DNA from: Abditibacterium sp.
GTDB lineage: Bacteria; Armatimonadota; Abditibacteriia; Abditibacteriales; Abditibacteriaceae
Assembly: GCA_965246885.1 (NCBI GenBank)
Contig: OZ251992.1
Span: forward strand, 1,056,001-1,120,000
Direction: 5' to 3'
DNA length: 64,000 nucleotides
This document shows, piece after piece, positions 1 to 64,000 of the stretch; within the stretch, counting starts at the first letter, position 1; the number at the start of each line of letters is the position of its first letter. The notes beneath the pieces are model-generated. The model did not search any database and had not been told where the DNA came from. It saw only the letters and a program-made list of their open reading frames with translations. The position numbers and the translations under genes are program-made.

Positions 1-1
1 C

Positions 2-1897
2 ACCGGCTTGGTGGAAGTGGGCGGGAGTCTGAGCGCGCCGCAGTTTTCGGGCGAGGTGCACTTGCAAAACGCGGCGTTTCAAACCGCGCCCAAAACGGTG
101 TCGTCGTTCGCGGTCGGGGTGCGTGGGTTGAGCGGCGCGCTGCGCTTTGTCGGGGGGAATCGCTTGGAGATTGCGCCCGATGCGCCCTTGTCCGGCGAAC
201 TGGTGGCGCCCGAAGCGGCGCCGACGCCACCCGCTAAAGGAACTGCCAAGGCCCGCGCCGTTGCGGCACCTGACAACGGCGCGTTTCGGGTGCGCGGCGC
301 GTTCAATGTGCGCGGCTCGATCGGGTTGGGGCAAACGGATTTGACCGCGCTTTCTGCCGACATCCCGGCGGCACTGGCGGCCAACACCTACGACCTGCGC
401 CTCGACCTCGCGCGGGCGCGCTTCGACTCACCCAGCGTGAGCGGCGTCCAAAACGCCGACTTTTCCGCGAGCTTTGCGACAACCAACGCCCAAGACCCGG
501 CGCACTCGCAAACGCTGCGCTGGATTGGCGCAGGGCAGGGCGTGAAACCGGAAAAGACGCTGGGTGAAGGCGAGATACTCACGCGCGGCGCCCTCCAATT
601 GCCGCCGGACTTCGCGTCGGGTTTTGCGGCCATCGCGCGCGCGACGCCGCTTGCATGGGTAAGCGGCAACCGCGATTTGCCCAACTCACTCGCCGCCGCG
701 CGCGCGAGCAACGCCGCTTTTGGCGACGCGCGTCCGCAACTGGTTTTTAAAGCATTCGGCGCCAAAGCGGTGGGCTACGGCGGCGGCGTGTTGGACGGCG
801 CCTTAGTGCTCGACAAGGCGCCCGCGCAAAACCGCGCTCCGGGTGCGGCGCGCTTGCAAACCATCTCCGGCTTCCCGTCGCTGCGCCCGTTGGAAGGCGA
901 AAGCGGCGCGCGCTTGTTCGGAGCGTGGCACGAAACGGCGACAGCGCTAACGGGCAAGGCGAGGGTGCGCGAGGTGCAAGACACGACCGAGGGCGGCGCC
1001 CCGGAGTTGCCCTTGCGCTTGGGGGGCAACTTACAAGTCTCGAACGCGCAAATCGTCGGCGGCGGAACGGGCGATGGGCCAGTGACGCGGCTCTCGCTTT
1101 TGCCCGACGCGCCGCGCTTGGACGTGCGCCTCGCGCTGGGAAGCGATGTGGAGTTGGTTAACTCGTCGCTACATGCGCGCTTGGGCGGGGACTTGGCGCT
1201 GTCGGGCGTGCCATCGAGTCCGCTTCTGCTGGGCACGGTCGAGGTGCTGGATGGGCAGGTGCGCTTTCCCAACTCGCGGGCGCGCATAGACGAAGGGCGA
1301 GTTTCCATCAATATGGCGCGCGACCCGGAAACCGACCTGCCGCGCACGCGCCTCGAAGTGGACGCGACCGCGCACGGGCAGGCGGGCCGCTACGCCGTGA
1401 CGCTCCATCTGCGCGGCCCGGTTCAACTGGACGCGCGCGGCGGGGGAGAAAACGTGAACTTTCATGTGGATGCCACGTCCAACCCGCCACTTTCGCAAGA
1501 TCAAGTGTTCGCGCAGTTGCTGGGCGTTATGCCCAGTGGATCCGGGAGTGCGGGAGTTGGCCCGACGAATCAGGCTTATGCGCAAGCGGTCTTGCAGGTC
1601 GTGTCGGCGCCGTTCTTTTCCGGCTTCGAGCGTGGCGTGGCGGAAGCGTTGGGCTTGTCGAGCGTATCGTTTGAATACCGCTTCAACGAGCCGCTTGCGT
1701 TTGAGTTCTCGAAAGCACTGGGCAACCGGGTGCTGGTGACGTATCGGCGCAGTTTGGGCGCGACCGCCACTTCCGACGGGCGCACGCCCTACCAACTGCG
1801 GTTGGACTACCGGCTCAAGGGGAACTTGTACGTGGGGGCGCAGCAAGATCAGCGCGGAGTGAGAACCCTGACTTTGGGGAAAAATTGGAGTTTTTAA
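2..1897 (+). CDS. tamB: Translocation/assembly module TamB-like protein (DUF490 region), 5'-truncated by the window edge
   Basis: Long Gly-rich beta-type ORF open from the window start; C-terminal 'S-NPPLSQDQVFAQLLG' and final aromatic 'NWSF' are typical of the TamB C-terminus. Confidence 0.7.
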   Translation, partial: TGLVEVGGSLSAPQFSGEVHLQNAAFQTAPKTVSSFAVGVRGLSGALRFVGGNRLEIAPDAPLSGELVAPEAAPTPPAKGTAKARAVAAPDNGAFRVRGAFNVRGSIGLGQTDLTALSADIPAALAANTYDLRLDLARARFDSPSVSGVQNADFSASFATTNAQDPAHSQTLRWIGAGQGVKPEKTLGEGEILTRGALQLPPDFASGFAAIARATPLAWVSGNRDLPNSLAAARASNAAFGDARPQLVFKAFGAKAVGYGGGVLDGALVLDKAPAQNRAPGAARLQTISGFPSLRPLEGESGARLFGAWHETATALTGKARVREVQDTTEGGAPELPLRLGGNLQVSNAQIVGGGTGDGPVTRLSLLPDAPRLDVRLALGSDVELVNSSLHARLGGDLALSGVPSSPLLLGTVEVLDGQVRFPNSRARIDEGRVSINMARDPETDLPRTRLEVDATAHGQAGRYAVTLHLRGPVQLDARGGGENVNFHVDATSNPPLSQDQVFAQLLGVMPSGSGSAGVGPTNQAYAQAVLQVVSAPFFSGFERGVAEALGLSSVSFEYRFNEPLAFEFSKALGNRVLVTYRRSLGATATSDGRTPYQLRLDYRLKGNLYVGAQQDQRGVRTLTLGKNWSF

Positions 1898-2020
1898 AGA
1901 AAAGCGGGCAAACTGTGGTTAGAGAACCCGCCCGGCGGGGAATAGTAAAGGGCGCCCGTTCGCGTTTTTCGCCGCAAGGCGTCAAACTGAGTGCAGAAAG
2001 AGTAGCACAAGGACTTAAAG

Positions 2021-2707
2021 TTGATGTTTTTCAATCGCTTCGCGCCCGCTAACCCCCCCGCCGACGAGCCGGACAAGCCCGGTCACGCCGAGTTTGAAGC
2101 CGTCGTAGCGCGCTATCACACCAAGGTCTTCCAGCTTGTCTACCGCTACACCGGCGACTACGAAGAAGCCGCCGACCTCACGCAGGACACCTTCGTGCGC
2201 GCGTTCAATGCGTGGGACGAGTTCCGGGGCGACTCGCAGGTCTACACGTGGCTGTATCGCATCGCGCTGAATCTTTGCCACAACCAACAAAAGCGCTTGC
2301 AGCGCCGCTACCGCATGGAACGCTGGTCGCTCGATCAAACCCCCGACGACGACTTCGACTCGCGCGGCCCCCTCGAAGTCGCCGATGAGCGCCCCTTGCC
2401 CTTGCAAAAGCTGGAAGGCGAGGAAGTGCGCCACCGTTTGCGCGAAGCCCTGATGGACTTGCCCGAAAACTACCGCGTCGTCATCGTCCTGCGCGACATC
2501 GAAGGCCTGACCTACGAAGAAATCGCCCGCGTGACCGACTCCACCCTCGAAGCCATCAAGTCGAGACTGTTCCGCGCCCGCCAAACCCTGCGCCGCTCGC
2601 TCGAACCCTACATGAACGGCGGCTTTGAACCCGTCCCCGACCACGTCGTCGCGGTCAAACCCAAACTCCCCCAAGCCCCCAAAGACGCGCTCCGCGCGCG
2701 ACGGTAA
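2021..2707 (+). CDS. ECF sigma-70 factor (RpoE-like)
   Basis: Region 2 'AADLTQDTFVRAF...YTWLYRIALN'; region 4 'LPENYRVVIVLRDIEGLTYEEIA...IKSRLFRAR'. Confidence 0.92.
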   Translation: MMFFNRFAPANPPADEPDKPGHAEFEAVVARYHTKVFQLVYRYTGDYEEAADLTQDTFVRAFNAWDEFRGDSQVYTWLYRIALNLCHNQQKRLQRRYRMERWSLDQTPDDDFDSRGPLEVADERPLPLQKLEGEEVRHRLREALMDLPENYRVVIVLRDIEGLTYEEIARVTDSTLEAIKSRLFRARQTLRRSLEPYMNGGFEPVPDHVVAVKPKLPQAPKDALRARR

Positions 2708-2715
2708 AGCCCTAA

Positions 2716-2745
2716 AACGCCCGCTTCCCTTTGGAGGCGGGCGTT
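2716..2745. terminator. Hairpin between convergent genes (probable bidirectional terminator)
   Basis: AACGCCCGC...GCGGGCGTT inverted repeat just after the ECF sigma stop. Confidence 0.6.
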
Positions 2746-2758
2746 CGATTTGTCGTGG

Positions 2759-3082
2759 TCAACCCCCAATTATGTCATCCACGTCCCAATCTTGCTCGAA
2801 GTCTCGCTCGCCGAAAATGCAATCCCATTCGAGCGGCAACTTCCACGACTCCCAACAGACAAGAACAAGGCAATCCATATCCTTAAGCGCCCAATCAGCC
2901 CCGAAGCCCTCTTCAACGAAGCCGCGAATGTTGCCTTCGATCTCATCCAGTGGCACGTCAACGGCGCCAGCGACTTCCGGGCCGCAGTAATGAACCAACC
3001 GGCAGCGCACAAAACGGTGTTGACGCGACCACTCGCGGAACTCTTGGAGCCGTTGCTCGGCTTTCGTTTGGGGATACATCAT
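2759..3082 (-). CDS. Hypothetical protein (107 aa)
   Basis: Starts 1 nt after the pheA stop on the same strand; acidic, Trp-rich globular-looking sequence. Confidence 0.6.
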   Translation of the reverse strand: MMYPQTKAEQRLQEFREWSRQHRFVRCRLVHYCGPEVAGAVDVPLDEIEGNIRGFVEEGFGADWALKDMDCLVLVCWESWKLPLEWDCIFGERDFEQDWDVDDIIGG

Positions 3083-3083
3083 G

Positions 3084-4196
3084 CTACGCTTCCGGGTAGG
3101 AACCCAGAATCTTGAACGAGACGGTGTGGGCGCGCAGTTCTTCCCACACGGCTTGGAGGCGGGCGTCGTTTTGGTGGCCGGACACGTCGGCGAAGAAGCG
3201 GTATTCCCATGCGGCTTGGCGCGACGGGCGGGATTGGATCATCGAAACGTTGACGCCCGCGCGCGCGAAGACGGCGAGGACTTCGGCCAAGGAACCGGGT
3301 TTGTGCGGCGTCAGGAAGGTGAGCGAGGTCTTGTCGTGGCCGCTTGGGGCGGGCGTTTTGTCCGATGTGGCGACGACGTAGAAGCGGGTTTTGTTGCCCG
3401 CGATGTCTTCGATGTTGCGCGCGGCGATTTGCAGGGCGTAGATGTCGGCGGCCAGAGCCGAGGAGATGGCGGCGGCGCCCGCTTCGCGCGCGGCCATTTC
3501 CGCGCCGCGCGCCGTCGAAGTGACGGGCACGAGTGCGGCGCCGGGGAGATGCGCGCCCAGCCAGCCCCGGCACTGTGCGATGCCTTGTTCGTGCGAGTAA
3601 ATGGTGGTGATGGCGCCCAGAGCGGCGTTGGAAACGAGGCAGTGGTGAATGGGCAGTTCGACTTCGGCGATGATGGACAAATTGGCGCCTGCGAGCAAGT
3701 CGAGGTTGGCGGGGACGAGGCCCTGAATGGAATTCTCGATGGCTATGACAGCGTAATCGGCGCCGCCCGACGCGACGGCGCGGCACGCTTCGTCGGGCGT
3801 GGCGCACGGCCAGCCTTCGACGGCGCTGCCGAAGAATTGGATGGCGGCTTCTTGCGTATTGGTTCCGGCGGGGCCGAGAAACGCGACGCGCACGGGGTGT
3901 TCGGCGGCGCGGCACGCGGAGATGATCTCGCGGAAGATGGCGGAAATGGCGGCAGGCGGGAGGTCGCCGCCCGCTTCGAGTTGCTTTTGGCGCAGGCGCT
4001 CGTAGATGAGCCTTTCGCGCGCGGGGTCGTGGAGCGGCCAGCCGTTGCGCTTCTTTATCTCGCCTACATGAAGGGCGCACTCGACGCGCTCTTGCAAGAG
4101 CGTCAAAAGCTGCGAATCGAGGGCGTCAATGCGCGCGCGCCACTCGCCCAGTTCATCGTTGGGCGCGGCGCCGGGGTTGTCTTGCGGGAAATTCAT
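3084..4196 (-). CDS. pheA: Bifunctional chorismate mutase / prephenate dehydratase
   Basis: CM 'RARIDALDSQLLTLLQER'; PDT 'VAFLGPAGT', 'IENSIQG', 'NKTRFYV'; ACT domain 'IQSRP'. Confidence 0.95.
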   Translation of the reverse strand: MNFPQDNPGAAPNDELGEWRARIDALDSQLLTLLQERVECALHVGEIKKRNGWPLHDPARERLIYERLRQKQLEAGGDLPPAAISAIFREIISACRAAEHPVRVAFLGPAGTNTQEAAIQFFGSAVEGWPCATPDEACRAVASGGADYAVIAIENSIQGLVPANLDLLAGANLSIIAEVELPIHHCLVSNAALGAITTIYSHEQGIAQCRGWLGAHLPGAALVPVTSTARGAEMAAREAGAAAISSALAADIYALQIAARNIEDIAGNKTRFYVVATSDKTPAPSGHDKTSLTFLTPHKPGSLAEVLAVFARAGVNVSMIQSRPSRQAAWEYRFFADVSGHQNDARLQAVWEELRAHTVSFKILGSYPEA

Positions 4197-4259
4197 ACCC
4201 CAGAATTTACCGCAAGCGAGCGACTTTCTCCCAAATGCCCCATCCTATAAGGCACGATT

Positions 4260-5078
4260 ATGGTTCGACCCGCCGATTTGGAACCCATCCAAGGCCGCAT
4301 GAAGGAGATTCCGGCCAATCTCGTCGTCAAATGCCCCGGTTGCGGCACGATGCTCGTCACCAAGGATTACGTGCGCGATTTGCGCGTGTGCGCGCGCTGT
4401 GGCCACAACGGGCGCTTGAGTGCGCGCGAGCGCATTGACCTTTTGGTCGAAGACTTCGCCGAGTGGGACGCCGGACTTGCGCCGCGCGACCCGCTCGCTT
4501 TTCCCGAATACTCCGCCAAAATGGGTGGCGCGCAACTCAAGACGGGCGCCCACGATTCCTTGCTGTCGGGCGTCGGCGACTTAAGCGGGCGCGCGGTCGC
4601 CCTCGCCGCCAGCGACTTCGGCTTCATGGGCGGCTCGATGGGCAGCGTTTTCGGCGAAAGATTAACCCGCCTCTTCGAGCGTGCCCTCAAAGAGCGGCTC
4701 CCCGTCATCACCGCCACCTCGACGGGCGGCGCGCGGATGCAAGAAGGCTTGCTCAGCCTGATGCAAATGCCCAAAACCAGCGCCGCCGTTGGACGCCTGC
4801 GCGCGGCGGGCTTGCCGTTTCTGTCCCTGCTCACCGACCCTTCGACCGGCGGCGTGCAAGCCTCCTTCGCCTCCTTAGGCGACCTGCTCATCGCCGAACC
4901 GGGCGCGCTGATTGGCTTCACCGGCGCCCGCATCATCGAGCAAAACTTCCGCGTCAAACTGCCCCGCGACTTCCAAACCGCCGAGTTCCAACTGGCGCAC
5001 GGACAAATAGACCTGATCATCCCGCGCGCCAAACTCAAGGAGGAATTGGGGGTGATTCTGGGGTTGTTGATGGGTTAG
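4260..5078 (+). CDS. accD: Acetyl-CoA carboxylase carboxyltransferase beta subunit
   Basis: Zn finger CPGC/CARC, 'FMGGSMGS', 'GGARMQEG', 'IGFTGAR'. Confidence 0.95.
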   Translation: MVRPADLEPIQGRMKEIPANLVVKCPGCGTMLVTKDYVRDLRVCARCGHNGRLSARERIDLLVEDFAEWDAGLAPRDPLAFPEYSAKMGGAQLKTGAHDSLLSGVGDLSGRAVALAASDFGFMGGSMGSVFGERLTRLFERALKERLPVITATSTGGARMQEGLLSLMQMPKTSAAVGRLRAAGLPFLSLLTDPSTGGVQASFASLGDLLIAEPGALIGFTGARIIEQNFRVKLPRDFQTAEFQLAHGQIDLIIPRAKLKEELGVILGLLMG

Positions 5079-5095
5079 AAAATTCAGGTTGCCCA

Positions 5096-5237
5096 GTGCC
5101 CCATCTATGCCCCGGCGACTGAAGTCGCGGGCAACTCACAGCGCAACCTCCCTGCGGAGGCTGGAAACGCAGTCGGCGCAGGCCGACTTCGCTGTGAGTT
5201 GCCCGCGACTTCAGTCGCCGGGGCATAGATGGGGCAC
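5096..5237. repeat. REP-like palindromic element, GCGACTGAAGTCGC family (perfect 48-bp arms)
   Basis: 5096-5143 is the exact reverse complement of 5190-5237; two small internal hairpins. Confidence 0.9.
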
Positions 5238-5262
5238 AAAGCATAAGACTAAAATTAAATTC

Positions 5263-6276
5263 ATGCTTTCCAGTCGGCTTCCTTTTGAAAAACCACTTGT
5301 CGAGATCGAAGAACAGTTGGACGAGATCAAGCGTCTGGCCACGTCGGACGGCATTGACGCCCCCGCGCGGCAAAAACTGATGGACAACATCGAGCGGCTC
5401 GAAACGCACAAGCGCGAAGTGATGCGCCGCGTGTATGGCAATCTTAGCCCTTGGGACAAGGTGCAAATGGCGCGGCATCCCAAGCGGCCCTATTCGCTCG
5501 ATTACATCGGCGCGCTTTGCACCGACTGGGTCGAGTTGCACGGCGATCGCGCCGGGAGTGACGACGGCGCTGTTGTCGCGGGGTTCGCGCGCTTTCGCGG
5601 GCGCGCCGTTGCCGTCGTGGGCAACCAAAAGGGCCGCGACACCAAGGAACGCCAAGCGCGCAACTTCGGCCAACCCTCGCCCGAAGGTCTGCGCAAAGCG
5701 GGCCGCGTCATGGAAATGGCGGCGCGTTTCGGGCGGCCCATCCTCAGCTTCGTGGACACCCCCGGTGCCGCGTGTTCGCCCGCCGCCGAAGAGCATGGCA
5801 TCAGCGAAGCCATCGCGCAATCGCAAATGCTGATGAGCGCCCTCGAAGTCCCCGTTCTCGTCGCCATTATCGGTGAAGGCTGCTCCGGCGGAGCTATCGC
5901 AACCGCGCTGGGCGACCGCGTTTTGATGCTTGAACACGCTTACTATTCGGTCATTTCGCCCGAAGGCTGCGCGTCCATCCTGTTCCGTGACCCCGCCAAA
6001 GCGCCTCAAGCAAGCGAGCAACTCAAACTCACCGCGCAAGACGCCCTCCGCTTCGGCGTCGTCGAAGAAATCGTCCCCGAACCCTTGGGCGGCGCGCACC
6101 GCGACCTCGCCTCCATGAGCCAAACCCTCGGCAATGCCTTTGAACGGCACCTCCATGAGTTGGATAAACTCAGCGGCGCTGAGTTGGTCGAGGCCCGCTA
6201 CGCGCGCTTCCGCAAATTGGGCGACTACGAGGAAACCATCGCCGCCTTGAAGCCGGAATTGAACGGGCACGCTTGA
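5263..6276 (+). CDS. accA: Acetyl-CoA carboxylase carboxyltransferase alpha subunit
   Basis: 'LPFEKPL', 'ARHPKRP', 'ELHGDR', 'VDTPGA', 'YSVISPEGCASIL'; start moved to ATG 5263 because the upstream ORF extension lies in the repeat. Confidence 0.95.
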   Translation: MLSSRLPFEKPLVEIEEQLDEIKRLATSDGIDAPARQKLMDNIERLETHKREVMRRVYGNLSPWDKVQMARHPKRPYSLDYIGALCTDWVELHGDRAGSDDGAVVAGFARFRGRAVAVVGNQKGRDTKERQARNFGQPSPEGLRKAGRVMEMAARFGRPILSFVDTPGAACSPAAEEHGISEAIAQSQMLMSALEVPVLVAIIGEGCSGGAIATALGDRVLMLEHAYYSVISPEGCASILFRDPAKAPQASEQLKLTAQDALRFGVVEEIVPEPLGGAHRDLASMSQTLGNAFERHLHELDKLSGAELVEARYARFRKLGDYEETIAALKPELNGHA

Positions 6277-6285
6277 AACTTGCGG

Positions 6286-6390
6286 AGCGACTAAAGTCGC
6301 AGCCAGCGAGAGCGTTGGCCTTTGCCGACGTATTAGCTGGAATCCCGTCGGCGAAGGCCGACGCTCTCGCTGGCTGCGACTTTAGTCGCT
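6286..6390. repeat. REP-like palindromic element, GCGACT(A/G)AAGTCGC family
   Basis: AGCGACTAAAGTCGCAGCCAGCGAGAGCGT...ACGCTCTCGCTGGCTGCGACTTTAGTCGCT. Confidence 0.9.
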
Positions 6391-6394
6391 TGTT

Positions 6395-7159
6395 ATGCAG
6401 TTCGCCCTCCTCGCCAACATCCCCGGTTTCCACCACGCCATTTCTACGCGGCACGGCGGCGTTTCAGAAGGCGAGTTCGCCTCGCTCAACCTCGCCTATC
6501 ACGTCGGCGACGCCCCCGAACTGGTGGCGCGCAACCTCGCGCTGTGGGCGCGCGAGGCCGGTTTCTCTTCCGTGAACATCGTGGGCGCGCAACAAGTGCA
6601 CGGCGACCACGTGCGCGTCGTGACGCGCGACGACATTGGACGCGGGCATTTTGAAGGCTTGCCCGCTTGTGATGCGCTCGTCACTGCCGAAGAGGATGTG
6701 CCCCTCTTGATTCTCGTCGCCGACTGCGCGCCCGTTCTGCTCGTTGACCCGGTTGGGCGGGCGTGCGCCGTCGTTCATGCCGGTTGGCGCGGCGCTTTAG
6801 CGGGCATTGCGGGCAAGACGCTGGCGGTGATGCAGCAACACTGGGGCACGGAGCCAAGCGAGGTGTTGGCGGCGATTGGGCCGTGCTTAAATGTGGCGAA
6901 CTTGGAGGTCGGCGAGGAAGTCGCGGCTCAGGTCGAGGCCGTTCATCCGCCCGCCGTCGTGCGCGACGGGTGGGAGTTGCCGCACCTCGATTTGCGCGCG
7001 CTCATCGTGGCGGACTTGATAGGCCGGGGAGTCGCGGCGCAGGCCCTCGAAGTGTCGTCATTGTGCCCGCGCGAACGGAACGACCTGTTTTTTTCGCATC
7101 GCGGCCAGAATGGGCGGGCGGGGCGTTTCGGCTTGGTCGCATGGTGGGCGAAACAATGA
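6395..7159 (+). CDS. pgeF: Peptidoglycan editing factor / laccase-domain purine nucleoside phosphorylase (YfiH family)
   Basis: 'STRHGGVS', 'QVHG', 'ADCAPVLL', 'HAGWRG', 'FFSHR'. Confidence 0.92.
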   Translation: MQFALLANIPGFHHAISTRHGGVSEGEFASLNLAYHVGDAPELVARNLALWAREAGFSSVNIVGAQQVHGDHVRVVTRDDIGRGHFEGLPACDALVTAEEDVPLLILVADCAPVLLVDPVGRACAVVHAGWRGALAGIAGKTLAVMQQHWGTEPSEVLAAIGPCLNVANLEVGEEVAAQVEAVHPPAVVRDGWELPHLDLRALIVADLIGRGVAAQALEVSSLCPRERNDLFFSHRGQNGRAGRFGLVAWWAKQ

Positions 7160-7325
7160 GAGACGTCCGCCGAGCGATGGCAGACGTCTGGGAATGAGTG
7201 ACAGATGTCTGGGAATGAGTGGCAGACGCCCGTCGCCGCTCCGCCGCCATACATTTCCCGGCGCGGGAGGGCGGTGAGAGGATGACGGACGTCCGTCGCG
7301 CGGCGGCAGACGGCAAACTGGGAAG
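7156..7325. repeat. Degenerate 21-bp tandem repeat cluster
   Basis: GCAGACGTCTGGGAATGAGTG / ACAGATGTCTGGGAATGAGTG and related GACGTCCG units. Confidence 0.65.
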
Positions 7326-8266
7326 TGCTCGTGTCCCGCTTCTCCCGAATTGCGCGCGCTTCGGCCCGCGCGCTATTGCCCATTGCTGGCCCGCTTTGGG
7401 TGCGCCACGCCGATGACATGGCGGCCCTTGGCCACACCTTCCCCACCCTCTTATGGCCGCGCCCAAACGAGCGCGTGTGGGTGTTGGCCCCGCACCCGGA
7501 TGACGAATCGCTCGGATGCGCCGGGTTGCTCGCGCGCTGTGCGTCGTTGGGCGTTCCGGCGAAGGTGGTCTTCCTGACCGGCGGCGACGGCACACGGACA
7601 ACGCAACTGGCGATGCAGCTCAGTCCGCGCTTTGGCGGGCCATACGACCTGCTTTCCATTGCGCGCGAGCGGCAACGCGAAGCCGGGAGCGCGGCGCGCG
7701 AATTGGGCCTAAGCGCCGACAATCTGGAGTTTCTGGGCTTCCCCGACGGCGGGATGCGCGCGATTTGGCGCGAGGGTTTCTCGCCGCGCGCGCCGTTTGT
7801 CTCGCCCTTCACGGCCAAGATGCGCGTGCCGTATGCGAACGCCCGCTCGCCGCGCGCACCGTTTTGCCGGGACAGTGTGCTGGGCGACTTGGCCGCGTCG
7901 CTGACCGAGTTTCGCCCGACGCTTGTGCTCACCACGCCCGCTTTCGACACCCACCGCGACCATGCGGCGGCGCCGCTCTTTGTCCGGCGCGCGCTCCAAA
8001 TGGCGCACCTCGAACACGCGCCGGAGTTCTGGACGTTCCTCATTCACGAGGGCATCTGGCCCGTTCCTAACGGCCTTCATCCCGACCTGCCGCTCGCTCC
8101 ACCCGCGCATCTGCTCGGCAAGGCTTGGGCGTCGCTGCCGCTCACGCCGGAAGAGGTCGCCGCCAAACGTCGCGCTATCGCCTGCCACGCGACCCAAATG
8201 GCGTCCGTGCCGCGCTATTTGCAGGCTTTCGCAAGGCGCAACGAACTGTTTTGCCCATCCGTCTGA
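7325..8266 (+). CDS. PIG-L / LmbE family deacetylase
   Basis: 'APHPDDE', 'LTGGD', 'R-REA', 'GFPDG', 'DTHRDH', 'HATQ'. Confidence 0.85.
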   Translation: MLVSRFSRIARASARALLPIAGPLWVRHADDMAALGHTFPTLLWPRPNERVWVLAPHPDDESLGCAGLLARCASLGVPAKVVFLTGGDGTRTTQLAMQLSPRFGGPYDLLSIARERQREAGSAARELGLSADNLEFLGFPDGGMRAIWREGFSPRAPFVSPFTAKMRVPYANARSPRAPFCRDSVLGDLAASLTEFRPTLVLTTPAFDTHRDHAAAPLFVRRALQMAHLEHAPEFWTFLIHEGIWPVPNGLHPDLPLAPPAHLLGKAWASLPLTPEEVAAKRRAIACHATQMASVPRYLQAFARRNELFCPSV

Positions 8267-8275
8267 GTATCCGCC

Positions 8276-9229
8276 ATGAAACCGCTCCTGCTCCTCTCCG
8301 CCGTCCTCGCCGCGCCCGCCCTCGCCCAAACACCCGCGCCCTCAGTTACTCCAGCACCGGCCAAGTTCGACTGGAAACTGCGGCTAACCAAGGGGCAAAC
8401 GTGGACGCAGACGGTTGTTTCGCACATCCACACCACCTCGACCACGCCGGTGGGCCAAAGCGGGAAGGACGTCACCAAGACCGAGATAAACATCGTCCAG
8501 ACCATTGCCATGAAAAGCGAGGTGCTGGACGCGACGCCCGACCTGTATACGACGCGCCTGACTTACACGCGCTTTTCCATGAAGAACGACGTTCGCGTTA
8601 ACGGCAAAGCTCTTCCTCTGCCCGGCTCGCCTGAAGTGGCGCGTTTCTTCGAGGGCGCGTCCTTCACGCTCAAGCAAACACCCGATGGCCGCGTGGTGGA
8701 CGTCCTTGGCTTGGAGGACATGGTGGCCCGCCAAAAGAAGCTGATGGCCTTGGTGACCAAAAGGGCGACGCACCCCGGCCCATTCGTGGACTATACGCCC
8801 TCGGCGGGGGATTTGCGCCAAAGCATGATTCAAAGCCAAAGCCTAAAACTCCCCACTTCCGCGCTTGGCATCGGCGAAAGTTACAGCTACTCCTACGCGC
8901 TGCCTTCGCTTCCGCTTGTGTCCTCGGCACAAGCGAGCGGCAAACGCACGTTGCTCTCGTTTGATAGAAAAAGCGCCGTAATAGACGAGAAGGGCGCTTT
9001 TAGCGTATATACGACCGCGCCGCAGAACGCGAGTAAAATGAAATCTTACGCGGCGATGACGGCCAAAGTTTCCGGCTCGTCCACCGTCCAAGCGGCAAGC
9101 GGCATCGTCCAAAGTAGCCAACTGAGCACGCGCATTACGGGCGAAGTCACCGTCGTTGACCCGGCGGGCAAACGCACGACCACACCCATAAATGTCACGA
9201 CGGACACGACGCTTTCAACGCGGTTCTGA
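8276..9229 (+). CDS. Secreted hypothetical protein (DUF6263-like beta-rich)
   Basis: Signal peptide 'MKPLLLLSAVLAAPALA'; Thr/Ser/Lys-rich beta pattern. Confidence 0.7.
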   Translation: MKPLLLLSAVLAAPALAQTPAPSVTPAPAKFDWKLRLTKGQTWTQTVVSHIHTTSTTPVGQSGKDVTKTEINIVQTIAMKSEVLDATPDLYTTRLTYTRFSMKNDVRVNGKALPLPGSPEVARFFEGASFTLKQTPDGRVVDVLGLEDMVARQKKLMALVTKRATHPGPFVDYTPSAGDLRQSMIQSQSLKLPTSALGIGESYSYSYALPSLPLVSSAQASGKRTLLSFDRKSAVIDEKGAFSVYTTAPQNASKMKSYAAMTAKVSGSSTVQAASGIVQSSQLSTRITGEVTVVDPAGKRTTTPINVTTDTTLSTRF

Positions 9230-9254
9230 GCCGTCATGTTAAACCCAATGGGCC

Positions 9255-10356
9255 ATGTTGGAAACACAAACAGAAAGCCTCCGACGCATCCGGGACGGAT
9301 TGCGGGCTAAGGGTGAGAGTCTTTGACTTGCCTCAACGACTCTCGAAATACGCTGAATTAGAAACCGAGTCCGAGCGCCCCGACCTGTGGGACGACCCGC
9401 CGCACGCCCAATCGGTGATGCAGGAAATGGCGGCGACGCGCGCGTACGTCGAGCCGTTCCAGAGCCTCGATAAGCGCGCCGCCGACCTGTTGGAACTGAT
9501 CGAACTCGCTCAGATGGAGGACGACGCGGAACTTGCACAGGAAATAGACCGCGAACTGCCGCGCTTGGAGGGCGACTACCGTGCTTTCGAGCGCACTCTG
9601 CTTTTTGCCGGGGAATACGATAACTCGAACGCCATCTTTTCGCTGAACGCCGGGGCCGGGGGCACGGAAGCGCAGGACTGGGCGCAAATGCTCGTGCGCG
9701 CCTATCTGCGCTGGGCGCAGAGGCACAAGTTTACCGTCGAAATCATGGAGGAGCAAGCGGGTGATGAGGCGGGAATCAAGGGTTTCTCCGCAATTATCAA
9801 AGGCGAGAACGCTTACGGCTTTTGCAAGTCGGAAGCGGGCGTGCATCGTTTGGTGCGCATATCGCCGTTTAACTCGCAAGGGAAAAGGATGACCAGCTTC
9901 GCGTCGGTAGATGTGGTGCCAGAGATTCCCGATAACATCGAAATCGAGGTCAGTCCCAAGGACATCCGGCTCGACTACTTCCTGTCAGGCGGCGCGGGCG
10001 GGCAAAACGTGCAAAAGAACGAGACGGCGGTGCGCATTACCCACCTCCCGACGGGCATTGTGACGCAGTGCCAGAACGAGCGCTCGCAACTCCAAAACCG
10101 CGAGGTGGCGATGAAAGTTCTTAAGTCAAAGCTGTTTGAAATCGAGTGGCGCAAGCGACAAGAGCACATCACCAGTTTGCGCGGGGAAGTCAAATCCGGC
10201 GAGTGGGGCAACCAGATTCGGTCTTATGTGTTCCAGCCGTATCAGCAGGTGAAAGACCTGCGCTCCGGCTTTGAAACCAGCGACGTTTCGGGCGTGATGG
10301 ACGGAGATTTTGACCCGCTCGTGTACTCCGTTTTGGAGCACAACGTGGGGGCGTAG
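9255..10356 (+). CDS. prfB: Peptide chain release factor 2, translated via a programmed +1 frameshift at 9321-9327
   Basis: 23-codon first frame from ATG 9255 ends in CTT TGA C; second frame carries SPF ('RISPF'), GGQ and 'WGNQIRSY'. Confidence 0.95.
9310..9327 (+). promoter_or_regulatory. RF2 programmed ribosomal frameshift cassette
   Basis: AGGGTGAG-AGT-CTT-TGA-C. Confidence 0.9.
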
Positions 10357-10375
10357 TGGGCGGTGGAGGTCAGGA

Positions 10376-10405
10376 AGAAGCGGCTTTCGGTCGCTTCTCT
10401 TTTCT
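10376..10405 (+). terminator. Intrinsic terminator after prfB
   Basis: GAAGCGGC-TTTCG-GTCGCTTC followed by a T-rich tract. Confidence 0.6.
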
Positions 10406-10449
10406 CTCTGACTGCTAACCCCGCTCCTTTTGCTTTACTACTCCTTTGC

Positions 10450-10959
10450 ATGGATGCCCGTGAATTTCTCGATTTCGGTTTAAAAATCAACGAGGACGAC
10501 GAATTTCGTCTTGACTTTCTCAAGCCGCTACTCGAAAAACAACCCGAATCTCCCGCGCGTGACGCTTTGATGCGCGCCTTCAAGCGCCGCAAATCGCGGC
10601 GCACTCATTACATCGCCGTTGCCGACGCCGATTCGCTCCTTGCACTGTGCAAAAAGTGGAATTCGCTTGGCGCGGCCCAAGGCGCCGCCGAAAAGCGGCG
10701 CGAGGTCTACGAGGAGTATCTCTGCGGCGAGGCCGACATCGAGGAGGTGCGCGCCATCGGCCCCAAAATCGAGCCGTTCGACGCCGAACTGCGCGCATGG
10801 AGTGGCCACAAAGAGGACAACCTCCGGGCCATCCGCGTCCTGCTCATCATTCAGGACATGACGCGCCAATTGTGTGAGAAGGACTCGCTCGGCCAAAAGC
10901 GCCCGCAACGCGACTGGCGCCTCACGCCCACCCTCATCACGCACTGGGATTTGGACTAA
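10450..10959 (+). CDS. Hypothetical protein
   Basis: ATG 10450 downstream of the terminator; host-like codon usage; ends 9 nt before bioD. Confidence 0.65.
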   Translation: MDAREFLDFGLKINEDDEFRLDFLKPLLEKQPESPARDALMRAFKRRKSRRTHYIAVADADSLLALCKKWNSLGAAQGAAEKRREVYEEYLCGEADIEEVRAIGPKIEPFDAELRAWSGHKEDNLRAIRVLLIIQDMTRQLCEKDSLGQKRPQRDWRLTPTLITHWDLD

Positions 10960-10968
10960 CCGCCGCCG

Positions 10969-11712
10969 ATGCCCGCGCTGTTTATTTCCGGCACCGATAC
11001 AGGTGTGGGGAAGAGCGTCGTCACAGCCCAATTGACCCGCGCGATGCGGCAAATGGGCGCCGATTGCGTGGCGATGAAACCGCTCGCGTCGGGTTGCACG
11101 CTGTCCGATGGCGCGCTGCAAAGCGAGGACGCCGACCTGTTGCAAGCCGTTGGCGGCTTCAGTTTGCCCCCGGAACTGGTCTGCCCCATCCGTTTGGAAC
11201 TCCCGCTTGCCCCGCTTGTGGCCGCCGAACTTGAGGGCACGGACACGCGCGCCTTTCCCGCTTTGGTTCTTGCCGCTTACGAGGAATTGCGCCGCCGTCA
11301 TGAGTGGGTGATTGTCGAGGGCGTGGGCGGGTGGTGCGTTCCGTTGTGGCGGCGGGGCGATGGCACGATTGCGGAGTGCGCTGATTTGGTCGCGCTCCTC
11401 GGCGCCCCGGTTGTGGTTGTCGCGCGCCGCACGCTGGGAACCGTTAACCATACAACGTTGACCTGCCGCGCGGTGCGAGGAAGCGCGGAACTATTGGGCG
11501 TCGTCTTTTGCGATGCGGCGCCGGTGGAAACCGAAGATGTGGCGGCGGCGACTTCGCCCGCGATGGCGTGCGAGTTGGCGGGGGTGCGGGCGTTGGGATT
11601 TGTGCCCTACGCGCCGGAGTCGGGGGAGTTGGCAGGGTTCGCGACGCTGGCGGGGGAGTTGTTGCAAAAGAGCCAACAAAAAGCGCCCGCGATTAAATCG
11701 CGGGCGCCCTAA
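10969..11712 (+). CDS. bioD: Dethiobiotin synthase
   Basis: 'FISGTDTGVGKS', 'MKPLASG', 'VEGVGG', 'LGTVNHT'. Confidence 0.93.
   Translation: MPALFISGTDTGVGKSVVTAQLTRAMRQMGADCVAMKPLASGCTLSDGALQSEDADLLQAVGGFSLPPELVCPIRLELPLAPLVAAELEGTDTRAFPALVLAAYEELRRRHEWVIVEGVGGWCVPLWRRGDGTIAECADLVALLGAPVVVVARRTLGTVNHTTLTCRAVRGSAELLGVVFCDAAPVETEDVAAATSPAMACELAGVRALGFVPYAPESGELAGFATLAGELLQKSQQKAPAIKSRAP
11683..11707. repeat. Palindrome at the convergent bioD/rpoZ junction
   Basis: GCGCCCGCGATTAAATCGCGGGCGC; loop similar to the REP family hairpins; may also act as a terminator. Confidence 0.55.
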
Positions 11713-11726
11713 CTCTTGACCGTCAG

Positions 11727-12029
11727 TTACGACGACGCGACGTCGTCGCTGAGGCCGAGCACTTCGTCAAGGGCGTTTTCGGCGGCGAGTTCGTGGTCGG
11801 CGGCGGTCTTGCGCTTGGCTTCGCCCGGATCGGCGGACACGCGGAAGGTGATTTTGCCGTTCACGATCTCGTCAATGGCGACGGAAAGGGGGTTGGGCGT
11901 TTTGACTTCGACGAGCGGGATGGACTCGCCCGATTGCAATTGGCGCGCGCGTTCGGCGATGGCGCGGGCGAGGGTATATTTGCCGCCGGGAACGCGGCGC
12001 TTGAGTTCGGTCAGGTTGTCTTGAGGCAT
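11727..12029 (-). CDS. rpoZ: RNA polymerase omega subunit
   Basis: 'KYTLARAIAERARQL...NPLSVAIDEIVNGKI'; 100 aa from ATG 12029. Confidence 0.88.
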   Translation of the reverse strand: MPQDNLTELKRRVPGGKYTLARAIAERARQLQSGESIPLVEVKTPNPLSVAIDEIVNGKITFRVSADPGEAKRKTAADHELAAENALDEVLGLSDDVASS

Positions 12030-12170
12030 AACGGGCGCTTCGCTGGCAGGCCAGCGAAGGGCGAAAGTATAAAGCAACTGGCCCACCAAGGCGAAGACCC
12101 GGCAGCCACAACTTGACGCGGCGCAAACGGGAAGCGTGCGGGAGTTTCGGGCGTCTTGGAGCGGCTCCTT

Positions 12171-13427
12171 ATGGCCACTTCCGACCTCACCCTCTTGGCG
12201 CAACCCGCAGTCCGGGCGCTGATTGCGCAGGGCGCGCGCGACGGGCGCGTCTCCTTCGCGCAGATAAACGACCTGCTCGTCGACCTCGAACTCGACGAAG
12301 ACGCCGTCGAACTGCTCTACGAAACCCTCGAAAAGCGCGCCATCGCCGTCGTGGACGAAGACTACGTTCCGCCCGCGCCCAAAGCTAAGACCGCCAAAGC
12401 CCCCAAACCCGCCAAAAAGCAAAGCGCGCACTCCGACTTAGACGCCATCCTCGCCGACCTCGAAGAAATCAAGGGGATAGACGACGACGTAAGCTCCGTC
12501 GCCGATTTTCTGGCCGACACGGTTGCTGACGAGGAGGAGGAAGAATACGTCGGCGAAGACCTCGACGACGCGCAAAAGCCCGTTGACGACGCCCTCAAAA
12601 TCTACCTCAACCGCATGGGCCAAATCCCGCGCCTTTCCCCCGACGAGGAGCGCGAACTGGCGCTGGAAGCGCGCTCGCCGGACGCCGAAGCTGCGCGCGA
12701 AGCGAAGAACCGGCTGGTCGAGGCGAACCTGCGCTTGGTCGTGCATCTGGCGCGCTCCGCCGCGACGCGCACCACGCTGTCCATCACCGACCTGCTGCAA
12801 GAGGGCAATCTGGGCTTGCTCGATGCCGTCGAACGCTACCGCGCCGAATCGAACAAGACCTTCGGCGCCTACGCGACGTGGTGGGTGCGCCGCGCCATGA
12901 ACCGCGCCATCAACGACCACACCCGCGTCCTGCGCTTGTCGGGCGAACTGTATGCCGCCATCCAGAAGATGCAACTGGCGCAGCGCAGCCTCACCCAAAC
13001 CTTGGGCCGCGCGCCGTCGCGCGCCGAAATCGCCGCCGCAACGGGGCTGTCCGTCGAGCAGATCGAGGAAGCGCAGCGCGCCGCGTCGCAGCCCTTGTCG
13101 CTGGACAAGCCCACCGGAAGCGAAGAAGGCACGACCGAGTTCGGCGAGACCTTGGAAGGCGACGAAGAAGCGACCGAAGCGCGCTCCGAGCGCCTCGAAA
13201 CGGGCCGCGCCATGACCGCGCTCCTGCAAAACCTGCCCGACCGCGACCGCGCCGTCCTGAGCCTACGCTTTGGCTTGGGCGATTATGAAGCCGACGGCCC
13301 GCAAACCGTAGACGACGTGGCCGCCCGCCTCCAACTGTCGCGCGAACGAGTCCACGACATCGAAGTCCGCGCGCTCCGCAAGTTGCGGAAACGCGCGCGG
13401 GCGGCGGAGGAGGATGAAGACTCGTAG
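12171..13427 (+). CDS. RpoD-like sigma-70 factor with region 1.1 (divergent paralog)
   Basis: 'NLRLVV', 'DLLQEGNLGL', 'YATWW', 'LRFGL', 'SRERV..IE..ALRKLR'. Confidence 0.88.
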   Translation: MATSDLTLLAQPAVRALIAQGARDGRVSFAQINDLLVDLELDEDAVELLYETLEKRAIAVVDEDYVPPAPKAKTAKAPKPAKKQSAHSDLDAILADLEEIKGIDDDVSSVADFLADTVADEEEEEYVGEDLDDAQKPVDDALKIYLNRMGQIPRLSPDEERELALEARSPDAEAAREAKNRLVEANLRLVVHLARSAATRTTLSITDLLQEGNLGLLDAVERYRAESNKTFGAYATWWVRRAMNRAINDHTRVLRLSGELYAAIQKMQLAQRSLTQTLGRAPSRAEIAAATGLSVEQIEEAQRAASQPLSLDKPTGSEEGTTEFGETLEGDEEATEARSERLETGRAMTALLQNLPDRDRAVLSLRFGLGDYEADGPQTVDDVAARLQLSRERVHDIEVRALRKLRKRARAAEEDEDS

Positions 13428-13492
13428 GGACGCTGCTTGCCGCGTCCTCGCCCGTTACAATCTGGCAAGGACGCGGCAAGCAGCGTCTCTAC
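13424..13492. repeat. GTAG-type REP doublet (REPIN-like)
   Basis: GTAGGGACGCTGCTTGCCGCGTCC...GGACGCGGCAAGCAGCGTCTCTAC. Confidence 0.85.
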
Positions 13493-13511
13493 GAAGCGCC
13501 GAACACACGCC

Positions 13512-13958
13512 ATGATCTCCCTTCTCACTTTCATTCGCACCGGACGCTTGGGCGCCATCGGCCTCGGCTCCACGCGCACCGAAGTTGAAGCCGCGTTTGG
13601 CCCCGCGCCCGATTGGGATGCGGCGAGCCAGCGCGAGTCGGCGCAGATTTGGAAATACGGCGCGATGGAAATTTACTTTGACGCCGACCGCGTGTGGATG
13701 ATTTTTACCGACGACCTGCGCGCGCCCCTACACATGGGCGCGCTTGCGTTTGAGGCGAATGGCATCAACGGAAGAATCAGCGCGACGGACGGGGAAGATT
13801 GGTTGCGAAGCAACGGCGTCGCCTTCGAACGCGAATCTTGGCCTTGGTGTGAGGAAGGTGTGCGCTTGGCGACGGGTTCCGGCGTCACGCTGACTTTTGG
13901 CGCAGACGCAAAGGGCGAGCCGTCGCTACTCCTCACGTTTTCTATAGTTCGCCGTTAA
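13512..13958 (+). CDS. Hypothetical protein
   Basis: ATG 13512; 'G-LGAIGLGSTRTEVEAAFG-PD' resembles small alpha/beta immunity-like domains. Confidence 0.65.
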   Translation: MISLLTFIRTGRLGAIGLGSTRTEVEAAFGPAPDWDAASQRESAQIWKYGAMEIYFDADRVWMIFTDDLRAPLHMGALAFEANGINGRISATDGEDWLRSNGVAFERESWPWCEEGVRLATGSGVTLTFGADAKGEPSLLLTFSIVRR

Positions 13959-13975
13959 ACTGCCCGCCCCGTCGC

Positions 13976-14048
13976 GCGCTCGTAGCTCAACGGTTAGAGC
14001 AGGGCACTCATAATGCCTTGGTTAGGGGTTCGATTCCCTTCGAGCGCA
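13976..14048 (+). tRNA. tRNA with CAT anticodon, probably tRNA-Ile2 (lysidine); elongator Met not excluded; CCA not encoded
   Basis: Acceptor GCGCTCG/CGAGCGC, D arm GCTC/GAGC, anticodon loop CTCATAA, T loop TTCGATT; G1-C72 is paired, so not an initiator; C4-G69 present. Confidence 0.9.
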
Positions 14049-14122
14049 ACTGGTCGGCTTCACCGTGTGAGGCCGACCTCGCGTTTTCTGGTGGCGCGCC
14101 ATTGGCGCCGTTCGCTCTTTCC

Positions 14123-14611
14123 ATGACTAACCTTCCTCTTGATGCGGGCGTTCGCGTTGGCCACGTTCACCTTAAAGTCGCCGACCTCCAGCGCGCCCTC
14201 GACTTCTACTGCGGGGTTCTCGGCTTTGAGTTGACGCAGCGCTTCGGCGCGCAGGCCGCTTTCGTTTCGGCGGGCGGCTATCACCATCACATCGGCCTCA
14301 ATACGTGGGAAAGCGCGGGCGGCTCGCCTCCGCCGCCGGGAACAACCGGGCTGTATCATGTGGCAATTCTCTATCCCACGCGCGCCGCGCTTGCCGATGG
14401 GCTTCGCCGCCTGATGAAAGCGGGCATTTCCCTTGATGGCGCGGCTGATCACGGCGTCAGCGAGGCGCTGTACCTGCGCGACCCCGACCAAAACGGCGTT
14501 GAATTGTATTGGGATCGCCCGCGCGAAGAGTGGCCGCACGCGGCGGATGGCGCATTGGCAATGTACACGCGGCGCTTGGATTTGCAAGCGTTGTTGCGAA
14601 CTGGGCAGTAG
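14123..14611 (+). CDS. VOC / glyoxalase family protein (CatE-like)
   Basis: 'GHVHLKVADL', 'AGGYHHHIGLNTW', 'DHGVSEALYLRDPDQNGVELY'. Confidence 0.9.
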   Translation: MTNLPLDAGVRVGHVHLKVADLQRALDFYCGVLGFELTQRFGAQAAFVSAGGYHHHIGLNTWESAGGSPPPPGTTGLYHVAILYPTRAALADGLRRLMKAGISLDGAADHGVSEALYLRDPDQNGVELYWDRPREEWPHAADGALAMYTRRLDLQALLRTGQ

Positions 14612-14623
14612 CGCGGCGGGCGC

Positions 14624-15472
14624 TTACGGGTGGGCGGAGGCTTTCCATTGGCGGACGGACTGGCCGCGTAGTTGGCGAAAGCGGCGCGAGAGGTGGGCTT
14701 CGTCGCGCCAGCCCAAGGAGCGCGCGATTTGGGCTTGAGTCATGGTGCTTTGGGCAAGAAGTATTTCGGCGGCAACAAGGCGCTTTTCGTCACGGTAGCG
14801 GGCGGGCGAAAGGCCCACGTGGGCCGTCCATGCGCGGCGGAAGGCGCTGTAGCTCATCTGGGCGGCGCTCGCGGCTTCGCGTCCGCCGAGGTTTTGATCC
14901 AAGTTGGAGTCCAGCAAAGACCGCGCGCGCCCCATCCACGCGGGTTCGTGGGTTATGGCGTCGCGCGGCGGGAATAGTTCGGCCAGAATCGCCAACAGTT
15001 CGCGCAGTTGGGCGCCGTTCTGCGCGGCGTTGGCGGGGCGCGGCGCTTCGCACAGGGCGAGGAGCCGCGCGAACATAGCGCGCGGGTCGGGCGCGGCGCG
15101 CACGAGGTCGGTGTCGTCGAGCAACCCCTCGCGCCGCCACAGTTCAAAGAGCGGCCCATCGAAGCACAGATACAGTTCGTCCCACACCCCGCCGCGCGCT
15201 GCGGATGGGCGCGGCCCGTAAGCGTGCGGCAGTTCAGGCAGCACCAAAATCGCGTCGCCCGCCCCGACTTCGCGCTTGGCGCCGCGCGCGTCGGCGTAAA
15301 AGCCGCGCCCATGCATCATCAAGACGACGGCGAAGCGCCCATAGACACGCATTGGGTGTGGCCCGACGCCGATGCTGTGGCTGCCCGTGCCCGCGAGCGT
15401 CAGTCGCCCACCCGCGCGCGGCGTTTCATCGGCGAAGAAGGTGCGGCTTGTTTGGATGAGGCCATCGGGCAT
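14624..15472 (-). CDS. AraC family transcriptional regulator
   Basis: N-terminal cupin-like ligand domain; C-terminal double HTH 'IARSLGWRDEAHLSRRFRQ'. Confidence 0.85.
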   Translation of the reverse strand: MPDGLIQTSRTFFADETPRAGGRLTLAGTGSHSIGVGPHPMRVYGRFAVVLMMHGRGFYADARGAKREVGAGDAILVLPELPHAYGPRPSAARGGVWDELYLCFDGPLFELWRREGLLDDTDLVRAAPDPRAMFARLLALCEAPRPANAAQNGAQLRELLAILAELFPPRDAITHEPAWMGRARSLLDSNLDQNLGGREAASAAQMSYSAFRRAWTAHVGLSPARYRDEKRLVAAEILLAQSTMTQAQIARSLGWRDEAHLSRRFRQLRGQSVRQWKASAHP

Positions 15473-15556
15473 GGCGGCAGTTTGAGCAGATTCGCCAACT
15501 CCTCGCGCACTTTCGCCCTTGGCGAAGCGGCGCGGATTGGCGTCACTGAAAGGGAC

Positions 15557-16495
15557 ATGATTTCGACCACCACCGAGCGCCCCTCTTCCTTGACCGCGAG
15601 CGGCGAAGCCTTGGATACCTCTCCCGACTGCTTTGGCGAACTGCTCGACTCAAGCGACGCCATCTTCGACGCGGCCCTCGCCAACGAGCGCATGGCGCGC
15701 GACGGCTACCTTTACTTGCCGGGGCTACTCAACCGCGACGACGTTCTCGCCGCGCGACGCGCCATCGCCGGAAAGTTGCAAGTATCGGGGCATCTGCTTT
15801 CGGCAACCGACCCGATGGATTGCCTCGCGGTGCCAGACCGCGAGCCGGGGTTCATTCCCGAAGTCGCCATGCAAACGCCGGAACTTTTGTCGGTGATTTA
15901 CGGGGACGCGATGATGGGATTCTGGGATCGCTTCTTCGGCGAACCCGCGCGCCACTTCGACTTCACTTGGTTTCGCGCCGTCACGCCAGGGCGCGCCACA
16001 CCACCGCACACCGACGCGGTTTATATGAATCGCGGCTCGCAAAGCCTAATCACTTGCTGGACGCCCATCGGAGATGCGCCGCTTCCAATGGGGCCGCTCA
16101 TGGTTCTCGAAGGTTCCCACAAGCACGACAAGTTGCGCGCGAACTACTCCAGCAAAGACGTGGACGCCATTTGCACCAACCTGCGCCCCAACCTCAAAAC
16201 CGGGCGCAAAAACACGCTCCGGTCGGGGCACTTCGGGTTGTTGTCGCCCAACGCGGTGAAACTGCGCGAAGCCCTCGGCGGGCGCTGGCTGACGGCGAAC
16301 TTCCGCGCGGGCGACGTGCTGGCCTTTTCGATTTTCACTGTTCACTGCTCGCTCGACAACCACACCGACCGCATCCGCCTGTCGAGCGATTCGCGCTATC
16401 AACCGGCCTCGCACGCGGTGGATGAGCGGTGGATTCGCATCAATGGCGAGATCGCCGCGCATGGCCCGAACGCGAAGCGGAAAATGATTTGTTGA
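15557..16495 (+). CDS. Phytanoyl-CoA dioxygenase (PhyH) family Fe(II)/2OG enzyme
   Basis: 'DGYLYLPG', 'PHTD', 'WTPIGD', 'GSH', 'H-SLDN...RLSSDSRY'. Confidence 0.88.
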   Translation: MISTTTERPSSLTASGEALDTSPDCFGELLDSSDAIFDAALANERMARDGYLYLPGLLNRDDVLAARRAIAGKLQVSGHLLSATDPMDCLAVPDREPGFIPEVAMQTPELLSVIYGDAMMGFWDRFFGEPARHFDFTWFRAVTPGRATPPHTDAVYMNRGSQSLITCWTPIGDAPLPMGPLMVLEGSHKHDKLRANYSSKDVDAICTNLRPNLKTGRKNTLRSGHFGLLSPNAVKLREALGGRWLTANFRAGDVLAFSIFTVHCSLDNHTDRIRLSSDSRYQPASHAVDERWIRINGEIAAHGPNAKRKMIC

Positions 16496-16496
16496 G

Positions 16497-17525
16497 GTGC
16501 CCGAACCGCTTGCGCTCGGTTTGCGGGAAAATGAAAGGGTGATTCCCTCGACCGAGCGCGCCGCCTGTCCCGTTTGCGATGCCCGCGACGCGCGCCCCTT
16601 GCAAATCCTGCGCGACCGCTTGTGGAGCCGCCCCGGAACGTTCGTCATGGCGCGGTGTCGCGCGTGTTCGCACGGATTTCTGCTCGTGCGCCCGACGCGC
16701 GAGGGGATGGGCGCGTATTATGAGGGGTTGTATGACGCGGGCGGGTTGCGGTTGGAGGAGCAGTTGCAGCGTAGCCCGTTGGCGCGCGCGCTCAACTGGC
16801 GGCGCTTGCGAGCGCTATCGGCGCGGCGCCGCTCCCCATCGGGCGCGCGTCACTTGGATGTTGGGTGTGGGGTGTCGGCGCTGTTAGCGCAACTGGCGCG
16901 GCGGGGGCGGAGCGCCGTCGGGTTAGATTTTGACGAGGCGGCGTGCGCCTCGCAGCGCTTCTTTTGCCAAGGGCAGGAGGTGCAACTGTGGCGCGGCACG
17001 TTGGATGAGGCGTTCGACGCGGCGGGGGAGCGGGTGGATTTCGAGCGCGAGCGGTTCGCATCGGCGTCGCTGATTCACTACCTCGAACACACTTACTCGC
17101 CTGTCGAAGATTTGCGGCGCGTGGCGGGGCTACTCGAAGCGGGCGGGGCGGTCGTGATCGAGGTGCCCGCCCTCGAAGCGTTCAACCGCCGCCTCTTCCG
17201 CCCCTTTTGGCTGCCATATCTGCCACCGCAACACCTATCGCTGTGGACGCGGGCGAGCTTGCGGCGCGCGCTCGAAGAAGCAGGGTTTGAAGGCGTGCGG
17301 ATTCGCGGGGCGAGCGCGCCGTTTGTGGCGTTCTCCTCGTTTCTGATCTGGTGGACGTGGAGCTTTGGACGCAAGTCGCGCGTCCCTAAAGCGGCGCAGC
17401 CGCTTTTACTGCCACTCGCAATTTTCCTTGGCGCGGCGGTGCTGGCGGGCGACTTGGCGGGGTTTTGGTGGCTGGCGAAGACGGGCCGCGCCGACCATCT
17501 CCGCGCGACGGCGGTAAAGAAGTAG
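16497..17525 (+). CDS. Class I SAM-dependent methyltransferase with N-terminal CxxC pair
   Basis: CPVC/CRAC, 'LDVGCG', 'HYLEH', 'PQHL'. Confidence 0.8.
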   Translation: MPEPLALGLRENERVIPSTERAACPVCDARDARPLQILRDRLWSRPGTFVMARCRACSHGFLLVRPTREGMGAYYEGLYDAGGLRLEEQLQRSPLARALNWRRLRALSARRRSPSGARHLDVGCGVSALLAQLARRGRSAVGLDFDEAACASQRFFCQGQEVQLWRGTLDEAFDAAGERVDFERERFASASLIHYLEHTYSPVEDLRRVAGLLEAGGAVVIEVPALEAFNRRLFRPFWLPYLPPQHLSLWTRASLRRALEEAGFEGVRIRGASAPFVAFSSFLIWWTWSFGRKSRVPKAAQPLLLPLAIFLGAAVLAGDLAGFWWLAKTGRADHLRATAVKK

Positions 17526-17637
17526 GCAAGTGACTGAAGTGGCAGCCAGCAGGATTGTCGGCCTTCGCCGACAGGCTGACCGCACCACTTCGTCAACGAA
17601 GGTTGACGTTTTCGCTGGCTGCGACTTCGTCGCTTGC
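17526..17637. repeat. REP-like element, GCGACTGAAGTCGC family (decayed copy)
   Basis: Inverted arms GCAAGTGACTGAAGTGGCAGCCAGC / GCTGGCTGCGACTTCGTCGCTTGC; internal hairpins shared with the 58998 copy. Confidence 0.8.
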
Positions 17638-17640
17638 AGC

Positions 17641-18627
17641 TTACAACTCCAACTCCATCCCCTCGCGCGCGAGCAAGACCTCAACGGCGTTCGGCAAGCA
17701 CGGCGCGGGCGGGCGAGCGGCGTATTCACGGGAAATGCGCAGGAGGTGTTCCAAGCGGGCGTCGGTGGCGGAAGGGTCGTGGTGGAACATGGCCAAGCGT
17801 TTGGCCCCGGCGCGGGCAGCCAGTTCGACGCCCACGATGGCGCTGGAATGGCCCCACGCGCGCTTTTCCATGCTTTCGGCAAGCGAGAACTGCGCGTCGA
17901 AGACGACCAAATCGGCGCCTTGAAAGAAGTCCACAAACTTCTGCGCCGGGTCGTGGGCAACGTCGCCGCCCGGAGCGGGGTAGGCGCCGTCGCTGGCATA
18001 CACAAAGACCTTCCCGCCCACTTCCAAGCGGAAGCCGTACGAGAATGAGGGATGTTCCAGTTCGAGCGTGGACATGCGCGCGCCGCCGCCCAGTTCGACC
18101 GGTTCTGCGTCCAGATAGTGAAAACGGGTGTGGGCGCTCATATCGTTCCACGCTTCGGGCGGAAAAAAGGGTGCGCTCATCTGGTCGCGGAGCCGCTCCC
18201 ACGCGCACTCGTGGCGCGCATACAAATCAAAGCGGTTGCCCCCGACGTAAGCGGGCTTGAAGAACGGCCAACCTTGGATGTGATCCCAGTGCAAGTGCGA
18301 CAAGAACAAATGAGCGTGCCCTTGCCCGCGCCCAAGTTCCGTGTTCATCAGGGCATCTCCCAACGGGCGCAGGCCACTGCCCAAGTCGAAGATGAAGCGT
18401 GCGGCACCCGCTTGCACTTCAACGCAGGGCGTGTTGCCGCCCACGAACGAGCGCAGGGTACGCGGTAAGTTTTCGACCCAAGCGGTGATGGCGGCGGGGT
18501 CGCGCAGGTCGAGGTGCGCGTCGTCTTGGCCCAGCCGGAAGAGGGTTTCGGCCAGACGCGCGGCGATTTCGTCGCCCGTTGGCGGCGACGGCAAGCTGCC
18601 CCGCACTCCCCAGAATTTGACGCGCAT
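17641..18627 (-). CDS. MBL-fold metallo-hydrolase
   Basis: 'FWGVRGS', 'GGNTPC', 'SHLHWDHIQG', 'WGHS', 'FHHDP'. Confidence 0.9.
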   Translation of the reverse strand: MRVKFWGVRGSLPSPPTGDEIAARLAETLFRLGQDDAHLDLRDPAAITAWVENLPRTLRSFVGGNTPCVEVQAGAARFIFDLGSGLRPLGDALMNTELGRGQGHAHLFLSHLHWDHIQGWPFFKPAYVGGNRFDLYARHECAWERLRDQMSAPFFPPEAWNDMSAHTRFHYLDAEPVELGGGARMSTLELEHPSFSYGFRLEVGGKVFVYASDGAYPAPGGDVAHDPAQKFVDFFQGADLVVFDAQFSLAESMEKRAWGHSSAIVGVELAARAGAKRLAMFHHDPSATDARLEHLLRISREYAARPPAPCLPNAVEVLLAREGMELEL

Positions 18628-18807
18628 TCGTTGAAAGGCCCGACCTCGTGTTTCTCGCGCCAGTTGCTCTGGCGCGGAGTGAGGGGAAGTAAGGCACTTT
18701 TTTCGCCTTCTCCTGCCATTGGCAAGCGGGCCGCGCCGATAATTTTATCGCTCCCCTTCCCAACATGCGCCTTCCCCCGGTCGGGCGAACCGGGTAAATT
18801 CTCTTTC

Positions 18808-19101
18808 ATGGAAATGCTTTATGGCGGCGTGGGCGCGATGGCGATTGGTTGGTTCGCGGCGCGCAAGTGGTTCAAGCTAACTGACGTCGGCACCATCATC
18901 GTGATGACCATTGCGGGCGGCGGCTCGCTCTTGTCGGGTTTGCTTTACCTCTTTCTGGCCGACGTTAACATTGGCAACGATGGCTCCCTCATCTGGTTCT
19001 TGGTCGGCGCGGCAGGCGGCATCGCGGGCATCATCGTTTACTTTTTCGTTTCCTACGCGGACTGGGCGACCAACGAAGCCAAGAAGAACGGCTTGCTCTG
19101 A
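18808..19101 (+). CDS. Small membrane protein (about 3 TM)
   Basis: Hydrophobic Gly-rich helices from ATG 18808. Confidence 0.65.
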   Translation: MEMLYGGVGAMAIGWFAARKWFKLTDVGTIIVMTIAGGGSLLSGLLYLFLADVNIGNDGSLIWFLVGAAGGIAGIIVYFFVSYADWATNEAKKNGLL

Positions 19102-19105
19102 CAGC

Positions 19106-19230
19106 CGGAAAATTACCTAATTCCTCCGTCGGCGCGCATAAATCAACGCTTCGTTATGCGCGCCAACCATTCGCCCACGTAATTCTTCCGTCTACCCATG
19201 CGCGCCGACGGCGGAATTACGCGCGCCATT
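19106..19230. repeat. Degenerate 21-bp-family repeat cluster
   Basis: AATTACCTAATTCCTCCGTCGGCGCG, CACGTAATTCTTCCG and inverted CGCGCCGACGGCGGAATTA units resembling those inside ftsK. Confidence 0.6.
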
Positions 19231-19978
19231 AAAAGCGCGAGGTTTCTGCCTGCATCGCCCACGTCTCTCCGGGTGCCAATTGTACCGCTCCCTCGCCGAT
19301 TGCGCCCACTTCGAGACAGACGAAGCCGCGCCACTCGTCCGCGCCCAAATCTGCCAGTGTCGCCGCCCTTTCCGCGCCGGGGTTCCACGTCACCGCCGAC
19401 TTCCAATTGCCGCGCAGTTCATAACCCGTCGCGCCGTCGCGGATGGTAAGCGGCGACGGCGCGTCGAAATAGACCCTGTCCACCTCGCCCGGAAAGCGCA
19501 CCGAGCCGCTTTGCGTCTTGCGCGCGCCGCCTTCTGCCTTGCTGACGTAGGTTAGCCCGTCCAACCCCTCGATTTCCACGCGCGACACGTCGGACACCGC
19601 GAAGTAGGTATGCAGCGCGAACTCGAACGAGCGGGCTTCACTCGCTTGATTTTTAACTTGGACGCGCGCCCAAAGCGTGTCGCCGAACTCGTAGGCCAGC
19701 CGGATGTGCCAATCGTCGTGCCGCAAAGCGAGTATTGTTCCGCTCCTCCTCTGCAGTTCCACCTCCCACTCCGAAGTGCGCGCCCAGCCGTGTTGCGGGG
19801 CGGCGGGGTCAACCTTGATCGGCCCGAACCAAGGGAACACAACGGGGATGCCGCCGCGAATGGCCTTCCCACTCTCGAAATGCGAAGCGGACGAGAGATA
19901 CAGCCAGTCGCGGAAGCGCGTCAGATGCGCGCCTTGCAAGGCGATTTCGGCGTCGGGGAATTGGAGAGTGTCGAGCAT
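19229..19978 (-). CDS. D-hexose-6-phosphate mutarotase (aldose 1-epimerase family)
   Basis: 'AIRGGIPVVFPWFG', 'HGWAR', 'ALHTYF', 'WNPG', 'FVCLE'. Confidence 0.9.
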   Translation of the reverse strand: MLDTLQFPDAEIALQGAHLTRFRDWLYLSSASHFESGKAIRGGIPVVFPWFGPIKVDPAAPQHGWARTSEWEVELQRRSGTILALRHDDWHIRLAYEFGDTLWARVQVKNQASEARSFEFALHTYFAVSDVSRVEIEGLDGLTYVSKAEGGARKTQSGSVRFPGEVDRVYFDAPSPLTIRDGATGYELRGNWKSAVTWNPGAERAATLADLGADEWRGFVCLEVGAIGEGAVQLAPGETWAMQAETSRF

Positions 19979-20005
19979 GATTTGGATGAGCCGGAAGGCG
20001 CGGAT

Positions 20006-20689
20006 TCAGGTGGAAAGGTCAGTTTGCTCCCACTCAATTCCGGGCGACAGGCACCACGTCAAAGCGTGACGGCGCTCGTGCACAACGCCGCCGTGCAAGA
20101 TGGGGTGGAAGCCGTTTGGAACGGTGTTGCTGCCGAGTTGGGCGCTCCGCACGGCGTTATGCGCGCAGTAGAACAAGTCCTCCAAAGCGCGCACCTCGTC
20201 AACGGGGCGCGGCGAAAGTTCCGCTTGGAACTCCCGCAGGCTGCTTTCAAAGGGTGGCAGAAAACGGTGCAGTAGCTCGCTTTGAATAGCGGGCGCGATG
20301 ACATCCGCTTCGATGGCCGGTTGTTCCGCGAAGCCCATCACCCACGCGAGGGGCCAGATATTTTCTAATTTCCAGCCGATTGTGTCTTGGTACGCGGCGC
20401 GCGCCGCCGTGCGCTCTTGGGTGATAATGGCGCGCTCCTTGTCCGTGAGCGCCGCGCGCAAGTTGTTGGAATCCAAGAACTGCGTTACGGCGTCACCCGC
20501 CACAAACTCTTCGGGAACAGCAGCCCACGCGAATAACGCTTTGAGCGCGAGGGCGCGCGCCACGATCTCTTCGAGGGGGCGCAGATAATCGAAATCGCCG
20601 CCCGACAGGGGCAACCACTGCGCGACGCCAAAGCCGCGCCCTGCCAGCCATGAAAGCGAATGGTCGCGGATGCTTTGCGAGTTGGTCAT
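20006..20689 (-). CDS. DUF4272-like protein
   Basis: 'W-LE...LAWVMG', 'DLFYCAH-A', 'VVHERRHALTW'. Confidence 0.7.
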   Translation of the reverse strand: MTNSQSIRDHSLSWLAGRGFGVAQWLPLSGGDFDYLRPLEEIVARALALKALFAWAAVPEEFVAGDAVTQFLDSNNLRAALTDKERAIITQERTAARAAYQDTIGWKLENIWPLAWVMGFAEQPAIEADVIAPAIQSELLHRFLPPFESSLREFQAELSPRPVDEVRALEDLFYCAHNAVRSAQLGSNTVPNGFHPILHGGVVHERRHALTWCLSPGIEWEQTDLST

Positions 20690-20720
20690 GGGAATTCAAG
20701 GAAGCGCGCACCCGCAGTTT

Positions 20721-23609
20721 TCATTCCCCGCGCGCCCGTTTTTTGGCGCGGCGCAGGCGCTCCATCGCGTCTAATTCGGTCTCTTCTTCGACGGGCGCGG
20801 CGGTTTTGGGTTCGCTTTGCGCGGCGGGAGAAGGAGTTTGCGGCGCGTTGGCGACGGGCGGCGGGGCGTTGGCGGGGCGCACGGGCGCTTTGGGCACATT
20901 TCCGCTTGGCGGCGAGGCGGGCGCGGCGGCGCGTTTGGCATCGCGCTCGGCGCGAGCGGCACGAAGGCGGGCCGCATCGTCGCCCCGTTGCGGCTTTTCT
21001 TTGGGCGCGCGGTTGCGCAAGCGGTTCGAGAGAGCGGCCAATTGTTCTTCGCCAATGAGTAAGCGGCGCACGGCGACATCGAGCGGGAACAGGCACGCCG
21101 CCAACATGAGCAGGGGCAGCCAAATATCTACTGGCAAGCGCGCGGCGGTGCGCGGGCGGTTGAACACTTTGGGTGCGTCGCCCTCGAGTTTCAATATGTC
21201 GCCATTCGAGCGGTCAGCGATTTGGCGCAGGAGGAAGTCGTCCGTCCCGACTGAAGCGTATTCGGGCGAGTAGGGGAGCACGCCGCCGGTGATTTGCGAG
21301 CGCGTTTTGTCGCCGCTTTGGGTGCGGATGTTAACGAGATAGGTGCCCAGTTGCCGCGCATCGAAGCCCGCCTCGTAGCGGCCCGGCCCGGTTTGTTCGA
21401 GGTTGATGTCACTCGCTTTGTAGTCGGGTTTGATGAGGCGCGCTTTGGGGTTGAGGAAGTTGACGAAGTTGCCCTTCTCGTCAACGGCTTCGATGGAGAC
21501 TTTGCCGCGCCCCTTGTCTATCGAAACGTTGGTTTGCAAGTCGGCGCTCGTTGTGGTGCGCATCGCCCAGCGCACGGTCTGCGCCCAGTATTTCGAGTAG
21601 CCGCTCCAAGGCAGCCAGCCCGCGCTCCACCGGCGCCGCGCGTCGCTTGTCCACGCGACGGATTTGCCCAAGCCGTATTGCCACGTCGCCAAGATGGGGT
21701 CGTCTTCCTTGGACTTGAGTATCTGGCGCGCCGTCGTTTTCGGGCTGGTGGCGACGTAGCCGAGCAGGGGCGGTAAGCCGCCGATGCCTTTCAAGATGGT
21801 GCTTTCGGCGACGACCTTGGGCACAAAGGTATCCTCGACGATGGCGCTGCGGCTGACGGTGGCGGCTTCTTTAAGGAAGATATTGGGAATTTGCGAGGGG
21901 TTTTTGACCGAGTAGAAGCGCCCGCCATGCTCGCGAGCGATCTCCCACATGTTCTGGTTGCCGGACGGGTCGTGCGGCTGAATCACGATGGTCGAGACGG
22001 TAATCTTCGCGGCGTTGAACTTGGCGACAAGCGCAGGGGCGGGCGGCGAGGGATCGCCGTCGCTGAGGATGATGCAGTGTTTGAGGTAGGCTTTGGTGCC
22101 CATCAAGCCTTTGTAGGCCACTTCCAAGGCGGCGTCGAAGTCGGGCATGTCGCCGGGGTCAATGCCGCGAATGGCGGTCTGCATATAGCCGCGATTGGGG
22201 CCAACTTTGAGCATGCCGTTGCCGTTGAACACCATGTTGGCGTCCATGCCGAAGACGATTAGCCCCGCGTAATCTTGGTCGCCCAACTGCCGCACGACTT
22301 GGGTGCAAACCGACTTGGCCCAGTCGTTGCCCGACGGGAACTCGCAGGAGTGCATGATCATCGCAACGGCGCCGCCGGGGATGTATTGCATCTGCTTGAT
22401 GTCCATCGTGACCGGGAGGGTTTCTTCGATGGGCGTCGAGCGATAGCCGCCCGGCCCGTAGGACTGCTCGCCGCCGACCATCACGAGGCCGCAACCGAGA
22501 TCACGCACATACGATTGCAGCGACAGCATTTGCGTTCCCGACAACTCCCACGCGGGGATGTTGTCAAGCACGATGGCGTCATACGGCTGCATGCCGCGCA
22601 AATCGGCGGGGAGTCCCCCCGGCCCGCGCATTTCGACGTTGACCTTCTCCTTTTCAAGGGCGTCCGTCAGGAACTGGTCTTGGGTCGGGTCGTCGGAAAC
22701 GAGGAGAATGCGCGGCTTGCCTTGGACGTTGAGGAAGCCGAGCGCGCGGTTGTTTTCGGCGTTGGTATCGGCGCCTGTAGGCACTTCTAACTTGGCTTCA
22801 AAGGTCGAGGCCCCCGATTTCTTGACGGTTTGCGGGAAGGTAAAGACGTTCTTGCCCGCTTCCAGTTGGATGTCCCGCGAGCCGATGAGTTCGCCATCGC
22901 GGAAGAGGTTAATTTTGCCGGGGGTTGCTTGCGTGGCGCGCGCCACGACGCGCACTTCGATGGGTTCGCTAATTTTGGCCTCGTTGGGCATGGTGAGGCG
23001 TTCGAGGAGCACTTCGCGGCGCTGAGGAGACGCGAGCGAAACCACGTCTACCTTCACGCCGTTGGACGCCGCCGACAGCGCTTCTTGGCGCGCGTCGCCG
23101 AGGTTCTCGTTTCCATCGGACAAGACGACCAGCCGCTTTTGCGCGCCTTCGGGCAACCCCGCCATCGCCAAACGCATGGCGCCGGAAATGTCGGTGAACT
23201 CCGTCGGCACGACGGTTTTGATGCCCGAAATCGCCTTGGCCGCTTGTGGCGCCAGTTCGACATACGACTCGCGCCCGAACACCACGATGCCAAAGCGGTC
23301 GTCCTCCCGCTTGCCCGCCGCCGCCTTTTGGATGAAGTCCAGCGCGCGCGTCTTGGCTTCAGGAGAGACGGAGTCGGAGTAGTCAAGGACGAACATCGTT
23401 GCCAACTGCTCGTTGAAGCGCACCAACTGCGCCCCCGCAAGCGCGAACACAAGCAGCGACAGCACGAGGAGCCGCAGCGCCAGAGCCAAGTTGCGCCGCG
23501 CGGGACTCAGATCAGCCAGCGAGTGCCACGCCGTCCACCCGAAGAACAGCGCAAGCGGCGGCAGAAGCCACAGCGCGGCGGGATTGGAAAACGAAAAGGA
23601 GAAGGGCAT
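20721..23609 (-). CDS. Membrane-anchored VWA-domain protein with glutamine amidotransferase-like domain
   Basis: BatA-like N-terminus, MIDAS 'DYSDS', 'LSDG' twice, 'GLVMVGGEQSYGPGGY', 'WQYGLGKSVAWTSD'. Confidence 0.85.
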   Translation of the reverse strand: MPFSFSFSNPAALWLLPPLALFFGWTAWHSLADLSPARRNLALALRLLVLSLLVFALAGAQLVRFNEQLATMFVLDYSDSVSPEAKTRALDFIQKAAAGKREDDRFGIVVFGRESYVELAPQAAKAISGIKTVVPTEFTDISGAMRLAMAGLPEGAQKRLVVLSDGNENLGDARQEALSAASNGVKVDVVSLASPQRREVLLERLTMPNEAKISEPIEVRVVARATQATPGKINLFRDGELIGSRDIQLEAGKNVFTFPQTVKKSGASTFEAKLEVPTGADTNAENNRALGFLNVQGKPRILLVSDDPTQDQFLTDALEKEKVNVEMRGPGGLPADLRGMQPYDAIVLDNIPAWELSGTQMLSLQSYVRDLGCGLVMVGGEQSYGPGGYRSTPIEETLPVTMDIKQMQYIPGGAVAMIMHSCEFPSGNDWAKSVCTQVVRQLGDQDYAGLIVFGMDANMVFNGNGMLKVGPNRGYMQTAIRGIDPGDMPDFDAALEVAYKGLMGTKAYLKHCIILSDGDPSPPAPALVAKFNAAKITVSTIVIQPHDPSGNQNMWEIAREHGGRFYSVKNPSQIPNIFLKEAATVSRSAIVEDTFVPKVVAESTILKGIGGLPPLLGYVATSPKTTARQILKSKEDDPILATWQYGLGKSVAWTSDARRRWSAGWLPWSGYSKYWAQTVRWAMRTTTSADLQTNVSIDKGRGKVSIEAVDEKGNFVNFLNPKARLIKPDYKASDINLEQTGPGRYEAGFDARQLGTYLVNIRTQSGDKTRSQITGGVLPYSPEYASVGTDDFLLRQIADRSNGDILKLEGDAPKVFNRPRTAARLPVDIWLPLLMLAACLFPLDVAVRRLLIGEEQLAALSNRLRNRAPKEKPQRGDDAARLRAARAERDAKRAAAPASPPSGNVPKAPVRPANAPPPVANAPQTPSPAAQSEPKTAAPVEEETELDAMERLRRAKKRARGE

Positions 23610-23669
23610 CGGGGCGTCCGCGAAAACGGGAAAACGCGCAACGGGAAGTTTAGCCTTGCAGAGACAAAG

Positions 23670-24236
23670 CTATGAGCGCGTTATCCCGTCAATTTGCCGT
23701 TGTTGCCAGCGCACGATGCCGCGAATCCTGATGTCGCAGTCATCGCGCAACGAGTCCAATAGAATGCTTTGCTCGCTCGCCGGCAACGTGTCCGCGACGA
23801 GGACAGCTGCGTAGCGGCAATGTCCGCTTTGGCTACGCATTTCTGCCACAATGCGGGCACGAGTCGTTTGGGGAGGCAGACGTTTCATGGCAAGCGCCAA
23901 ATACCAGTCGGGTTCTCGCTCGGGATCAAAATAGAAGTCGAGCAACCAAGGCGCATCCTCTTCTTCAACGCACTCTGCCAACGCTTTGGAAACGGCACGG
24001 AGGATGCCGCCGCTCTGTCTGCGCTCTCGGATATTGGCGACGTAGCTTCGTAGAGCCGCGACCGATTCGCGGTCTCCCCACGCGCCCAGCGTTTGCGCCG
24101 CGACGGATTGCAGACCCTCATACGGGCCATGCAACGCCGCCAGCACGTTGTCACGTTCGGGCTTGCGCGGGCGGCTTGCCGCCCGCGCGCGCAGTTCGTC
24201 CACGCCGGCGCGAAAATTAACCGGGGGCCGCTTCAT
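23670..24236 (-). CDS. Hypothetical HEAT-repeat-like protein
   Basis: 'AAQTLGAWGDRESVAALR', 'LRDDCDIRIR'. Confidence 0.55.
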   Translation of the reverse strand: MKRPPVNFRAGVDELRARAASRPRKPERDNVLAALHGPYEGLQSVAAQTLGAWGDRESVAALRSYVANIRERRQSGGILRAVSKALAECVEEEDAPWLLDFYFDPEREPDWYLALAMKRLPPQTTRARIVAEMRSQSGHCRYAAVLVADTLPASEQSILLDSLRDDCDIRIRGIVRWQQRQIDGITRS

Positions 24237-24423
24237 CGTCCACTTCGTCTCCCGGCAACGCGCGTGGAGCTATGTCTTTCGCCTTGATGTGCTTGATGAT
24301 GCCATTTTCCGCCACGACAATCGAGCGCCCCATGCGGCGGTGTGTTTCGATGGCGTCGAGGACGGCTTCGCGCATAGTTTCTTCAATGAGTTCAAGGCGA
24401 GATTGAGTGCGTATTGCGTTCAT
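24217..24423 (-). CDS. Small partner protein of the zeta-toxin-like ATPase (putative antitoxin)
   Basis: ATGA overlap with the ATPase stop; 'AIETHRRMGRSIVVAENGII' pattern. Confidence 0.65.
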   Translation of the reverse strand: MNAIRTQSRLELIEETMREAVLDAIETHRRMGRSIVVAENGIIKHIKAKDIAPRALPGDEVDDEAAPG

Positions 24424-24979
24424 TCGAGTTTTCCTTGGGATATGACTTCCCATATTTGTGGTTGTAGTATTTCCACTTCGCCGTCGTCCATGCGAGCGAT
24501 AGTGACGGAGACGGGTGGCGTGTTGTCAACGATTGTCCATCGGTCGGCCAACTCCGAATACAAATCGAAGAAGTTGGCGCGTCCGCGTTCGTAGCGGCGA
24601 CGGATAATGTCTTCGGGAATGTTGTGACCGCCGCTTTGAACGCGCTTAGCGACGCGCGCGACGGCTAAATCGGCGCTTTCGAGCCACACATAAATCAAGA
24701 TGAACCGATAGACCGCCGCTTTGCACCGCCGCACAAAGGGCGTGAGGGTGCGCGAGGCGAGTGTTGTTTCGAGCGCGAAATCGTCGCCAGCCGCCAAGCG
24801 TGCGTCCATTTCTTCGAGCATAACCCGGCCCGCCGCCCGCGCCGCGTCCACGGGCTAAGTCCCTGTGCGATCATATCCGCGTTGATGAAGTGTGTCACGC
24901 CCAAAGCCGGAAACACGCGCATGGCCGTCGTCGTTTTTCCCGCCCCGTTCGGGCCACCGATGATGTAAAGATCAGGCAT
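24420..24979 (-). pseudogene. Zeta-toxin-like P-loop ATPase, frameshifted near 24851
   Basis: Frame 1 'IIGGPNGAGKTT...FINAD-IAQGLSP'; frame 2 'AGR...FALETTLASR...RVQSGGHNIPEDIIRRRY'. Confidence 0.8.
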
Positions 24980-24987
24980 TGCGCCTT

Positions 24988-25245
24988 TTATTCTCCCCAA
25001 CTTTTGCGAATCAAACGGCGCGTAACGAAGAATCCGCCCACAAATATGGGCGCCACAACCCAACCGAGTTGCGTATCGGGGTTAGAAATGCCGAAGCGGT
25101 CGAAAAGCCAGAAGCAGACCGCAAAGTAGCCAACGAAAATTGGCCAAACAACAGCATCTGGGAGAATCGCGAGAACGCCCCAGAAGAAATTGATAAAGAA
25201 GTTGCTCTTGCGAGCGGGTGGTGTCGGGAGGTTTGGTTCTTTCAT
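24988..25245 (-). CDS. Small membrane protein (2 TM)
   Basis: ATGA overlap with the ppa stop; two hydrophobic segments. Confidence 0.6.
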   Translation of the reverse strand: MKEPNLPTPPARKSNFFINFFWGVLAILPDAVVWPIFVGYFAVCFWLFDRFGISNPDTQLGWVVAPIFVGGFFVTRRLIRKSWGE

Positions 25246-25799
25246 GCTTCCTCTTGGACAAACGCCGCCACTGCGCGCTCCACTAACTCGTTCGCGTAAT
25301 CGCGTCCAAAGCGGCCCGTGACGCGGACATCGTGGCCCTCGAAGCGGTTGTAGCCGAGCAGGAAGTCCTCGATTTCGCGGAGCAATCGCTCGCTGAGGTC
25401 GCCGATGTCTTGAATTTCGCTCCAATGACTTCCGGCGCCCGCTTTGGTGACGGGCACGGCGAGCAGACGGTCGTTGGTTTGGCCGTTCTTGATGTAACCC
25501 AGCACGCCGACGAGCCGCGCCGCGACGAGACAGCCGGGGAAAGTGCCTTGCTCAATGAGAAGGCACACGTCAAGCGGGTCGCCGTCGTCGGCCAAGGTTT
25601 GCGGCACGAAGCCGAAGTCGCACGGCCACATTAGACCGGCAGGCAGAGTGCGCGACCACTCGAAAACGCCGTGTTCTTCGTTGAGGGCGAACTTGTGGCG
25701 CGCGCCCTTGGGCGTTTCGACGACGACGTTGAGCGCATACGGCGTGCGCGGCAGTTTATTGGTGGGCGCGAAGCGCGGGGGAATGGAGTGGAAGTGCAT
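25242..25799 (-). CDS. ppa: Family I inorganic pyrophosphatase-like protein (divergent active site)
   Basis: 'VETPKG', 'FGFVPQTLADDGDPLD'. Confidence 0.85.
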   Translation of the reverse strand: MHFHSIPPRFAPTNKLPRTPYALNVVVETPKGARHKFALNEEHGVFEWSRTLPAGLMWPCDFGFVPQTLADDGDPLDVCLLIEQGTFPGCLVAARLVGVLGYIKNGQTNDRLLAVPVTKAGAGSHWSEIQDIGDLSERLLREIEDFLLGYNRFEGHDVRVTGRFGRDYANELVERAVAAFVQEEA

Positions 25800-25805
25800 G
25801 GGAAG

Positions 25806-26744
25806 TTAAAAACGGAATTTCTGCACGCGGTCGTTGTTGGTGTCGGCTACATAAACCGTGCCGTCTTTGTCCACGCTCAGGCCCCAAGGGTTGGCGAACT
25901 GTCCCGGCAAGCGCCCCGGACTGCCCCAAGTGCCCAGCCATGTCTTGCCGTCGCTCGACCACTTCTGGACGCGGTGCAAAGAGTATTCGACGGTGTAGAT
26001 TAACCCCGCGCCATCCACCGCGACGCCGTAAGGGTAGGTGAGTTGCCCGTTTGCGCGGCCCCGCGTGGAAAACTGGCCTTTGTAAGCACCCGTTTGCTTG
26101 TCGAGAATTTGGATGCGGTGGTTGCCGATGTCGGCGACAAGCAGGTCGCCCGCTTTGGAAATGGCCAGCCCGCACGGGCGGCGGAATTGGCGCGGGCCTT
26201 CGCCGTGTCCCGGCCAAGAGGCAAGCAGCTTGCCGCCTTTTGTCCACTTGGAAACGCGGTCGAAAGTGCCGCCGTAATCCGAGCAATAAAGGTTGCCATC
26301 GCTGTCATGGGTGATGCCCGTCACGAGCAAGAACTGGCCCGCTCCTGTACCGTAGGAGCCGAACTGCGACTTGAGTTTGCCGGTCGGAGAATAGATGAGG
26401 ACGCGCGAAGCATGGGTGTTGGTAACGGCCAAGTCGCCGTCGGGTAGGTCGGTGATGCCTTCTGGCCCCTCGAAGCGCCCGTTGTGGAGGACGGGCGCGA
26501 CCCAGTTCTGCACGCAGTGGCCAGCTTTCGTCCACTTCGAGATGCGCGAAGCGCGGTCGGCGACGTACACGAAGCCGTCGCGCGCCACGACAATGGCGCG
26601 CGGCCCCTTGAACTGGCCCAGCTTCGCGCCCTGATTGCCCCACACCTGCGAAGGGGTTTGCGTCGGCGCACTCGGCGTGCGGTGACAGCCGCCCAGCAAC
26701 AGGCACCCCCCCAAGAGAAAGGCGCCAAGGAAGCCGCGCATCAC
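25806..26744 (-). CDS. NHL-repeat beta-propeller lipoprotein
   Basis: Lipobox-like 'LLLGGC'; repeated 'GQF--P-G-AV...VYVADT-N-RVQKF'. Confidence 0.85.
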   Translation of the reverse strand: MMRGFLGAFLLGGCLLLGGCHRTPSAPTQTPSQVWGNQGAKLGQFKGPRAIVVARDGFVYVADRASRISKWTKAGHCVQNWVAPVLHNGRFEGPEGITDLPDGDLAVTNTHASRVLIYSPTGKLKSQFGSYGTGAGQFLLVTGITHDSDGNLYCSDYGGTFDRVSKWTKGGKLLASWPGHGEGPRQFRRPCGLAISKAGDLLVADIGNHRIQILDKQTGAYKGQFSTRGRANGQLTYPYGVAVDGAGLIYTVEYSLHRVQKWSSDGKTWLGTWGSPGRLPGQFANPWGLSVDKDGTVYVADTNNDRVQKFRF

Positions 26745-27400
26745 GCTTTCACCGCCTTAAGAATCCGAAAACCGGCGCGCATTTCGACGGTTTCGCACGC
26801 GCCAAACTGCGCTTCCAAACGTTTGGCCCACGATTTGGCGCCTTGCGCGGTGCGAATCACCGCCCACAATTGGCCGTTCCGTTTCAAGCAACGGTGCGCG
26901 CCCTCAAAAAGTGAGGCGATAACCGCGTTTCCGGCGCGGATGGGCGGGTTGCACGCGACGACATCAAAGACTTCGGAGCGGCACGCGCTCAGTCCGTCGG
27001 CGCACCACAGGGAGGCATTAGATATTTGGTTGCGTGCGAAATTGAGGGCCGCAACCTGAACGGCGCGCGGATTGACATCGAGGGCAAAGACAAAATGGTC
27101 GGGGTGCGTCTTCGCCCACAGCGCGCCGACGGCGCCCCAACCGCAGCCCAAATCACACACGCGGGCGGCGGGTGGAAAGTCGCCGTGCAAATGTAGTGTT
27201 TCTAACAGTAGACGGGAGCCTTCGTCGAGTTCCGCCCGCGAAAAGAGGCCCGCTCCCGTTAAGAATTGCAACCCTTGCCCCGCAAATTCGAGCGCCAAAA
27301 GCTGTTCTTTTTCCAAGTCGGCGGGCGAAAGCGGGGCCGTTTCGCGTGAAAAGTAGTGATTCGTTTTGGTGCGAGGCGGGAAGGGCGGAGCGGGCGTCAT
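26741..27400 (-). CDS. RsmC/MTS-family small methyltransferase
   Basis: 'HYFS', 'GLFS...D-GSRLL', 'DLGCGWG', 'NPPIRAG'. Confidence 0.88.
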   Translation of the reverse strand: MTPAPPFPPRTKTNHYFSRETAPLSPADLEKEQLLALEFAGQGLQFLTGAGLFSRAELDEGSRLLLETLHLHGDFPPAARVCDLGCGWGAVGALWAKTHPDHFVFALDVNPRAVQVAALNFARNQISNASLWCADGLSACRSEVFDVVACNPPIRAGNAVIASLFEGAHRCLKRNGQLWAVIRTAQGAKSWAKRLEAQFGACETVEMRAGFRILKAVKA

Positions 27401-27640
27401 TTTGATCTGAACAAGTGTGCGGGATGGGGGTTACAAAGCGGCGCGGATGTGATAAAGTGCCTCCTCATGTTTGGGGCACTCAATTTGCCTTGGCGCTTGG
27501 AAGAACAAAGCAGGGAGGCCGCGCGTCCCTTCCAACTGTTGAAACGCGGCGCCCTGTTGTGGTTAAAAGTGTTGGCCAGAGCACCCAAAGTGCGGCAGGC
27601 GCGTCTACAACCTTATTTGCAAGAACCACACAAGGACATA

Positions 27641-28396
27641 ATGAGCAAAGATTTAACTGTCCTGCTTGGCGGGTGGGACTATAACCCGAACGAAGTGACC
27701 GTGCGCCGCATCATCGGCATGGACGGACGCGAAAAGATACAAATGCGCCTCGATTTGGGCATCCTCCAAATGGAAACAAGCGGTCGCCCCGACGGGAAGC
27801 GGCCTCACGGCTTCGAGTCGCTCTTAGAATACCAACTCGCCCAGAAAGAGTTGGCCGACCAAGATTCCCTCGACCGATGGAGCGAATGGACGCTCGACGC
27901 CGAAGCGTGCGCCGACCTGAAACAAGAAGCGATGCAGTACTACTACCGCTACTTGTCCCTCTTCCATCTGGGCGATTACCGCGACGTCATGCGCGACACC
28001 TCGCGCAACATCGCCGTCTTCGACCTCATCCGCGACTGCGCCGAGGACGAGAACGACCGCATGTCCCTCGAACAGTTCCGGCCTTACGTCCTGATGATGA
28101 ACGCGCGCGCCAAAGCGTGCCTGTCGCTCGAAGAGAAGCGCTACGACCAAGCGATGAACATCATCGAAGAGGGCGTCGAGGCCATCCGGGGCTTCTTTCA
28201 CGATGTCGAGCGCGACGACCTGACCGAGTCGTGCCGCGAAATCCAGTTCCTCGAAGAGTGGCGCGAAAGGATCCAAAACAACCGCCCGCTCACCGCCGTT
28301 GACCGCATCCGCCGCGAACTGTCCCTCGCCGTCGCGTCCGAGGATTACGAGCGCGCCGCCGAACTGCGCGACCAACTGCGAGCCATCGTGGTTTAG
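27641..28396 (+). CDS. UvrB/UvrC (UVR) motif-containing protein
   Basis: 'QMRLDLGILQME-GRPDG-RP'; C-terminal 'LAVASEDYERAAELRDQL'; SD AAGGA. Confidence 0.85.
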   Translation: MSKDLTVLLGGWDYNPNEVTVRRIIGMDGREKIQMRLDLGILQMETSGRPDGKRPHGFESLLEYQLAQKELADQDSLDRWSEWTLDAEACADLKQEAMQYYYRYLSLFHLGDYRDVMRDTSRNIAVFDLIRDCAEDENDRMSLEQFRPYVLMMNARAKACLSLEEKRYDQAMNIIEEGVEAIRGFFHDVERDDLTESCREIQFLEEWRERIQNNRPLTAVDRIRRELSLAVASEDYERAAELRDQLRAIVV

Positions 28397-28411
28397 TCGG
28401 CCCGCTAACGA

Positions 28412-28449
28412 CAAGCGCCCGATAGACACCGGTGTCCATCGGGCGCTTG
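28412..28449. terminator. Hairpin between convergent genes, related to the CCGATGGACAC repeat family
   Basis: CAAGCGCCCGATAGACAC-CG-GTGTCCATCGGGCGCTTG. Confidence 0.6.
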
Positions 28450-28456
28450 CTTTCCT

Positions 28457-29434
28457 CTACCCCAACAACTCCCGATACCACGCGACGCTCTCCCCCAAAC
28501 CGCGCGCCAAGCTCCACTCTGGCGTCCAGCCAAGTTCCGCGTGGGCTTTGCTCGCATCAAGGCTTTGGTCTTTGATTTCGTTTGGGGCCTCGTTCAATAT
28601 CTTCGGCTCCAAGTCGGCCCGCCCACACGCGAGGGTGATTTGCCGCACTAAGTCCGCCACCGAAACAGGGGCGTTGTGGCCGAAGTTGAACGCTTGGCCC
28701 GCCAACTCGCGCTTCTGCGCCATTTGCTCCGCGAGCGAGACATACGCGCTCACGCCGTCGGCGACGTAGATATAGTCCCGTAAACTCTTGCCATCCGAGC
28801 GAATCACCGGCGTTTGACCGCGCAGGACGGAGCGGATGGTGCCGGGAACGATGCGATTCCAGTTCAAATCCCCCGGCCCATAAAAGTTGCCGCACCGCGT
28901 GACGGCGACGGGCGTGCCATAGGTGGCAAAATACGTTTGAGCGATGAGGTCGGCGCACGACTTCGAGACGGCGTACGGCTGACGCCCTTCCAAGCGCGCG
29001 CTCTCGGTGTACGGCAATTGCTCCTGTTCGCCGTAGGCTTTGTCGCTGGACGCGAGGATTATCTGCCGAACGTGCGGCAACGTGCGGCACGCTTCGAGCA
29101 GGCGCCACGTGCCGCCGATGTTCGTTTCAAACGTCGTCGTCGGATCGAGATTGGCGGGGCCAACGAGGGTCTGCGCGGCGAGATGAAACACCGTGTTCAC
29201 TTCATATTCCGCAAGGGAGCGGCGCAGTAAACTCTCGTCGCGGCAGTCGCCGCGCACTTCGATGGCGCGGCGTCCCAACCCTTCGCCCACCCACTGAGAG
29301 TGCGGGTTAGCATCCCTCACGAGCGCGACCACTGTCGCCCCCGCGTCCAACAGCGCGCGGCCCAAATGTCCGCCGAGCAAACCCGTCGCACCCGTCAGCA
29401 TCACGGGCCGGTCGCGCCAAAAATGCGAGTTCAT
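28457..29434 (-). CDS. NAD-dependent epimerase/dehydratase (CDP-glucose 4,6-dehydratase-like)
   Basis: 'TGATGLLG', 'HLAAQ', 'SSDKAYG', 'YAVSK', 'GNFYGPGD'. Confidence 0.9.
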
Positions 29435-29460
29435 GCGGGACATAGTGTGAGCCACAAAAG

Positions 29461-29577
29461 AGTTTTAGCCACCGATGGACACGGAAAACACGGATGCAAG
29501 CGAGAGATTCCGAGAGATCATTTCCTCAATCCATCCGAAATCATCTGTGTCTTCTGTGTCCATCGGTGGATAAAACT
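29461..29577. repeat. Palindromic repeat, ACC(A/G)(C)AGATGGACAC family
   Basis: AGTTTTAGCCACCGATGGACACGG...CTGTGTCCATCGGTGGATAAAACT. Confidence 0.85.
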
Positions 29578-29580
29578 TCC

Positions 29581-30321
29581 TTAAAGCCTTCTGAGCCGAG
29601 TGCGCAGCATAAAAGCCGCCGTCTGACGGCCTGAGCGGAGCGCGATTTTCCACAATTTGCTCGAATGAAGCGAAACGACGCCGGTTTTGCGGTTCTCGTG
29701 GGGAACATTGCGGTTGGTGACGCGTCGGGTGTTCCTTCCGAACACCCCCGAAATTAGCAGGTTGGGCGCGAAGGTGTCGTCGGGGATGGCCGCCACAATC
29801 GGCGCCAGCTTGTTCGCCCTCATCAACCGATACGGCACGTTCACGTCGCGCACGCCGCGCCCAAACAGGAGGCGCACCACCACGCGCGACCCCGCCGATA
29901 ACACCTGCCGCCCCGCGTCCTGCTCGCGGTGCCAGCGCACCCCGAAAATCGCGTCGTAGCGTTCCCTCTGCTCCCAAAAGGCCGCGAAAGCGTCCGGTTG
30001 CATTTCATCGTCGGAGTCCACCTGAAACACCCAGTCGGCGCGCGCGACGGCTTCGCGGTAGCCCATTAGAATCGTTGGCCCGTGCCCGGAGTTCGCTTTG
30101 TTGACGACCGTCACGCGCGGGTCGTCCGCGAACTGCTCCAACACGCGCGCCGTATCGTCTTTGGAGCCGTCGTTGAGCACCAGCAATTCGGCGTTGATAT
30201 TTAGTTCATCGAATGTGTCGCGCCATTTCTCGACCACGCCCGCGATGCAGTCGGCCTCGTTATAAACCGGCATGACCAGTATCAGGTCGCGCCGCGCGCG
30301 GGTTTGGGGTTCGTTGAACAT
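29581..30321 (-). CDS. Glycosyltransferase family 2
   Basis: 'VMPVYNE', 'NDGSKD', 'NSGHG', 'VDSD'. Confidence 0.9.
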   Translation of the reverse strand: MFNEPQTRARRDLILVMPVYNEADCIAGVVEKWRDTFDELNINAELLVLNDGSKDDTARVLEQFADDPRVTVVNKANSGHGPTILMGYREAVARADWVFQVDSDDEMQPDAFAAFWEQRERYDAIFGVRWHREQDAGRQVLSAGSRVVVRLLFGRGVRDVNVPYRLMRANKLAPIVAAIPDDTFAPNLLISGVFGRNTRRVTNRNVPHENRKTGVVSLHSSKLWKIALRSGRQTAAFMLRTRLRRL

Positions 30322-30361
30322 TGGATGGAGCCAGTTTATTTTGACAGACGCGCCAGAATTC

Positions 30362-30480
30362 GAGTTTTAGCCACCGATGGACACGGAGAACGCGGATGGT
30401 TTTGGAGGATGGAAGAGGATGATCTTTAGAAACCTCTTTCTTTCATCCGTGTTCTCCGTGTCCATCGGTGGCTAAAACTC
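30362..30480. repeat. Palindromic repeat, same family as 29461-29577
   Basis: GAGTTTTAGCCACCGATGGACACGGAGAAC...GTTCTCCGTGTCCATCGGTGGCTAAAACTC. Confidence 0.88.
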
Positions 30481-30530
30481 TTAGCCGCGCGCGGGACTTA
30501 GTAAAATGCACGGTGCGATTTCAGACCCGT

Positions 30531-33452
30531 ATGCCGCGCCCTAAAACTCCCCTCGACCCGTTTGAACCGTTGGGCGACGACTTCGATGTGCCCGCGTTTG
30601 TCGTTCCCTCGCGCCCGCGCACCCCGTCGCGGCCCCCATCTGCTCGCGCGCCGCGTCCCACTGCCAACCGTCCCACTTCTCCGGCCAAGCGTCCATCCAC
30701 CAACACGCCCCGCGCGAACTTTCAATCGCCTGCCTCGCCGCCTCCCCAGCCTGCGCGCCCGAAAACGGCGCCACGCCTCGCGATGACGTGGACGCCGCCG
30801 CGCCGTTTTGCGCCGCGCGCAGTGCATTATCAAATCGCGGGAGTGGGGTTGCTCGCGCTGTCGGCTCTGCTCTTTTGGAACACGCTGGCGCCCTCGACGG
30901 ACGGGTTGCTCCCGCGCTATGGCGTATTGGCGTTGCGTGGCTTGTTCGGGGCAGGGGCGGTGCTTGTGCCGGTCGCGCTTGGCGCCTTCGGGTGGACGCT
31001 GATTGTCAAACGGCAACGCGCCCGCGCGGGAGCGTTTTGGCGCGGCGCGGGGTTGGCGTTGCTCGTGTTTCTAACACTCCGCGCGTTGCCCGTGCCGAGG
31101 GGCGGCGAGTTCGCGGGGGCCGAGGTGATGCGCGCGCATGGCGGCGTGGTCGGCGCGCTGTCGTCGTGGGTGTTGCGGCGCGTTCTGGGCGAAGTTGGAG
31201 CATATCTGGCGCTTGGCGCCATTGCCGTCGCTTCCCTCCTGTTGTGGAGCGAGCACACTTTGGGCGAACTGGGCGCTCTTGTCGGCAACAAGTGGAGCGA
31301 GTGGCGCGACACTTGGAAAGCGCAACGCGCGCAAAATACGAAGGAAAAGCGGCCCGACCGCTTCTATTCGCGCGACGAGCAGTTGGAACTGTGGCCGCCC
31401 GCACCGCGCGACGCGGACGGCTGGCCGCGCCCCGCTTCGCCCTCGCTCGCCGAAATTCGCGCCCGCAACGCCAAGCGCGCCGACGACGCTTCGCCGTTCC
31501 TGTCCGTTGGCGACTGGTTCCCCGCCAAGAGCGACACCCCGCCCTCTTCCGAGGAATTCCCTGTTTCTTCCGAAGAATTACCTGTTTCTTCCGAAGAATT
31601 ACCTCTGCCGAAGAAAGAAACACGTAATTCTTCGAGTGGCGCGCCTAATTCTTCCGACGGCGCAGCTAATTCCTCCGATGGCGCGCCCCCCGCGACCGAA
31701 GAATTAGCTGCGCCGACCGATGGCGCGGCTAATTCTTCGGTCGGCGCGGCCCGTTCCTCGGCTCCCGCGCACGCGGCGCCGCGCATCGAGATCATCCAAT
31801 CGCCGCCACCGGTTTCGGTTCTCGATTTGGAAGAACTGACCGCCGAAAAAGAACCCGTCTTTTCGCCGCAAGAACTTCTGGAGCAGCAAGCGTTGGAGTC
31901 GGCGGGCGACGGCTCGGAGTTGGACGCGCCGCGCCCGATTCGCATCGAAAAGCCGCGCCGACATTTTGGCGACGGGCCGCTCATGCCAGAGTATTTCGAT
32001 GACGGCGTGCGCGCTCTCGACCCGCCCGTCGCGCCCGATTTGGAGGGCGCCGAGGAAGAGTTGCAGCGCGGCGTTGTCGGCGTGCAAGAAACGCTCGCCG
32101 CCTTCAAAATAGACGCGCGCGTGACCGATGTCAAGCGCGGCCCGGTGATTACCCGCTACGAAGTGCAACCCGCGCCGGGCGTGCGCGTGGCGACGATTGC
32201 TAACCTCGACCGCGACTTGGCGCGCAGTTTAAGCGCTCTCGCCGTTCGCATCGAAGCGCCGGTGCCGGGGAAAAACGTCGTCGGCATCGAAGTGCCCAAC
32301 CGCAAAGTCCACCTCGTCCGCATGCGCGACGTATTGGAGCAGCACGACTTTCTGGCGCACCCGTCGAAGTTAGCGTTTGTGTTGGGGAAGGACATCGCGG
32401 GCCAACCAAAGTGGGGCGACCTCGCCAAAATGCCGCACTTGCTTATCGCGGGCAGCACGAACTCCGGCAAATCGGTGTGCCTGAACTCCATTATTGCCTC
32501 GATTCTCGTGCGAAGCGGCCCAGAAGAAGTGCGCTTTTCGCTCATTGACCCCAAGCGCGTGGAACTGACGCTGTATCGGGGCTTGCCGCATCTAATGCAC
32601 GATGTCGTGGTCGAGCCAAAGCAAGCCGTCGTCGCGCTGCGCCGCGCCATCGAAGAGATGGATAGGCGCTACCGCTTGTTCGCTAACCGGGGGGTGCGCA
32701 ACATCGCGTCGCACAACGCCAAATTGCAAGCGGGCGAGCGGCCCATGCCCTACATCGTCATCGTCATTGATGAGTTGGCCGACCTGATGATGACCGCCGC
32801 CGCCGAGTTCGAGAAGCTCATCTGCCGCCTCGCGCAACTCGCGCGGGCAACGGGTATCCACTTGATCGTTGCGACGCAACGACCAAGTGTAAACGTCATC
32901 ACGGGCGTCATCAAGGCCAACATTCCGGCGCGCATCGCCTTCGCGGTCGCCTCGCAAGTGGACTCCCGCACCATCCTCGACAGCGTGGGCGCCGAACGGC
33001 TGATTGGGAGTGGCGATATGCTGTTCGACGCCAACAACGGCGGCAAATCGGTGCGCATCCAAGGCGCCTTCCTCAGCGAAGAGGAAGTCAACCGCGTGGT
33101 CGAAGTCGTCAAAGCCAACTACGCCGACGAGGACGCCGTTTCCGACGACCTGCCGACCTTCGACCTCTTCGTCGAGGACGAGTCCGACGAAGATGACGCC
33201 CGCTCCGGCGGCTACTCGCCCGACGAAAAGCGCGACTCGCTCTACGCCGACATCGTGGAGTTCTGCCTGCGCCACAACGAAATGAGCGCGAGCAACATCC
33301 AGCGCAAGTTCGGCATCGGCTACCCCCGCGCCGGGAGAATCGTAGACCAATTAGAACGCGCCGGAGTCCTCAGCCCCGCCGACGGGCCAAAACCGAGGAA
33401 GGTGTTGGGGCGGGGCGGCGGGGACGGGAGTGAGGATGAGGAGGACGGATGA
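30531..33452 (+). CDS. ftsK: DNA translocase FtsK/SpoIIIE
   Basis: N-terminal TM region, 'PHLLIAGSTNSGKS', 'IDELADLM', 'ATQRPSV', gamma domain 'IQRKFGIGYPRAGRIVDQLE'. Confidence 0.95.
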   Translation: MPRPKTPLDPFEPLGDDFDVPAFVVPSRPRTPSRPPSARAPRPTANRPTSPAKRPSTNTPRANFQSPASPPPQPARPKTAPRLAMTWTPPRRFAPRAVHYQIAGVGLLALSALLFWNTLAPSTDGLLPRYGVLALRGLFGAGAVLVPVALGAFGWTLIVKRQRARAGAFWRGAGLALLVFLTLRALPVPRGGEFAGAEVMRAHGGVVGALSSWVLRRVLGEVGAYLALGAIAVASLLLWSEHTLGELGALVGNKWSEWRDTWKAQRAQNTKEKRPDRFYSRDEQLELWPPAPRDADGWPRPASPSLAEIRARNAKRADDASPFLSVGDWFPAKSDTPPSSEEFPVSSEELPVSSEELPLPKKETRNSSSGAPNSSDGAANSSDGAPPATEELAAPTDGAANSSVGAARSSAPAHAAPRIEIIQSPPPVSVLDLEELTAEKEPVFSPQELLEQQALESAGDGSELDAPRPIRIEKPRRHFGDGPLMPEYFDDGVRALDPPVAPDLEGAEEELQRGVVGVQETLAAFKIDARVTDVKRGPVITRYEVQPAPGVRVATIANLDRDLARSLSALAVRIEAPVPGKNVVGIEVPNRKVHLVRMRDVLEQHDFLAHPSKLAFVLGKDIAGQPKWGDLAKMPHLLIAGSTNSGKSVCLNSIIASILVRSGPEEVRFSLIDPKRVELTLYRGLPHLMHDVVVEPKQAVVALRRAIEEMDRRYRLFANRGVRNIASHNAKLQAGERPMPYIVIVIDELADLMMTAAAEFEKLICRLAQLARATGIHLIVATQRPSVNVITGVIKANIPARIAFAVASQVDSRTILDSVGAERLIGSGDMLFDANNGGKSVRIQGAFLSEEEVNRVVEVVKANYADEDAVSDDLPTFDLFVEDESDEDDARSGGYSPDEKRDSLYADIVEFCLRHNEMSASNIQRKFGIGYPRAGRIVDQLERAGVLSPADGPKPRKVLGRGGGDGSEDEEDG
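31545..31760 (+). repeat. In-frame 21-bp (7-codon) repeats in the FtsK linker
   Basis: SSEEFPV-SSEELPV-SSEELPL...SSSGAPN-SSDGAAN-SSDGAPP; DNA unit TTCCGAAGAATTACCTGTTTC. Confidence 0.85.
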
Positions 33453-33784
33453 CGCCTAAAAAGCTGATCCTGTATAAAACGGAAATCAAAACTCCGCCGC
33501 TTTCGGCTGCTGCGCGTCTTGAGGTCGGGCAGTTGCTTCGTAAATTGCTCGATGGGGAGTCGTTATCCATGCCACACTCGCGTCCAATGCCCACAATTGG
33601 GGCGCGCGTTCACGAACTGCGCGTCAACGATGAGAACCAAACGTGGCGCCTCATTTATCGCTTGGATAGAGACGAAGTTTTGGTGGTGGACTTGTTTTCT
33701 AAGAAGACCCAGCAAACCGCTCTTCCAGACATCCGCCGCAGCCAAGGCCGACTGCGCGCTTATGACGATTCGCTGAACGCATAA
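33449..33784 (+). CDS. RelE/ParE (HigB/Gp49-like) toxin
   Basis: 'MPHSRPMPTIGARVHELR...WRLIYR...FSKKTQQT'. Confidence 0.85.
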   Translation: MTPKKLILYKTEIKTPPLSAAARLEVGQLLRKLLDGESLSMPHSRPMPTIGARVHELRVNDENQTWRLIYRLDRDEVLVVDLFSKKTQQTALPDIRRSQGRLRAYDDSLNA

Positions 33785-33798
33785 ATCAAAGGGAAACC

Positions 33799-34137
33799 AT
33801 GAACCAAGAAACCAAAGACAGATTGGAAAAAGCGGGTTGGGTCGAAACCACCGTCGCCGACTTTTTGAACCTGACACCCGAAGAAGAAGCTCTCGTTGAC
33901 ACGGGCCTTGTCCTGTCGAACATGATGAAAGAAGCGCGCGAAGCCCACCACCTCTCGCCCGCCGAAGTCGAGGCGCGTGTCGGACTCAAAGCGGGCCAAG
34001 TCGCGGAGTTGGAAGGCGCCGTCGGCCTCGATTTCGGCACCGCGTTCCACGTCCTCTACGCTCTGGGCATCTCGCCCCGCGAGATCGGCGAGCGACTGGC
34101 GCCCGTTGAACTCAAACGCGCCGAGTTGGTGGCGTGA
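33799..34137 (+). CDS. XRE HTH antitoxin (HigA-like)
   Basis: 'LEKAGW..TVADFLNLTPEE' plus HTH; directly follows the toxin. Confidence 0.8.
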   Translation: MNQETKDRLEKAGWVETTVADFLNLTPEEEALVDTGLVLSNMMKEAREAHHLSPAEVEARVGLKAGQVAELEGAVGLDFGTAFHVLYALGISPREIGERLAPVELKRAELVA

Positions 34138-34141
34138 TTTT

Positions 34142-35128
34142 ATGCCGCCGAAAGAGGAATTGTTCAGGCCATTTGAGAAATTGCTCCCTATTTCTCATGG
34201 CAAGACCCAAAATGTTTTAGAGTGGACGGGCGTTGTCCGTCAGCCAGTGGCTGGGTCTCTTCTCTTCTGGCTCCGTCCGCAAGGCGCACCTGTGGACAAA
34301 CTGTTTTTCTGCGCAGTTGATTCCTTGCTTACTGTGGCGCGTTGTCCCCCTCAAAATCTTGATTTGTTCTTTGAAGAGTGGTTGCCGAAGTTTTGGAGCG
34401 CCAAGAAACTTCACCGTGTGGTTTGGTTGCCGCGCACCATCCCCGACGCGCCCGAAAGCTGGATGATATTGAAACCGGGAGAAGCTGGGCTTGTGACGGG
34501 CGAGGGCACGCACTACGCCAATTGGAACTCACCGAGATTTGGTTTTATGGCGCCCGACTTTGTGTATGATGCGCCTCAAACCGTTTTGGAAAGCTGCGTA
34601 GAACGCACGGCTGAAGCCGAACCAGAGCGTTGGGAGGGTGTTGTCCGATGGGCGCGAATGACACCAGAAGAGAGATTTTGGTCGTTGGTTTCTTGGGAGC
34701 GCGGTAATCCCTCGGAGTGGATGGGATTGATGCGCGCGTTGCTTCAACTCGATGCCCGACGCGCGCCGTTTGCCGAGGAGAGATTGACATGGCGATTGGA
34801 TTTCGCGTGGGACACGAAATTGCCGACTTTGCCCGTGCCGCTCGGAATGAACCCCTATGATTTGAACCCTTACGGTTTGAAGTCCATACCTACAAAGCTC
34901 GCGGCTTTAGCTCAACAACACTTCGGCGCGATGGTGGACTACAGCCAATGGAGAATCAAGCGCGCAAGGCGCAGTCCCTTCCTTCCGCTTCTCGTCAACC
35001 CCGCAGTCACAGTGACGCACCCATCCCAACACGAACGGATGGAAGCCCTCGAACTCTGGCGCGATTTCGGGCGGCGGAGCGGCCAACTGGCGCGCGTCGA
35101 GGAGTTGCTGCGCGAACTGCTCGCGTGA
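34142..35128 (+). CDS. Hypothetical Trp-rich protein
   Basis: ATG 4 nt after the antitoxin stop; 328 aa; lower GC at the 5' end. Confidence 0.65.
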   Translation: MPPKEELFRPFEKLLPISHGKTQNVLEWTGVVRQPVAGSLLFWLRPQGAPVDKLFFCAVDSLLTVARCPPQNLDLFFEEWLPKFWSAKKLHRVVWLPRTIPDAPESWMILKPGEAGLVTGEGTHYANWNSPRFGFMAPDFVYDAPQTVLESCVERTAEAEPERWEGVVRWARMTPEERFWSLVSWERGNPSEWMGLMRALLQLDARRAPFAEERLTWRLDFAWDTKLPTLPVPLGMNPYDLNPYGLKSIPTKLAALAQQHFGAMVDYSQWRIKRARRSPFLPLLVNPAVTVTHPSQHERMEALELWRDFGRRSGQLARVEELLRELLA

Positions 35129-35206
35129 GGAAGCGCCCCACCCACGCAACGCCCCGCCCCTTCTACTCGTTTACTCGAAAGGCGACCTTCGTGCCTCTTG
35201 CTCGTT

Positions 35207-36667
35207 ATGCGGTCTTCTCCTTCCAAATTGCGCGTTCACACCTTTCGCCCGCGTCGGCGGCTGAGTGCCAAGTGGTTGCTACTTCCCGGCGCGCTTGCGC
35301 TGGGCGGCGGGGTGATGTGGGGGGCGCGGCATACGGCGTCGCTCAAGGTCGGGGCGCGGGATGCGCTGGGGTATATCCCGACTTCGACGCTGTTTGTGCC
35401 GGTGTTTTATGACTCGACCATCCACGAAGAGACCCTCCCCGAAGCGCCGCCTTTTCATGGGCCTTGGAACGACCGGGTTTTGTTTCTGGGGATGAACCCC
35501 AGTTCGGTGCGCACCGCGACGAGGCAGATGAGGAAGCACGCGGAGTTGGAAGTCATTACCGATTCCGGCTTGCCCGACCATGTGAAGGTCGGCGGCAAGT
35601 GGATGGAGTTGGGGTCGTCGTATGGCATCGCGGCGTTTGTCAAGACGCTCGGCTTGCCCCCAAAGAACGCGGCGGGGGTGCGGCGGGCGCTTGCGATTTG
35701 CGAGACCGGGGCGCGCGACGAGTTAGGGCAGTTGGCGATGGTGTGGGCGCGCGGCGAAAAGGGCGCCCACATTCCGTCGCGCATGGTGTTGGCGGGGCAC
35801 TCGAACGGCGACGGCGTGTGGGGCGACGACAACGGGAGCCTGCGGCTGGGGCCGCTTCTGCAACTGTCGCGGGCGTTGCCGCACGCGACGTGTCAGATAG
35901 AAGATGCCTTCGTCACGGGCTGCTATTCGGGCGGCGAAGTGACGATGGATCAGTACCTGCTGATTTTCCCGCGCGCCAAAACGATTTGGGCCTACGACGC
36001 GCAGGCGCCGGGCGTGGACAACGGCGCAACCGTTGACCAAGCCGGATGGGAAGCCGCGACGCGCGGACGCAACTCGTCTTACATTCCGTCCACAAGTGCT
36101 TCGGCGGGCAAGTATCTGGCAATTTGGAGCGTCACGACCGGCTACCACGCCCGCAAGCCGCCGCTTAATCTCGCGCAACTGCGCGGCAAAGTGCAGTGGA
36201 TGGACGAACACTTCGGCACGCCCGCGCTCGCGGGGCAAGATTGGGCCTTTGACGGCGGCTACCGCATCCCCATCCGCATCACCGACCCGCACACTGGGCT
36301 GGTGCGGCAGTATTATTCGTGGCTGGTGCGCCTCACGCAAAACAAAAAGCTGGACGACGACGAGCGCGGGCTGTGGAACGACAAAAAGCAGCAGACCATC
36401 CGGTTACTCTACTGGGGCACCTCAGTCGCGCCGCGCTTCGGGCGCATCTATGGCGCGCAAATCCGCGCCGGTTACGCGGACTTGGGCCTCTCGGCTCCCG
36501 ATTTCGCCCACGCCGACCGCGCCGAAGCCGTCCGCGCAGTGAACGAATATCTCGCGCGTTTGGCGAAAACTCCGCGCGCTTCAACCCGCGCGCAAAACGT
36601 CGGCTCGCTCTTGCAACGCGGGGTGAAGGATTTAGACCCGTCGGTGATTCCCGACGGCTGGGTGTAG
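35207..36667 (+). CDS. Hypothetical membrane-anchored protein, possible His-Cys (caspase-like fold) peptidase
   Basis: N-terminal TM; 'MVLAGHSNG' and 'FVTGCYSG'. Confidence 0.65.
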   Translation: MRSSPSKLRVHTFRPRRRLSAKWLLLPGALALGGGVMWGARHTASLKVGARDALGYIPTSTLFVPVFYDSTIHEETLPEAPPFHGPWNDRVLFLGMNPSSVRTATRQMRKHAELEVITDSGLPDHVKVGGKWMELGSSYGIAAFVKTLGLPPKNAAGVRRALAICETGARDELGQLAMVWARGEKGAHIPSRMVLAGHSNGDGVWGDDNGSLRLGPLLQLSRALPHATCQIEDAFVTGCYSGGEVTMDQYLLIFPRAKTIWAYDAQAPGVDNGATVDQAGWEAATRGRNSSYIPSTSASAGKYLAIWSVTTGYHARKPPLNLAQLRGKVQWMDEHFGTPALAGQDWAFDGGYRIPIRITDPHTGLVRQYYSWLVRLTQNKKLDDDERGLWNDKKQQTIRLLYWGTSVAPRFGRIYGAQIRAGYADLGLSAPDFAHADRAEAVRAVNEYLARLAKTPRASTRAQNVGSLLQRGVKDLDPSVIPDGWV

Positions 36668-36684
36668 GGCGCCGCGTGTTATCT

Positions 36685-36857
36685 TCCGACCACTGAAGTG
36701 GCGGCTTGGGGGCCTGCGGCCAAGCGTCGGCTTTCGCCGACCAGTCACATCTACAACTCCGTTGCGCATGGACGACAAAGTGGCGATTGCCAAATAGCCC
36801 GCGCAGGCGGGCGTCTGGCCGCAGGCCCTCAAGCCGCCACTTCAGTGGTCGGACTAC
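36685..36857. repeat. REP-like element, CCACTGAAGTGG variant with terminal CTAC
   Basis: TCCGACCACTGAAGTGGCGGCTT...AAGCCGCCACTTCAGTGGTCGGA-CTAC. Confidence 0.85.
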
Positions 36858-36901
36858 AAGGGCGGAATCAACTGCCCGCTCATTCCTTAAACTCTCCGCA
36901 C

Positions 36902-38491
36902 GTGTTATCTCTTTCCAAGATTTACAAACAATACGGCACGCAAGTCCTCTACGACGACGCCGAACTTTTTATTGGCCCCGACGACCGCGTCGGGCTGGTT
37001 GGCCCCAACGGGATGGGCAAGTCCACCGTGTTCAAGATGATTATGGGGACGGAAGAGCCAGATCAGGGCACCATCACGCTCGACCCCGGTAAATCCATCG
37101 GCATGCTTTCGCAGGAGTCGCAGTGTCGCTTGGGCATCACCGTGCGCGAGGAAATGCAGTCGGCCTTCCCCGAAGCCGACGACGCGCAGAATGAAATCAT
37201 GGCGCTGTCGGAGAAGTTGGAGTTCGCCCGCGACCACGAAGCGCGCTCGGCTTTGCGGCAACTCGCGCAAGCGCAGATTAATCTCGAACTGCAAGGCACG
37301 GAAACGATGGAAGCGCGCATCGCCAAAGTCCTGAACGGGCTGGGTTTCCCGCAGGATTCCCTCTCGCGCATGACCGACTCCTTTTCGGGCGGCTGGCAAA
37401 TGCGCATCGCCTTGGCGAAGTTGCTCTTGCGCCAGCCCGACCTAATGCTCCTCGACGAGCCGACGAACCATCTTGATGCCAAGGCTGTGCGCTGGCTGGA
37501 AGGCTACATTGCGACCTATCCCGGCAGCGTCTTCATCATTTCGCACGAGGGCGATTTCCTCGACTCCACCTGCGAGCGTATCATCGAAGTGGACGAGGGC
37601 AAGCTGGTTTCTTACACGGGGAACTTTTCGGACTTCAAGGAGCAAAAGGAAGCCAACCGCGTCGCGCACGCCAACGCCTACGAGCGCCAAGTCAAGGAGT
37701 TGGAGCGCCAGCAAGTCTTTATTGACCGCTTCGGCGCCAAAGCGACCAAAGCGCGCGCCGTCAAATCGCGCGAAAAAGCCATTGAGCGCGTCGAGAAGAT
37801 CGAGGCGCCCAAAGTCAAAGAGCGCAAGATTAGCCTCGAATTCCCCGAAGCCGTCCAGTCGTCGCAAGAACCCATGCGACTCCGCAAAGTCACCGTCCGC
37901 TACGGCGAAAAAACCGTCTTGGACAACGTGGACTTCAAGCTCAAGCGCGGCGACCGCATCGCTCTCCTTGGCCCCAACGGAGCCGGAAAATCCACGCTCA
38001 TCCGCATCCTGTCCGGCGCCGAACAACCCACTTCCGGCGAACGCGAAGAAGGGCGCAACCTCATCATCGGCTACTTCGCGCAACACCAAGCCGAAGCCTT
38101 GGACGCCAACAAGTCCGTCTTGGATGAAACCTTGGACGGCTTGGAATCGCGCCCCGAACCCATCGCCCGCAACTTGTTGGGCCGCCTCCTGCTACGCGGC
38201 GAAGCCGTTTACAAACCCGTCAAAGTCGTCTCCGGCGGCGAACGCTCCCGCATCGCGCTCGCCAAGTTCCTGCTGCGCCCCGCGAACTTGTTGCTCCTCG
38301 ACGAGCCGACGAACCACCTCGACGCCAACTCGCGCGAAGTCCTTATCGAAGCCCTGCAAAGTTTCAAGGGCACCCTCGTCATGGCCTCGCACGACGAGGA
38401 ATTTATCAAAGCCGTCGCGGTAGATTCCTACACGCTCGGCGACGGCCACATCGTCGAAAACCGCACGCCTGTTGGAACGGGGAAGAAGTAA
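36902..38491 (+). CDS. ABC-F family ATP-binding protein
   Basis: Two NBDs (GPNGMGKS/FSGGW/LDEPTNHLD and GPNGAGKS/VSGGE/LDEPTNHLD), no TM segments; start at GTG 36902. Confidence 0.93.
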   Translation: MLSLSKIYKQYGTQVLYDDAELFIGPDDRVGLVGPNGMGKSTVFKMIMGTEEPDQGTITLDPGKSIGMLSQESQCRLGITVREEMQSAFPEADDAQNEIMALSEKLEFARDHEARSALRQLAQAQINLELQGTETMEARIAKVLNGLGFPQDSLSRMTDSFSGGWQMRIALAKLLLRQPDLMLLDEPTNHLDAKAVRWLEGYIATYPGSVFIISHEGDFLDSTCERIIEVDEGKLVSYTGNFSDFKEQKEANRVAHANAYERQVKELERQQVFIDRFGAKATKARAVKSREKAIERVEKIEAPKVKERKISLEFPEAVQSSQEPMRLRKVTVRYGEKTVLDNVDFKLKRGDRIALLGPNGAGKSTLIRILSGAEQPTSGEREEGRNLIIGYFAQHQAEALDANKSVLDETLDGLESRPEPIARNLLGRLLLRGEAVYKPVKVVSGGERSRIALAKFLLRPANLLLLDEPTNHLDANSREVLIEALQSFKGTLVMASHDEEFIKAVAVDSYTLGDGHIVENRTPVGTGKK

Positions 38492-38495
38492 CGCC

Positions 38496-38525
38496 AAGAG
38501 CCGCTTTAACTGGAGCGGCTCTTTT
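38496..38525. terminator. Intrinsic terminator after the ABC-F gene
   Basis: AAGAGCCGCT...AGCGGCTCTTTT. Confidence 0.7.
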
Positions 38526-39057
38526 GCCTCTTCTTATATTTGTGATAGCCGGTGTCCCATTCGACATTTACCGTCAACTGCTCTCCAAGCAGCGATTCCA
38601 AGGATTGGAGCAGGGATTTCGCTTCGCGGACGTGTTCGACCCTCATTTCAAACTTCTTCCCTTCCGGGGTGCGGAAGAACCAGCGCAGGGCGTGCATGTC
38701 GTTGAGACCGCGAAAGGCTCCGGGCGCCTCGATGCGACAGTCGGCGAACTGGGTGGCTTCCAATTTGAAGCTCCCCTCGCGCGTTTGCAGCAGTTCGTCC
38801 GGCTGTTGAGAATCGGCGGCGGTGGCGTTTCGTTTGGCTTCCTCCTTCGCTTTTGTTTGTCGGTGCATGAAAAAAAGCGTCGCTATGGAAAGAATGCCGA
38901 AGGAGAAAGTGCCGTCCGTGCCTTGCTTGCCAACGGGGATGAAGTAAACCAAATCGCTCTGGATGTAAACGCGGTAAAGAACATCGGCGCCCCACGACGA
39001 CACCGATTGGACTGAAAAGGGGCGTGGCTTGGGTTTCGAGTCTTCTTGCAGTGCCAT
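38506..39057 (-). CDS. Hypothetical protein with one hydrophobic segment
   Basis: ATG 39057 preceded by GGAGG; fills the gap between the ABC-F and isomerase genes. Confidence 0.6.
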   Translation of the reverse strand: MALQEDSKPKPRPFSVQSVSSWGADVLYRVYIQSDLVYFIPVGKQGTDGTFSFGILSIATLFFMHRQTKAKEEAKRNATAADSQQPDELLQTREGSFKLEATQFADCRIEAPGAFRGLNDMHALRWFFRTPEGKKFEMRVEHVREAKSLLQSLESLLGEQLTVNVEWDTGYHKYKKRQKSRSS

Positions 39058-39144
39058 TGGGTGTTCCTCCCAAAAGATTCTAACCGAAGAGGGGTGCGAG
39101 AGGTGCCCATTTTTGCTATTCTGGCACCTTCGCCAATCCACATT

Positions 39145-39975
39145 ATGAAAATTGCGCTTCAACTGGGCCTGATACCGGGCCAAACGACCTCCGACAAAGC
39201 CAAATGGTGCGCCGACAACGGCGTTGACGGCATCGAACTGACGCTTTTCGGCACGCTTCCTCCCGGCCTGTACAAACAGGCCGACGAGATAAACGGTGTC
39301 GTGAAAGTTTGTTCCGTGTGCGGCAACGCGGGCACTGACGGCGCTGGGTCGTTCGATTTTTTGCATCCCGACTTCGCAAAGCGGCGCGCGTCCATTGACG
39401 CTTCGCTCGCCGCGCTCGCGTTTTGCGGGGAAGTCGGCGCCATCGGGCAAATCGTGCCGCCCATCTTCGGCGGGCCGGTCGTGCCCGACCTATCGCCGTT
39501 CAAAACGCCGCTCGAACTCGAAGAGGAACTCATGATTGCCGCCGCCAAAGAGTTGGGCGAGTTCGCGGCTTCCAAGAACACCCTGTTCATGTTGGAACCG
39601 CTCAACCGCTATGAGCAACACTACCTCCGCACCCAAGCCGACGGCGTGCGCGTCATCAACGCCGTTGGCGGCATCGGGCACGGCGTCGGCTTGCTCAGCG
39701 ACTTCTTCCACATGCACATCGAAGAAACCAACTCTCCCGAAGCGTTCCGCCGCGCCAAGGGGTATACGGATCACATCCACTTGGCCGACAACACGCGCAT
39801 GGAGCCGGGCACCGGCGATATTGACTTTGTCGCCAGTTTCAAAGTGCTCAAAGAGAACGGCTTCGACGGGTATATGGCTTACGAGTGCGGCATCAGTGGC
39901 GACGACGCCAAAGCTAAAGAAGCGAACTTGAAGAAGTCGCTGGACTATATGCGCGAGTGCATCGCCAAAGCGTAA
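39145..39975 (+). CDS. Sugar phosphate isomerase/epimerase (xylose isomerase-like TIM barrel)
   Basis: 'LEPLNRYE', 'DFFHMHIEE', 'HIHLADNTR-EPGTG', 'YEC'. Confidence 0.9.
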   Translation: MKIALQLGLIPGQTTSDKAKWCADNGVDGIELTLFGTLPPGLYKQADEINGVVKVCSVCGNAGTDGAGSFDFLHPDFAKRRASIDASLAALAFCGEVGAIGQIVPPIFGGPVVPDLSPFKTPLELEEELMIAAAKELGEFAASKNTLFMLEPLNRYEQHYLRTQADGVRVINAVGGIGHGVGLLSDFFHMHIEETNSPEAFRRAKGYTDHIHLADNTRMEPGTGDIDFVASFKVLKENGFDGYMAYECGISGDDAKAKEANLKKSLDYMRECIAKA

Positions 39976-39999
39976 ACATAAATAGAAGGAACAACCATC

Positions 40000-41004
40000 A
40001 TGAAAGCTATTCTCACCGGGTTAGGGGGCCAAGGCTTGTCTTGGCTCCAAGACATTCGCAAGCGCGACGACGTGGAAGTCGTCGCTTTCGTTGAACCGTT
40101 CGAGGCGTCCATTTCGCGCGCCGTCGAGCAACACGCCGTGCCGCGCGAGCGCATCTTCCCGTCGCTCGACGAAGCCATTAAGAACGCTCAGGCCGACTTC
40201 GTTCTCGATGTCACGCCGCCCGCCGTTCACCACGAAGTCGCGCTCAAGGCTTTCGCCGCCGGATTGCACGTGTTGGGCGAAAAGCCGCTCAGCGACAACT
40301 TCGAGACCGCCAAGATGGTGGCCGCCGAGGGCCAAAAGGCGGGCGTGAAGCACATGATCACGCAGAACTACCGCTTCGGCGACCAGCCGCGCACCAGTCG
40401 CAAGGTGTTGGCTGACGGCAAGATCGGTAAGCCGGGTCAGGCCGACGTGCGCTTTTACATGCCTTGGGCCGACATGCCCGGCTCGCACTATGTCACGCAG
40501 CCGTTTATGATGATCAACGACATGATGGTTCACCACTTCGACCTCATGCGCTACGTTCTGAACGACGACCCCATCTCCGTCCAAGCCATCACGTGGAATC
40601 AGCCTTGGGGCTGGCACGCGGGCGACGCCTGCCACGTCGTCGTGTTTCGCTATGCGTCGGGTTTGGTCACAACACACACTGGTTTGGGCTGTGACGTCGG
40701 GCGTCAGACGCACTGGAACGGCGACTGGCATATCGCGGGGCCGAACGGTTCTTTGGATTGGGACGGTGGCGCTACGACCTATTCTCATCAGCACCGCACG
40801 GAAAACCCCGTCAAAAACGAGCCTATCGAACACCTGTCCGTTCCGCCCGCGCGCACGGCGATGGTGGACGAGTTCTTCGCCGCCATCAAAGAGAACCGCG
40901 AACCGGAGTGCAGCGCGCAAGACAACTTGAAAAGTCTGGCAATGGTCTTCGGCGCGATTAAATCCAGCAAAGAAGGGCGACTGGTGCAAATGAGCGAGGT
41001 GTAG
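40000..41004 (+). CDS. Gfo/Idh/MocA family oxidoreductase
   Basis: 'GLGGQG', 'HVLGEKP', 'QNYR', 'DMMVHHFD'. Confidence 0.9.
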   Translation: MKAILTGLGGQGLSWLQDIRKRDDVEVVAFVEPFEASISRAVEQHAVPRERIFPSLDEAIKNAQADFVLDVTPPAVHHEVALKAFAAGLHVLGEKPLSDNFETAKMVAAEGQKAGVKHMITQNYRFGDQPRTSRKVLADGKIGKPGQADVRFYMPWADMPGSHYVTQPFMMINDMMVHHFDLMRYVLNDDPISVQAITWNQPWGWHAGDACHVVVFRYASGLVTTHTGLGCDVGRQTHWNGDWHIAGPNGSLDWDGGATTYSHQHRTENPVKNEPIEHLSVPPARTAMVDEFFAAIKENREPECSAQDNLKSLAMVFGAIKSSKEGRLVQMSEV

Positions 41005-41020
41005 TTCTCGCACCGCATCC

Positions 41021-41046
41021 GTAGGGGCAACCCACGTGGTTGCCCC
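41021..41046. repeat. Single GTAG-type REP
   Basis: GTAGGGGCAACCCACGTGGTTGCCCC. Confidence 0.7.
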
Positions 41047-41062
41047 CGCGATAGTCGCCCTC

Positions 41063-41650
41063 ATGTCCCTGCAAACCCTCCTCGCCGAGCTGTCGCCCCT
41101 TGAAATTGCGGCGGCGGGAGCGTCTATGGCGGGCGTGGTGCTGACGGCGCGGCAGAAAATCGTCAACTTCCCGGTCAACATCGCCGCGAGCGTCTTGTAT
41201 GGCGTGGTGTTTTGGCGGGGCGGGTTGCTGTCGAGCGCAGGCTTGCAACTGTTCTTCGTTGGCATCGCGTTGTGGGATTGGCGGCAGTGGGCGGCAGGCG
41301 AGCAAGGCGGAGAACTGCGCGTGCGCCGCACGCCGCTTCGAGTGTGGGCGGCGCTATTGCTCGTGTGTGCGCTCGGAACGGGGGTGCAAGGCTGCTTACT
41401 CTTGCGCTTCACGCCTGCGGCGGCGGTATGGTCGGACGCGGCTTTGTCATGGGCGAGCATGGGCGCGCAGTGGATGGTGGGGCGTAAATTCGTCGAAAAC
41501 TGGGCAGTGTGGATTGTCGTGGACGCCATTTACATCTGGTTTTATTGGACGCAACGCTTGCCCATGACGAGCGCGCTTTATGCCCTGTTTTGCGCGCTTG
41601 CGGTATGGGGTTGGCTGGAATGGCGCCGCTCCGGGCAGGCGACAGCATGA
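41063..41650 (+). CDS. pnuC: Nicotinamide riboside transporter PnuC family
   Basis: Multi-TM; 'AQWMVGRKFVENWAVWIVVD'. Confidence 0.88.
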   Translation: MSLQTLLAELSPLEIAAAGASMAGVVLTARQKIVNFPVNIAASVLYGVVFWRGGLLSSAGLQLFFVGIALWDWRQWAAGEQGGELRVRRTPLRVWAALLLVCALGTGVQGCLLLRFTPAAAVWSDAALSWASMGAQWMVGRKFVENWAVWIVVDAIYIWFYWTQRLPMTSALYALFCALAVWGWLEWRRSGQATA

Positions 41651-42171
41651 AGCGCATTGTCATAACCGGCGCCGAATCAACGGGCAAAACCACCCTCGCC
41701 CGTGAACTCGCCGCCCAGTTGGGCACCGTATGGGCGCCCGAAATGGCGCGGCATTATCTGGATGCCAAGGGACAATTAAGCGCGGACGACGTGTTGCCCA
41801 TCGCCTACGCCGCGCGCGCCATTGAACTCTGGCTCGAACCGGGCGCTCGCGAGTGGCTCATCTGCGACACCGACGCGCTTTCGACCATCGTTTACGCGAG
41901 GGAATACTACGGCGTCGCGCATCCCGAACTGGAGCGCCTGCTCCGCGAACGGCCCGCGATGCTGTATCTGCTCCTCGACACCGACGTTCAATGGACGCCC
42001 GACGAACGAGCAGGACAGCGACAGGGCGCCCAGTCCCGCGCCCGCTTCCACGAACTTTTCCGCGCCGAACTTGAAGCGCGCCGCTTGCCCTTTGAACTCA
42101 TCTCCGCGAACGGCGACTATGCGAAGCGTCTGGAATTGGCGTTTCGTTTGACCGCCGATGCACGCCGATAG
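41647..42171 (+). CDS. NadR-type ribosylnicotinamide kinase domain (AAA_28)
   Basis: 'ITGAESTGKTTL', 'PE-AR-Y', 'ICDTD'; ATGA-coupled to pnuC. Confidence 0.85.
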   Translation: MKRIVITGAESTGKTTLARELAAQLGTVWAPEMARHYLDAKGQLSADDVLPIAYAARAIELWLEPGAREWLICDTDALSTIVYAREYYGVAHPELERLLRERPAMLYLLLDTDVQWTPDERAGQRQGAQSRARFHELFRAELEARRLPFELISANGDYAKRLELAFRLTADARR

Positions 42172-42229
42172 GCGCCGATAAGAATCCAAGGAAAACATCG
42201 GCGTCTTTCCGCGTCCATCTGCGGTTAAA
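42147..42229. repeat. Palindromic repeat, ACCGCAGATGGAC family (decayed)
   Basis: TTTGACCGCCGATGCACGCCGAT...CCGCGTCCATCTGCGGTTAAA; core shared in inverted orientation with 57396-57469. Confidence 0.7.
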
Positions 42230-42237
42230 TGAATGGT

Positions 42238-43413
42238 ATGAAACATCGCAATCTCGCAGAAGCCACCGTCGCCGCTTTGGACGCCATTTTCCACAAGGGC
42301 GAAGTCGCCGCGCAGGTCGTCGAGCGCACAGTCGGCGCGCAAGTGAAGTGGGGCAAGCGCGACCGCAACCAGTTTGTCGAGGCGGTTTATGAAGTTGTGC
42401 GCTGGCGGCGCCTACTGGAATGGACGGCAGGACGCGCTGATTCGTGGGCGCTGTTAGGCGCGTTCTTGACGCGGCGCGGCGAACAGTTGGCGCAGTGGCC
42501 GGAATGGGCGACACTTGATACTGAAGCGATGCGCGCACGGTTTCAGTCGCCGGATTTGCCGCGCGCACTGCGGGAATCCATACCCGAATGGCTCGACGAC
42601 TACGGCGCCGCGCAACTCGGCGCGCGCTGGGACGCGGATCTATCGGCCTTGAACAAAGAAGCGCCCGTCATTCTTCGCGCTAACACGCTCTTGAGTTCGC
42701 GCGACGAAGTGCGGCGCGAATTGGCGCGGCAGAACATCGAATCCTCTCCCGTCGAAGAGTTGCCTGATGCGCTGCAACTGGTGGGGCGGCCCAAGCTGTC
42801 TTCGCTCGAATTGTTCCGGCGCGGCGCGTTCGAGGTGCAAGACGCCGCTTCTCAACTCGTCGCGCCGTTTTTGGAAGTCGCGCCGGGACACAACGTCGTG
42901 GACGCTTGCGCCGGGGCGGGCGGCAAAACGCTGCATTTCGCGGCGCTCCTCCACAACGACGGCAAGCTGCTCGCGCTCGATGTCTCGCAAGGCAAGTTGG
43001 ACGAATTAGAACGCCGCGCCCGCCGCGCGTCCGCCCACGTCGTCGCGCGCCGCCCCGATAAAAAGTTGCTGCGCGACTCGCGCGCTTTTGCCGACCGCTT
43101 GCTCCTCGATATGCCCTGTTCAGGGAGTGGCACCCTGCGCCGCCAACCCGACTTAAAATGGCGCCTCAGCCCCGATTTCCTCGCGCAGTTGGCCGAAACG
43201 CGCCGCCAAATCTTGCTGGCTTACACGCCCCTGCTGCGTCCCGGTGGCAAGCTGGTCTACGCGACCTGCTCCGTCTTCCCCGACGAAAACGAGTGCGCCG
43301 TCGCCGCCTTTCTCGCCGATAACCCCGCCTTTGAACTCGAAGCCGAGCGCACCATTTCCCCCGCCCAGACCGGCTACGACGGCTTTTACATGGCGCGACT
43401 GGCGAAGAAATAA
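42238..43413 (+). CDS. RsmB/NOP family RNA m5C methyltransferase
   Basis: 'EVQDAASQ', 'DACAGAGGK', 'DMPCSGSG', 'VYATCS', 'DGFY'. Confidence 0.9.
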   Translation: MKHRNLAEATVAALDAIFHKGEVAAQVVERTVGAQVKWGKRDRNQFVEAVYEVVRWRRLLEWTAGRADSWALLGAFLTRRGEQLAQWPEWATLDTEAMRARFQSPDLPRALRESIPEWLDDYGAAQLGARWDADLSALNKEAPVILRANTLLSSRDEVRRELARQNIESSPVEELPDALQLVGRPKLSSLELFRRGAFEVQDAASQLVAPFLEVAPGHNVVDACAGAGGKTLHFAALLHNDGKLLALDVSQGKLDELERRARRASAHVVARRPDKKLLRDSRAFADRLLLDMPCSGSGTLRRQPDLKWRLSPDFLAQLAETRRQILLAYTPLLRPGGKLVYATCSVFPDENECAVAAFLADNPAFELEAERTISPAQTGYDGFYMARLAKK

Positions 43414-43437
43414 ACTAAGGGGTAACTCTCCCACACC

Positions 43438-43734
43438 ATGAAACTCCCTCTTCTCCTCCTCTCCCTCCTCGCGGGCGCGCTATTAGGTTGGCTCAGCATC
43501 GTGGGCGGCATTTGGTTTTTGATGCCCGTCTTCTTAATCTGCGCGGGCATCGTCGCCATCAAGCTCGACGCCGCTTCGCGCTGGCGCATCGCGGCGTTTG
43601 GCGTCGGTTTGCTCGTGGTGTTCGCGCTGCAAGCGAACCAGTTCATCCAAACCATCACGCAAACTCACCGCGAACTCAAAGATCACAAAGTCACCATCAG
43701 CCCGCAGTTCAAGACGCCGCCGCGCGCGTTCTAA
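43438..43734 (+). CDS. Small membrane protein
   Basis: 98 aa with three hydrophobic segments. Confidence 0.65.
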   Translation: MKLPLLLLSLLAGALLGWLSIVGGIWFLMPVFLICAGIVAIKLDAASRWRIAAFGVGLLVVFALQANQFIQTITQTHRELKDHKVTISPQFKTPPRAF

Positions 43735-43737
43735 GGC
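43698..43737 (+). repeat. 40-bp direct repeat, left copy
   Basis: CAGCCCGCAGTTCAAGACGCCGCCGCGCGCGTTCTAAGGC; matches 45494-45533 with one mismatch. Confidence 0.9.
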
Positions 43738-43912
43738 ACAAAACAGCCCCCCGCACCTTGTTTTCGCTTCGCTCGCCTTTGCCTAATGTAGTGATGGAGG
43801 CCCGCAAAGGAGATTGGTCGCAGCGGAAACAAATGACGGACATTAAGTTCTAAGCTGTAGTCGGCTTCGAGATGAAACAAGCTTGTTGCGCCGACGACGG
43901 AGTACAAACCAA

Positions 43913-45436
43913 ATGAACTACTTCCGCAAACACAATACCCGCACACCTCTTCTCGCCGTCGCGTTGATGGCTTCGCTGTGCGCATCGGCTACGCCGCCTG
44001 CGTCCGCGCAATTCGTCGCTCCTTATGGCAGTGGCTACCAAGGCGCAGATGGGATGCAATACAACTCCATGCAAGGTGCGACTATGAGCGTGATGCTGCA
44101 AGGAATGCAGAACATGAGCATGATGCGCTCTTCGATGTATTCGAGCATGAGAAGTTACCACTCGCGCCGCACGCTTTCGGGCGAAGAGTTGCAAGCGCGT
44201 CGCGGTCAGCGCCTGATCAAAGCAGGGCGCGCAACACTTAAATTTCCCATGCGCGCGTGGCCTTCCAATTATTGGATGGCGAACACGCGCGTGAATACAA
44301 GCGTGCCCGCCGCACAAGACCGGCGCACGCGTAGTTCGGGGATGCAGTTGCAGCGCGCCGAGTTCGCTCGTCAAGTCAAAGTGCACGGCGCGCAGTGGGG
44401 CGATATGGCCGACATGATGGCCATTGCAACTGTAATTGCCGTCGAATCTTATACCGGTCGCAAAGTTAACAATGCCGGATTTCGCGCGCAATCGGCGATT
44501 TGGCGCCGCGCGTGGCTCAAAGACGCTTATTTTCAAGGCCGCACCGTTGCCGACAAGCAAAAGTTTTATGAAGGCCAGATTTTACTCGGCGGCACCTATC
44601 CTTGGTGGCTACGCAACGTCAAAGGCGATAGGGCCAACGCCAAAAAACACGCCGCGCGCTTCTTCGATGAGTGGTATAAAGACAAAACTCCCGGCCTTTT
44701 GCGCGACTATGTCAAATATCTGACTGGCAACGGTAGTGATGTACGACTCGCCAGTGCGCCGGTGCCTGCGGGCACTTCCACTGCGACTATCGTTACCGAT
44801 GATACGCCCGATGCGCCGCAAATGACCATCGCACAAGCCAGCGCGTTTGTGCAATACGAACCGGTCGCGCCCAGCGTGTTACCCACGTTGCTCATCGCTC
44901 GATCAAACCGAACCGACCGCCAAAAATCGCTCCAGTTATACGAGGACATAGTTAAAGCGGGCCGCGAAAACTTCCAAAAGCTGTTCGTTTCCGCCAACCA
45001 TCGCCGCGAAGATGTCGCCGACGGTCTAACCTTCGCTTTGATGACGTTCTACTAATTTGAAGCGTCAGCCGCGACGCCCATCGCGGGTCTAACCTTCGCT
45101 TTGATGACGTTCTACACCGCTTATAAAACCGATTCAGGCAACATCTCCGAAGCCGGATTCACGCCGGAAAAGCTGCGGGGCTTGACCCGGCAAATAACGC
45201 TGATGCTGGCTGGTAACCCCAAGTTTCGCGCGCAAAACGCCAGACAAAAACAAACTTTGTTCGAGGGAGCGCTGATGATGGCCATGATTGTCGGGCACCT
45301 CAACGGCCAAGCCCAAAAAACTGGCGACGCCAAACTGCGCACGCAAGCCAAACAATCCGCCCGCAAAGCCTTCAGCTTTATCGTCGGCAAAATGCCCGAT
45401 CAAGTACGACTTTCTGATAATGGTCTCGTGTTTTAA
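43913..45436 (+). pseudogene. Secreted two-domain helical protein (DUF6683-like) interrupted by a 63-bp insertion that introduces TAA at 45053
   Basis: Signal peptide; two related domains ('DMADMMAIA...DKQKFYEG' and 'DVADGLTFA...QKQTLFEG'); the ORFs ending at 45055 and 45436 share a frame. Confidence 0.8.
45023..45115 (+). repeat. Two exact 30-bp direct repeats separated by a unique 33-bp insert
   Basis: GGTCTAACCTTCGCTTTGATGACGTTCTAC at 45023-45052 and 45086-45115. Confidence 0.92.
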
Positions 45437-45493
45437 GCGGCTCCCGTGAGCGCCTGCAAATAAACGATAAAGATCGGAGCGGGCCGCTTCGTG

Positions 45494-45533
45494 CAGCCCG
45501 CAGTTCAAGACGCCGCCCCGCGCGTTCTAAGGC
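45494..45533 (+). repeat. 40-bp direct repeat, right copy
   Basis: CAGCCCGCAGTTCAAGACGCCGCCCCGCGCGTTCTAAGGC. Confidence 0.9.
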
Positions 45534-45655
45534 GTACAGAGTTCAAGCCGTTCTGAAAATATCCCAAGCCAATGGCGAGGATAGTGTCATGCTTGCCGCG
45601 TTGCACCGGGAAAACCCTTGATTTTGGGGTGAACCGGCAGCTATTAGGGCTAACC

Positions 45656-46867
45656 ATGAACATCGGAACCAAGAAATTATTTGATACCTTCCTTTTCGCG
45701 CGGGCGGGTGCCACAACCGCCAAGAAAGACCCGCCCGTTTTCCCCTTGGTCATCGGGCAACAGGTAGAATTGTCCGCAAGCGCCGTGAGCGCGCGCGAAC
45801 TCATCGAGCGGCTGTGCTTTGAACGCTTTCATGGCGTGGTCTACTTTCAGGGCGAGGACGAGCGCGGCTTATTATTGGGCGTGGGTCTAATCGAAGGCGA
45901 CACAGTCACCAACGCCCTGTTTTCGGCGGGGCCGACGCAGTGGGTGGGCGCGGCGGCTTGGACGTTGCTGTGCGCGTCGGATGTGCCCTCGCAGTGCTTG
46001 GCGCTTCGCGTTGAAACCGGCCTCCTCCAAGCCTACAGCGCCCTGCTGTGCCAAACGCCCGCGACTTCCACGTCCGCCGACGCGCGCCGCCTCAAGGCCG
46101 CCGCCCTTACCATGCGCGACAAACGCGCGACCGGCGCCCTGCGCGTGAGTGCGCCCGACCAAACCCTGCTCCAGTTCTTCCACCGGGGCGAGTCGCTGGG
46201 CATTTACACCGTTGACGCCGACGGGCAACTGCTGCGCCGGGCCGAAGGCTTTGAAAGCGCGCCCCTTCCCAACCGTGCCAAGTTGGAAGTCTGGACGCGC
46301 GAGGCCCAATCGCTTTATCATTGCCTTAGCCCGTTTGACAGTCAGCGCACGGGCGTTCTGGCGTGCTTTCTCGATACCGCCTACGCGCTGGGCGCCAACC
46401 TCATGCCACCCGATGCGGTGCGCGCCAACTGGTGCGAAGCCGTCGCGGGCGTGACGCGCGACTTTCCTTGGCTGTCCGAGTTGGGCGAGCCGCGCCTTTT
46501 GGAAGCAACCCCGGCGCGGCGATTGGCAACCTTTCAACGCGCCTTCCGCGATGTGCGCGAAAAACCGGCGGATGTCGCGCGAAGCGCCGGGGCCGTTGTG
46601 GACGCCTTTCTGCTCCCGTTGGCGCGCGGAATCGGCGAGGAACTGTTCGCCGCGCAGTCGCTCCGTGCCCTGTCGCCCGCCGACCAACAGGCGCTCCGGG
46701 AAATGAACGTCGCCTCGCGTTGGCTGCGCGCCGATGCGGACATCGTCCCCGACGCTACCCCCGATGGCGCCGCAACAACCGACCGCGTTCTGAGTGCCGT
46801 TTCCGGCGTCCGCAATTCCAAAGCGACCCGCCGCGTCCGCTCCGACGTTTCCGGCTTCGACTTTTAA
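45656..46867 (+). CDS. Hypothetical protein (possible duplicated DUF4388/PATAN-like domains)
   Basis: 'L...FHGVVYF' and 'M..KRATGALRV...FFHRG' patterns; host-like codon usage. Confidence 0.65.
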   Translation: MNIGTKKLFDTFLFARAGATTAKKDPPVFPLVIGQQVELSASAVSARELIERLCFERFHGVVYFQGEDERGLLLGVGLIEGDTVTNALFSAGPTQWVGAAAWTLLCASDVPSQCLALRVETGLLQAYSALLCQTPATSTSADARRLKAAALTMRDKRATGALRVSAPDQTLLQFFHRGESLGIYTVDADGQLLRRAEGFESAPLPNRAKLEVWTREAQSLYHCLSPFDSQRTGVLACFLDTAYALGANLMPPDAVRANWCEAVAGVTRDFPWLSELGEPRLLEATPARRLATFQRAFRDVREKPADVARSAGAVVDAFLLPLARGIGEELFAAQSLRALSPADQQALREMNVASRWLRADADIVPDATPDGAATTDRVLSAVSGVRNSKATRRVRSDVSGFDF

Positions 46868-46885
46868 CCCATCACCTTTTCCATC

Positions 46886-47752
46886 ATGCCTGCCACCATC
46901 TTAGATTCCCGCTTTATCGCGGCCCAAAAGCGCGACGAACTCGTGCCGCACCTCGAAACTTTCAAGGCCCACATCGGCTACGCGCCCGGTTTGGTCTTGC
47001 TTTGCATCGGCGACGACCCCGCGACCTTCGATTACATCCGCATCGCCGCCGCCCAAGCGCGCCGCGTTGGGATTCGCGCCGTCGGCCACGTCCTCAGCGA
47101 CAAGCTCTCCCTCGAAGAGATCGCCGAGCATATCGAATCGCTCAACGCCGACCCGAAAATCCACGCCGTCGCCCTGCAAACGCCGCTCCCGCCGCACCTG
47201 CACGTCGGCGAAGTCTCGTCCTTCATCCATCCCGACAAGGATGTCGAAGGCTACCACCCGATGAACGCGGGCTACATCCGCCGCAACTCGCCGCGCCTGA
47301 TTCCCACTCCCGCTTTGGGCGCCTTGCAACTGCTCGACGCTTACGGCATTGACCCATCCGGCATGCAAACCGTCATCGTCGGGCGCAACGCCATCATCGG
47401 CAAACCGCTTTCCACGCTCCTCATGGACGTGGACGCGACGGTTATGGTCGCGCATCGCGGCACCGCGAACCTGCAAAGTCTGATTTCCAACGCCGATTTG
47501 CTGATTTTAGGCGCCGCCGTTGACGGGGGATTGCCCGCCAGTTCGCTTAAACCGGGCGTGGTCATTCTCGATTTCGGCATGACCTACGTCGCCGACGGCG
47601 AAGCCGACAAATTGGTGGGCAACGTGGACTTCGACGAAGCCGTCCAAGTCGCCGGAGCCATCACCCCCATGCCCGGCGGCACCGGCCCCATGACCACCAT
47701 CTCGCTCCTCCAAAACACCCTCAAAGCCGCCCTGCTCCAAACCGGAAAGTAA
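46886..47752 (+). CDS. folD: Methylenetetrahydrofolate dehydrogenase/cyclohydrolase family (divergent)
   Basis: 'LNADPKIH...LQTPLP', 'KDVEG', 'GR..IIGKP', 'ITPMPGGTGPMT'. Confidence 0.88.
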   Translation: MPATILDSRFIAAQKRDELVPHLETFKAHIGYAPGLVLLCIGDDPATFDYIRIAAAQARRVGIRAVGHVLSDKLSLEEIAEHIESLNADPKIHAVALQTPLPPHLHVGEVSSFIHPDKDVEGYHPMNAGYIRRNSPRLIPTPALGALQLLDAYGIDPSGMQTVIVGRNAIIGKPLSTLLMDVDATVMVAHRGTANLQSLISNADLLILGAAVDGGLPASSLKPGVVILDFGMTYVADGEADKLVGNVDFDEAVQVAGAITPMPGGTGPMTTISLLQNTLKAALLQTGK

Positions 47753-47945
47753 TTCCTCTACCTATCTCCCCGGAAGAACGAGGTAACTCTTCCGGGGAAA
47801 TAGGTAAATCTTCCGGAGAAATAGGTAATCTTCCCCCGATTTACCTATTTCCCTGACCAAAACAGGTAAATCAACGAAAGAAAGAGGTATTTCTCCCGGA
47901 GAAATACCTCTTTCTTTCGCTCGTGGAGGTAATTCCCCGCGCCGC
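47753..47945. repeat. 21-bp repeat cluster with a perfect 45-bp palindrome (47875-47919)
   Basis: GAGGTAACTCTTCCGGGGAAA / TAGGTAAATCTTCCGGAGAAA; CGAAAGAAAGAGGTATTTCTCC-C-GGAGAAATACCTCTTTCTTTCG. Confidence 0.85.
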
Positions 47946-48044
47946 CGCCCTCCGCCAACGCGCCGCCGACGAAACTAATCTGCCCAATTCCTCCTCATAC
48001 TAACCCCACGCCAACAGGCGAACAATGGACGAGAACCAAACGCC

Positions 48045-48242
48045 ATGAAAGAAGCACTTTTCGCGGGCCAAGGGCCGCTGACTGAGGACGAAGCCAAAGC
48101 CGAAATTGACCGTTTGGCGCGAGAAATCGCCGGAATGTTGGAGCGCGCCAAGCGTAACTCCGAATAAGCGAACCGCATGGGCCAACAAAACCGCGCCAAA
48201 CTCGCTGAGATGGAGAAGATTCTGGCGTGCTGGAACGATTAA
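48045..48242 (+). pseudogene. Small coiled-coil gene ('KAEIDRL' family) with an internal TAA at 48165-48167
   Basis: [64 protein letters not shown] aligns with 55031-55231. Confidence 0.65.
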
Positions 48243-48439
48243 TCGGCTGGTTCCGCTTTGGGTGGGACGCGGGCAAAACTCTGGAATCGCACGGTGAGTT
48301 CCTTGAGGAACTTCGGGAAAGCGACAAAGACACTCTCGCCGCAATGCAAGTCCTCGCCGTCCAGAACCAGCAGTTGCGCGACGAACTGCGCCACGAGCGC
48401 GAGCTTCGGCAAAGTGTCACCGCGCTTGCGCGCGGCTAA
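48227..48439 (+). CDS. Small coiled-coil protein ('MLERL...WDAG' family), shorter than its paralog
   Basis: Similar to 55212-55538 and overlaps its upstream partner in the same way. Confidence 0.65.
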
Positions 48440-48464
48440 ATTTTGTGGGATACATAAAGGCCGT

Positions 48465-49226
48465 ATGAAAACTTCAGAACTGGTTAAAGAAATCGTTGCC
48501 GATGAACTTGCTGCCGACCCAGCTATCGTCACCCTCAAAGCGCGATTCGTTGAAGATTTAGGCGCTGATTCTCTTGATGTCGTTGAGTTGGTTATGCGTG
48601 TCGAGGAAGAGTTTGAAATCGAGATCTCTGATGAAGACGCGGAGCCAATCTCTACAGTTGGTCAAGCCATCAAATATGTCGAAAGCAAAGTCGGAGTTAC
48701 TACTGATGAACCAAGAGCAGAGAAAATAAAGACAGCAAGGAGACAATCAGTAGACGTTGCCCCTCCTCTTGAGAAGCGAACAGTAGTTTTGGATGACTCG
48801 GAAGATGCTGGAAGCTTTCCACCCGAAAACAACGTTGATAGTAGAAGGCGTATTCCATCTTCTGTTGTCATGCGGCGTGGGCAGCCAGCGTTCAGGCAGG
48901 CGCTTCTTGAAATCTATAACGGGCACTGCGCCATAACGGGATACAATGCAGTTGAAGCATTAGAGGCCGCGCACATCCGCCCCTTTCGCGGCGAACACAC
49001 CGACCATTCCACCAATGGTTTGTTACTCCGTGCCGACATTCACACTCTGTTCGACCTTCACTTGATTAGCGTTGACACCAAGACTATGACTATCTTGCTT
49101 TCTCCTGAACTACTGAAGACCAGCTATCGAATTTTGGCTGGTAAGTCTTTGAGGTTGCCGAAAAATGAGGATTTCCACCCAAGCAAAGAGGCTTTGGAAG
49201 AGCATCGCAAGCAGATGGAAGATTAA
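48465..49226 (+). CDS. Acyl carrier protein-HNH endonuclease fusion (253 aa)
   Basis: Residues 1-75 '[43 protein letters not shown]'; C-terminal 'RRGQPAFR...CAITG...LEAAHIRP...[14 protein letters not shown]'. Confidence 0.88.
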
Positions 49227-49290
49227 CTATATTCTCGAAGCCGACACAGATTCTACGACATGGTAGTATTATCAAAGAGGATTCAAATCA

Positions 49291-50340
49291 ATGGGTTTTA
49301 AAAAATACGACGACGCAGGAAAATGGGCAGAAAGTTTTCTGCCGAGTTCGCGGGACATTGCCACTGCTTACCGCCGCGCTCACAGAGCGGCAGTGAGCAA
49401 CCAACGACGTGCTGAGAGGGCGTCGTTGCAACAGCACCGCGCACTGCTAAAGCAACAGGCTCAGATGGCCAAGATGCAAGAGAAACAACGTGCCGCTTAT
49501 GAGGTGGAAGTCTTTGAGAACCGCTTGGCGGTGCTTGTTTCTGTTCATCAAGAATGCGGAGAATCTCTTGATTGGAGCGCCATTGCTCAGGAGCCATCTC
49601 CGGTAGCGCCCATTCGTTCTGATGATTACGAGAGGCAAGCCCGTGAGTTAGCTACTCAGTATCACCCCGGTTTCTTCGTGAAGCTGTTTGGGCAAGAGCA
49701 GAAGCAACGCGACGTTTTAGAAGTTCGTGTCCAACAAGCCATAGTGGAAGACGAGCGCAAACACCAAGAGTTATTGCAGCAACATGGGAAGGAAAAAGCA
49801 GAGTGGGAAACCGAGCGCGATTTAGCTACTCGTATTCTCAAAGGAGAGTGGAAAGCCTATCTTGAAGCTGTTGCCTTGACTAAACCCTTTGCCGATGTTG
49901 AGGAGTTAGGTAGCCACCTCACGATGGTTCAAGGGCGAAAAAATCAGATTGAAGTAAGGCTGCAAGTCAGGAGTGAACGAGTCATTCCACTCGAAATCAA
50001 GAGCCTTCTCAAGAGTGGCAAGGTATCTTCCAAGAAGATGCCAGAGGGACGCTTCAACGAGCTTTATCAGGATTATGTTTGCGGATGCTTGTTCCGCGTC
50101 GCGCGCGAATTATTTGCCCTTCTTCCTGTTCAGACTATTGTCATCAACTGCTATGGAAGTTTGTTCGATTCTTCCACAGGAAGTAGAGATGAGATTTGTC
50201 TGTTGTCGGCTAAAATGCCGCGTGATGTCATAGAGGTTCTGAATTTCTCTCTTCTCGACCCTTCCGATGCCTTGAGCAATTTTCCCCACCGAATGGACTT
50301 CAAAAAATTGAAGGGGTTCTCCGAAGTCGAGCCGATGTAG
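49291..50340 (+). CDS. Hypothetical protein: coiled coil plus conserved-looking alpha/beta C-terminal domain
   Basis: 349 aa, lower GC; 'LYQDYVCG..FRVARELF...TG....CLLS...LNF...DPSD'. Confidence 0.8.
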   Translation: MGFKKYDDAGKWAESFLPSSRDIATAYRRAHRAAVSNQRRAERASLQQHRALLKQQAQMAKMQEKQRAAYEVEVFENRLAVLVSVHQECGESLDWSAIAQEPSPVAPIRSDDYERQARELATQYHPGFFVKLFGQEQKQRDVLEVRVQQAIVEDERKHQELLQQHGKEKAEWETERDLATRILKGEWKAYLEAVALTKPFADVEELGSHLTMVQGRKNQIEVRLQVRSERVIPLEIKSLLKSGKVSSKKMPEGRFNELYQDYVCGCLFRVARELFALLPVQTIVINCYGSLFDSSTGSRDEICLLSAKMPRDVIEVLNFSLLDPSDALSNFPHRMDFKKLKGFSEVEPM

Positions 50341-50355
50341 TTAGAGCAAACCAGA

Positions 50356-50390
50356 ACAGCCCGCCGAAAACTCGGCGGGCTGTCGTTTTT
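50356..50390. terminator. Hairpin terminator between the accessory pair and clpC
   Basis: ACAGCCCGCCGA-AAAC-TCGGCGGGCTGT then CGTTTTT. Confidence 0.75.
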
Positions 50391-50406
50391 CTGGCTTCAA
50401 GCCAAC

Positions 50407-53037
50407 TCACATCAGCTTGTTCAGTTTGTCCTCGTCGTCGTTGGAGGGCGGGTTGTTGCCTTCGTTGTCGGTGGCGACGATGGCGGGTTCGATTTCGCCG
50501 CCGTCTTCGGGGATAACGGTGGTGAAGACCATCTCGCCGTCGAGGGCGTCCACGAAGATGGTGTCTTGCGCTTTGAAGTCGCCCATCAGGATGCGCTCGG
50601 CGAGCGGGTCTTCGATGAGGCGCTGCACGGCGCGGCGCAAGGGGCGCGCTCCGAATTGGCGGTCGTAGCCTTCGCGGGCGAGCAGTTCTTTGGCGCGCGG
50701 CAGGAACTCCAACTTGATGTCGCGGCGCACCAGTTCGTCGGACAGGCGCTTGGAGAACAAGTCCACGATCTGGAAAATCTCGTCGCGGTTGAGGTGGTGG
50801 AACACGATGACCTCGTCAATGCGGTTGCGAAGTTCGGGGCGGAACGCCTTGTTATAAGCGTCCATGACCTTCGACTTCAGTTCGCGGTAAGCGGCACTCG
50901 CGTCGCCCGTGTCGGCGGCGCGGTTGAGCAAACCGAGGTTCTGACCGAGGCTCGCCGTGCCGACGTTGCTCGTCATGATGATGACGGTGTTCTTGAAATC
51001 CACCACGCGGCCCTGCGCATCGGTCAAGCGGCCATCCTCGAATATCTGGAGCAGCGTATTGAAGATGTCCGGGTGCGCTTTCTCGATTTCGTCGAACAAG
51101 ACCACCGAGTAGGGGCGGCGGCGCACTTGCTCGGTGAGTTGCCCGCCCTCGTCGTAGCCAACATAACCGGGAGGTGAGCCGAGCATGCGCGACACGTTGA
51201 AGTGTTCGGCGTATTCGCTCATGTCGAGCCGGATGAGGGCGCTTTCGTCGTCGAAGAGGAACTCGGCCAAGGCTTTGGCGAGTTCGGTTTTGCCCACGCC
51301 CGTCGGCCCGACGAACATGAACACGCCGATGGGCCGCTTGGCATCCTTGAGACCGGCTCTGCCGCGCCGCACGGCTTTCGAGACGGTGCGAATCGCTTCG
51401 TCTTGACCGATGATGCGCCCGTGCAGTTCATCTTCCATGCGCAAAAGGCGCGCGGTTTCGGCTTCGGTCAGCTTTTTGACCGGCACGCCCGTCCACTCGG
51501 ACACAATCGAGGCGATGTCGTCTTCGGTGACGAGCGGTAGCTCCTCGCCGTCGTCTTCGCGCTCGGACTGCCACGATTCCTGCGCCGCCGCCAACCGCTC
51601 TTCCAATTCGGTCGCGCGGTCGCGCAGTTCGGCGGCTTTTTCGTATTCGTCGGCGTTGACCGCTTCTTCCTTGCGCGCGTTGACCTCGTCCAATTCGCGC
51701 GTCAGTTCGCGCACTTCCTTGGGCGGCAAGGCGATTTGCAGTTTGACGCGCGAACCGGCCTCGTCTATTAGGTCAATGGCTTTGTCGGGCAGTTGGCGCT
51801 GCGTGATGTAACGCTGCGACAGTTCGACGGCGTCCTTGAGGGCCTCGTCGGTGATTTTGACGCCGTGAAACTCCTCGTAGCGCCCACGCAAACCCTTGAG
51901 AATCTCGATGGCGTCTTCGGCGGACGGTTCCGGCACGAGCACCATCTGGAAGCGCCGCTCCAACGCGCCCGACTTTTCGATGTACTTGCGATATTCATCG
52001 AGCGTGGTGGCGCCCATGCAGCGCATTTCGCCGCGCGCAAGGGCGGGCTTGAGCATATTGGAGGCGTCTATTGCGCCTTCTGCCGCGCCCGCGCCAATGA
52101 TGGTGTGCAACTCGTCAATAAAGACGATGATTTTGCCGCTCGACGAGCGGATTTCCTGCATGATGCGCTTCATGCGCTCCTCGAACTCGCCGCGATATTT
52201 GGTTCCGGCGACAACCGTCGCCAAATCGAGGGCGATGATGCGCTTGTCCAAGAGCGGTTCGGGCACGTCGCGGTTGACGATGCGCTGCGCCAAGCCTTCG
52301 ACAATGGCAGTTTTACCCACGCCCGCTTCGCCGACCAAAACGGGGTTGTTCTTGTTGCGGCGGCAAAGGATTTGGATGGCGCGGTCAATCTGCTTTTCGC
52401 GCCCGATGACCGGGTCTAACTTGCCTTCTTGGGCCAGTTGGTTGATGTCGCGGCCAAACGAATCGAGCGCCGGAGTTTGGCTACGCCCGGTTTTGCCACT
52501 GTCGCGGCCAGAGCCGCCGCCCACGCCCGCCTTTTCGGGCTGGCCCGGTTCGCCGCGCCCGCCCGCGCCCGTTTGCGACGAGGGCGATTGATTCGCCCCC
52601 GCGTCGGGGCCAAGATACTCCATGACCTGCGCGCGCGCCTTTTCGAGGTTCAGCCCCAAACGGCGTAGCACCGTCGCGGCCAATCCATCCTTCTCGCGCA
52701 GGAGGGCGAGAAGCAAGTGTTCCGTGCCGATGTAGTTGTGCCGCATGCGGCGCGCTTCGTCGGCGGCGAGTTCGAGAACGCGCTTGGCTTTGGGCGTGAG
52801 CTTGGGTTCCGCCGAGCCGGGGTCGGCGCCGGGTTGGACTTCGGCCTCGATTTCTTGGCGCACCTTGCCCAGCGACACGCCCATTTTTTGTAAGACCTGC
52901 GCGGCCACGCCCTCGTTTTCACGCACGAGGCCCAGCAGGAGATGTTCCGTTCCCACGTGCCCGGAACTCATCTTGCCCGCCTCTTCTTGGCCAAGCAGGA
53001 TGACGCGCCGCGCTCTTTCGGTAAAACGTTGCCACAT
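50407..53037 (-). CDS. clpC: ATP-dependent Clp protease ATP-binding subunit ClpC
   Basis: Two Clp_N repeats ('GTEHLLL'), 'GEAGVGKT', UVR-type middle domain, 'GPTGVGKT', 'PPGYVGY'. Confidence 0.93.
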
Positions 53038-53217
53038 AATTTGTTTGAAAATACGAACCGCAGGGGGAGGTGTTGACGCTCCCGCCGAAGCAGGCTGTCA
53101 ACTCGCCCTTAACCTGACTACGGGAGCGCCCTTTCGTTCCCCGCGCGATGCGGGCGAGTCTAAAAGAGCCGTGTTTCGAGGAGGTGACAGCGAGAAAGAA
53201 AATCTTTAAAAACCCCC

Positions 53218-53253
53218 TTGACAAGAAGCAGTCCTATCTGTATAGTCTTGTCA
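53218..53253 (+). promoter_or_regulatory. Near-consensus sigma-70 promoter overlapped by an inverted-repeat operator
   Basis: TTGACA (53218-23), 17-nt spacer, TATAGT (53241-46); TGACAAGA-N19-TCTTGTCA. Confidence 0.75.
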
Positions 53254-53282
53254 TCCTGTTTCAGTGAGAGAAATGAACGGGT

Positions 53283-53885
53283 GTGGCACAGCCTCAATCC
53301 AAAACAGTTGATGTTGCCACATTGAGGGATTCTATGACAAATAACCTTGCAACCGAGTTTAACGAGATCCTGCCCACGATCTCAAATGATGCTGACCTTC
53401 GCACCTCAATGCTGAATCTTATTGCGAATGAACCAATCTCTGGCAAAGTAACACAAGGAGGAAATCGTTTGGAACGGTTTCGACGTGTCTTAGAGGAGTT
53501 AGTCAATGGAAGCATCGATTTGACCGTAGCAATCGGACGTGTTCAAACTGACATTCCCAGAGATTCATCTGCCCACAGTGGTAGCAATAACGTGTTCGCC
53601 AGCGGATGGGAGGAGAGGTTGATTAGGATTCAGCTTAGTAGATTTTACAACCAAGCTGTTATGGAGAAGTTGATGAGCGAGGGTGAAAAAGAATGCTATG
53701 TTCCTCATTCAACTGAACAGAATCCCAATTCACCATGTTCTCTACATCTTGCGGGACGAAATCAGAATATACAAGTTCTCCATACCCGTCTCGTTAAGTC
53801 ATATGGTCAAGGCGACTATTCAGACAGAAGCCCAAAAATTCCTGACCATCCTTACTGCACTCATGTAGTCACCCGCAAGCTGTAA
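53283..53885 (+). CDS. Hypothetical protein with MuF-like (phage minor head) motifs
   Basis: Lower GC; 'ERLIRIQLSRFYNQA...PCS...G...IPDHPYCTH'. Confidence 0.7.
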   Translation: MAQPQSKTVDVATLRDSMTNNLATEFNEILPTISNDADLRTSMLNLIANEPISGKVTQGGNRLERFRRVLEELVNGSIDLTVAIGRVQTDIPRDSSAHSGSNNVFASGWEERLIRIQLSRFYNQAVMEKLMSEGEKECYVPHSTEQNPNSPCSLHLAGRNQNIQVLHTRLVKSYGQGDYSDRSPKIPDHPYCTHVVTRKL

Positions 53886-53912
53886 CATCTCGATTGGAGA
53901 GGAATTAACATC

Positions 53913-54365
53913 ATGGAAATATTCTTCGGCTTAGCTATTATTGTCCCGATTGTCCTTGCGATCTACCTCAAAGTGGTTGACGTTATGAAACTTCGCCGCA
54001 TGACGCCTGATCAGAAGGATGCCGAAATGGTTCGTAGGAGGGCGAGTGCGGAGTGGGAGGCTCAACGCAATCAACAAGTATTTCAGAACCTCACACAGGC
54101 TAACAAGACGGGCCGAGAGAATCAGGCGAAGCGTGAATACGAGAAGCAATACGGTGAAGTTAATGCCGCGATGGTGTGTCCACATTGTCAGACGAAAGGA
54201 AAGGTGGAGACGAAGCACATCACGCAAAAGAAAGGCATTAGTGAAAGCAAAGCCGCCGCCGCAGTTGTTACAGGCGGTTTATCCGTCCTTGCCGTTGGTC
54301 TTTCACGCAAAGAAGGAGCTACTCAAGCGCACTGCGGTAGTTGTGGAAACACTTGGTCGTTCTAA
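53913..54365 (+). CDS. Membrane-anchored zinc-ribbon protein
   Basis: SD GAGGA; N-terminal TM; CPHC...hydrophobic Gly-rich segment...CGSC. Confidence 0.75.
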   Translation: MEIFFGLAIIVPIVLAIYLKVVDVMKLRRMTPDQKDAEMVRRRASAEWEAQRNQQVFQNLTQANKTGRENQAKREYEKQYGEVNAAMVCPHCQTKGKVETKHITQKKGISESKAAAAVVTGGLSVLAVGLSRKEGATQAHCGSCGNTWSF

Positions 54366-54368
54366 CGG

Positions 54369-54410
54369 GCAAAAAGCCCGCGCCATCGCTTGATGTCGCG
54401 GGCTTTTTGC
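54369..54410. terminator. Bidirectional intrinsic terminator
   Basis: GCAAAAAGCCCGCG...CGCGGGCTTTTTGC. Confidence 0.8.
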
Positions 54411-54444
54411 GGGCTACCGTCTGTGGCGCCGCCAAACTCCCCTC

Positions 54445-54999
54445 ATGGCAACCGGACGGAACAACAAATTGACGGGGCAGATTGGGGAGTTTTTGGTGTG
54501 CGCAGAATTGGGTAAGCGCGGGCTGATTGCCACGCCGTTTGCGGGCAATGTTCCGGCGTTCGATGTGTTGGCGGCGGATGAACTGTGCCGGACGGTGCCG
54601 CTTCAAGTCAAAGCCTCGACGGGCGACAACTGGCCCGCCGATGCCCGTGATTGGATGAACATCGAACTTGACCCCGCGAGCGGGCGGCAGAACTTCGGCG
54701 GCGCGAAGGCCATCGTCAATCCCGACTTGATTCATGTGTGCGTGACCATCGCTCCGCCCGCAAGCGGGGCGCGCGACCGCTTTTTCGTCTTGTGCAAACG
54801 GGATGTTCAAGCGGCGATCATCGGCAGCTACTCGCTGTGGATGGACAAACGCGACTGGATTCGCCCACGCAATCCGGCCAGCTTCGACTCGCGCTATTAT
54901 CTGCCGAACATCGAGAAGTTCGAGGACAACTGGCAATTGGTGATTGACCGCCTCGAATCGTCAGATTCGCCGTCATCGCTGCGTTCGCCGCAAGAGTAG
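54445..54999 (+). CDS. PD-(D/E)XK-fold putative nuclease
   Basis: 'GQIGEFLVCAELGKRG...PAFDVLA...LQVKAS'. Confidence 0.72.
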   Translation: MATGRNNKLTGQIGEFLVCAELGKRGLIATPFAGNVPAFDVLAADELCRTVPLQVKASTGDNWPADARDWMNIELDPASGRQNFGGAKAIVNPDLIHVCVTIAPPASGARDRFFVLCKRDVQAAIIGSYSLWMDKRDWIRPRNPASFDSRYYLPNIEKFEDNWQLVIDRLESSDSPSSLRSPQE

Positions 55000-55030
55000 A
55001 AATCGCTTACAATCTGTTGCGGAGGATTCT

Positions 55031-55231
55031 ATGAAAAACCCGACTTGGGACGACTCGCGTCCCCATACCGAGGAAGAGACTAAAGCGGAGATTGACCGCT
55101 TGGCGGCTGACATTCAGCGAATGTTGGATTCCATCGGCCAAACTCAGGAGCGCACGGCGCGCTCGCGTGAGCAGACCGAAAACAACTTGAAGTGGATTCG
55201 GGAGAATCTCCATGCTGGAAAGACTGTTTAG
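55031..55231 (+). CDS. Small coiled-coil protein ('KAEIDRL' family)
   Basis: SD GGAGG; paralogous to 48045 and 55578. Confidence 0.7.
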   Translation: MKNPTWDDSRPHTEEETKAEIDRLAADIQRMLDSIGQTQERTARSREQTENNLKWIRENLHAGKTV

Positions 55232-55538
55232 CCTGTTCCGTCTTCTGTGGGACGCGGGCGCGAAGACGGACAAAAACACCAAGGACATAGGCGCCCTTCA
55301 AGAACAAAACCAAGAGTCCACGCAATCCATCCGGGTTCTTATCGTGGAGCGCGAAAGAGACCGCGAGGCCGCCGAACTACGAGAGAGAGCCTCGCAAGAC
55401 CACATCGCCTCGCTTGAAAAAGAAATCCAAAGTTTGCGCCGCGAACTCCATGTTGCTCAAGAAAATACCGAACTCAGGGTGCGTTTGGCTTTGTCCGAAT
55501 TTCTGCGCCAACTGCCGCCGCCCGACAAACCGGAATAA
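55212..55538 (+). CDS. Coiled-coil protein ('MLERL...WDAG' family)
   Basis: SD GGAG; overlaps the upstream gene; paralogous to 48227. Confidence 0.7.
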   Translation: MLERLFSLFRLLWDAGAKTDKNTKDIGALQEQNQESTQSIRVLIVERERDREAAELRERASQDHIASLEKEIQSLRRELHVAQENTELRVRLALSEFLRQLPPPDKPE

Positions 55539-55577
55539 GAGCATCGGCACCATCCCTGTTGGAGGAGGGGACAATCC

Positions 55578-55829
55578 ATGAAAAATCTTCTTTGGCGTTT
55601 GTGGCGTGAGTGGCTAAGGGCGCTGAAGCAACGGGTCAAGGAGAAGCAGGAGCGCGACCGCTATTACAAGGCGGAGATTCGTCGCCTCTTCCGCGAGATT
55701 CAGGAGATGCAAGAAGAAACGCGCCAAACGCAGGAGCGTAGCGCGCGTATGGCGGAAAGGACTCAGCGAACTTTGCGGGATATTGAGGCGAGGCTGGCCC
55801 GCGACGCCGAGCGCCGTTCCAACCCATAA
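55578..55829 (+). CDS. Small coiled-coil protein ('KAEIRRL' family)
   Basis: SD GGAGG; shares 'KAEI.RL...IQ.M....QTQER.AR...T' with 55031. Confidence 0.7.
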   Translation: MKNLLWRLWREWLRALKQRVKEKQERDRYYKAEIRRLFREIQEMQEETRQTQERSARMAERTQRTLRDIEARLARDAERRSNP

Positions 55830-55856
55830 AACCCGCGCTCCCGTCGCGGGTTTTTT
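55828..55856 (+). terminator. Intrinsic terminator
   Basis: AAAACCCGCG...CGCGGGTTTTTT. Confidence 0.75.
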
Positions 55857-55897
55857 CGTGTTCGGTGCGACTCCGGCAAACTGTGGGCGAGGTTTCG

Positions 55898-56626
55898 ATG
55901 GATTTTCAACACCGGCTGATTTATTTGGTTCTGGCGCTTCCAGCGTTTGTGGCGGCGTTTACGATTCACGAGTTCGCCCACGCGTACGTGGCCGACCAGT
56001 TGGGCGACGATACGGCGCGGCGGGCGGGCAAGCTCACCCTCGACCCGTTCAAGCAACTCGACCCCGTTGGCTCCTTGTTTTTGGTGGTGACGATTCTCTT
56101 GGGGTTGCCGCCGTTGGGCTGGGCGTCGGTGCCAGTCAACCGGCGCAACTTCAAAAACCCGCGCCGCGACGACAGCCTCGTGTCGGTCGCGGGGCCGCTG
56201 TCCAACGTCGCGCAGGCTTTCGTGTGGCTTGGCCTGCTTTACCTCGTGCGCTTCGCGGCGGACGCGGCGCACTCCACGATTCCGGCGCAGACTGTGCTGG
56301 ACATCCTCGCACTCAAACCGGACATCTCCTCGCCTTGGGTGGGTTTGGCCGCCGCTTGCGCCATTGGCGTCACGCTCAACCTATCTATGGCGGTCTTCAA
56401 TATGCTGCCCATCCCGCCTTTCGACGGCGGCTTCATTATGCAGAACATTGTGCCCGCGCTCGCGCCGGTTTATGATGCCATTCGCCCGTTCTCGTTTATG
56501 ATCTTGTTCCTGATTATTCAGAACAGCGCAGTTTTGAATTTCGTCTTCGAGCCGGTGCACCGCTTCGGCGACGGGCTGGTGTTGCAAGCGACGGGCTACG
56601 ACCCGCACGACTTCGTTTACAAATGA
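55898..56626 (+). CDS. Site-2 protease (peptidase M50)
   Basis: 'HEFAH', 'GDDTA...GKLTLDP', 'AGPLSN', 'FNMLPIPPFDG'. Confidence 0.92.
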   Translation: MDFQHRLIYLVLALPAFVAAFTIHEFAHAYVADQLGDDTARRAGKLTLDPFKQLDPVGSLFLVVTILLGLPPLGWASVPVNRRNFKNPRRDDSLVSVAGPLSNVAQAFVWLGLLYLVRFAADAAHSTIPAQTVLDILALKPDISSPWVGLAAACAIGVTLNLSMAVFNMLPIPPFDGGFIMQNIVPALAPVYDAIRPFSFMILFLIIQNSAVLNFVFEPVHRFGDGLVLQATGYDPHDFVYK

Positions 56627-57390
56627 TGCACTCTCCCGACACCGACCGCTTTGTCGGCCACAAAGTGCGTTTGGACAGCTTTGAAGGGCCGCTCGACTTG
56701 TTGCTATACCTCGTGCGCGCGCACCGCTACGACATCTGCGACATCCCCATTGCCCAAATCACCGGACAGTTCATGGAGTATGTTGGGGCGCTGCGCGAAG
56801 TGGATGCCGAAAGTGCTGGCGAGTTTTTAGTCACTGCCGCGACGCTTATGCAAATCAAGGCGCGGATGTTATTACCGCGCGCGCAGTCCAGCAACGAAGA
56901 AGTGATGGACGAAGAACCAGCCGACCCGCGCGCCGAGTTGGTCGAACAGTTGCTCGAATTGCAACGCTTCCAAGAGGCCGCCGATACTTTAAAGCACAAG
57001 CGGGAGGAATGGACGGACATCTTCCGCCGTCCGGTATTGGCGGCGCAATTGAGTTTGTTCGACGACGAACCGCTATCGTTGGCACCGGGAGAAGTTTCGA
57101 GCTTCGACCTGCTCTCAGCACTCAAGCGAGTGCTGAGACGCTTGGAAGAAGCGCCGGTTGCTTTAGTTAAACGCGAGCCGTTTACCCTGCCGGAACGCCT
57201 GAAAATAGTATCTGCTCGCATCACCAACTTCCAAGGCGGCGCGACCTTCGAGTTTCTGTGCGACGACTGCACTTCGCGCTTGGAAGTTGTCATCACGTTC
57301 TTGGCGGTATTGGAACTCATCAAGCGCGGCAACCTCAAAGTGCGACAGTTGACCTTGTTTGACGAGATTTATTTAGAGCGCCACTCATGA
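56623..57390 (+). CDS. scpA: Segregation and condensation protein A
   Basis: 'FEGPLDLLLYLV', 'AATLMQIKAR-LLP', 'TFLAVLELIK'. Confidence 0.93.
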   Translation: MMHSPDTDRFVGHKVRLDSFEGPLDLLLYLVRAHRYDICDIPIAQITGQFMEYVGALREVDAESAGEFLVTAATLMQIKARMLLPRAQSSNEEVMDEEPADPRAELVEQLLELQRFQEAADTLKHKREEWTDIFRRPVLAAQLSLFDDEPLSLAPGEVSSFDLLSALKRVLRRLEEAPVALVKREPFTLPERLKIVSARITNFQGGATFEFLCDDCTSRLEVVITFLAVLELIKRGNLKVRQLTLFDEIYLERHS

Positions 57391-57395
57391 TTTTT

Positions 57396-57469
57396 AACCA
57401 CAGATGGACGCGGATGGACACAGATGTTTTTGGATTCTTATCCGCGTCCATCTGCGTTCATCTGTGGTT
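57396..57469. repeat. Palindromic repeat, AACCACAGATGGAC family
   Basis: AACCACAGATGGACGCGGATGGACACAGAT...ATCCGCGTCCATCTGCGTTCATCTGTGGTT. Confidence 0.85.
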
Positions 57470-57481
57470 CCATTTTCTTCT

Positions 57482-58030
57482 ATGAACCCAACTGATTTAG
57501 TGGAAGCTCTCTTGTTCGCGTCGGAGAAACCGGTTCCACTCGCCAAATTAGCCGCCGCCGCGATGCTATCGCCCGAAGAAGTGGCTGTGGCGTTGCAAGG
57601 GTTGGAGCGCGAGAAGGAGTTAGTGGGCGCGCTACGGGTGGTCGAGGTGGCGGGCGGGTGGACGCTGGCGACAAAGCCGGGATTTGCAAGTGCGATTCGG
57701 CGACTGCGCGATGAAAAGCGGCCCAAACTGTCGCGGGCGGCCTTTGAAACGCTTGCGGTGGTGGCGTATCGGCAACCCGCGACGCGCGGCGACATCGAGC
57801 AGTTGCGCGGAGTGGAATCGGGCGCGACGCTGAACCTCTTGCTCGAACGAAAATTGGTGGCGCCCGCCGGTCGGCGCGACTCGCCCGGTCGTCCGTTTCT
57901 GTTCAAGACGACGCCGCAGTTCTTGGAAGCGTTCGGACTCAACTCGCTGGAAGATTTGCCCGCCTTGGAAGAGTTCGCGCTCATGGGCGAGGCCGCGCCA
58001 GCGACGCTCAACTTGTTCGGCGGGACGTAG
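57482..58030 (+). CDS. scpB: Segregation and condensation protein B
   Basis: 'EALLFAS', 'LSRAAFETLAVVAYRQP-TR-DIEQLRGV', 'GRP...TT..FL..FGL..L.DLP'. Confidence 0.93.
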   Translation: MNPTDLVEALLFASEKPVPLAKLAAAAMLSPEEVAVALQGLEREKELVGALRVVEVAGGWTLATKPGFASAIRRLRDEKRPKLSRAAFETLAVVAYRQPATRGDIEQLRGVESGATLNLLLERKLVAPAGRRDSPGRPFLFKTTPQFLEAFGLNSLEDLPALEEFALMGEAAPATLNLFGGT

Positions 58031-58158
58031 TTCTTCGCGCGGCGGACGTCCGCCGCGCAATGGCAGAGGTAATTCTTCGGGTGGCGCGGGCGCGTGGGCG
58101 AGGGGCGCGGGCGCGTGGGTCGCCCACAGACGCCGGTGATTCGCTCACACTCGTCGTT

Positions 58159-59043
58159 GTGCCGCCGTTTTGCCCCTTTATCCGCGACGCCGACTTCGCG
58201 GCGCGCGCGCCTTGGGTCGTGGCCGAGCGGAGGTTGCTCGATTACCTGCTGGTTTGCGTGCAAGAGGGCGAGTGCGTTTTCACCCTCGACGGCGCCGCAA
58301 TGCGCCCCCTCGTCGGGCAGTTCTGCCTCGTGCGGCCCGGCCAGCGCGTCCACTTGCGCGGGCGCACGCACACCGTCACGCCCTACGCGCACTTCGACGC
58401 CACCTACAACGCGCGGCGCGGCGACTCCTTCGCCACGCGGCCCGGGCAACTCGACTTGGATGCCTATGGCGCTCTGTTGCAGCCGCCCTTGCCGCTTTTG
58501 GTGCCCTTGCCCTCCGTCTTTTTCCCACCCGACGGCGACGCGGCGCGCGCGCGGTGGCGCGCGCTCATCGAACGCTGGAACGGCGGGAATGAACTCTCGC
58601 GCTTTGAGGCCAACGCCGCGCTGGGCGTGCTCTTGCTCGAATGGGCGCGCCATTTCGCCGAATTAGAGGGGCGCGTCCAACCCGCCTCGAAGCCGTTGGG
58701 CTGGGTCGAGTCCTACTTGGGCGCGCATTTGGGGGAAGCTGTGGCGGTCGAGGTGATGGCCCGCCGCGCGCGCTTGTCCATCGCGCGCTTTCACGTCGTT
58801 TTTAAGCGAGAGTTCGGCACCACGCCCGCGCGCTACTTGACCGCGCTGCGTGTGCGGCACGCGGGGGAACTTCTGCAAACCACCGACTGGACGCTCGCCC
58901 ACATTGCCCACTTGTGCGGCTTCGCCGACGTGCACTCCTTCGCCAAAGCCTTTAAACGCGTGCACGGATGCACACCGGGCGAGTTCCGGCACGGAGTGCA
59001 AGCGACTGAAGTCGCAGCCAGCAGAAACGTCAACCTTCGTTGA
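58159..59043 (+). CDS. AraC family transcriptional regulator (start uncertain)
   Basis: 'ERRLLDYLLV', double HTH 'IAHLCGFADVHSFAKAFKR..G.TPGEFR'; C-terminus reads into a REP. Confidence 0.85.
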   Translation: MPPFCPFIRDADFAARAPWVVAERRLLDYLLVCVQEGECVFTLDGAAMRPLVGQFCLVRPGQRVHLRGRTHTVTPYAHFDATYNARRGDSFATRPGQLDLDAYGALLQPPLPLLVPLPSVFFPPDGDAARARWRALIERWNGGNELSRFEANAALGVLLLEWARHFAELEGRVQPASKPLGWVESYLGAHLGEAVAVEVMARRARLSIARFHVVFKREFGTTPARYLTALRVRHAGELLQTTDWTLAHIAHLCGFADVHSFAKAFKRVHGCTPGEFRHGVQATEVAASRNVNLR

Positions 59044-59099
59044 CGACATACCGTCGGCGAAGGCCGACAACCTCGCTGGCTGCGACTTCAGTCGCTTGC
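58998..59099. repeat. REP-like element, GCGACTGAAGTCGC family
   Basis: GCAAGCGACTGAAGTCGCAGCCAGC...GCTGGCTGCGACTTCAGTCGCTTGC. Confidence 0.9.
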
Positions 59100-59120
59100 C
59101 CATTTGTCAAACTCTTCCCA

Positions 59121-59522
59121 ATGCACACGCTTCGGTTGACAACGCACGAGCCGTGCGAGATGGTCAACATCACCACGCAAGTCCAAAATCTGGTCGCGCA
59201 AAGCGGCGTCAAGCGCGGCTTGTGCCTCATCTGCGCGCCGCACACCACCGCCGGAATTGCCGTTCAAGAGGGGTTCGACCCCGATGTCGTGCGCGACACG
59301 CTCAAAACGTTGGAGCGCCTCGCGCCCAAAACCGGCGACTATCGGCACGCCGAAGGGAACTCGGACGCGCACATCAAGGCGCTGATGACGGGAAGCAGTC
59401 AAACTCTGCCGGTCGAATACGGCAAATTGCAGTTAGGGCGCTGGCAGGCCGTGTTCTTTTGCGAATACGACGGCCCGCGCGAACGGAGCGTCTGGGTGCA
59501 AATCTTGGAAAGCTCCTCGTAG
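59121..59522 (+). CDS. yjbQ: YjbQ / UPF0047 family protein
   Basis: 'HTTAGI', 'DPDV..D', 'YRHAEGNSDAHIKA', 'LGRWQ....EYDGPR-R'. Confidence 0.9.
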   Translation: MHTLRLTTHEPCEMVNITTQVQNLVAQSGVKRGLCLICAPHTTAGIAVQEGFDPDVVRDTLKTLERLAPKTGDYRHAEGNSDAHIKALMTGSSQTLPVEYGKLQLGRWQAVFFCEYDGPRERSVWVQILESSS

Positions 59523-59534
59523 GAGGTGAACATT

Positions 59535-59642
59535 ATGTCTTTAGAACGCCAAAAGGAAATCAAGCGCCGCCGCAAGCGCCGCGAAGAGCGCGAGCGCGAA
59601 GCGAAAAAGACCGCGATTGCGGCCTCGGCAGCGAAGAAATAA
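59535..59642 (+). CDS. 35-aa basic small protein (absent from the ORF track)
   Basis: Strong SD AGGAGGTG; MSLERQKEIKRRRKRREEREREAKKTAIAASAAKK. Confidence 0.7.
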   Translation: MSLERQKEIKRRRKRREEREREAKKTAIAASAAKK

Positions 59643-59741
59643 AGGAGCGCGCGCTTCGGGATGGTCGTCGCGTCTTAGGACGCGACGACGACACCTGCTG
59701 GCTCCCCTTTTCGCCATATGCGCTAAAACTCTCCTTTACGC

Positions 59742-60425
59742 ATGATTAACGTCGCTTTGGCTTCGGCAGACCGCAAATACGCGCGCGAGTTGCGCTTGCA
59801 ACTCGTCGGCTGGGGTTATCGCCCTTGGATGGCCGACCCCGAAGAACCTTTCGTCGAGCAAATCCAAGATAGGGGCGCCGACCTCATCATCCTCGACTTC
59901 ACCTCCAGCACCACCGACCCCACCTCCGCCGTGCGGATGCTCAAAAACGACCGCGAACTCAAGCACATCCCCGTCGTGGCCTTGGTGGACGCGCGCGACA
60001 CGGTCAACCTCGACTTTTCCATCGGCCTCGAAGACTTCCTCGTGCGCACCGATAGTTTCGAGGAACTCAATACCCGCATCCGCTTCGTCATGTGGCGATT
60101 GTCCAAGGTGGACTCTAAAGACACCATCAAGGCAGGCAGTTTACTGATGAACCTTGCCAGTTACTCGGTCTCCATCCGGGGCGAACTGTTGGAGCTTACC
60201 TACAAAGAGTTCGAGTTACTGCGTTTTCTGCTCACCCACCGGGGCCGCGTCTTTTCGCGCGACGCCCTGCTACGCCACGTCTGGGGCGAGGAGTATTTAG
60301 GCGGCACCCGCACGGTGGATGTCCACATCCGCCGACTGCGCGCCAAAATCGGCCCGCAATTCGACGAACTCATCCAAACCGTGCGCAACGTGGGGTATAA
60401 GATGATCGAAGAGAATAAGGCGTGA
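59742..60425 (+). CDS. OmpR-family response regulator, GlnR-like orphan
   Basis: wHTH 'LTYKEFELL...RTVDVHIRRLRAK...IQTVRNVGY'; degenerate receiver domain. Confidence 0.88.
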   Translation: MINVALASADRKYARELRLQLVGWGYRPWMADPEEPFVEQIQDRGADLIILDFTSSTTDPTSAVRMLKNDRELKHIPVVALVDARDTVNLDFSIGLEDFLVRTDSFEELNTRIRFVMWRLSKVDSKDTIKAGSLLMNLASYSVSIRGELLELTYKEFELLRFLLTHRGRVFSRDALLRHVWGEEYLGGTRTVDVHIRRLRAKIGPQFDELIQTVRNVGYKMIEENKA

Positions 60426-60468
60426 AACGGCGCCACCTTCTCCCTTTGAGTATGTCACATGGGTCACG

Positions 60469-61104
60469 ATGAAACTCCGCTTCCTGCCCGCGATAGCCGT
60501 TGGTGTCTGCACATTAGGATGGACAGCGTGGGCACAGAAAAAGCCCGCGACGCTCCCCGGAATTGCGGGCTACACCACGTGGCGCGAAGTGACCCAGAAG
60601 CCCGTCGAGATGGCGCCCGTTGTGGCTATTGCGTGCGCGCCCGGAGGCCCGTTGCCCACGCAAGCGCCGCCTCCGCCGACCGTGAGGGGCACGCAGGGGC
60701 CACACGCGAAGAAATACATCCGCGTCTTCGTCAACAGCATCGGCGAAGCGGCGATGACCACCCAGAAAGAGCCGCGCTTTCCCGTTGGCAGCGTCATCGT
60801 CAAGCAAAAACTGCCGCTCATAAAAAGCAAGGGGAAGACCCAACGGATTAGCCTCAGCCCCGAACTGCTGACGGTAATGATCAAACGCGCGCCGGGTTAC
60901 GACAAAGCTAATGGCGACTGGGAATACATGGCAACCGACGGCCCCGGCCAGCACGCGAGCCAGCGCGGACAAGTCGAGTCGTGCCAGAATTGCCACCGCC
61001 CCTTCGAGAAGACCGATTACGTCGTGCGCTCCTATTTGCCCAAAGAAGTCCTCGCAGCCTTGAAAGACACCGACGCCGCTACCCCCACGCCAACTGAGCC
61101 GTAA
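60469..61104 (+). CDS. Cytochrome P460 family protein
   Basis: Signal peptide, 'FPVGSVIVK', 'VMIK...GDWEY', C-terminal CQNCH. Confidence 0.8.
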   Translation: MKLRFLPAIAVGVCTLGWTAWAQKKPATLPGIAGYTTWREVTQKPVEMAPVVAIACAPGGPLPTQAPPPPTVRGTQGPHAKKYIRVFVNSIGEAAMTTQKEPRFPVGSVIVKQKLPLIKSKGKTQRISLSPELLTVMIKRAPGYDKANGDWEYMATDGPGQHASQRGQVESCQNCHRPFEKTDYVVRSYLPKEVLAALKDTDAATPTPTEP

Positions 61105-61179
61105 AGGGCGGACGAATACGCGATTCGCTAAGCAGAGACAGAAGAGGACGCGAAAGCAAACTAAATCTCCAAGGAAGAA

Positions 61180-61608
61180 ATGAACGACATCCACACTGAA
61201 ATCCTCGTCTCCGAGCCAGCCTTGGCTTATGCCCGTTTGCCGTATCGCATCGAATTAATACCCGACGAGAGTGGCGGCGAGCCATGTGTTGTGGCGCGTC
61301 ACCCAGAGTTCGCCGGTTGCATGGCGTTTGGCGCGACTCCCGAAGAGGCTATCAACGAACTAAACGAAGTGCGTGCTGAGTTCATTCAAGTTTTGCTCGA
61401 CGCGGGCGCGCCTATTCCTTTGCCGCTTCCGCATGTGCTTGTCAGTTCCAGTACACAGGGTATGAGTTCAATTAGCATCCACTTTCTCGGCCCCAATGCC
61501 TCCGCTTTGCGCGAGCCTGCCGCTGCTCGCAACGATCTTTTTCCGTCGAGGCGCGTGCTGCGCCCGTTCTCTTACCAAGAGGGTTCTGGCGTGTTGTGCG
61601 GCGCCTAA
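61180..61608 (+). CDS. HicB-family antitoxin-like protein (orphan)
   Basis: 'HPEFAGCMAFGATPEEA...G.PIPLP'. Confidence 0.75.
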   Translation: MNDIHTEILVSEPALAYARLPYRIELIPDESGGEPCVVARHPEFAGCMAFGATPEEAINELNEVRAEFIQVLLDAGAPIPLPLPHVLVSSSTQGMSSISIHFLGPNASALREPAAARNDLFPSRRVLRPFSYQEGSGVLCGA

Positions 61609-61623
61609 AAGTGGGTTTTCCAC

Positions 61624-63528
61624 TCACCCCACCCGCGTGAGCAGTTCCAGCAGTTCTTGCATTTTCTCGGCGAGGGGGCGGGTCATGCCTTGGACGGAGG
61701 TGAGTTCGTCCACACTCGCGGCGCGGATTTTTTGCAGGGAGCCGAAGTGGGTGAGGAGGGCGTTGCGGCGGGTGTCGCCAATGCCGGGGATGTCGTCGAG
61801 GAGGGATTTGGTGGCGTCTTTGCCGCGCCGTTTGCGGTGGTGGGTGATGGCGAAGCGGTGCGCTTCGTCGCGGATGCGTTGGAGCAAATGGAGGGCGGGC
61901 GCGTTGCGGGGCAGGGCGATGGGTTCGGATTGGCCGGGAACGAAAAGAAGCTCGAACTGTTTGGCGAGGCCCGCGACGGGGATGTCTTGCAGGTTCTTCT
62001 CTTGGAGAACGGAGTAGGCGACGGACAACTGGCCTTTGCCGCCATCTATGAGGAGCAAGTCGGGCAGGGGCAGGAACTTCTCGTCGCCCGCGAGGGCGCG
62101 GTCGAAGCGGCGGCGCAGCACCTCGCGCATCATCTCGAAGTCGTTCGGCTCGGTTCCGCCGGTGATTGCGAGGGCGTGCTTGATGGTGAAGTGGCGGTAG
62201 GCCTTTTTGTCGGTCTTGCCCCCGGTTGCGACGACCATCGAGCCGACGCTGTTGGAGCCTTGGATGGTGGAAATGTCGAAACACTCGATGCGGTTGGGAA
62301 GAGTGTCGAGGCCCAGTTGCTTTTGCAGGTCGCTAAGCAGCGATTCGTTGACCTGTGCGGCGGTAGCGTTGTAAGCGAGGTGCGACTTGAGGGCTTCGCG
62401 CGCGTTGGTGGTGGCGAGTTCGACGACGCGCACCTTGTCGCCGCGCTGAGGCTGTTTGACTTCGATCTTGCGCCCCGCTTTATCGGACAGCCACTCGCCG
62501 ATGGCGTCGGCGTCTTCTAAATCGGCGGGCGTGAGGACTTCGCGCGGCACGCCGACCGGCCCCTCGTAATGCTGGCGCACGAAGACGGACACCACTTCAG
62601 CGTCGCTGGCGCCTTCGATGTTCTGAAGGAAGAAGTGCTGGTCGCCGATGAGCTTGCCGTTGCGCACGACAAGCACGGCGACCGATGCGATGCCCGCTTC
62701 GATGCGCAGACCGACGGCGTCATATTCGTCGCTTTGGTTGGAAACGACCTGCTGCTTTTCGAGGACGGCGCGCACCGCTTCGATTTGGTCGCGCAGTTTG
62801 GCGGCGCGCTCGAACTCCATCGCTTCGGCGGCCTGCCCCATGCCCGCTTCCAACTCGCGGAGCACCTCGCCGCCTTTGCCTTCGAGGAAGTTCTTCAGTT
62901 CGCGGGCTTGGGCGCGGTATTGCTCTGGTTCGACAAACGCCACGCACGGCGCGGTGCAACGGTCTATGTGGTATTCGAGGCACGGCTTGTCGAGGAGTTG
63001 TTTCGTGTCGCGCCAAGGACAGCCGCCCCAACGTTTGTCGCCCATGAGCGCACCCGTTCTCACCTTGAATACGCGCTTGGCGAGCGCGACCGTTTGGCGC
63101 ATCTTGCCAGAGTTGGCGTAGGGGCCGAAGTAAATCGCCTTGTCGTTTTTGGGCGTGCGCACTTCGAGCAGCGCCGGGAACTCGTCGGAAAGCGTGATTT
63201 TGAGGTAGGGATACCGCTTGTCGTCCTTGAGCCGGATGTTGAGCGGCGGCTTATGCATCTTGACGAGGTTATTTTCCAGAATCAGCGCGTCCTTTTCCGA
63301 CCGCGTGACGATGGTCTCGACATCCACCGACAGCTTGGCGATCTTGCGCGTGAGCGGCGAGTGCCCGCCATCCTTGCCGAAGTAAGAGCGCACCCGCGAG
63401 CGCAAATTGCGCGCTTTGCCGATGTACAGCACCTTGCCAGCCGCGTCCTTATGGATATACACGCCGGGGGTTTCGGGCAAGTTTGCCAAACGCTCTTCGA
63501 GGGAAACGGCGGGGTTTTCGGTGGACAT
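61624..63528 (-). CDS. uvrC: Excinuclease ABC subunit C
   Basis: GIY-YIG 'PGVY...LYIGKA', UVR motif, 'IECFDIS', 'IDGGKGQL', 'IRDEAHRFA', HhH. Confidence 0.96.
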   Translation of the reverse strand: MSTENPAVSLEERLANLPETPGVYIHKDAAGKVLYIGKARNLRSRVRSYFGKDGGHSPLTRKIAKLSVDVETIVTRSEKDALILENNLVKMHKPPLNIRLKDDKRYPYLKITLSDEFPALLEVRTPKNDKAIYFGPYANSGKMRQTVALAKRVFKVRTGALMGDKRWGGCPWRDTKQLLDKPCLEYHIDRCTAPCVAFVEPEQYRAQARELKNFLEGKGGEVLRELEAGMGQAAEAMEFERAAKLRDQIEAVRAVLEKQQVVSNQSDEYDAVGLRIEAGIASVAVLVVRNGKLIGDQHFFLQNIEGASDAEVVSVFVRQHYEGPVGVPREVLTPADLEDADAIGEWLSDKAGRKIEVKQPQRGDKVRVVELATTNAREALKSHLAYNATAAQVNESLLSDLQKQLGLDTLPNRIECFDISTIQGSNSVGSMVVATGGKTDKKAYRHFTIKHALAITGGTEPNDFEMMREVLRRRFDRALAGDEKFLPLPDLLLIDGGKGQLSVAYSVLQEKNLQDIPVAGLAKQFELLFVPGQSEPIALPRNAPALHLLQRIRDEAHRFAITHHRKRRGKDATKSLLDDIPGIGDTRRNALLTHFGSLQKIRAASVDELTSVQGMTRPLAEKMQELLELLTRVG

Positions 63529-63741
63529 TAAAGCCAAGGGACGAACGGGCGCGCGCGAGTTTCCCTTCCCTGCATAGTGCTTCCGCCCGACTCCCGAAAC
63601 TTTGCCAGAAACAGCGCGTTGGCTTTATAAAGCCAATGGGGTGCGAGTGTGGATGAAATCCCAGAGTGGCGAGCGAAACCATCGCGTAAGCTTTTTCATC
63701 GGAATAAGCGCCCGTTCAATGGGCCTTTTCAGGAAACCACT

Positions 63742-64000
63742 ATGAAAACCACCAAATTGCTCGTTATGCTCGCCCTCGGTTTGGGCACTCTGTCCGTTGT
63801 GAAGGCGCCCGTCTTCGCTAAAGGCCACCACACGCACGTCGCCAAAAACCCGCTCGGCTTGTCGGCGGATCAAAAGAGCGGCATTGCGCCCATCCGCAAA
63901 GATGCCAAAACGCAAATCAAGGCGCTCAAGGCCGACAAGTCGCTTTCCAAAGCCGACCGCAAAGCCAAAATCAAGGCCATCAAAGCCGACCGCGACGCCA
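63742..64000 (+). CDS. Secreted Lys-rich helical protein (Spy/CpxP/LTXXQ-like), 3'-truncated by the window edge
   Basis: SD AGGA; MKTTKLLVMLALGLGTLSVVKAPVFA...LGLSADQK. Confidence 0.65.
   Translation, partial: MKTTKLLVMLALGLGTLSVVKAPVFAKGHHTHVAKNPLGLSADQKSGIAPIRKDAKTQIKALKADKSLSKADRKAKIKAIKADRDA

Follow-up and report, generated by a model that had tools for sequence, protein, structure and literature searches.

A spacer-sized insertion between 29-bp duplications in a DUF6683-family gene of Abditibacterium sp.: a probable natural off-target integration by a type I-B Cas1–Cas2 complex

The window analysed here, a stretch of 64 000 nucleotides of Abditibacterium sp. (contig OZ251992.1), contains a gene of the DUF6683 family that is divided by a short unit in which two identical sequences flank a unique one (Table 1). 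The frame that opens at ATG 43913 encodes 380 amino acids, with an N-terminus that by eye resembles a signal peptide, and closes at an in-frame TAA of the insert (45053–45055), which cuts off the last 106 residues; the in silico removal of 63 bp restores an open reading frame of 486 amino acids. Both halves of the gene match Pfam DUF6683. A paralogue at C1:2714145–2715602, with 29% identity to the 5' half and 49% identity to the C-terminal half, has the duplicated 10-codon segment once and runs uninterrupted across the junction. Since this intact paralogue is continuous across the site, the insert can be taken to have truncated a DUF6683 gene, the ancestor of which was presumably continuous.

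The gene looks accessory. Its stretch has a GC content of 54–57%, compared with 62.5% for the contig, no DNA-level orthologue was found among 40 relatives, and distant protein homologues are present in four of them. Together with the intact paralogue, this accessory character would explain the persistence of the knockout, and before the insertion the gene would have been both working and dispensable. An empty (pre-insertion) allele was found neither in the 40 relatives, only one of which gave any DNA match, short and spurious, nor in the contigs of either sequencing run, which cannot show a minority allele. The scan for promoters and terminators gave results at chance level. The gene is bracketed by a 40-bp direct repeat (39 of 40 positions identical; window 43698–43737 and 45494–45533) that is unique in the genome, and the first copy forms the 3' end of a 98-aa membrane-type ORF; the two copies may have been left by an earlier gene insertion of 1.8 kb. 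Tandem repeats with a period of 21 bp are abundant throughout the genome, in intergenic or coding DNA (for example, window 31545–31749), and several families of long palindromic elements are also present.

Table 1. Features of the interrupted DUF6683 locus (window positions), the other isolated units of the genome and the candidate scars of congener G009. Sizes such as 29+37 denote duplication and insert.
Feature	Position	Strand	Description
DUF6683-family gene, 5' part	43913..45055	+	Two DUF6683-like stretches; ends after 380 aa at the TAA of the insert
Target-site duplication, copy 1	45024..45052	+	29 bp; in register with the CRISPR repeats (identity 15/29 to array 2, 13/29 to array 1)
Inserted spacer-sized DNA	45053..45086	+	34 nt; genome-unique; in-frame TAA at its start
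Target-site duplication, copy 2	45087..45115	+	29 bp, identical to copy 1
Stranded 3' part of the gene	45087..45436	+	C-terminal DUF6683 half, Pfam E 4.8e-13
Isolated unit	C1:2628374		29+37; spans the stop codon of a glutaredoxin-like gene
Isolated unit	C1:3123991		29+37; off-register inside array 2; duplicated the last 8 nt of a repeat and 21 nt of a spacer
Isolated unit	C2:29646		29+37; between two genes; one mismatch
Candidate scars in G009	L047:10153, L049:3045, L084:12406, L048:5333		Duplication + insert

The 30-mers at 45023–45052 and 45086–45115 are identical and enclose 33 unique nucleotides. In the whole genome of about 3.56 Mb (3,555,033 bases in two contigs), the 30-mer occurs twice and the insert once; the next-best matches have ten and nine mismatches, respectively, and no stretch of the insert longer than 15 nt recurs elsewhere. 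As the period of 63 equals 29 + 34, one base of the 30-mer would be a chance match, probably base 45023, with which the exact identity gains its thirtieth position. A target duplication of 29 bp with a 34-nt spacer (29+34+29) is thus a better reading of the unit than 30+33. The preliminary description had reported this unit together with its truncating stop codon and the frame regained on excision, and its coordinates, sequences and reconstruction were all reproduced exactly; its 30+33 geometry holds for the length of the exact repeat, whereas under a type I-B system 29+34 fits the arrays better. The identity of the two copies is the one observation that would speak for a recent insertion.

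The locus is present in two public sequencing runs and in no RNA run on record. Contigs from both runs cross the unit without differences or gaps (X1 record 1, 43000–47000; X2 record 11, 44876–45427), both runs being from one study and one of them perhaps the source of the assembly. Strain variation at the 40-bp flanking repeats was considered for the uneven depth and contig breaks of run X2 and was rejected, as the five breaks checked fall on GATC; such breaks are expected of a restriction-based library, and the depth of this run is therefore uninformative on allele frequency. These data bear on the reading of the unit as an assembly artefact or as an old 63-bp tandem duplication with one diverged half. 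A period that is a multiple of three, in a genome rich in 21-mer tandem repeats, would suit the latter. However, beyond the repeat the sequence matches itself at a distance of 63 in fractions of 0.21 and 0.29, as random sequence does, whereas the repeat itself is perfect, and an artefact would hardly give the same allele in the contigs of two runs. This explanation is largely refuted and we give it almost no credence.

The genome carries two type I-B loci. The locus at C1:3.124–3.134 Mb comprises cas6, cas7, cas5, cas3, cas4, cas1b and cas2, followed by the short array 2, with a 550-aa ORF without a family match in the position of cas8. Its cas4–cas1–cas2 module is intact, with open frames at C1:3124371–3126334, and Cas1b matches TIGR03641 at 404.6 bits (cut-off 304.1); full-length orthologues of Cas1 with 70–89% identity are present in seven of 12 congeners. 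The N-terminus of Cas1b (L003:15559–15775, minus strand) carries an acidic stretch of about 50 residues after the first strands and ahead of the Pfam match, and the Cas1 proteins of the congeners align over the same full length. The second locus, at C1:2.544–2.552 Mb, has cas6, cas7, cas5, cas3 and cas2 together with an internally deleted cas1 and a cas4 in two pieces, and precedes array 1 (within the segment C1:2529852–2545636, L004), in which 214 repeats of 29 nt, all identical, alternate with 213 spacers of 34–39 nt (three of 34 nt, 13 of 35 nt, 44 of 36 nt, 99 of 37 nt, the mode, 48 of 38 nt and six of 39 nt). Because array 1 adjoins the deleted cas1 and the split cas4, current acquisition there would need the Cas1 of the other locus in trans. 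Of the two arrays, damage is seen in array 2 (C1:3123973–3124240; L003:13974–14241), the neighbour of the only intact cas1: its leader-proximal repeat is cut to 20 nt, the next 48 nt share a 12-nt word with the following spacer, its last repeat is a 12-nt stub, and an off-register 29+37 insertion lies within it. Spacer 127 of array 1 agrees with the chromosome at C1:2002379–2002407 in 27 of 29 nt, which could reflect self-targeting or a prophage.

The unit in the DUF6683 gene corresponds to this machinery in its dimensions. Its duplication is 29 bp plus one ambiguous base, compared with a host repeat of 29 nt, and its 34-nt insert is within the range of host spacers, in the short tail of the distribution (three of the 213 spacers of array 1). 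The target also resembles the host repeat. In the register that begins at 45024 the matches with the array 2 repeat are at positions 1, 2, 4, 6, 12–18, 20, 24, 28 and 29, and thus take in both ends of the repeat and an unbroken block of 7 nt at positions 12–18; in the alternative register from 45023 the identity is 11/29 (array 2) and 10/29 (array 1). The value of 15/29 is the best score among about 120 offsets scanned around the site on both strands. With the arrays masked, 9190 genomic 29-mers reach at least 15 matches, a fraction of 1.3e-3 (0.13%), and the background becomes about 1e-2 (about 1%) by an arithmetic estimate that allows for two registers, two strands and two repeats. The mid-repeat block presumably guided the choice of the site.

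Further units were found by scanning the genome for isolated repeats with at least 25/29 identity and periods of 45–99, with array 1 excluded and periodic DNA filtered. The scan gave 13 rows, five of them with at least 28/29 identity and all five with periods of 63–66: one true array 2 unit and four isolated units, namely that in the DUF6683 gene and those at C1:2628374, C1:3123991 and C2:29646 (Table 1). Outside the true arrays, all four of the near-perfect isolated repeats with periods of 45–99 thus lie in the CRISPR period band, which occupies six of the 55 periods and would by chance contain all four with a probability of about 1e-4 (an arithmetic estimate that assumes uniform periods). 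In each of the three other units the duplication is exactly 29 bp without extension and the insert is 37 nt, the modal spacer length. Their targets reach at best 11–13/29 against the repeats, which is not significant after the choice of strand and repeat, and repeat mimicry is therefore shown for the DUF6683 site only. The insertion at C1:2628374 is probably neutral, as the unit spans the stop codon of the gene; no empty allele of this site was found in the 40 relatives, in which the matches end short of the site on both sides. Seven weaker repeats (25–27/29, with periods of 62, 63, 63, 78, 99, 99 and 99) were left out of the unit count, and the two with period 63 could be old scars. A 22-bp exact repeat at C1:154255 (period 65, 16/29 like the CRISPR repeat) was rejected as a scar, its core occurring four times at irregular spacing. 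The surrounding segment, C1:154248–154452 (L010), holds four irregularly spaced copies of a 17–23-nt motif that is absent elsewhere in the genome; the first two copies are 65 bp apart, the first 29-mer agrees with the CRISPR repeat at 16 of 29 positions, and this cluster could be a decayed orphan array.

No source was found for the inserts. The 34-nt insert has no second copy in its own genome and no exact match in viral contigs, its inner 24 nt have no exact match in the JGI metagenomes, and searches of phage and plasmid collections gave matches at chance level only (best E 0.3–0.4); the other three inserts have no matches in viral contigs. A protospacer with its PAM was accordingly found in none of the own genome, the viral contigs, the JGI metagenomes and the phage and plasmid collections. 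The spacer at the DUF6683 site is presumably foreign DNA. That no source was found in the collections searched, and that the exact repeat measures 30 rather than 29 bp, could be accommodated by CRISPR-independent repair or replication, in which a 30-bp duplication with a 33-bp insert would arise by break repair with capture of filler DNA or by template switching. Events of this kind need no dedicated enzyme. However, they would not fix the duplication at 29–30 bp and the insert at 34–37 nt in four of four cases, nor would they yield an in-register match to the host repeat, and the insert has neither a local nor a genomic template, the longest match elsewhere being 15 nt. We regard such an origin as very unlikely.

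The surroundings of the gene would suit the reading of the unit as the remnant of an integrative or transposable element, in which deletion of the body left 33 bp between two attachment sites or two copies of the target. The gene lies in DNA of low GC content between the two 40-bp direct repeats, and the region has therefore probably seen horizontal transfer. However, the sequence of the insert has no terminal inverted repeats, the genome holds no other copy of it, and the four inserts are unrelated in sequence to one another. The usual target duplications of insertion sequences are far shorter than 29–30 bp. The mobile-element end that the preliminary description had named as a contrary outcome thus did not emerge, and an element remnant is highly improbable here.

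Congeners with the same Cas1b were sampled over 0.8 of 4.8 Mb in G009, 0.4 of 5 Mb in G004 and 0.39 of 8 Mb in G010. The G009 sample contains four isolated units with periods of 66, 66, 69 and 71 and duplications of 27–34 bp with no or one mismatch (by eye). The three candidates with periods of 66–69 have duplications of 30–34 bp, a looser fit to the 29-nt repeat, and the fourth has the period of 71; G009 has one cas1. The candidate at L084:12406 extends over a stop codon and the start codon that follows. The G004 sample gave none in the period band and one at period 90, and the G010 sample gave none in the band. As instances of the same phenomenon, the congener units are suggestive only.

Returning to the DUF6683 site, the preferred reading is an integration product of the host's own adaptation machinery, and two features of the unit bear on its fate. 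Over the last 20 nt, its flank agrees with the two real leader ends at 3/20 and 6/20 positions; the native repeat forms a 9-bp stem (−6.6 kcal/mol, z −2.5), compared with −1.4 (z 0.0) for the copied target. With a flank unlike a leader and a copied target without the native stem, the unit is unlikely to be a working array and would be a dead-end scar. The label of 'neo-array' in the preliminary description was accordingly an overstatement, and of seven features of a neo-CRISPR unit four were found (duplication length, insert length, intact cas1/cas2 and a repeat-like target).

Cas1–Cas2 directs the two 3' ends of a prespacer against opposite strands, at points separated by the length of one repeat, and the target becomes duplicated on repair. 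At this locus, the genome's own type I-B adaptation complex, Cas1b–Cas2, would have made a full-site integration outside its arrays. The prespacer would presumably have been trimmed by Cas4, and the two 3' ends of this 34-nt DNA would have been joined to opposite strands 29 bp apart in a coding stretch whose two ends and middle resemble those of the CRISPR repeat, with gap filling then copying the 29 bp into a duplication. The spacer would have entered in the orientation of transcription of the gene, with a first codon that by chance is a stop. We therefore consider the unit very probably a natural off-target Cas1–Cas2 integration into an ordinary gene, with Cas1–Cas2 as the presumed catalyst. 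The observations in its favour are the geometry, the match in length to the arrays, the in-register likeness to the repeat, the intact cas4–cas1–cas2, the three further units and the continuous paralogue. The off-target reading put forward in the preliminary description is thus supported: the checks that it had proposed revealed intact cas1/cas2 with repeats and spacers of fitting length and three more units of 29+37, its proposed search of the 33-mer for a protospacer and PAM led to no source, and none of the three contrary outcomes that it had named (a genome without Cas1–Cas2 or with arrays of clearly different lengths, an assembly artefact, the end of a known mobile element) was obtained. 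A wider proposal, which we consider doubtful, sees in the scars a mutagenic product of native type I-B adaptation that arises at a low rate throughout the lineage. In this genome the rate would be raised, as the sole intact Cas1b has to serve a cas1-less array of 214 repeats and its cognate array has a broken leader-proximal repeat; integration would then be pushed to repeat mimics and off-register sites, and adaptation would act as a natural process of gene knockout.

Off-target spacer integration has so far been documented mainly with overproduced or purified integrase, and the present locus offers a clear example from nature, in a type I-B system that had not been manipulated. It points to a real cost of adaptation, the truncated gene being the assembled allele in two runs, and the site is a ready-made substrate that hints at which repeat positions Cas1b–Cas2 reads, namely the two ends and positions 12–18. 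The mechanism was already known, there are only four such units in the genome, and the gene looks accessory. Among the titles and openings of abstracts covered by a literature search, with few subscription journals included, none described a natural type I-B event that disrupts a gene.

The closest known case is the type I-E system of E. coli, in which off-target ('non-canonical') spacer integration leads to neo-CRISPR loci (Nivala, Shipman and Church 2018; as cited in bioRxiv 10.1101/148544 and PMC7054753); in that work, Cas1–Cas2 was reportedly overproduced and oligonucleotides were supplied (PMC7054753), and in a 2018 preprint the natural frequency of off-target integration was described as unclear and the evidence in two other species as circumstantial (bioRxiv 10.1101/148544). 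The Abditibacterium unit likewise lies in chromosomal DNA outside CRISPR and pairs an insert of spacer size with a duplication as long as a repeat, but it involves a native type I-B system with Cas4, is the assembled allele of a wild genome and interrupts a gene. In the type III-A system of Thermotoga profunda, the fidelity of integration is HU-dependent and host DNABII proteins limit off-target integration (PMC13769266); that system is type III-A and was studied in vitro, whereas Abditibacterium has type I-B and a genome with one DNABII-family match. With Pyrococcus furiosus Cas1–Cas2 in vitro, full-site integration occurs at non-CRISPR sites that resemble the repeat at the borders and centre; these off-target sites span one repeat-length, carry G or C at their borders and share conserved bases at both ends and in the middle (PMC6698737). 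By eye, the Abditibacterium site has eight of the 13 repeat bases enriched there, the P. furiosus repeat being 30 bp; the archaeal sites are on plasmids in vitro, whereas the present one is an in vivo bacterial scar with a 29-bp ruler. In Haloarcula hispanica, which has the same subtype, mid-repeat motifs set the duplication length, with an essential motif about 10 bp from the start of integration (PMC4872114). The perfect 7-nt block of our target begins at position 12, near the site of that essential motif, although the motifs are not alike in sequence and the block's role in Abditibacterium is putative. The matches of the target at its ends and in its mid-block fit the published determinants, that is, the borders and centre in P. 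furiosus and the mid-repeat motif in H. hispanica.
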